29,814 nucleotides of DNA, taken from assembly GCA_040380025.1 (NCBI GenBank), contig JBEIJY010000029.1, forward strand, positions 1 through 29,814. Direction: 5' to 3'. Origin of the DNA: Bdellovibrionales bacterium. Lineage in GTDB: Bacteria > Bdellovibrionota > UBA1018 > CAIMNF01. Below, in pieces: positions 1 to 29,814 of this stretch. The notes below the pieces were generated by a model, which saw only the letters and a list, made by a program, of their open reading frames with translations, ran no database searches and was not told the origin of the DNA. How positions within the stretch are numbered: the first letter of the stretch is position 1; each line of letters opens with the position of its first letter. Both the position numbers and the translations under genes were made by a program.

Positions 1-25
1 CCATTCTTCTTTCTCCGGCCCAGAA

Positions 26-157
26 ATCATTGAAACCGTCACACTGAGGAAAGGGCCTTGGGAACATTCACTTCAGCCATGGACGGCGTGCGGAAGTGAA
101 AAGGCAGGATGCCTGTTGTTCTCAAGGCCCTTTTCTCAGTGTGACGATTTCAATGAT
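26..157. repeat. Long inverted repeat (41-bp arms 26-66 / 117-157, 3 mismatches) capped by two short hairpins (Y-shaped)
   Basis: ATCATTGAAACCGTCACACTGAGGAAAGGGCCTTGGGAACA versus the reverse complement of 117-157; inner stems TTCACTTC/GAAGTGAA (67-74/93-100) and AGGCA/TGCCT (102-114). Confidence 0.9.
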
Positions 158-180
158 GAATGGAATGGAAAAAAGAAAAA

Positions 181-256
<76 letters not shown>

Positions 257-276
257 ACTTTCAGGGAACGGTTGGA

Positions 277-305
277 AAACTAGACTGAAACCCCCGCCCG
301 GGCAA
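277..305 (-). promoter_or_regulatory. Putative sigma70-type promoter of tRNA-Pro
   Basis: TTGCCC-N17-TAGTTT about 20 nt upstream of the tRNA; an overlapping TTGACT lies just upstream. Confidence 0.45.
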
Positions 306-317
306 GTCAAAACGCAC

Positions 318-1928
318 TTACGCGACCTCGCCGCCCCCCGCGGCTCCTCCGCCCTCGCGACCGAGCTTCCGCTTGTCGAGGCCGTATTTCTCGACCTTCA
401 TGATCAGCCCCGCCCTCGAAATCCCGAGCTCCTTCGCGAGCTTGCTCTTGTTCCATTTTGTTCGCCGAAGGCCCTCTTTGATCATCGATTTCTCAAGCTC
501 CTCCATTGCATCCTTGAGCTTGCCCGCGAACTTCACGTTCACGCCCTTGCCCCCTCCGCCTGCGCCGGCCACGGCGTCGCGAATCGGCTGAGACAGGAGC
601 TCCGGACCGATCTTGGTCTCGGTTCCCGAAAGGACCACGAGGCGCTCGATCTCGTTCTCGAGCTGACGGATGTTCCCGGGCCAGTGGTAGTCGAAGATCT
701 TCTCCATGGTGCGCGAGGTGAGCGCCTTCAGGGGAATCTCTTTTTCTTTGCAGTTCTTCAAAAGAAAATGATCGACCAGGACCGGGATGTCCTCCCGGCG
801 GTCGCGGAGGCACGGAACCTGGATATTGATGACGTTGATCCGGTAGTACAAGTCCTCGCGGAATCCGCCTTCTTCGATCATGCGCTTCAGGTCGCGGTTG
901 GTGGCCGCAATCACGCGCACATCGACCTTGCGCTCCTCGGTCCCGCCGACCGGGGTCAGGGTTCCCTGCTGGAGGACACGCAGGAGCTTCACCTGCATGG
1001 CAAGGCTCATGTCGCCCACCTCATCCAAGAACAGCGTACCGTTGTGGGCCATCTCGAAGAGGCCTTTTTTGTCTTTGATCGCCCCGGTGAAGGAGCCCTT
1101 CACGTGTCCGAAGAGCTCCGAGTCGAGGAGCGTCTCGGTCAGGGCCGAGCAGTTCACGGTCACGAAATTCGCGGCTTTTCTCGGAGAATTGAAGTGCACC
1201 GAGCGGGCGATCAGCTCCTTCCCGGTTCCGTTCTCGCCCTGGATCAGCACGGTGGCCTCGGAGCTCGAGACCTTGTCGAGAATCGAGTACAGCTCCTGCA
1301 TGGGCTTCGATTTGCCGATCATCTGGTTGTAACTGTAGCGGTTCTCGAGCTGGTTCGAGAGGGCGTGGATCCGCGCCTCGCGCTTTGAGATCTCGGTGTG
1401 GAACGTGGTGATTTCTTGCGCCACGAGATCCACAAGCTCATAAAAATATTTCGCCTCCGCGCTGGCCAGGGGCTTCAGCTTCGCGACTGCCTCTCGAAAC
1501 AAATCGGAATCCATTTTATGGGCCTCGATGATCGAAGCGGCCTTTTCGAGCACGTCCGCGGGAGTCTGCCGGTCCAGATGACAGTAGGCCACGACGGCGC
1601 CAAGGTATTCGCCTTCCAAAAGGACTTTCGATGCGAAGAGCTTCTCGAAGCCGAGCGGCCCGTCGAGCACCCATTGCGAGTCGGAGTGCTGAGAGAAGCG
1701 ATCGGAGAGATCGCGCAAGAATCCCAAGAAGAGCTCCCGTCCCGGCTCCTTGGGCAGGAGATTCCCGCACAGGGCGTTTTTGAATTCCCGCTGACGGTCG
1801 TAGGGGTCGTAGTTCCGGACCACTCCCCGCTCATCCAAAAAGAACACCTCGGCATGGAACCACTGCCCGATGACTTGCAGGAGCTTCCGGATGACGTGAA
1901 TGTGCTTCAGCTCTTCCCAATTGATCAT
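318..1928 (-). CDS. Sigma-54-dependent Fis-family enhancer-binding protein with N-terminal sensory domain (PocR-like)
   Basis: Walker A GENGTGKE, DSELFGHVKGSFTGA loop, Walker B LFLDEV, FREDLYYRIN, WPGNIRQLEN and C-terminal Fis HTH (NKSKLAKELGISR); GAGGT SD; PocR call is by resemblance only. Confidence 0.93.
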   Translation of the reverse strand: MINWEELKHIHVIRKLLQVIGQWFHAEVFFLDERGVVRNYDPYDRQREFKNALCGNLLPKEPGRELFLGFLRDLSDRFSQHSDSQWVLDGPLGFEKLFASKVLLEGEYLGAVVAYCHLDRQTPADVLEKAASIIEAHKMDSDLFREAVAKLKPLASAEAKYFYELVDLVAQEITTFHTEISKREARIHALSNQLENRYSYNQMIGKSKPMQELYSILDKVSSSEATVLIQGENGTGKELIARSVHFNSPRKAANFVTVNCSALTETLLDSELFGHVKGSFTGAIKDKKGLFEMAHNGTLFLDEVGDMSLAMQVKLLRVLQQGTLTPVGGTEERKVDVRVIAATNRDLKRMIEEGGFREDLYYRINVINIQVPCLRDRREDIPVLVDHFLLKNCKEKEIPLKALTSRTMEKIFDYHWPGNIRQLENEIERLVVLSGTETKIGPELLSQPIRDAVAGAGGGGKGVNVKFAGKLKDAMEELEKSMIKEGLRRTKWNKSKLAKELGISRAGLIMKVEKYGLDKRKLGREGGGAAGGGEVA

Positions 1929-2030
1929 GATTTCGACCTCAAATTCGGTTTTACCAACCAGTGGTTTTACCAGCCTCTGTCGAACTCTTCGTCAGGATGC
2001 CGACCAAACTTTAGTCACAATCCAAACTGG

Positions 2031-2217
2031 CCCCTTTGAGTGTGCTTGATGATGGAGCGAGATCGGCCGAGGGAGTTGGAATGATTCGGCTTTTACCTCC
2101 GAGCCGCGTCGTGCGGCCTCGCTTTCGCGCGTCACGCGCTCGCGAGAGTCGGCAAAAACCGAATCATTCCAACTCCCTCGGCCGATCTCGCTCCCTGCGA
2201 AAACACAATCAAAGGGG
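2031..2217. repeat. Long imperfect inverted repeat (core 44-bp arms 2054-2097 / 2151-2194, 2 mismatches; outer 17-bp stem 2031-2047 / 2201-2217) capped by two hairpins
   Basis: GGAGCGAGATCGGCCGAGGGAGTTGGAATGATTCGGCTTTTACC versus the reverse complement of 2151-2194; head hairpins at 2100-2121 and 2122-2148. Confidence 0.9.
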
Positions 2218-2231
2218 GCAGCTTGAGGGTG

Positions 2232-2741
2232 TCAGCGGATCATCTTCTGAAAATACTCCGTCACTTCGGGCTGTTGCCACTTCCGGGCGCCCACCCACTT
2301 TTCGATCACCTTGCCATCCGGGCCCACAAAATACGTCTCGGGGTACTGGAACGACCCCATCGCCTCGGCCGCATCGCGGTCCCGGTCCATGGCCAAAAGA
2401 AAATTCGGGGGAAGGTTCCGCCCCCCCTCCGGAAACATGCTCTGGGCCTCTTCGATGGTGGGATCGAGGCTGACCGCCACCACTCGGAATGGCTTCTGAA
2501 ACGCCGCGTTCTTTGCGAACTCCACGAGATGGGGAATCTCCTCGGCGCAGGGTTCGCACCACTTCGCCCAAAAGTGCAAAAGATAATAGCTTCCCTTCAG
2601 CTTCTCGCGGTCGAAGTCCTCGACCTTCGCCATCGCGGCCGCGACGGGCGACGGTGGGTTCTCACGACGCTCCCGCACCACAAAGACTGTCAAAGCTCCG
2701 ACGGCGGCCAATAAAATCAGAAGAATCGGTTTTTTCGTCAT
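2232..2741 (-). CDS. TlpA/ResA-family membrane-anchored thiol-disulfide oxidoreductase
   Basis: N-terminal TM anchor, LHFWAKWCEPC active site, cis-Pro loop YPETYFVGPDG; ATG at 2741 preceded by GAGGTG SD. Confidence 0.9.
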   Translation of the reverse strand: MTKKPILLILLAAVGALTVFVVRERRENPPSPVAAAMAKVEDFDREKLKGSYYLLHFWAKWCEPCAEEIPHLVEFAKNAAFQKPFRVVAVSLDPTIEEAQSMFPEGGRNLPPNFLLAMDRDRDAAEAMGSFQYPETYFVGPDGKVIEKWVGARKWQQPEVTEYFQKMIR

Positions 2742-2752
2742 TTTTTCACCTC

Positions 2753-2782
2753 TTGTCGGTTTCAGGAAACCCAAAGTATCAT
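2753..2782 (+). promoter_or_regulatory. Putative promoter giving a leaderless HNH mRNA
   Basis: TTGTCG-N18-TATCAT-N6-ATG(2789), no SD. Confidence 0.5.
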
Positions 2783-2788
2783 AAAAGA

Positions 2789-3334
2789 ATGGAAGGTCGG
2801 GCCCTTCTTCTCAATGCATCTTTTCAGCCCATTCAAGTCATCTCATGGCAGAAGGCCATTCAGCTTTTCTTTTCGGGAAAGGTCGAGGTCGTCGAGAGCT
2901 CCGACCGGATGATCCGCTCGGTCTCGATCACGATCCCGATTCCGCGGGTGATCCGCCTGATCCGTTTCGTTCCCCTGAACTCGCGCAAAAAAAACAGCGT
3001 CGTGCGCTTCACCCGGAATCACGTGTTCCTGCGGGACCATCACACCTGCCAGTACTGCGGCCAAAAGCCCCCGACCCAGCACCTCACCATGGATCACGTC
3101 ACCCCGGTCGTAAAGGGCGGGAAAAAAACCTGGGACAACATCGTCACCGCCTGCCGGCCCTGCAATATCAAAAAAGGCGGAAGAACCCCCGAAGAAGCCG
3201 GAATGCGCCTGAAGCGCCCGCCCCGTGAGCCCGCCTGGCTTCCCTTCATCGGAATCGATTTCGATCTGAATGGAACCTCGGAATCGATCCGGATTCTGGT
3301 TCGCACCTATACAGGGGGCGGGGATTCAAGCTAA
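2789..3334 (+). CDS. HNH endonuclease (stand-alone McrA-like family)
   Basis: Family-typical start LLLNASFQPI; RDHHTCQYCG...LTMDHVTP..KGGKKTWDNIVTACRPCNIKKG zinc/HNH motif; real start MEGRA at 2789. Confidence 0.92.
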   Translation: MEGRALLLNASFQPIQVISWQKAIQLFFSGKVEVVESSDRMIRSVSITIPIPRVIRLIRFVPLNSRKKNSVVRFTRNHVFLRDHHTCQYCGQKPPTQHLTMDHVTPVVKGGKKTWDNIVTACRPCNIKKGGRTPEEAGMRLKRPPREPAWLPFIGIDFDLNGTSESIRILVRTYTGGGDSS

Positions 3335-3343
3335 GATCGGGAC

Positions 3344-4471
3344 GTGTCGCTCGAAGCAAATGCGCTTGGATTCTTGGCCTTTTATCTCAGTCCCTTCAGC
3401 AGCCGGAAGTCGATTGACCTCTTGAAGCTTCAACTGCTGAAGCGCTCGCGCAAGGTCAAAACAAAGGACCCCTTGCTCGCCGAAGCGGGACTCATTCGCG
3501 AGATCGTGCGGGTCCTCGTCAAGCGCCGAAAGGCCATCCTCGCCCACCTGAACCCGCTCGAACCCCATGAGCCCGCATTTTTGGAGCTGATCAAGCTTCC
3601 CCCCGAAGACGCCCTCTTGCTTTGCTCCGGAGCGATCTACCCGATCTCGCTTGATGCCCTCTCTCTGGCCCTGAAGACCCCGCGCGAAAGCCTCCTCTAC
3701 CGCAAGGAGCGGCTCGTAGCCCTCTTCGAATCGCAAAAGCTTCACCTCGAAGCCCTTCAGACCGATCCCGGAGCCCCGGGAACCCAGTCCCTGAAGGGTG
3801 GAATCCGTCCCCGGAACCGCGGGCTGTTCACCCGGTTTCAGACCCTTCCGATTCTGATCCGGTTTTCGATCGAGACCAGCCTCGTGCTCGGCATCCTCCT
3901 CGGACTTCTTTGGGTCGTTCCCGAAATCCGGAACCGCTACGAGGCGTCGATCGAGAAGAAGATCAACGAGTACCTGGTCGAAAGCGCCCTGACCGATGCG
4001 CCTCCGCCCGAGGGCACCTCGAGCCTTCCCCGTGAACCCATCACCGAAGGAGTGCCCGAAGAAGACGCGCCTGTCAATGATGTGGTCAAAAGCAGCAGTG
4101 AACCACCCTCGGCGAAGCGCCAGCCCCGCGTGAACGAGGGCGAGACGTGGAGATTTTCGTTCACCGGCGCGGCCACACCCGAAATCGAGTCGATGATTCT
4201 CGATTCGCTGAAGAGAATCGGGGTTGCCGGGGCCAAACCCCTCTCGGTACCGGGGGGAATCCAGTTCGACTTCAACCTCGAGACCGCGGCGGTTCTCGAC
4301 CTGAAGAGCCGCTTTGAAACCGCAATCGCCAGCTTGCAAAGGAAGGCGCCCGGGGCCCAGGCCACTCCGCTCGCCTATGCGAACATGAGCTGGTACAAAA
4401 AGAAGCACATGGGCACGCGCAAGATTCCGGCGGGGAATGTGCAGGTCATTGTTTGGATTTCGACGCTCTAA
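3344..4471 (+). CDS. Hypothetical single-pass membrane protein
   Basis: 375-aa ORF filling the gap before the terminator; central hydrophobic helix (SLVLGILLGLLWVV) followed by a Pro/Glu/Ser-rich linker and a C-terminal globular region. Confidence 0.75.
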   Translation: MSLEANALGFLAFYLSPFSSRKSIDLLKLQLLKRSRKVKTKDPLLAEAGLIREIVRVLVKRRKAILAHLNPLEPHEPAFLELIKLPPEDALLLCSGAIYPISLDALSLALKTPRESLLYRKERLVALFESQKLHLEALQTDPGAPGTQSLKGGIRPRNRGLFTRFQTLPILIRFSIETSLVLGILLGLLWVVPEIRNRYEASIEKKINEYLVESALTDAPPPEGTSSLPREPITEGVPEEDAPVNDVVKSSSEPPSAKRQPRVNEGETWRFSFTGAATPEIESMILDSLKRIGVAGAKPLSVPGGIQFDFNLETAAVLDLKSRFETAIASLQRKAPGAQATPLAYANMSWYKKKHMGTRKIPAGNVQVIVWISTL

Positions 4472-4510
4472 GCAAACTGCCTGCACTCAGAGCAACCAGA
4501 CATGACAAAT

Positions 4511-4541
4511 AAAAAAAGCCCCGGTGAACCACCGGGGCTTT
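4511..4541 (-). terminator. Intrinsic terminator after rplQ (probably bidirectional)
   Basis: AAAGCCCCGGTG-AAC-CACCGGGGCTTT stem; A7 run at 4511-4517 gives a U-tract on the minus strand; lies between convergent genes. Confidence 0.85.
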
Positions 4542-4566
4542 CTCGATCTTGAATTTCGATTCAGGC

Positions 4567-5175
4567 TTATTCAGCCGACTTCTTGGCGGCTTTTTTTGCA
4601 GGGGCCTTTTTGGTGGTCGCTGCTTTTTCGGCCTTCACTTTTGCAGGGGCGGCTTCTTTCGCGCCTTCCTTGCCCGCTTCTTTCTTCGCGGCTTTCTTCG
4701 AGCCCGAGAAGAGCTTGCGCATTTTTGCGAATGGATCGGTGGCTACCGATTCGCCCGCCTGACCTTCCGCGCCTTCCGCAGGAGCGGCTTTCGCCTTCTT
4801 CTTGCGGTCGATCTTCGGATGATCCACGAGCTCGATCATCGCCATCTTCGCAGCGTCACCGTAGCGACGCTCCGAGATCTTCACGATGCGGGTGTAACCG
4901 CCCGAGCGTCCCTCGTAGCGCTTCACCAGCTCGTCGAACAGCTTCGCCACCACACCGTCATCGCGGGTGCGGGCGAACGCCAAACGGCGGGCATTCAGAG
5001 TGTTGCGCTTGGCGAGAGTGATCAACTTCTCGGCAACTCGGCGAGCTTCTTTCGCCTTCTCGATGGTGGTCACAATTTGTTCCTGCTGGATCAGGCTGTT
5101 GGCCAGATTGGTCAGCATGGCAACCCTGTGCGAGGTGTTTCTGCCAAATTTTCTACCGTCTACTCCGTGTCTCAT
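4567..5175 (-). CDS. rplQ: 50S ribosomal protein L17 with long Lys/Ala-rich C-terminal extension
   Basis: MRHG...[30 protein letters not shown]; last gene of the alpha operon. Confidence 0.97.
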
Positions 5176-5221
5176 AAATTCACCTTTAAATTCACTCTAT
5201 CTCGCTGTTTCGAGATTCTGC

Positions 5222-6298
5222 TTACTCTTCGTCGTCGAACTGATCCGCATCGGCATCAGCACCTTCGAACTCGAGGTCTCCCGAATCCGACTCCACCGAC
5301 TCCACTGGCTTCGATCCGCCCGCCGGAGCGACAAACCCGTCGAGCTTCATGCCCAGGCTCAAGCCCATCTCGGTCAGGATCTCTTTGATCTCATTCAGAG
5401 ATTTACGGCCGAAATTCTTCGTCTTCAGCATCTCGGCTTCGGTACGCTGCACGAGCTCATAAATGTACCGGATGTTCGCGTTTTGGAGACAGTTCGCAGA
5501 CCGAACCGACAGTTCCAGCTCTTCGACCGAGCGATACAGGTTCGGGTTGAATGCAGAACCCTTCTCGGTCTGGATCTCGGCAACCGCTTCTGGCTCTTCT
5601 TCGAAGTTCAGAAACACCGAAAGCTGGTCTTTCAGGATCTTCGATCCCAGTGCAACCGCATCGTCCGGACGAACCGAGCCGTCAGTCCAAAGCTCGAGGG
5701 TGAGCTTATCGTAGTCGGTACGCTGACCGACCCGGCTCTGGGTCACGTTGTAATTCACGCGGCGGACCGGCGAAAAGAAACTATCAAGAGGAATCCAGCC
5801 AACGGGGAGATCGGCCGTCTTGTTGTTCTCGGCGGCGCGGTACCCGCGTCCCATTTCAACGCGAAGCTCGGCTTTGAAGTTCACCTTGCCCTCTACGGTA
5901 CAAATTTTGTGGTCCGGGTTCATCACTTCGACCTGATCAGAGCAAAGGATGTCCTTCGCGAACACTTCACCCTGGCCTTGGAAGTTGATATTCACCGTGG
6001 TTTTCTCGGTGTGAAGCTTGAACCGGATTTCCTTCAGGTTCAGGATGATTTCGACGACGTCCTCGCGAACGCCTTCGAGGGTCGAGAATTCATGAACTAC
6101 GCCATCAATCTTGATCGCCGTGATTGCGGCGCCCTGGAGCGACGACAACAGGACGCGACGCAGGGAGTTGCCGAGGGTGAGGCCGAATCCGCGCTCCAGA
6201 GGGCGAGCGATGAATTTGCCGTAGGCGTCGTTCAGTGTTTCCTTTTCAACGTCGAGGGCCTTCGGCTTGATCAGGTCTCTCCAGTTTCTTTCGATCAT
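5222..6298 (-). CDS. rpoA: RNA polymerase alpha subunit
   Basis: [45 protein letters not shown]. Confidence 0.99.
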
Positions 6299-6345
6299 AC
6301 TCTAGATTCTCCAGCTAAATGCTCAGGTTAAATGAAAAAGCAGGA

Positions 6346-6376
6346 AAACCCCGGGCTCCACCAGAGCCCAGGGTTT
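6346..6376 (-). terminator. Hairpin between rpsD and rpoA (possible weak terminator or processing site)
   Basis: 13-bp stem on the minus strand including one G-U (AAACCCTGGGCTC-TGGTG-GAGCCCGGGGTTT), followed by TCCTGCTTTTT. Confidence 0.45.
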
Positions 6377-6381
6377 GCAAA

Positions 6382-7008
6382 TTACTTGGAATACAATTCA
6401 ACGATCAGGCGCTCTTCGATCGGAGCGGTGACGTCATCGCGTGCAGGCAGATCGCGAACCTTGGCCTTCATGTCGGCTGGGCTCATCTCGATCCACTGGG
6501 GGATCTCACGGCGCTTGGAAGCTTCGATTGCCGCTTTGATCTGGATCGTGTTGTGGCTCTTCTCGCGAACGGCCACTTCATCGCCTTTGTTGATCTGGAG
6601 GGAAGGAATGTTCACGCGATTTCCGTTCACGGTGAAGTGTCCGTGACGAACGAGCTGACGGGCTTCTGCACGGCTGTTTGCAAAGCCTGCGCGGAAGACC
6701 ACGTTATCCAGACGACGCTCAAGCATCGAAAGGAAGGTCTCACCGGTGATTCCGCGAAGACGGTCCGCCTTGGCGAACAGGTTGCGGAACTGGCGCTCGA
6801 GAAGTCCGTACATACGACGGACCTTTTGCTTTTCACGAAGCTGGAGACCGAATTCGGAGAACTTGATCCGGCCCTGGCCGTGCTGCCCTGGCGGGTAAGC
6901 GCGACGCTCAAACGAGCACTTCTCGGTGAAGCAACGATCCCCTTTGAGGAAGAGCTTCTGGTTCTCACGACGACAAAAACGACAAACTGCACCACTATAA
7001 CGAGCCAT
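6382..7008 (-). CDS. rpsD: 30S ribosomal protein S4 (Cys-containing zinc-type N-terminus)
   Basis: CRFCRRE...KGDRC...[28 protein letters not shown]. Confidence 0.99.
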
Positions 7009-7019
7009 GATAGTCTCCC

Positions 7020-7454
7020 TTAAACCCTTCTACGCTTCGGAGGACGGCATCCGTTATGCGGGATCGGAGTCGTATCCTCGATATAAGTTACCCGAAGGCC
7101 AGCCAGCGACATCGCACGAAGTGCGGATTCACGACCGGAACCGGGACCGCTCACGTAAACGCTGACACTGCGGAGGCCGAGGTCATACGCTTTGCGTGCA
7201 GCTTCTTCGCCTGCAACCTGCGCAGCGAACGGGGTGTTCTTGCGGGAACCGCGGAACCCTTTGTGTCCGGCGCTGGACCATGCGATCGCATTCCCCATCT
7301 GGTCGGTCAGGGTCACGATCGTATTGTTGAAGGTCGAAAGAACGAAAGCTTTGCCGGTGGAAACTCCCTTTTTGGAGGAAGATTGCTTCACGACTTTCTT
7401 TTCGGTTGCTTCAGACGCTGCTACTTCAGCTTTCTCTATTTTTTGATCACTCAT
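7020..7454 (-). CDS. rpsK: 30S ribosomal protein S11
   Basis: [37 protein letters not shown]. Confidence 0.99.
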
Positions 7455-7475
7455 GATATTGATTCCAATTCCCGA

Positions 7476-7859
7476 TTACTTCATCGACTTGATGGACTTC
7501 TTACCGGCGATCGCAACAGCCGGACCTTTGCGGGTACGGGCATTCGAATGCGTGCGCTGGCCATGCACAGGGAGTCCTTTTTTGTGACGGACACCACGGT
7601 AGCATCCGAGATCCACCAGACGCTTGATGTTCATGCTGGTGTCCCGGCGCAGATCGCCTTCCACCTTGAGGTGCCGGTCGATGTATTCACGGATCTTGGC
7701 GACCTCCGCCTCGGTCAACTCTTCAATTTTCTTGTTCAAATCGATTTTTGCGGACTCAAGCATCTTTTTCGATGTGGAGCGGCCGATCCCCAGGATGTAG
7801 GTCAGTCCGATTTCCGCGCGTTTGTTTTTTGGCAAGTCGATTCCTGCTATACGAGCCAC
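7476..7859 (-). CDS. rpsM: 30S ribosomal protein S13
   Basis: [38 protein letters not shown] start. Confidence 0.99.
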
Positions 7860-7913
7860 TGTATTACCCTTTCGTAATGATTCATTACTTTGCGATGTGA
7901 ATGTGGAATGAGT

Positions 7914-7942
7914 GTCTTATGCAGGCTGACCTGATAAGTCAA
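7914..7942 (-). promoter_or_regulatory. Putative alpha-operon promoter
   Basis: TTGACT-N17-TAAGAC in the rpmJ-rpsM spacer, the expected position for an alpha-operon promoter. Confidence 0.55.
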
Positions 7943-7984
7943 GCCCCAAAAAGAACTTTCCCGATGTTTCGAAAAAACCCTGAA

Positions 7985-8098
7985 TTATCCCTGTCTTTGC
8001 TTATGACGGGGATTCTCGCAGATGATCCGGACCACGCCCTTGCGGCGGACCACTTTGCACTTCATACAGATTTTCTTTACTGACGCCCTTACTTTCAT
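7985..8098 (-). CDS. rpmJ: 50S ribosomal protein L36 (zinc-ribbon type); absent from the ORF track
   Basis: Manual translation [45 protein letters not shown]. Confidence 0.98.
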
Positions 8099-8160
8099 GT
8101 TTCTACTCCTCAGGCACCCTTTCCCGGGTGCTCATACTTCAACTGACTGTTCTCAAACCT

Positions 8161-8382
8161 TTATTTCGCCCGGTACGTGATTCTTCCCCTGCTCAGATCG
8201 TAGGGGGAGAGCTCCACTGTGACTTTGTCCCCGGGAAGAATCTTGATGTAAAACATCCGCATCTTCCCCGAGATGTGCGCCAGCACCTGGTGCCCGTTTT
8301 CGAGCTTCACTCGGAACATCGCATTCGGAAGGGGCTCGAGCACCACACCTTCCATCTGGATCGCATCTTCTTTTTCGCTCAT
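8161..8382 (-). CDS. infA: Translation initiation factor IF-1
   Basis: [34 protein letters not shown]. Confidence 0.99.
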
Positions 8383-8408
8383 CGGGTCTCCTAAAAACCG
8401 CGCAATTC

Positions 8409-9161
8409 TCAGTCAATCCTGGTCAGGATGTCAGCGCCTGATCCGGTGATCGCCACCGTGTGCTCGAAGTGGGCCGAAAGCCGCTTGTCGACCGTAATGG
8501 CCGTCCAACCGTCCGCCAACACCTTCACTTCAGGCTTTCCTGCGTTGATCATCGGCTCGATCGCCAGGACCATTCCCGGCTTCAAGACCATGCCTTTGCC
8601 GCGGACCCCGAAGTTCGGAACTTGGGGATCCTCGTGCAGGCTCTTGCCGATACCATGACCAACAAACTCCCTTACCACGCTATAACCATGCGTCTCAACA
8701 TAATTCTGAATCGCATGCCCGATATCGAACAGATTCGCGCCTGCGCGGACCTGTTCGATGCCGAGGTATAAACTCTTTTCAGTGATTTCGAGCAACTTCG
8801 AGGCTTCCTCGCTGATCCGGCCCACGGCAAAGGTCCGGGCCGAATCACCGAACCAGCCATCGAGGATCACACCGAAATCCACGCCGACGATGTCGCCTTC
8901 TTTCAGCACCCGCTTTTTCGAGGGAATGCCGTGCACGACCTCTTCATTGACCGACACGCACAGGGTCGCCGGAAACCCGTGATACCCCTTGAATGCGGGC
9001 TTCGCACCCAATTCCTTGGTGCGGGTCTGTGCGAACAGATCGAGATCCGCCGTGGTCGCACCCGGCTTCACGAGCTCTTCGATCTCGCGCAAGACCGTCG
9101 CGACGACCGCGCCGGCCTTTCTCATTTTCTCGATTTCTGCGGGAGATTTCAGCAACACCAC
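8409..9161 (-). CDS. map: Methionine aminopeptidase type I
   Basis: [39 protein letters not shown]. Confidence 0.98.
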
Positions 9162-9178
9162 GGGTTCGGATTCTTTCT

Positions 9179-9832
9179 TCAGTTCTTCCCGAGCGCTCGA
9201 TTGAGCACCCCGAAAACGGCTTCGGGCGACGCGCTTCCGTCCACCTTCAGGAACCCGGGGAGGGCCTCATAGTGGCTGATGATGGGTGCGGTCTGCGTCT
9301 GGTAGACCTCGATGCGCTTCCGCACAACCTCGGGCTGATCATCCGAGCGTTGGATGAACTCACAGCTCGCACCGGTTTTGGAACACTTCGCTCCTTGGGC
9401 TTCGGTAAGAGGATCGACCGAGACGATGCGATTGCAGTTTTTGCAGGTTCGACGGGCCGAGAGACGCCCCACCAATACATCGGTCGCGAGATCGAAATAA
9501 AAAATCGAATCGAGCCGGAGCCCCATGACCGACAACAGTCCGTCCAGCGCCTCGGCCTGGGCCCGCGTGCGCGGAAACCCGTCGAGAATGAAGCCCGATT
9601 TGCAATCTTGCGCACCCAACCGCTCCCGAATGAGATCGATGACCACCGCATCGGGGACGTATTCGCCTCGATCCATGAAGCCTTTTGCCTTCATTCCGAC
9701 CTCGGTCTGCCGCGCGATCGCCTCACGGAACATGTCTCCCGTGCTCAGATGCGCAAGACCGTAGCGGTCCTGGAGCAGTTTGGATTGCGTGCCCTTTCCC
9801 GATCCGGGAGGGCCGATGAAAAGAATGTTCAT
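9179..9832 (-). CDS. adk: Adenylate kinase with Cys-containing LID
   Basis: GPPGSGKGTQ, HLSTGDMFR, LDGFPRT, QRSDD. Confidence 0.98.
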   Translation of the reverse strand: MNILFIGPPGSGKGTQSKLLQDRYGLAHLSTGDMFREAIARQTEVGMKAKGFMDRGEYVPDAVVIDLIRERLGAQDCKSGFILDGFPRTRAQAEALDGLLSVMGLRLDSIFYFDLATDVLVGRLSARRTCKNCNRIVSVDPLTEAQGAKCSKTGASCEFIQRSDDQPEVVRKRIEVYQTQTAPIISHYEALPGFLKVDGSASPEAVFGVLNRALGKN

Positions 9833-11136
9833 GTGTACGCCGCTCTGCCCTTGACCCGCGCATGCTTCATGAATCCCTCATAGTTCCGGGAGAGCATGAA
9901 GGTCTCGATCTGCGCCACCGTGTCGAGGGCAACCCCGACAAGAATCAGGACGGATGTTCCGCCGAACATGAACGGCACCTTCAGGTACTGGGTCATGATC
10001 GTCGGAAGCACGCAAATCAAGGAAATATAAACCGCTCCGCCCAGAGTGAGCCGGGTCAGAACGTAGTCGATGTATCGCACGGTGCTTTCGCCCGGACGAA
10101 TGCCGGGAATGAATCCGCCGTATTTTTTGAGATTCTCAGCGACGTCTTCGGTCTTGAACACCACTGCGGTGTAAAAGTAAGCGAAGAAGAAAATCAGGCC
10201 GACAAAGAGGATCTCATACAACCAGCCGCCTGGGGCGAGCCAGCTGCTGATGGTCTGGATCAGGCCCGCCGCCCAGAAGGTCCCGATGGTGGCCGGGAAC
10301 ATCAAGAGCGAAGAAGCGAAGATGGGCGGGATCACGCCGGCGGTGTTGAGCTTCACCGGAATGTGGGTGTTTTGTCCGCCGTAGATCTTCCGGCCGACGA
10401 CCCGCTTGGCATAGTGAACGGGAATCCGCCGCGAAGCGCGCTCGACAAAAATGATCACAAAGAAGGTTGCTACGATGAGGGCCCCGACCAGAAGGAGCTT
10501 GCCGATGCCGATCTCGCCAGTACGCACGAGAGAGATGGCAGAAGAAATCCCCTGCGGGATTCCCGCGGCAATCCCCGCGAAAATGATCATCGAGGTGCCG
10601 TTTCCGATTCCCCGCTCCGAGATCTGCTCCCCGAGCCACACGAGGAACATCGTCCCGCCGGTCAGGGTGATCGTGGTCATGAGCTTGAATGCGAAGCCCG
10701 GGTCAAGAACCACGGGCTGGGGAGTCGTATACGCCTGCAAGGTGCTGGCGATCCCGAAGCCTTGGATGAAGCACAGAAGAACCGTGGCGTACCGGGTGTA
10801 CTGAGTGATTTTCTTTCGCCCCTGATCGCCCTCTTTTTGAAGATCGCTCAGGTACGGAACCATCACGGTCAAAAGCTGGAAAATGATCGAAGCCGAGATG
10901 TACGGCATGATACCCAGCGCGAAAATCGAGAACTTCTCGAGGGCACCGCCGCTGAACAGGTTGAACCAGCCGAAGATCGTGCCTTGCATGCTGGCGAAGG
11001 CCGCCTTGAGTGCCTCGCCGTCCACGCCCGGAGTCGGGATGTGAACGCCCAAGCGATAGACCGCCAGAACGATCAGCGTGAAGGTGATCTTTTTTCTGAG
11101 TTCGGGGATTTTGACAATGCCTTCTGCTCCTGCCAT
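9829..11136 (-). CDS. secY: Preprotein translocase subunit SecY
   Basis: SIFALGIMPYISASII, GIGNGTS, AGVIPPIFASS, IPGIRPG, GGTSVLILVGV. Confidence 0.99.
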   Translation of the reverse strand: MAGAEGIVKIPELRKKITFTLIVLAVYRLGVHIPTPGVDGEALKAAFASMQGTIFGWFNLFSGGALEKFSIFALGIMPYISASIIFQLLTVMVPYLSDLQKEGDQGRKKITQYTRYATVLLCFIQGFGIASTLQAYTTPQPVVLDPGFAFKLMTTITLTGGTMFLVWLGEQISERGIGNGTSMIIFAGIAAGIPQGISSAISLVRTGEIGIGKLLLVGALIVATFFVIIFVERASRRIPVHYAKRVVGRKIYGGQNTHIPVKLNTAGVIPPIFASSLLMFPATIGTFWAAGLIQTISSWLAPGGWLYEILFVGLIFFFAYFYTAVVFKTEDVAENLKKYGGFIPGIRPGESTVRYIDYVLTRLTLGGAVYISLICVLPTIMTQYLKVPFMFGGTSVLILVGVALDTVAQIETFMLSRNYEGFMKHARVKGRAAYT

Positions 11137-11289
11137 GAGTGTCTTTCCTCTGATGCCTCGACGATTGATGGAGATGTGTTGATCGGGATCGTACCCCTGA
11201 TCCCGTGAACTGAAAACAAGAAAGGTATGGCCCGCGCCGAACCGGCAAAAGCCATACCTTTGAATCCTTCTCCGCGGGCGGAGTCCGGT

Positions 11290-11748
11290 TTACTGGATCT
11301 TGATGATCTCGACCGAACCGCCGGCAGCTGCGATCTTCTGGTTGGCCGACTCGGACACCCGATGCGCCTTGATCTTGAGAGCGCGCGAGAGGGTTCCGTT
11401 GCCGAGCACCACCAGGCGATCGGAGTTCTTCTTCGCGAGACCGAGCTCGATCAGGGCCTTCAGGTCGAGTTCCTTCACGTCCGCGGGGATCTTCGCTTCG
11501 AGGTCCGCAAGATTGATCACGGCGTGGTTGCGCGCGTGGATGTTCGTGAACCCGCGCTTCGGGAGACGACGATACAGAGGGGTCTGACCGCCTTCGAATC
11601 CCGGACGGACGCTGCCGCCGGAACGCTGGAGCTGACCCTTGTCGCCCTTCCCTGCTGTGGGTCCGAGACCCGACCCGGAACCGCGTCCGAGACGCTTGCG
11701 CGTCGTGGACGATCCGGCTTGTGGCTTGAGTGTATTGAGCTTCAACAT
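11290..11748 (-). CDS. rplO: 50S ribosomal protein L15
   Basis: RLGRGSGSG, GFEGGQTPLYRRLPKRGF. Confidence 0.98.
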   Translation of the reverse strand: MLKLNTLKPQAGSSTTRKRLGRGSGSGLGPTAGKGDKGQLQRSGGSVRPGFEGGQTPLYRRLPKRGFTNIHARNHAVINLADLEAKIPADVKELDLKALIELGLAKKNSDRLVVLGNGTLSRALKIKAHRVSESANQKIAAAGGSVEIIKIQ

Positions 11749-11769
11749 AATTCTGTTCTCCGCTGGCGC

Positions 11770-11967
11770 TTAATTGTCTGCGAGAATCTCCACGAACTGG
11801 ATGACCTTTTTGATCATTCCACGTACCGCGGGAGTGTTCTCAAGCGTCGTTTCCTGATGACGCTTTTTCAGTCCGAGGCCCTTCAGGCAGGCCCTTTGAT
11901 TCGGGTTCAACGAGATCCGGCCCTTTTTGAGACGGATTACGATCGTATTCTTTGTTTCTTTCGCCAT
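11770..11967 (-). CDS. rpmD: 50S ribosomal protein L30
   Basis: LKGLGLKK...NTPAVRGMIKKV; position between rpsE and rplO; ATG at 11967 with GAGGTG SD. Confidence 0.93.
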   Translation of the reverse strand: MAKETKNTIVIRLKKGRISLNPNQRACLKGLGLKKRHQETTLENTPAVRGMIKKVIQFVEILADN

Positions 11968-11969
11968 AC

Positions 11970-12491
11970 TCACCTCTGCTCCGAGCCGTGCAGCTCGCTC
12001 ACCGTTTTCCCGCGCGACTTGGCGATGTCCGTGAGGCTGCGAAGCGACTTGAGGGCGTCGAAGGTCGCACGGACAACGTTGTGCGGATTGTCCCGGCGAA
12101 GGGACTTCGTAAGAATGTTCTTCACTCCGGCCGCCTCGAGGATCGCGCGGACCGCGGAGCTCGCGATGACTCCCGATCCTTCCGGAGCCGGCTTCATCAG
12201 CACGGAGCTCGCACCGAAGGTCCCCATCACCTCATGGGGAATCGTGGTGCCATGGAGGGGCACATTCAGAAGAGACTTCCGAGCGCGCTTTCCGGCTTTC
12301 TTGATCGCCTCGGGAACTTCGGTCGCCTTGCCGAGACCGACCCCGACCTGGCCCTTCTTGTTTCCGACCACCACGATCGCGGCGAAGCTGAAGCGGCGTC
12401 CGCCTTTGACCACCTTCGCGCAGCGGTTGATGTGGATCACCTTGTCTTCGAACTCAGTGTCTTCTGTCTTGTTGTCGTAACCCATTGCCAT
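11970..12491 (-). CDS. rpsE: 30S ribosomal protein S5
   Basis: INRCAKVVKGGRRFSF, GKATEVPEAI, NPHNVVRAT. Confidence 0.98.
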   Translation of the reverse strand: MAMGYDNKTEDTEFEDKVIHINRCAKVVKGGRRFSFAAIVVVGNKKGQVGVGLGKATEVPEAIKKAGKRARKSLLNVPLHGTTIPHEVMGTFGASSVLMKPAPEGSGVIASSAVRAILEAAGVKNILTKSLRRDNPHNVVRATFDALKSLRSLTDIAKSRGKTVSELHGSEQR

Positions 12492-12507
12492 ATTGAGATT
12501 CCTTTAA

Positions 12508-12882
12508 TTAAAAGTTCAACCCTGCTTCACGGGCCGCGTCCGCGAGAGCCTTGATCTTGCCGTGATACAGATATCCGCCGCGATCGAAGACCACATCCTT
12601 GATGCCCTTGGCCATCGCGCGTTTTGCAACGAGCTGACCGACGAGCTTGGAGCCCTCGATGTTGGCTTTCGACTTCGAAAGCTCTTTCTCGGTGGTGGAG
12701 GCGGCCGCGATGGTATGACCCTTCACGTCGTCCACAAGCTGGGCGTACACGTTCGAGTTCGAACGGAACACGACCAGACGGGGACGTTCCGCATTCCCCT
12801 CAATCTTGGAACGGATCCGCTTCTTGTGCTTGAAGCGGATGATCTGCTTCTGACTGGTTCTATTTCGGATTTTCGTAGCCAT
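12508..12882 (-). CDS. rplR: 50S ribosomal protein L18
   Basis: [31 protein letters not shown]. Confidence 0.98.
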
Positions 12883-12894
12883 GATTCCCTCTTA

Positions 12895-13440
12895 TTACTT
12901 CGAGCCCGCTGCGGCCTTACCAGCCTTGCGAACAATGTGTTCGTTGGTGTAGCGGATTCCCTTGCCCTGATACGGCTCGGGCGGCTTCACTCCGCGGATT
13001 TTGTCTGCGGTGAGGCCGATCAGCATCTTGTCGCTGCCGGTGAGAACCACGTGGGTGTTGTTCTCGACCTTCGCCTGGATGCCTTCCGGGAGTTTGAAAT
13101 CCACAGGATGCGAGTACCCGACGGTCAGCGAAAGGACATTGCCTTTGGCTGCGGCACGGTATCCGACGCCCACGATGTCGAGCTCGCGGGTGAAACCCTG
13201 CGACACGCCGGTCACCATGTTGTGGATCTGGGTGCGGACCACGCCTTGGAGCGCGCCTGCATCCGCCTGGCCGACTTCGCGTTCCACTTTGATCTCCTGG
13301 GCTTCGACGACGATTTTCACGCCGGAAGGAAGACTGAAGTGAGACTTGCCCTTGGGACCCTCGACATGAAGGGTGCCGTCTTTCAGACTGACCTTCACGC
13401 CTTGTGCGATTTTGACTGGAGCTTTACCTACACGAGACAT
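12895..13440 (-). CDS. rplF: 50S ribosomal protein L6
   Basis: MSRVGK, GVGYRA, PPEPYQGKGIRY. Confidence 0.98.
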   Translation of the reverse strand: MSRVGKAPVKIAQGVKVSLKDGTLHVEGPKGKSHFSLPSGVKIVVEAQEIKVEREVGQADAGALQGVVRTQIHNMVTGVSQGFTRELDIVGVGYRAAAKGNVLSLTVGYSHPVDFKLPEGIQAKVENNTHVVLTGSDKMLIGLTADKIRGVKPPEPYQGKGIRYTNEHIVRKAGKAAAGSK

Positions 13441-13443
13441 AAA

Positions 13444-13845
13444 TCACCAAACCTCGCAAAGAATTTCGCCGCCCACTTTGTGCTGGGCCGCTTTCTGGGT
13501 TGCCAATACGCCCTTCGAAGTCGAGAGGATCGAGATCCCCACGCCGCCGAGGACCTTCGGGATCGCCCCGACGCCCGCGTACTTGCGCACGCCCGGCTTG
13601 CTCACGCGGCGGATCCCGCGGATCACGCTTTCGCCGTGATCGTCGTACTTCAGGTACACCTTGATGGTGACGTGGCCGTTCTCATCGCGCACGAGACGGA
13701 AGTTCTTGATGAACCCCTCGTCCTTCAGAACGCGAACGATGTTCGCCTTCAGGCGGGAGGCGGGCACTTCCACCTTCTCATGCTTCTCCGCACACGCATT
13801 GCGGATGCGGGTCAGTAAATCTGCGATTGGATCTGTCATGCTCAT
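13444..13845 (-). CDS. rpsH: 30S ribosomal protein S8
   Basis: DPIADLLTRIRNA, RVSKPG, ILSTSKG, GGEILCEVW. Confidence 0.98.
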   Translation of the reverse strand: MSMTDPIADLLTRIRNACAEKHEKVEVPASRLKANIVRVLKDEGFIKNFRLVRDENGHVTIKVYLKYDDHGESVIRGIRRVSKPGVRKYAGVGAIPKVLGGVGISILSTSKGVLATQKAAQHKVGGEILCEVW

Positions 13846-13860
13846 AATCGTTAACCCTTC

Positions 13861-14046
13861 CTACCAACTTGACTTCGTAACGCCCGGGAGAAGCCCCTTG
13901 AGCGCGAGACCACGGAAACAAATACGGCACATGTTGAATTTGCGCATGTACGCTTTCGAACGGCCGCAAAGCGGGCACCGGTTCTTGGTGCGCGACTTGA
14001 ACTTCGGCGTCGTCCCCATTTTTACGAGTTTACATTTCTTAGCCAA
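13861..14046 (-). CDS. rpsN: 30S ribosomal protein S14, 61-aa zinc-binding (type Z) form
   Basis: RCPLCGRS...[19 protein letters not shown] start with AGGAG SD. Confidence 0.97.
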
Positions 14047-14072
14047 GCTCTATCTCCTTCTTGTGATGATGC

Positions 14073-14753
14073 TTACTTCCTGAAAGGCATGCCCATCTCG
14101 GCGAGCAGGGCCCTTGCATGTTCGTTGTTCTTCGCGGTCGTGACGATGGTCACGGTCATCCCGCGCACAGAGTCGACCAGATCGTAATTGATCTCGGGGA
14201 AAATGATCTGTTCCTTGATTCCGAGCGAGTAGTTTCCGCGTCCATCGAACGCCTTCGCGCTCACCCCTTTGAAATCGCGAACCCGGGGGAGGGAGACCGA
14301 AACCAGACGATCGTAGAACTCGAGCATCCGCGCGCGGCGCAAAGTGACGGCGACGGCAACGGCGTTGCCCTTCCGGACCTTGAACGCTGCGATCGCTTTC
14401 TTGGCGCGGGTCATGATGGGCTTTTGACCGGTGATCGCCATCAGATCGTTCATCGCGCTGTCGAGAACCTTCGGATTCCCGATGGCTTCTTTGACCGCGC
14501 AATTCACGACGATCTTCTCGAAGCGGGGCACTTCCATACGGCTCTTGAAGCCGAACTGCTTCATCAGCGCAGGAACCACCACTTGCTCGTAGTGGGCCTT
14601 CATGCGGATCTCGGACTCCGGAGAAATGCGGATCTCTCCTTCAGGAGTGACCTTCACCGCGTTCGCCAGGGCCGCTTTCTCGCGTTTGCCTGCCTTGGGA
14701 GCGGCTGCGGGCTTCGCTTCTTTCTTCTTTTCTGTGTCTTTAGTGTCTGCCAC
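14073..14753 (-). CDS. rplE: 50S ribosomal protein L5 with N-terminal extension
   Basis: [35 protein letters not shown]. Confidence 0.98.
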
Positions 14754-14770
14754 GGATCAATCCTCCAAAA

Positions 14771-15085
14771 CTACTTCTTCGCGGAAGCCGTCTTTTCGAC
14801 GAGCTCGCCTTTTTTTCCACGGGTGAACTTCGACGCGCGAGCAGGCTTCTTCGTGGTCGGGCTGACCAGAAGAACATTGGAATACGCGATCGCCGCTTCT
14901 TTGCGCACGATCCCGCCCTGCGGGTTCGTCTGGCTCGGCTTCACATGGCGCTTCACGAAGTTCACGCCTTCGACGGTCAGCTTCATCGCCTTCGCGTCGA
15001 CCTTGAGAACCTTGCCCTGCTTGCCCTTGTCCTTGCCGGCAACCACCGCCACCAGATCATTTTTACGAATGAATAACTTAGTCAT
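14771..15085 (-). CDS. rplX: 50S ribosomal protein L24
   Basis: KOW motif IRKNDLVAVVAGKDKGKQG, VEGVN, GGIVRKEA; likely start 15085 (GAGG SD), alternative 15100. Confidence 0.96.
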   Translation of the reverse strand: MTKLFIRKNDLVAVVAGKDKGKQGKVLKVDAKAMKLTVEGVNFVKRHVKPSQTNPQGGIVRKEAAIAYSNVLLVSPTTKKPARASKFTRGKKGELVEKTASAKK

Positions 15086-15103
15086 AATCGGCCTCTGCAT
15101 CCT

Positions 15104-15472
15104 TCAAATCACTTCAGGGGCGAGAGAGATGATCTTCATGAAATTCTTTGCACGAAGCTCTCTGGCCACCGGCCCGAAAATCCGGGTTCCCACCGGCTCG
15201 TTCTGGGCATTGATCAGCACCGCGGAATTCTTGTCGAAACGGATGTACGAGCCATCCTTCCGGTTCACTTCCTTGGCAGTCCTGACGATCACCGCTTTCA
15301 TGATGTCCCCCTTCTTCACCTTGGAATTCGGGGTGGCATCCTTCACGGAAACCACAATCACGTCGCCGATGGACGCGTACTTGCGGCGGGTTCCGCCGAG
15401 CACCTTGATGCACATCACGGAGCGCGCGCCGGAATTGTCAGCTACATCGAGACGGGTATTCATCTGAATCAT
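15104..15472 (-). CDS. rplN: 50S ribosomal protein L14
   Basis: [32 protein letters not shown]. Confidence 0.99.
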
Positions 15473-15494
15473 GGAAATTCTCCTCTACGACCTT

Positions 15495-15851
15495 TCAATC
15501 AACCTTGGCCAGGGTGTGACCCGAAGCCGGACGGACGATCTTCTGCACCGCCCAGCGCTTCTCGCGCGAAAGGGGACGGGACTCGATGATCTCGACGAGA
15601 TCGCCGGCCTTGGCGCGGTTGCCCTCGTTGTGCGCCTTGAACTTGCTCGACTTGACGGTGTACTTGCCGTACATCCCGCTGCGCACGCGGCGTTCCACGC
15701 GCACCACGCAGGTTTTCTCCATCTTGTCGCTCACCACGGTGCCCATCATGACCCGCTTGTGAGGCTTCTTCGCCGCTGCTTCCACTGGAGAAGCTGCCAC
15801 TTTCGAAGCCGATGCCTTGGACTCAACTGTCTTTTTCTTTGATTCTGCCAT
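15495..15851 (-). CDS. rpsQ: 30S ribosomal protein S17 with N-terminal extension
   Basis: [29 protein letters not shown]. Confidence 0.97.
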
Positions 15852-15864
15852 ACCTTCCTCGAAA

Positions 15865-16065
15865 CTACTTGGCCGTCTTCTGCGTCAAGAAAGTCTTGAT
15901 GCGGGCGATTTCCTTGCGGTTCTTCCAGATGATCGAAGTGTTCTCGAGCTGTCCGGTGGCGAGCTTGATTTTCGCCTCGAACAAGGCCTTCCGGCCTTCG
16001 ATGATCTTCTGGTTCATTTCTTTCACTGAAAGATTCTTCAATCCTTCCAATTTCTTCTTAGCCAC
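15865..16065 (-). CDS. rpmC: 50S ribosomal protein L29
   Basis: ATGQLEN...RKEIARIKT; position between rplP and rpsQ. Confidence 0.95.
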
Positions 16066-16077
16066 GTCGCTTACTCC

Positions 16078-16566
16078 TTACTTTGCCGCCGCAGTCCGGG
16101 CGGCCGACTTCGCGACCGATTTCTCGGCACGCTTGGCCATCGCCTTGGCCTCGATGTCTTTGTTGATCAGCTTGAACTTCAGGGGAAGCTTGTGGGCCGC
16201 GAGACGAAGCGCTTCGAACGCCTCGGCCTGGGGAACTCCGGCCATCTCGAAGATGATCCGGCCCGGCTTGATCACGGCTGCCCATTCTTCCACACCGCCC
16301 TTACCGGAACCCATCCGGGTCTCGGCAGGCTTCTTGGTGATCGGTTTGTGGGGGAAAATCCGTACCCAGATGTTCCCGCCGCGCTTCACGTGACGGGTCA
16401 TCGCAACCCGCGCCGCTTCCAGCTGTTTTGCCGAAATGCGTCCGCACTCGGCGGCCTGAAGGCCGAACTCACCGAAGAAAAGGGCCCCGCCCGAACCTGC
16501 TTCCGCACGTCCGCGGTTCTTTCCTTTCGCTTGCTTTCTCCATTTTACTCTTTTTGGCGTCAACAT
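16078..16566 (-). CDS. rplP: 50S ribosomal protein L16
   Basis: [26 protein letters not shown]. Confidence 0.98.
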
Positions 16567-16584
16567 GGTTCAATCTCCTGCCGT

Positions 16585-17268
16585 TCAGTTCTGTTTCGCA
16601 GACGACTCGATGGCTTTCGCCTCAGCCGCCGCCTGGCGCTTCAGGGTCTGGGTTTCGCCGTGGTAAACCCACACTTTCACCCCGATGATTCCGTAAACGG
16701 TATGCCCTTCGGCTGTGCCGTAATCGATGTTCGCGCGGAGGGTATGGAGAGGAACGCTGTCCTCGCTGTACCACTCGGTCCGGGCGATCTCGGCCCCGCC
16801 GAGACGTCCCGCAACGCGGATCTTGATTCCTTTGACACCCTGTTTGAAGGCGGCGGTCATGCACTTCTTCATGGCGCGACGGAATGCCACCCGCTTCTCG
16901 AGCTGGGCCGCGACGTTTTCGGCGATCAGAGTGGAATTCGCTTCGGGATTCTTCACTTCGATGATGTTCAGGAGCACTTCGCTCGAGGAGAACTTCTGTA
17001 CTTCCGCACGGAGCTGGTCCACGCCCGCGCCTTTTTTGCCGATCACAATGCCGGGACGGGCAGTGTGAACGTTGATCTTCACCTTGTTCGCCGCGCGTTC
17101 GATGTCGATCTTGGCAATGCCGGCCGAGAACAGCTTCTTCTTGAGTTCCTTGCGGAGCTTCAGATCTTCATGAAGGAGCTTGGCGTAGTCCTTCTTCGCG
17201 TACCAACGGCTTTCCCAGGTTTTGGTGACTCCCAAACGGAATCCAATCGGATGTACCTTCTGACCCAT
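16585..17268 (-). CDS. rpsC: 30S ribosomal protein S3
   Basis: [44 protein letters not shown]. Confidence 0.99.
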
Positions 17269-17270
17269 GA

Positions 17271-17630
17271 TTATTTCCCCTTGCCCTTCTTGGTGATGTT
17301 CTCAGCAACGTAGACCTTGAGGTTGCTGGTGTACTTGAGGATGCGGCTTGCGGAACCCTTCGCGCGTGCCTTGAAACGCTTCAGGGTCGGCCCCTTGCCG
17401 ACGAGAATCCGGCTCACGACCAGCTGGTCGATGTCCATGGTTCCCTTTTGCTCTGCGTTCGCGACCGCGCTTTTCAGCGCGCCCGAGATCAGGGCGGCAA
17501 GACGGCGCTGGGGAGCGAGCGAGAGGTAGTTGATCGCGGCAGCTACTGGCTTTCCACGGACCTCATCGGCAAGCATCCCCAACTTGCGGGGGGTTACTCG
17601 AATGTTTTTCAGTGATGACATGGTTTCCAT
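17271..17630 (-). CDS. rplV: 50S ribosomal protein L22
   Basis: [24 protein letters not shown]; position between rpsS and rpsC. Confidence 0.96.
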
Positions 17631-17652
17631 TGTCGTTCTCCTTCAGCTCGCC

Positions 17653-17952
17653 TTACTTCCCGGCAGGAGCGGAGGAAGCCGCTTCTTTCTTGTCGGAAGG
17701 CGTGTGTCCGTGGAAGGTACGAGTCAGGGCGAACTCCCCGAGCTTGTGACCAACCATGTTTTCTGTCACGTAGACAGGCACGAATTTGCGCCCGTTGTGA
17801 ACCGCAAGTGTGAGCCCCACGAACTCAGGAAGAACCGTGGAACGACGCGACCAGGTCTTGATGACCTTCTTGTCGTTGGCGGCTTTCGCGGTTTCCACCT
17901 TTTTGAAGAGGTGATCGTCGCAGAATGGTCCTTTTTTCAGTGATCTAGCCAA
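17653..17952 (-). CDS. rpsS: 30S ribosomal protein S19
   Basis: [28 protein letters not shown] start. Confidence 0.99.
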
Positions 17953-17972
17953 AGTATGTTCTCCTTAGTTCG

Positions 17973-18803
17973 TTACGCGCGCTTCACAATGAACGCATCG
18001 GTACGTTTATTCTTCCGGGTTTTGTATCCTTTGGTCGGCTTGCCCCAAGGAGTCGTAGGATGACGTCCGCCGGAGCTCTTGCCTTCACCACCACCCATCG
18101 GATGGTCGACAGGGTTTTTCGCAACACCGCGGACTGCCGGGCGGATGCCCATCCAGCGCGAACGGCCTGCTTTCCCGATCGTGATGTTCTCGTGCTCGAG
18201 GTTCGACACCTGGCCGATCGAAGCGCGGCAGTTCACGTGCACGAGGCGGATCTCGCCGCTCGGCATGCGCACCTGCGCGTACTCGCCCTCTTTCGCCATG
18301 AGCTGGCCGTAGCTGCCCGCGGATCTCGCGAGCTTCCCGCCCTTGCCCAGCTCGACTTCGATGTTGTGCAAGAAAGTACCGACCGGGACGTTGAAGATCT
18401 GGAGGCTGTTGCCCGGCTTGATGTCAGCCGAATTGCTCGACACGACTTTATCGCCGGTTTTCAGTCCTTCAGGAGCGATGATGAACCGCTTGTCCCCGTC
18501 CTTGTACTCGATCAGGGCGATCCACGCCGTACGGTTCGGATCGTACTCGATCGAAGCGACGGTTCCGGGAACGCCTTCTTTGTCGCGCTTGAAATCAATC
18601 AAGCGGTAGTGTTGCTTGTGACCGCCACCGATGTGCTGGACGGTGATGCGTCCATGGACGTTCCGTCCGCCGGAGCGGGTCTTGAACTTGGTCAAACGGT
18701 TCGGACGGGCCGGGAGCTCTGACTTCTTGGTCAGAACCGAGAAGTCCGCTACGGTCTTGAACCGGAGGGTTGGGGTTTTCGGCTTGAATGTCTTGACTGC
18801 CAT
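17973..18803 (-). CDS. rplB: 50S ribosomal protein L2
   Basis: [29 protein letters not shown]. Confidence 0.99.
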
Positions 18804-18827
18804 AATGGTTCCTCTGTCACCCTTGGA

Positions 18828-19124
18828 TTATTGTTTTACCTGGAACAGCTCGATCTTCTGGCCGGGAGCCAGGGTGATGATCGCTTTCTTCCAGTTGGAG
18901 CGCTTGTATTCGAACCGGCCGGAACGCTTGTTCTTGCCGTGCATGACTCCGGTATTGACGGCTTTCACCTTCACCTTGAAGAGCTGCTCGACCGCCGATT
19001 TGATCTCGGGCTTCGAAGCGGTGGGATCGACTTCGAACACATAGCGGTTCGCCACTTCGGCGAGCGCCGTGCTCTTCTCGCTGATTACGGGACGCTTGAT
19101 TACGCTGAAGACTTTTTCTTGCAT
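18828..19124 (-). CDS. rplW: 50S ribosomal protein L23
   Basis: RPVISEKS, KPEIKSAVEQLF, WKKAIITL. Confidence 0.97.
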   Translation of the reverse strand: MQEKVFSVIKRPVISEKSTALAEVANRYVFEVDPTASKPEIKSAVEQLFKVKVKAVNTGVMHGKNKRSGRFEYKRSNWKKAIITLAPGQKIELFQVKQ

Positions 19125-19125
19125 G

Positions 19126-19755
19126 TTACTTCTCCGTTCCGAGGCGGGCTTCGATTGCCTTCACCGCGTCTTGGGTCATCACCAACCAGTCATGCTTCAC
19201 GATGTCGTACACGTTGAGCCCCTCGGTACGGAGCATGCGTACGCCCTTCAGGTTGCGCATGGAAAGTTCGACATTCTGATCGGCTCCCGAAATCACGAGA
19301 ACCTTGTCGAGCTTGAAGGTGTCTTTGATCATCTTCTCGGCGTCCTTGGTTTTCGGTGCCGAAAACACGAGCTTGTCGAGAATGATCACACGAGCGGCCT
19401 TCACCCGGTCAGAAAGAGCCGAGCGGAGAGCTCCGCGGACCATTTCCTTCGGAGTGCGTTCCGCATACGAGCGGGGCTGGGGACCGAAGTTCTGACCGCC
19501 ACCCACCATGAGAGGAGAACGGGTCGAACCCTGGCGGGCATTCCCGGTTCCTTTTTGCTTGAACGGCTTGCGTCCGCCACCGCGGACTTCGGATTTCACC
19601 TTCGTCTTGGCAGTGCCTTGACGACGATCTGCGAGCTGAGCCTTGACGACCTGGTGAACCAGGGCGCGATTGATCTCAGCAGCGAACACTGCATCGTTCA
19701 GGTTCACGCTGCCGACTTTTTCTTTCTTTTGATTGAACAGTTCCAAAGATGGCAT
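19126..19755 (-). CDS. rplD: 50S ribosomal protein L4
   Basis: RQGTAKTK, GGGRKPFKQKGTGNARQGS. Confidence 0.98.
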   Translation of the reverse strand: MPSLELFNQKKEKVGSVNLNDAVFAAEINRALVHQVVKAQLADRRQGTAKTKVKSEVRGGGRKPFKQKGTGNARQGSTRSPLMVGGGQNFGPQPRSYAERTPKEMVRGALRSALSDRVKAARVIILDKLVFSAPKTKDAEKMIKDTFKLDKVLVISGADQNVELSMRNLKGVRMLRTEGLNVYDIVKHDWLVMTQDAVKAIEARLGTEK

Positions 19756-19756
19756 C

Positions 19757-20458
19757 TTACACCTCAGCCTTTACTGCTTTGCGGATCGTTACCACTCCGC
19801 TGATCGGGCCCGGGACGCTCCCGTGGACCAGTACAATTCCCTTTTCGAGGTCGACGCGGACCACTTTGAGGTTCTGGATCGAAACCTTCTTGTGACCCAT
19901 GTGACCGGCCATGGCCTTACCCTTGAACACCTTCGCAGGATCGGCGCGGTTCCCGATCGAACCGATTTGGCGGTGGGAGACCGATGCCCCGTGGGACTTG
20001 TAGCCCCCGGCATAGTTGTGGCGTTTCATCACGCCCTGGAATCCCTTACCCTTGCTGACCGCGCTCACGTCGACGAGATCTCCCGCCTTGATGAACTCGG
20101 CAGTGAGGAGCTGACCTTCGGTCAGTCCGTCGATGGCGGCATCCGTATCAAAACGGAACTCTTGCGCGTGGTAGTAGCCGGGATTGCCGGATTTCTTGAA
20201 ATGCCCCTTTTCGCTCAGATTGACGCGAGACTCTTTTTTGGGAAGGAATCCGACCTGAACGGCAGAGTAGCCGTGCTTCTCGGATTTCTTGACCTGGGTC
20301 ACGATGTTGGGCTTGATCGAAAGGACGGTCACTGCGAGAGCACGTCCGTCTTCACCGTACACTTGGGTCATCCCGGCCTTTACGCCGAAAACGCCGCCGA
20401 GACCGGTGGAGAGAGTAGTCGCTCCTGCGTTCGCTTTTGTTTCTGTATTTTGTTCCAT
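19757..20458 (-). CDS. rplC: 50S ribosomal protein L3
   Basis: KAGMTQ, SKGKGFQGVMKRH, GHMG, GSVPG; likely start MEQN at 20458 (AGGTG SD). Confidence 0.97.
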   Translation of the reverse strand: MEQNTETKANAGATTLSTGLGGVFGVKAGMTQVYGEDGRALAVTVLSIKPNIVTQVKKSEKHGYSAVQVGFLPKKESRVNLSEKGHFKKSGNPGYYHAQEFRFDTDAAIDGLTEGQLLTAEFIKAGDLVDVSAVSKGKGFQGVMKRHNYAGGYKSHGASVSHRQIGSIGNRADPAKVFKGKAMAGHMGHKKVSIQNLKVVRVDLEKGIVLVHGSVPGPISGVVTIRKAVKAEV

Positions 20459-20519
20459 AATCACACCTGTCATGTTTTGACTGGCCGGGGAGCCCGAAGA
20501 CTCCACCTCGCCGTCTTAC

Positions 20520-20834
20520 TTAGGATTTGATCTCCACATCGACGCCGGCCGAGAGGTCGAGCTTCATGAGAGAGTCGATGGTCTGCTGGGTGGGCTCCAC
20601 GATGTCGAGAAGACGCTTGTGGGTTCTTACTTCGAACTGCTCACGGGATTTTTTATCCACGTGCGGAGAACGGAGGACGGTATACTTGTTGATCACGGTG
20701 GGAAGAGGGATCGGCCCGCGAACGACTGCGCCGGTTCTCTTTGCAGTGTTCACGATCTCCCACACGGATTTGTCCAACACGCGATGATCAAACGCTTTCA
20801 GCTTGATGCGGATTTTGTGTTCAGCGACTGCCAT
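20520..20834 (-). CDS. rpsJ: 30S ribosomal protein S10
   Basis: [30 protein letters not shown]. Confidence 0.99.
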
Positions 20835-21165
20835 GACATTCCTTCTTTCGTCGTCCCTCTTGCATCAAAACAGACCCAGAAAGGCCCGAACCGATGCGCA
20901 GGGGAGCGCATAAGTGGTTTATTCGTTTTTCGACCTATTTTGCTCTCATCCTTCGCGGTGACTGAAACCCGGAGATCGCCTGCTTCAATGCAAGCTTTCT
21001 TTCGCCCGGATTTCGCCATTTCTGCCTCGCCTTGGTGTTTTCTTTGGGAAAACAACGCCGAATCGTTGGCGTTTTTACCAAGACAGCCCGCGAAATGTAG
21101 TAGCAGAGCTAAATTTGGTGCGACAGGTTGAAACTTTTACCCAAACCTGTTCAAGAAAGCAAGAA

Positions 21166-23340
21166 TTAATTCACTCCCGAAAATGCAGGCCCGCCCTGCC
21201 CCCCGGATTCCCCCGGTCTTTCGGGCAGAATCCCCGCCCGTTCCTTGATTTGCTGGAGAACCTGGGCCGACACCGGCGAGTAATGCGAGAACTCCATCGA
21301 AAACGTTGCGCGGCCCTGCGAGGACGAGCGAAGCACGGTGGAATAGCCGAACATCCGGGCCAGGGGAACCTCGGCATCGATGATTTGCAGGTCCCCGCGC
21401 GCGTTCATGCCGTGGATCTTGCCTCCGCGGCCATTCAGGTCGCCGATGACCGAACCCATGTATTCAGCCGGGCACACCACCTCGCACTTCATCTGGGGCT
21501 CCAGAATGACCGGGCCCGCCTTCCGGGCGGCATCCTTGAATGCCATCGCGGCGGCGACCTTGAAGGCCATCTCTGACGAATCGGTCTCGGAGAACGAGCC
21601 TCCGGTAACGGTGCACGCGATGTCGACCGCAGGGTAGCCGGCAAGAACCCCGCCCGACATGGCCTCTTTCAGGCCCTGCTCGACCGCAGCCACGAAGTGC
21701 TTGGGAATCTGCGCCTCGGTGGCCTGGTTTGCGAACGAGAAGCCCTTGCCCCGCTCCATCGGCCGGATCGTGACCGCCACATGCGCGTATTGGCTTTTTT
21801 GCCCCTCACCCTGCCGGATGAACTTCGACTCGCCCGGAGCGGCCACCTCGACCGTCTCGCGGTACGAAACCTGCGGCGTGCCCACATTGGCATCGACCTT
21901 GAACTCGCGCTTCAGGCGATCGACGATGATCTCGAGATGGAGCTCGCCCATGCCGCTGATGAGCGTCTGCGCGGTGTCTTCGCTTTGGTTCACCCGGAAG
22001 GACGGATCCTCGGTCGAAAGACGCGAGAGCGCCTGCCCGAGCTTTTCGCCGTCGGCCTTGGTTTTCGGCTCGATTGCGATCGAGATGACGGGCTCGGGGA
22101 ACTCGATTTTTTCGAGCAGAACCTGACGCCCCTCCGAACAGAATGTGTCGCCGGTGGTGGCGAGCTTGAGCCCCACGATCGCGACAATGTCGCCCGCGGT
22201 GACCTCCGAGACCTCTTCGGATTTGTTCGCATGCATGCGCAAAAGCCGGTTCGCGCGCTCGCGCTTTCCTTTGTTCGCATTCCAGAACACCGAGCCCGCC
22301 TCGAGTTTTCCCGAATAGACGCGAATGTAAGTGAGCTGTCCCACGAAGGGATCGGTCATGATCTTGAAAGCGAGCGCGGCGAAAGGCTCCGCGGGATCGG
22401 GCGAGCAGAGGATGTCTTTGGTCTCGTCGGCCGGAGGATGCGCGATCACGGCAGGAAGATCGGCGGGCGAGGGAAGATAGTCCACCACCCCGTCGAGCAG
22501 GGTCTGCACGCCCTTGTTCTTGAAGCTCGCGCCGCAAAGAACAGGAACCATCTTGAGGCCGATCGTTCCGGCCCGGACCGCCGCGCGGATCTCGGCAGAA
22601 GACGGCTCTTCTCCGGCCATGAACTTCTCGAGGATCGCCTCGCTGAAGTCGGCCACCTGCTCGATCAGGTTCGCCCGATGCAGGTCGGCCTCATCGCGAA
22701 GATCGGCCGGAATTTCTTCGATTTTGTATTTCGCTCCGAGATCGGGGGACTCCCAGCGGAGCGCCTTCATCTCGATCAGGTCGATCACGCCCTGCAGACG
22801 ATCCTCGGACCCCCAGGGAATCTGCACCGGCACCGGACGACACCCGAGGCGCTCCTTCATTTGCCCCACAACCGCATCGAAATCGGCACCCACGCGATCG
22901 AGCTTGTTCACGAACGCGATGCGGGGAACGCGGTATTTGTCGGCCTGTCGCCAGACGGTCTCGGTCTGGGGCTCGACTCCGCCCACGGCACACAGGACCA
23001 CGATGGCGCCATCGAGAACGCGCAGGGAGCGCTCGACCTCGATCGTGAAGTCCACGTGCCCGGGAGTGTCGATGATGTTCACCCGATGATCCTTCCAGAA
23101 GGCCGTGGTGGCGGCCGCGGTGATCGTGATCCCCCGCTCCTGCTCCTGGGGCATCCAGTCCATGGTGGCGGTCCCCTCGTGAACCTCGCCCATTCTATGG
23201 GTTTTTCCGGTGTAAAACAGAATCCGCTCGGTGGTGGTGGTCTTGCCGGCGTCGATGTGGGCCATGATGCCGATGTTCCGGATCTTGCCAAGCGCCTGCA
23301 GGGTTTTCTCGTCGAGTTTTTTCGGTTCTGGTTTTGCCAT
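21166..23340 (-). CDS. fusA: Elongation factor G family GTPase (str-linked, divergent domain IV)
   Basis: [35 protein letters not shown] and all five EF-G domains. Confidence 0.96.
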
Positions 23341-23346
23341 GGGGGG

Positions 23347-23376
23347 AGACTACTCTCTTGCGCGGGTTTCGGGCAA
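23347..23376 (-). promoter_or_regulatory. Putative leaderless promoter of fusA
   Basis: TTGCCC-N18-TAGTCT-CCCCCC-ATG; no SD. Confidence 0.5.
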
Positions 23377-23406
23377 AAAAAAACCCGCCTGCAGGACAGG
23401 CGGGTT
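23375..23406 (-). terminator. Intrinsic terminator between rpsG and fusA
   Basis: AACCCGCCTG-TCCTG-CAGGCGGGTT stem running into a U9 tract on the minus strand. Confidence 0.85.
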
Positions 23407-23428
23407 CTTCGATGAAACTGGAATGCTC

Positions 23429-23899
23429 TTACCAGCGATAGTGGGCAAATGCCTTGTTCGCTTCAGCCATGCGGTGCATGTCTTCGCGCTTTTTGATCGC
23501 GCCACCGCGAAGATTCGCGGCGTCGATGATCTCCATCGCCAGACGCTCGGCCATGGTCTGCTCGCCGCGGGAGCGGGCGGAGTCGATCAGCCAACGGGTG
23601 GCGAGCGACTGCCGACGGGCGGGCTTCACTTCGACGGGAACCTGATAGTTGGCACCCCCGACGCGGCGGGATTTCACTTCGAGAAGGGGCTTGATGTTCT
23701 CCAAGCACTTCTTGAAGGACTTGATGCCTTCGTCCTGGGTTTTTTCTTGGACGATGTCCATCGCGGAGTAGAAGATCTTCTCGGCGATTCCGCGTTTTCC
23801 GTCGTACAGAAGCGCATTGATGAATTTCGCCACGACCAGATCGTTATAGATCGGATCGGGATTGATTTCGCGTTTCGCTGCAACCTTTTTACGTGCCAT
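23429..23899 (-). CDS. rpsG: 30S ribosomal protein S7
   Basis: [33 protein letters not shown]. Confidence 0.99.
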
Positions 23900-23919
23900 G
23901 GTCGTTACGTCCTTTTAAA

Positions 23920-24309
23920 TTATTTTGCGGCTGCGCCAGCGGCAGGCCGTTTTGCGCCGTACTTGGAACGGCTTTGCTTACGGTTTGCGACCCCTTGGGT
24001 GTCGAGGGTTCCGCGAACGGTGTGGTAGCGGACCCCGGGAAGGTCCTTGACCCGGCCGCCCCGGATGAGGACGATCGAGTGCTCCTGAAGATTGTGTCCC
24101 ACTCCAGGAATGTACGAGGTGACTTCAAACCCGTTGGTCAAACGCACCCGACAAACCTTGCGAAGAGCCGAGTTCGGCTTCTTGGGGGTGGTGGTGTACA
24201 CGCGGGTGCAGACTCCGCGTTTTTGCGGGCAGGACTGAAGCGCCGGAGAGCTGGTTTTCCAAATTTGCTTTTTACGGCCCGCGCGAACGAGCTGGTTAAT
24301 TGTAGGCAT
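23920..24309 (-). CDS. rpsL: 30S ribosomal protein S12
   Basis: [33 protein letters not shown]. Confidence 0.99.
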
Positions 24310-24362
24310 TCCTACCGGTTCCTTTCATTAATGCTAAACACACTTTGGGTGTAGAACGAACA

Positions 24363-24392
24363 CTGATACTGGATTTCACCCGCTTTGGTCAA
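24363..24392 (-). promoter_or_regulatory. Putative rpsL promoter
   Basis: TTGACC-N18-TATCAG about 55 nt upstream of the ATG. Confidence 0.45.
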
Positions 24393-24455
24393 GGATGATC
24401 TTGCTCGGAGCAACAAAAATCTTTCAACCGGTGGAGTTGACCGGCGGGGGATCAT

Positions 24456-24485
24456 TTGACGAATCCCCCGCCGATTTGCTAATCA
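24456..24485 (+). promoter_or_regulatory. Putative tRNA-Thr promoter
   Basis: TTGACG-N18-TAATCA with a TG extension, 18 nt before the tRNA. Confidence 0.5.
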
Positions 24486-24503
24486 TCAAGGTCTGTTCTT
24501 TGA

Positions 24504-24579
24504 GCCGATGTAGCTCAGTTGGTAGAGCAACGCTTTCGTAAAGCGTAGGTCGACGGTTCGAGTCCGCTCATCGGCTCCA
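24504..24579 (+). tRNA. tRNA-Thr(CGT)
   Basis: GCCGATG-TAGCTCAGTTGGTAGAGCA-ACGCT TTCGTAA AGCGT-AGGTC-GACGG TTCGAGT CCGCT-CATCGGC-TCCA; 76 nt; one A-C mismatch in the T-stem. Confidence 0.95.
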
Positions 24580-24698
24580 TTTTTCTTTGTTACCGGATCT
24601 TGTGCCAGACCTCTGCGGGAGCCATCCCCGGAACGGTCCGCTGACACAGCTCAAACCCGAATCGGCCCATGAATTCAGGTCTCGATGACCGTCAGAAC

Positions 24699-25934
24699 TC
24701 AGAGCAGGCGAAGCAGATCGTTGCAGCCGTCATCCTTTTTTTCGAAATAGCGCAGGGTCCAGCCATCGTGCCTCATGTTCTTGGCCAATTGGGGGTCAAA
24801 CCCCGCTGAAGACATGTATTCCGTCCTCACGTTGACCCCGGCTTCGGCGCGGAGCAAATCCGCAATCAGCTTTTTGGATTCCAACTGATCCAACCGGTTG
24901 TATCTTGAGAAGCTTCGTTGAAGATCATCGTAATTGATCGGATCAGAGACCAGTTTCGCCTCGCCCAGATACAATACTCCATCCTGGATGCGAACCAGAT
25001 CGAGCTCCTCACCCAGAATGCGTTCCTTGATGAATTCAAGCTTGGCATCAAGCACATCTCCTTGAATTCGTTCCCGGATCGACTCAAGCTTCGCTTTCGT
25101 CTCTTCATCCGGCGGGATCGAAAAGAGCTCCGGATACTGTTTTTGGAAGTTTTCCAACAGGCCGGGCTCCTTCTTGATTTCGGGTTTGAGTTTCTCCCAA
25201 AACCGAAGAAACGGCTCTCTCACCTCGGGAATCTCGCCCACTTTCTGACCGATCGAAACCGCTCCGGGCAGGGCCACCGACATGTAAAGTTCTCCCAGCA
25301 AGCCGCCCAAACCGGTCTCGATGGTTTTGGAAACCTCTTGAAGATCGTGAATCCCGAGTTTTTTCTTCACCGTCTTCATGTCGCCCAGGAACGGTTTCAA
25401 CAGCCCGTCCCTGATCACACGACTTTTATCGATGGCGGCCTTCGCCGTCTGATAATGGGCATCCAAGCCCTCAGACTTGAGCGTGCTCAGAAATTCATCA
25501 AGAAGCAGGTCGGCGGCGTTGTTTCGGTTGGTCACGAATTCGAGACAGGACTCCAGGGTATAACTCTCGAACTGTCCATAAACATCCCGGAACCTCTTCA
25601 GACGCCCATTCGCAAGACGCAGATCCATCAACAAAAAGGCGAGCTGTTGGTTTTTCAGCGCCGGCGAGCCCGGCATCGCATTCATCGGTGGATGATCGGC
25701 ATGCTGGAGCTTCATGAGACCGTATTTTGTCAAATACCGATCAATATTGGTGTTTCCGAAGTCCGATCGGGGAAACAGCATGGCGCCGGTACCATAAGAT
25801 GGAACATAGTTTTCCCAATAGATAAGGTCTCTCTCGGGGAGCTGCGCCCAAACAAGAGACCCATGCCCGGCGAACCCGAAAAAACAAAGGGCGAAAAAAG
25901 CGGCTACTTCTCGGAACTGACCAGATCTTGACAT
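24699..25934 (-). CDS. Secreted PD-(D/E)xK nuclease-like protein, paralogue A
   Basis: Signal peptide (..SLVWA|Q); GLLGE...EELDLVRIQDGVLYLGEAK...QLESKK...SSAGF; ends GCNDLLRLL; homologous to the three neighbours. Confidence 0.7.
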   Translation of the reverse strand: MSRSGQFREVAAFFALCFFGFAGHGSLVWAQLPERDLIYWENYVPSYGTGAMLFPRSDFGNTNIDRYLTKYGLMKLQHADHPPMNAMPGSPALKNQQLAFLLMDLRLANGRLKRFRDVYGQFESYTLESCLEFVTNRNNAADLLLDEFLSTLKSEGLDAHYQTAKAAIDKSRVIRDGLLKPFLGDMKTVKKKLGIHDLQEVSKTIETGLGGLLGELYMSVALPGAVSIGQKVGEIPEVREPFLRFWEKLKPEIKKEPGLLENFQKQYPELFSIPPDEETKAKLESIRERIQGDVLDAKLEFIKERILGEELDLVRIQDGVLYLGEAKLVSDPINYDDLQRSFSRYNRLDQLESKKLIADLLRAEAGVNVRTEYMSSAGFDPQLAKNMRHDGWTLRYFEKKDDGCNDLLRLL

Positions 25935-26029
25935 ATTGCGTCAGCTTTTAGCACAAGGCAATGACAGCAAACAAGGAAAAACAAACAAAAAAGAACAACT
26001 ACTTTAAAGAGTCAGATTCGCACCTTGGA

Positions 26030-27223
26030 TCACGGGCGGCGAAGCAAGTCCGAGCACCCGGCATTCACCCCGGCGATCGAGTGAAGGATCCACCCGTCCT
26101 CGCTCATCTTCCGGGCAAGGGATTCCTCGAAACCCGCCGAGGAAACATACTCGTACCGGATGTTCAAACCGGCCTCTTGTTCGAGCAGTTTCGCAATTTG
26201 TTTCTTGGATTCCATCTGATCAAGCCAAGTGAACTTGTCGAACCGGTTGTTGAGAGACCGGGCATCAAGGAGGTGCGCCGTTATTTTTGTCTCTCCGAGG
26301 TACAAAACTCCATTTTCAATCCGGACAAGGTCGATCTGCTCCGCCAGAATGCGCCGCTTGATCCTTTCAAGAATCTCACCTTCATTCATGTAGGTTCCAT
26401 TCGGCGGAAGATAGCTGAACAGCGCCGGAAACTGGCGCCGATACTCTTGAAGCAGCGCGGGGTTTTCTTTGATCTTCGCTTTGATCTTGCCCCAGGCCCC
26501 GAGAAACGGCGTCATCAATACGGGAATGGTTTCGAGGGTTTCCCCGACCGAAATTGCGCCGGGCAAGGCAACCGAAACATAAAGTTCCCCGATCAATCCT
26601 GCCAACTGAACCTCGACGGATCTTGCCGCACCCATCAGCTGATCCGCCGACACGAATGAAAAATTCCCCTCAAAAAAAGGCTCCATCCTGACTCTTCTTG
26701 TGGAGTGGAACCGGGCGATGGCGAGCGATGCGGTTTGATGGAGCTCCCGATTCCCAGTGGCGTTCAACCCGTTCAGAAACTCGGTCAGCATGAGATCGGT
26801 CGCCCGATCCCTGCTGTTCACATACCGGAGACACAGATCAAGGGTATTCCTGCCGTGTCTCGGGATTTTCGCTCGATACTGTTCCACGGACGCGTTCACG
26901 AAGCGCAGATCCATCAGCAAAAGCGCAAGCTGAGGATTGCTCCAGGCGAGCGATCCCTCGAGGATCCGGACGGGGGGAGCGGACGCATGCCTGAGATCGA
27001 CATACCAGTACGAGGTCAAGAACCGCTTGATCGCATTCGACTTTCCGAATTCCGACCAGGGCTTCCTCACTGCCTCGGGGGCGACGCGTTGGGGCTCACC
27101 TTCCCAAAAAAAGTGATCGCTCGGCGGAAGTCCCTGGGCATTTACAAGGGCCGAGGGCAATCCCAATGCCGAAAAAAGAAGACACCGGACCAGAACGCCG
27201 AAACATCCTTTAAGAGTTGACAT
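26030..27223 (-). CDS. Secreted PD-(D/E)xK nuclease-like protein, paralogue B
   Basis: Signal peptide (..ALVNA|Q); GLIGE...EQIDLVRIENGVLYLGETK...QMESKK...SSAGF; ends GCSDLLRRP. Confidence 0.7.
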   Translation of the reverse strand: MSTLKGCFGVLVRCLLFSALGLPSALVNAQGLPPSDHFFWEGEPQRVAPEAVRKPWSEFGKSNAIKRFLTSYWYVDLRHASAPPVRILEGSLAWSNPQLALLLMDLRFVNASVEQYRAKIPRHGRNTLDLCLRYVNSRDRATDLMLTEFLNGLNATGNRELHQTASLAIARFHSTRRVRMEPFFEGNFSFVSADQLMGAARSVEVQLAGLIGELYVSVALPGAISVGETLETIPVLMTPFLGAWGKIKAKIKENPALLQEYRRQFPALFSYLPPNGTYMNEGEILERIKRRILAEQIDLVRIENGVLYLGETKITAHLLDARSLNNRFDKFTWLDQMESKKQIAKLLEQEAGLNIRYEYVSSAGFEESLARKMSEDGWILHSIAGVNAGCSDLLRRP

Positions 27224-27285
27224 GTTGCGTTAACGAGTAACAAAAACGTAAGCCAAATTCAAGAAAAACAGAACAAAAAAGACAA

Positions 27286-28551
27286 CTATTCTCCTGACAT
27301 GTCTCCTGACCGGGGCGGCTTGAGCAGAGTCGAACACCCGGACTGGATCGGCCCCAAGGAATACAGACTCCATCCGCGCCCCCTGAGTTCGGTCGCGAAG
27401 GTCTTCTCGAATCCCCCGCCGGACATGATTTCAAGGTGCACATTCATGCCAAATGAACGGAGCAGTTTTGAGATTTCTTCCTTGGACCGGATTTGATCCC
27501 CCATCGTGTTGAACCCCACCTGGCCCGAAAGGGACTCGAAATCAAGGGCCGTAAAACTCATTTTGGACTCGCCCCAAAAGTAGACTCCGCCCACCTTGCG
27601 GATCACGTCGACATCCTCATTCATGATGCGGTTCGTGATCACCTTGAGTTTTTCATCGACAGGCTGGTCTTCGATATGACGGACGGATGCGACGAACAGC
27701 CCCGGATACTCGCGCGAGTATTGCTGGAACAGCTCCGGATCGACTTGCAGACGCGCCTCCAAAGGCTTCCAACCCTGCTCAATGAAGGTCAAAAAGTCGG
27801 GGATCTGCCGGACTTTCCGTCCGTATGCGAATGCCCCGGGCAGGGACACCCCCATATACAATTCTCCCACCACACCGGTGACTTTGGTCTCGATGTCTCT
27901 CGAAATCTCGAACGATTTCTGGAAGCGTTCGGAGTTTTCCTGAATCGGAAGGTTCTCGAGGGATTCCGTCGCATATCGCTCCATCTCGGAACAATAGTCA
28001 TTCATGAAACTCTCGAGGTCATCGATCAGAGGCCCCAGTGTGCTTCCGAGGGTTGGATTTTCTCTCGAAACCAGATTCTGGAATTTTCGCAGGAATCTCA
28101 TCGTGACTCTTTTGCGGGCCCACGCGAAGTCCATCCGGAAATCCAGGCTGGCATGGGAACCGCGATCCTGGAAATAACTCGTGATGAACTCCCCCATGGA
28201 CGAGTTCACATACAGAACATCCATCAGCAAGAAGGCAAGTTGACTTTCTTTTGCGGCAAGCGACCCCGGTTCCACCCGGATGGGCGGTTTCGCGCGCTGA
28301 AGAAAGAGGGCGGAATGGAACTTTTCGGTGAACTCTTGAACACCCGATTCGGCCTGCTTCCCGAACTTGGACCGGAGCCCCGTCATCTCGGGACTGTTTC
28401 GAGTAAACGTGCGCTCTTCGTATTGCCGGAGCTTTTCGAGCCCGGAGAGTGGCTGTTTTTGCGCCGAAGCGACCCCCGCCGACACCAGAAAAACCGAACC
28501 AAGAACCGAGAAAACCCGGAAATAGGACAAAATAAGCTTTTTCATTTTCAT
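27286..28551 (-). CDS. Secreted PD-(D/E)xK nuclease-like protein, paralogue C
   Basis: Start MKMKKLIL at 28551 overlapping the upstream stop (ATGA); signal peptide (..VASA|Q); GVVGE...EDVDVIRKVGGVYFWGESK...SGGGF; GCSTLL near the C-terminus. Confidence 0.7.
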   Translation of the reverse strand: MKMKKLILSYFRVFSVLGSVFLVSAGVASAQKQPLSGLEKLRQYEERTFTRNSPEMTGLRSKFGKQAESGVQEFTEKFHSALFLQRAKPPIRVEPGSLAAKESQLAFLLMDVLYVNSSMGEFITSYFQDRGSHASLDFRMDFAWARKRVTMRFLRKFQNLVSRENPTLGSTLGPLIDDLESFMNDYCSEMERYATESLENLPIQENSERFQKSFEISRDIETKVTGVVGELYMGVSLPGAFAYGRKVRQIPDFLTFIEQGWKPLEARLQVDPELFQQYSREYPGLFVASVRHIEDQPVDEKLKVITNRIMNEDVDVIRKVGGVYFWGESKMSFTALDFESLSGQVGFNTMGDQIRSKEEISKLLRSFGMNVHLEIMSGGGFEKTFATELRGRGWSLYSLGPIQSGCSTLLKPPRSGDMSGE

Positions 28552-29795
28552 TCCTCCGCTCCGCCCAGAAGCCCGGAGCAAGAATTCTGACTTTTTGCCC
28601 TTAATTCATCGCGAAGAGAATGAAGCACCCAGCCGCTGCCTTCGAGCTCCCGCGCCAGCTCCGGGGCGAATCCGCCCGCATTCATGTACTCGAAGCGGAT
28701 TTTGAGGCCTGCGCCCTCAAGAAAACTCTTCAGTTGCTCTTTGAACTCCACCTGACGGGCCAGAGAGTTTCGATTGTTCGGCTCATGCATCGCGCTTTGA
28801 TCAAGGGGCTTGCCGATCATCTTGGTCACTCCGATGATCAATGCGTCTTCTTCGCGGCGAATGAGATTCATCTCTTCGCTCATCATGCGCAAGCGGATCA
28901 CCTTCAACCGCTCCTCGAGCGAAATATTCGATGCGATGTTCTCGACCGGGGCGCGGAACAGCAAAGGGAATTGCCCTTGAAGACGCAGGAGCTCGTCGGG
29001 GGATTCGAGGATTTTTTTCTCGATGGGCTTCCAGAGAGTCTCGAACGGAACACGAAACTCGGGGATATCGTGGATTCTCGCGCCGACATGAATCGCACCG
29101 GGCAGGGCCGCCGCGAGGTAGAGGTCGCCTGTGACTCCGATCACGCGGGCTTCGATTTTTTTCGAGATATCGATGATTTTTGCGAGACGATCCGAATCGG
29201 AGTTCAAACGAAGCTCGGAAAGCGGCTCCAACGCATACCCTTGCAAGTCGCCAAAGCGGGTGGACAGCTCCGAGAGAACCGAATTGAGATACTCCCGGGT
29301 ACTTTGCCCCAACGAGGGATGATCACGGGCAAGCAGAGCTTCGAATTCGCCAAACAAAAGAGCGACTGCATGGTTCCGGTTCCGCGCAAACTCCGAGACC
29401 CTCCAGAGCGAGAGCTCCCAGTTGCGCTTTTCGTGCGCCTGCACAAAGCGCTCAAGCGCCCCGTTCACAAGGCGCAGGTCCATCAGAAGGAATGCGAGCT
29501 GGTTTTCTTTGGCGGCGGGAGAGCCCTCTGCGACCGCAACCGGAGGAAGAAGCATGTGCTGGAAGGACGCGTAGCGGTACCGTTGCAGGTACTCGGGAAT
29601 GAACCCCCGCGAGGCGATCCGGGAGCGAGGCACGGCGATTCCGGGGTCATCGAATTTCATCGATTGTTGCTCGTATTGAACGATCGGACTTTCTTCGGGA
29701 CCGCTTTGGGCGCGGGCAGGTTCGACAGAAAACGCCCCGCTCAAAAAGCCCAAAAATACTGCAAGATTGACCGCAAACCTGAAATCCCAAAACAC
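28548..29795 (-). CDS. Secreted paralogue D, predicted catalytically inactive
   Basis: Signal peptide (..PARA|Q); same blocks but GVTGD, EEMNL and IGVTK at the catalytic positions; ends SCSGLLGGAEE; GTG start with an in-frame stop just upstream. Confidence 0.68.
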   Translation of the reverse strand: MFWDFRFAVNLAVFLGFLSGAFSVEPARAQSGPEESPIVQYEQQSMKFDDPGIAVPRSRIASRGFIPEYLQRYRYASFQHMLLPPVAVAEGSPAAKENQLAFLLMDLRLVNGALERFVQAHEKRNWELSLWRVSEFARNRNHAVALLFGEFEALLARDHPSLGQSTREYLNSVLSELSTRFGDLQGYALEPLSELRLNSDSDRLAKIIDISKKIEARVIGVTGDLYLAAALPGAIHVGARIHDIPEFRVPFETLWKPIEKKILESPDELLRLQGQFPLLFRAPVENIASNISLEERLKVIRLRMMSEEMNLIRREEDALIIGVTKMIGKPLDQSAMHEPNNRNSLARQVEFKEQLKSFLEGAGLKIRFEYMNAGGFAPELARELEGSGWVLHSLRDELRAKSQNSCSGLLGGAEE

Positions 29796-29814
29796 AACGG
29801 TCGGTTATTAACAC

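Follow-up and report, generated by a model that had tools for sequence, protein, structure and literature searches.

A tandem array of predicted exported PD-(D/E)xK-fold proteins in an uncultured Bdellovibrionales bacterium

The PD-(D/E)xK superfamily includes AF1548 (1Y88), Upx (9WUF), XisH (2OKF), NucS/EndoMS (2VLD), and Card1 (6WXW), all of which we take to be cytoplasmic proteins. For the toxin domain Tox-REase-7, the excerpt of PMC3482391 consulted here gives the signature "GxxxE, IxD, ExK, Q" and names the T2SS among the export routes. The enzymes with which Bdellovibrio bacteriovorus digests prey DNA are not precisely known; its secreted DNases include Bd0934, Bd3507, Bd1244, and Bd1934, the first two of which are released into the bdelloplast (PMC7925074, excerpt). 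CapCone-2 systems are predicted secreted effectors concentrated in Bdellovibrionota (PMC12419801, excerpt). Evidence on the secretion routes of predators is limited (PMC12428579, excerpt).

Here, we describe an array of predicted exported PD-(D/E)xK-fold proteins that are likely prey-directed and would cut DNA or RNA, a reading to which we assign a probability of roughly one-half. The source is an uncultured Bdellovibrionales bacterium (GCA_040380025.1), and the window, i.e., the whole stretch of DNA analyzed, is its complete 29,814-nt contig C29, which ends inside the array. The original prediction was a tandem array of four paralogues. The four co-oriented ORFs are real and lie on the minus strand in the order D (P0001, 411 amino acids, positions 24699 to 25934), C (P0002, 397 amino acids, 26030 to 27223), B (421 amino acids, 27286 to 28551), and A (P0004, 415 amino acids, 28548 to 29795), with intergenic gaps of 95, 62, and −4 nt, as noted before. 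The ATG of B at 28551 overlaps the stop codon of A; an alternative start at 28545 gives a 419–amino acid product (P0008). Pairwise identity of A to D is 29 to 41% over nearly full length (E values of 1e-40 to 1e-98). There is no other ORF between the four, in agreement with the claim that the array contains no methylase, immunity, or secretion gene.

The count of four proved incomplete. Past position 29795, only the contig end (29796 to 29814) remains, and the array continues at the start of contig C34 with three more paralogues: E (1 to 710, cut by the contig end), F (773 to 2017, full catalytic set), and G (2024 to 3208, degenerate). Identity among the seven copies is 27 to 42%. They likely form one tandem array spanning both contigs, joined by synteny. 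The array is inserted directly past the 3′ end of tRNA-Thr(CGT) (24504 to 24579, plus strand; ARAGORN). Of 15 rpsL loci from the same genus, 5 have a 163–amino acid ORF directly after this tRNA; the equivalent ORF in the source genome lies on C34, beyond the array, and this synteny joins the two contigs. A contig bridging C29 and C34 was searched for, and none was found. The possibility of an integrative element targeted to the tRNA was not borne out: C34 carries no repeat of the tRNA 3′ end, no integrase was seen, and the GC3 of the array (0.63 to 0.72) gives no support either, against 0.71 ± 0.05.

The restriction endonuclease fold, originally proposed from motifs, is supported by a domain model and a structure search. 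The C-terminal domain of ORF C (residues 195 to 382, positions 26078 to 26641) was modeled as a PD-(D/E)xK nuclease with a pLDDT of 94.5, and 48 of 50 structural neighbors (VIA-align; fold judged by title) share this fold with its alpha-beta-beta-beta-alpha-beta core. The top neighbor was AF1548 (Z 8.8, rmsd 2.4, 101 residues aligned), followed by Upx (Z 8.1), XisH (7.3), and NucS (7.1). These Z-scores are middling, and a Foldseek search with the domain returned nothing at E < 0.001. The catalytic residues of C (E213, D298, E311, K313, and Q336) are placed in the model on the secondary structure elements expected for PD-(D/E)xK, with the first Glu on a helix, Asp on a strand, and ExK on the next strand. 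As predicted, a helical insert, of ~60 amino acids in C, separates motifs I and II; it is absent from two family members. The N-terminal domain of ~200 amino acids, for which no identity had been proposed, is indeed present and was modeled by AlphaFold as a four-helix bundle after a linker (residues 74 to 223 of C, positions 26555 to 27004), with the catalytic E213 on the last helix. The full-length structure search was filled by generic helical bundles and thus gave only generic matches for this domain.

Most of the conserved blocks reported earlier were found again. PP..GS.A....QLA.LLMD, G..G(E/D)LY....LPGA, Q...K, and GF....A......GW.L are present in all four ORFs. The E.(L/I/V)D...GE.K block is present in B, C, and D but not in A, which reads EEMNL...GVTK, with Asn replacing the catalytic Asp and Val replacing the Glu of ExK (D, N, V, K, and Q overall). 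The S-x-GF block is not family-wide in the family alignment. B, C, D, and F each carry the full E, D, E, K, and Q set, while in G, motif I is occupied by Thr and the ExK Glu is missing. As judged from their sequences, two of the seven copies, A and G, have thus lost catalytic residues while remaining intact ORFs; A is likely inactive, and both are probably catalytically dead. In the family as a whole, the set is conserved (E in 58 of 60, D in 58 of 59, E in 57 of 59, K in 58 of 59, and Q in 56 of 58) despite a mean identity of ~20%, and two pairs of orthologues had dN/dS values of 0.07 and 0.04. The two intact ORFs with eroded sites would also fit proteins whose substrate is not a long nucleic acid but, for example, a tRNA, a cyclic nucleotide, or a different phosphodiester, or proteins that mainly bind, with the dead copies serving as decoys or binding partners. 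The large bundle and the insert could narrow the site, and RNA cap-snatching endonucleases are among the structural neighbors; however, the canonical E-D-ExK-Q residues hardly vary across the family and the insert is missing from two members, and we consider such a role quite unlikely.

In agreement with the original view of an undescribed system, no characterized family was matched in Pfam, NCBIfam, PADLOC, or the PDB sequences. Pfam gave no family, nuclease families included, for the four array proteins and none for 36 members among the matches listed for the latter; PADLOC families each matched 1 of 36 members at most. Weak Pfam echoes, among the matches listed, came from NERD (8 of 28 sequences), SfsA (4), UPF0102/YraN (3), and DUF234 (2); the best E value was 3.6e-4, for NERD, and an Atlas score of 0.86 for this group of families is a lead only. 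The Tox-REase-7 profile did not appear among the matches listed for 4, 36, or 28 sequences (the 25 best families for each of the latter two sets), and its Atlas score of 0.81 is likewise at the level of a lead. Hemagglutinin rows in the PDB search (E of 0.1 or worse) were dismissed as coiled-coil noise. Phage records gave no family match, a related-locus search with one array protein found nothing, and a word-indexed protein search returned three members, all already known. The family is apparently undescribed.

Of 401 genomes searched in the phylum, 33 had family matches and the remaining 368 had none; within the genus, 7 of 16 genomes have one. Carriers include cultured Halobacteriovorax and Bacteriovorax, the named members being those of Halobacteriovorax marinus SJ (CBW26561.1, "hypothetical exported protein") and Bacteriovorax antarcticus. 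Its absence from the majority of these genomes means that the gene does not belong to the core machinery of predation. The array is not conserved as a system either: in most relatives, the gene occurs alone and in a single copy, and the array appears from these comparisons to be a lineage-specific expansion whose copies have since diverged. Inspection by eye of 28 relative loci revealed no methylase, immunity gene, conserved small neighbor, or other conserved partner beside the match. In the source genome, the methylase search consisted of the PF01555 profile, which was not found. This patchy distribution and the expansion beside a tRNA, together with the presence of Upx, Card1, Can2, and restriction enzymes among the structural neighbors, would suit a nuclease barrier in the periplasm against invading phage or plasmid DNA, as originally suggested. 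Function, however, cannot be read from fold neighbors, and both the PADLOC result and the surroundings of the gene, which in the 28 loci are housekeeping or secreted-protein genes and not defense genes, speak against a defensive role, which we regard as very improbable.

Sec-type signal peptides were correctly predicted: all four window proteins have a hydrophobic leader ending in A-x-A before Gln, called here by a hydropathy heuristic and not by SignalP. The leader spans residues 1 to 30 in D and residues 1 to 29 in C (VNA then Gln; 27137 to 27223). Gln is the first mature residue in all seven array proteins, against a background of 57 of 304; a pyroglutamate rule for this residue was dropped, PF05096 not being found. 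Among 60 family members, 55 have a hydrophobic leader, and the other 5 look N-terminally truncated. A Cys17 at the lipobox position is invariant in six Halobacteriovorax-type members, which suggests membrane anchoring there. While type II/IV restriction enzymes are defined as cytoplasmic, with a linked methylase in type II, the array proteins carry leaders and have no linked methylase.

A feature missed by the original prediction is a CxxLL motif at the C terminus of each of the four ORFs: CNDLL in D (24711 to 24725), CSDLL in C (26042 to 26056), CSTLL in B (27322 to 27336), and CSGLL in A (28566 to 28580). In C, it lies on a flexible tail (pLDDT < 50, residues 385 to 397). Of 54 full-length family members, 44 have a lone terminal Cys motif at the N terminus only and 8 at the C terminus only, none have both, and 2 have neither; the background for any Cys in the corresponding N-terminal window is 118 of 349. 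The members are related by descent (FastTree tree) and not independent, and the split therefore reflects perhaps two switches. In the source genome, CxxLL is shared by about 30 unrelated exported proteins. Among 729 leader-bearing soluble proteins, it follows the signal peptide in 21 and is C-terminal in 17, with ~1 expected per position class, figures to be read with the strict motif having been refined after viewing this genome's lists and with 6 of the 17 being array copies.

We tentatively propose, while considering it doubtful, that terminal C-x-x-L-L is a portable either-end sorting tag that sends Sec-exported Bdellovibrionota effectors into the prey cytoplasm. Its cargo would comprise the array nucleases, ClpB-like and AAA ATPases, PIN-PhoH, an oligopeptidase, and a 2H phosphoesterase. 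The tagged AAA/ClpB-like ATPases and PIN-PhoH have intact Walker A motifs; their need for ATP points to a cytoplasmic destination. The UvrD, OEP, and PhoD proteins listed as tagged are probably spurious matches. Visual inspection of further tagged proteins suggested Fic-, kinase-, ART-, and metalloprotease-like motifs, which had no Pfam support and were set aside as evidence. The Cys motif could instead be a disulfide dimerization or lipid attachment site or a lineage-specific by-product, to which we give somewhat less than even chances. Two of three held-out genome samples show no enrichment (0 of 141 in G002 and 1 of 124 in G068), and among the M3 peptidases of relatives that bear a leader, 8 of 13 are untagged. 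The third sample, G018, is enriched for a looser motif only (13 of 152 versus 1.7 expected, the 13 including two proteins that prompted the sampling and several membrane-protein false matches). Against these explanations, the motif occurs at either end of one family but never at both, on a flexible tail in C, and it accompanies the signal peptide on a second PIN-PhoH copy in three genomes, while neither is present in any of the 27 leaderless copies. The consensus varies by lineage, CxxLL in the source genome and CxxxV-like in G018, as expected if a tag co-evolves with its receptor. If the tag does signal delivery, it would define an undescribed two-step effector pathway, predator effectors could be listed from sequence, and scattered reports from the phylum of ATP-dependent enzymes bearing signal peptides would be accounted for.

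For the array proteins as prey-directed nucleases, we envisage the following course. After Sec export and presumed signal peptidase cleavage at A-x-A, they would fold in the periplasm, apart from the cell's own chromosome, which may be why no methylase or immunity gene accompanies them. A second export into prey or the prey-contact space, the weakest step, would probably use a secretin machine, with the terminal Cys motif possibly serving as a tag for sorting or attachment; the source genome has five secretin loci and no T6SS VipA. The E/D/E/K site and the Q helix are predicted from fold and residues to perform metal-dependent phosphodiester cleavage. Prey would be killed, and nucleotides would be freed for a cell without de novo purine genes: purD and purH had no match over the cut-off in the source genome, and we infer a predatory habit from phylum and gene loss. 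Purine gene loss and signal peptides fit equally well with scavenging nucleases, whether released to the medium, periplasmic, or surface-bound, which would digest free or biofilm DNA for nucleotides with no entry into live prey, and anchoring through Cys17 would suit them too. Yet bulk digestion does not need seven copies at 27 to 42% identity, and the tag is common to ATP-dependent enzymes unable to work in medium; we consider scavenging unlikely. Overall, export signals and a predatory phylum agree with the original interpretation, but the two copies without catalytic residues and the lack of a conserved array do not fit it fully.

Compared with AF1548, Upx, XisH, NucS, and Card1, the array family has a similar core topology and the same residue order E...D...ExK...Q at 9 to 20% identity but adds a signal peptide, a four-helix bundle, an insert, and the Cys tag. 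The Tox-REase-7 signature, as given in the excerpt, closely resembles that of the family: GxxGE, ExK, and Q agree, while motif II is E-[IL]-D versus IxD. Unlike polymorphic toxins, the array proteins have no RHS, filamentous hemagglutinin, or WXG carrier, and for a nuclease of the restriction fold, export with no immunity partner is unusual. CapCone-2 shares predicted secretion and phylum with the family but comprises lipid-targeting two-gene systems of another fold, for which the excerpt describes no cysteine tag. The B. bacteriovorus DNases listed in the excerpt are signal peptide–bearing nucleases of a predator, as the array proteins are predicted to be; Bd0934, Bd3507, Bd1244, and Bd1934 presumably have other nuclease folds. 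The array family is thus an unannotated candidate for prey DNA digestion in Bdellovibrio-like predators, and since cultured H. marinus has a single-copy member, assay and knockout are feasible.

The window spans all of contig C29, part of a 2.35-Mb genome that is 98% complete. Its ribosomal-protein cluster is followed by tRNA-Thr and then by four minus-strand ORFs, D (24699-25934), C (26030-27223), B (27286-28551), and A (28548-29795), whose mutual identity of 29-41% spans almost their full length. The predicted signal peptides were recovered in all four as a hydrophobic leader with an A-x-A end followed by Gln (a hydropathy heuristic, not SignalP). The sequence blocks and gaps of the original prediction are also present, except that in ORF A the motif II Asp is replaced by Asn and the Glu of ExK by Val. 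The predicted array of four stands for C29, but the genome total is seven: paralogues E, F, and G open contig C34 on the same strand, E being cut off by the contig end and G being a distant, degenerate family member (hhalign probability 97%). The predicted mature N terminus is Gln in 7/7 array copies (background 57/304); glutaminyl cyclase PF05096 was searched for and not found. T-rich spacers with similar ends lie upstream of D (25935-26029) and C (27224-27285) and are possible internal promoters or terminators. Elsewhere in the window, genes that we take from their translations to be fusA and rpsJ adjoin directly, with no tuf between them (20520-23340), and an ORF at 2489-3334 without a signal peptide carries an HNH-endonuclease-like motif.

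No contig bridging C29 and C34 was found. In run X1, a possible source of this DNA, two covering contigs extend 199 and 408 bases beyond the two ends, approximately the length missing from E. A 163-aa ORF on C34 (4148-4639) neighbors rpsL in 6/15 same-genus loci, in five of them directly after tRNA-Thr. Because of this synteny, C29 and C34 are likely joined, and the array, together with a single unrelated secreted gene, would thus constitute an insertion of ~10 kb at the tRNA-Thr site. That secreted gene (C34, 3246-4091) lies upstream of the array and encodes a 281-aa protein of no assigned family. Since no tRNA repeat was found on C34 and the GC3 of the array is near the genome value, the array appears to be an old expansion that arose locally.

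When 1.84 billion representatives were searched with a profile, 41 family proteins scored E ≤ 0.001. Members with an organism name are CBW26561.1 of Halobacteriovorax marinus SJ (annotated “hypothetical exported protein”) and proteins of further Halobacteriovorax, of Bacteriovorax antarcticus, and of Bdellovibrionales metagenome-assembled genomes, one of them from the same genus; these names identify the phylum as Bdellovibrionota. The distribution and copy-number check proposed originally gave, with a wider profile, matches in 33/401 phylum genomes, the source genome included, four of these being doubtful weakest matches and one of them an unrelated 1055-aa protein. The usual state is a single copy per genome in varied surroundings. 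Several copies occur in genomes G018 (four matches on C28, C31, and C24, two of them adjacent on C31) and G009 (three). An exported 1055-aa protein at locus L044 (31-3195) bears an N-terminal Cys motif and has a zeta-toxin-like P-loop domain.

The dN/dS ratio was 0.07 and 0.04 for two orthologue pairs, with a third pair saturated. Among 60 aligned members, the catalytic residues (ORF C numbering) are retained as E213 in 58/60, D298 in 58/59, E311 in 57/59, K313 in 58/59, and Q336 in 56/58; a different substrate or a binding role is accordingly weighed here and appears improbable. The full-length model (pLDDT 85.9) comprises a linker, a four-helix bundle with generic structural matches only, the catalytic domain, and a flexible tail. 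In the separately modeled catalytic domain (pLDDT 94.5), E lies on a long helix, D and ExK on neighboring strands, and Q on the following helix. The restriction-endonuclease fold expected originally agrees with this model and with 48 of the best 50 structural matches, which, judging mainly by their titles, are PD-(D/E)xK-fold proteins, but Foldseek with the catalytic domain returned nothing below E 0.001. The top match was AF1548 (Z 8.8, rmsd 2.4, 101 residues), then Upx, XisH, NucS, BstEII, and Card1. Since Z values were middling and Foldseek was empty below this threshold, the case for the predicted PD-(D/E)xK fold rests on how uniform the matches are and on the conserved residues. Weak Pfam matches (NERD in 8/28, SfsA in 4, UPF0102 in 3, DUF234 in 2) are consistent with it. 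The helical insert is absent from two members (L042 and L043), the most compact forms of the family.

Each of the six complete array copies has CxxLL at its C terminus. In most other members, a lone Cys with hydrophobic residues behind it stands directly past the signal peptide instead. In 54 full-length members (six truncated ones left out), the tag is N-terminal only in 44, C-terminal only in 8, at both positions in none, and at neither in 2; any Cys occurs in that N-terminal window in 118/349 background proteins. In a FastTree phylogeny, C-tagged members form one supported clade plus one member placed separately, so there were perhaps two switches of position, not eight. Halobacteriovorax-type members (L025-L031) have two invariant Cys, C17 at the lipobox position and C36 following an R-x-x-A-S stretch.

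Across 729 leader-bearing soluble proteins of the source genome, the strict CxxLL motif stands behind the signal peptide in 21 proteins and at the C terminus in 17 (~1 expected each). A few of these matches are false by eye, leaders were filtered loosely, and the motif definition was made stricter once the first lists had been seen. Array copies account for 6 of the 17; 4/852 leaderless proteins end in the motif. About 30 tagged unrelated exported genes (L050-L075) lie on C1, C2, C3, C5, C9, C10, C12, C14, C17, C25, C26, C35, C38, C40, and C46. A Pfam scan of 28 tagged proteins assigned no family to 17; among the others are three AAA/ClpB-like ATPases, a PIN-PhoH, an M3 peptidase, a 2H phosphoesterase, and two FGE-sulfatase-like proteins. 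The ClpB-like ATPases and PIN-PhoH are examples of enzymes that normally reside in the cytoplasm; Walker A motifs are intact in the tagged ATPases. At 30 PIN-PhoH loci, leader and Cys motif occur in 3/3 second copies (source genome C38, G013 C89, and G002 C3), each beside the near-universal leaderless copy, and neither occurs in 27/27 housekeeping copies. Thirteen leader-bearing M3 peptidases among 29 relatives carry the Cys motif (5), a lipobox (4), or neither (4). In held-out samples of ~350-400 kb each, the strict motif was not enriched among leader-bearing proteins (G002, 0/141; G068, 1/124; G018, 0/152). A looser motif was enriched in G018 only (13 versus 1.7 expected), the 13 including two proteins that led to those contigs and several membrane-protein false matches. 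The tag is therefore real for this nuclease-fold family and the source genome, the range over which it is supported here. Its being a prey-delivery signal is a tentative idea.

Established here are the genes, the leaders (by heuristic), the predicted fold, the conserved residues, the phylum, and the absence of linked protection genes: neither a methylase nor a recurring small partner was seen by eye in 28 loci within ~1.5 kb around the gene. Periplasmic defense, an option of the original prediction, is the least probable role. We favor, with a probability of about 0.5, exported nucleases directed at prey nucleic acid. Such proteins would undergo Sec export and a second transfer out of the periplasm and would then cut the nucleic acid of the prey; because they would fold only after leaving the cytoplasm, they would require no immunity. 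The source genome has five secretin loci and no T6SS sheath gene, and purD and purH gave no match over the cut-off there. ATP is scarce outside the cytoplasm, and the tag is common to ATP-dependent enzymes; chiefly for this reason the prey cytoplasm is preferred to the medium as the place of delivery. Scavenging is unlikely.

In the literature searched, mainly open-access main texts, no description of the family, its accessions, or the CxxLL tag was found. PMC7925074 treats secreted nucleases of B. bacteriovorus as known and the enzymes digesting prey DNA as not precisely known. This is a real, apparently undescribed family of exported PD-(D/E)xK-fold proteins in Bdellovibrionota, grown here to seven copies with the Cys motif switching position. 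It does not qualify as a restriction-modification system. Its signature is close to that of Tox-REase-7 in PMC3482391, but it differs from Tox-REase-7 in profile, carrier, and immunity gene. In its predicted mode of working, the family resembles a secreted REase toxin.
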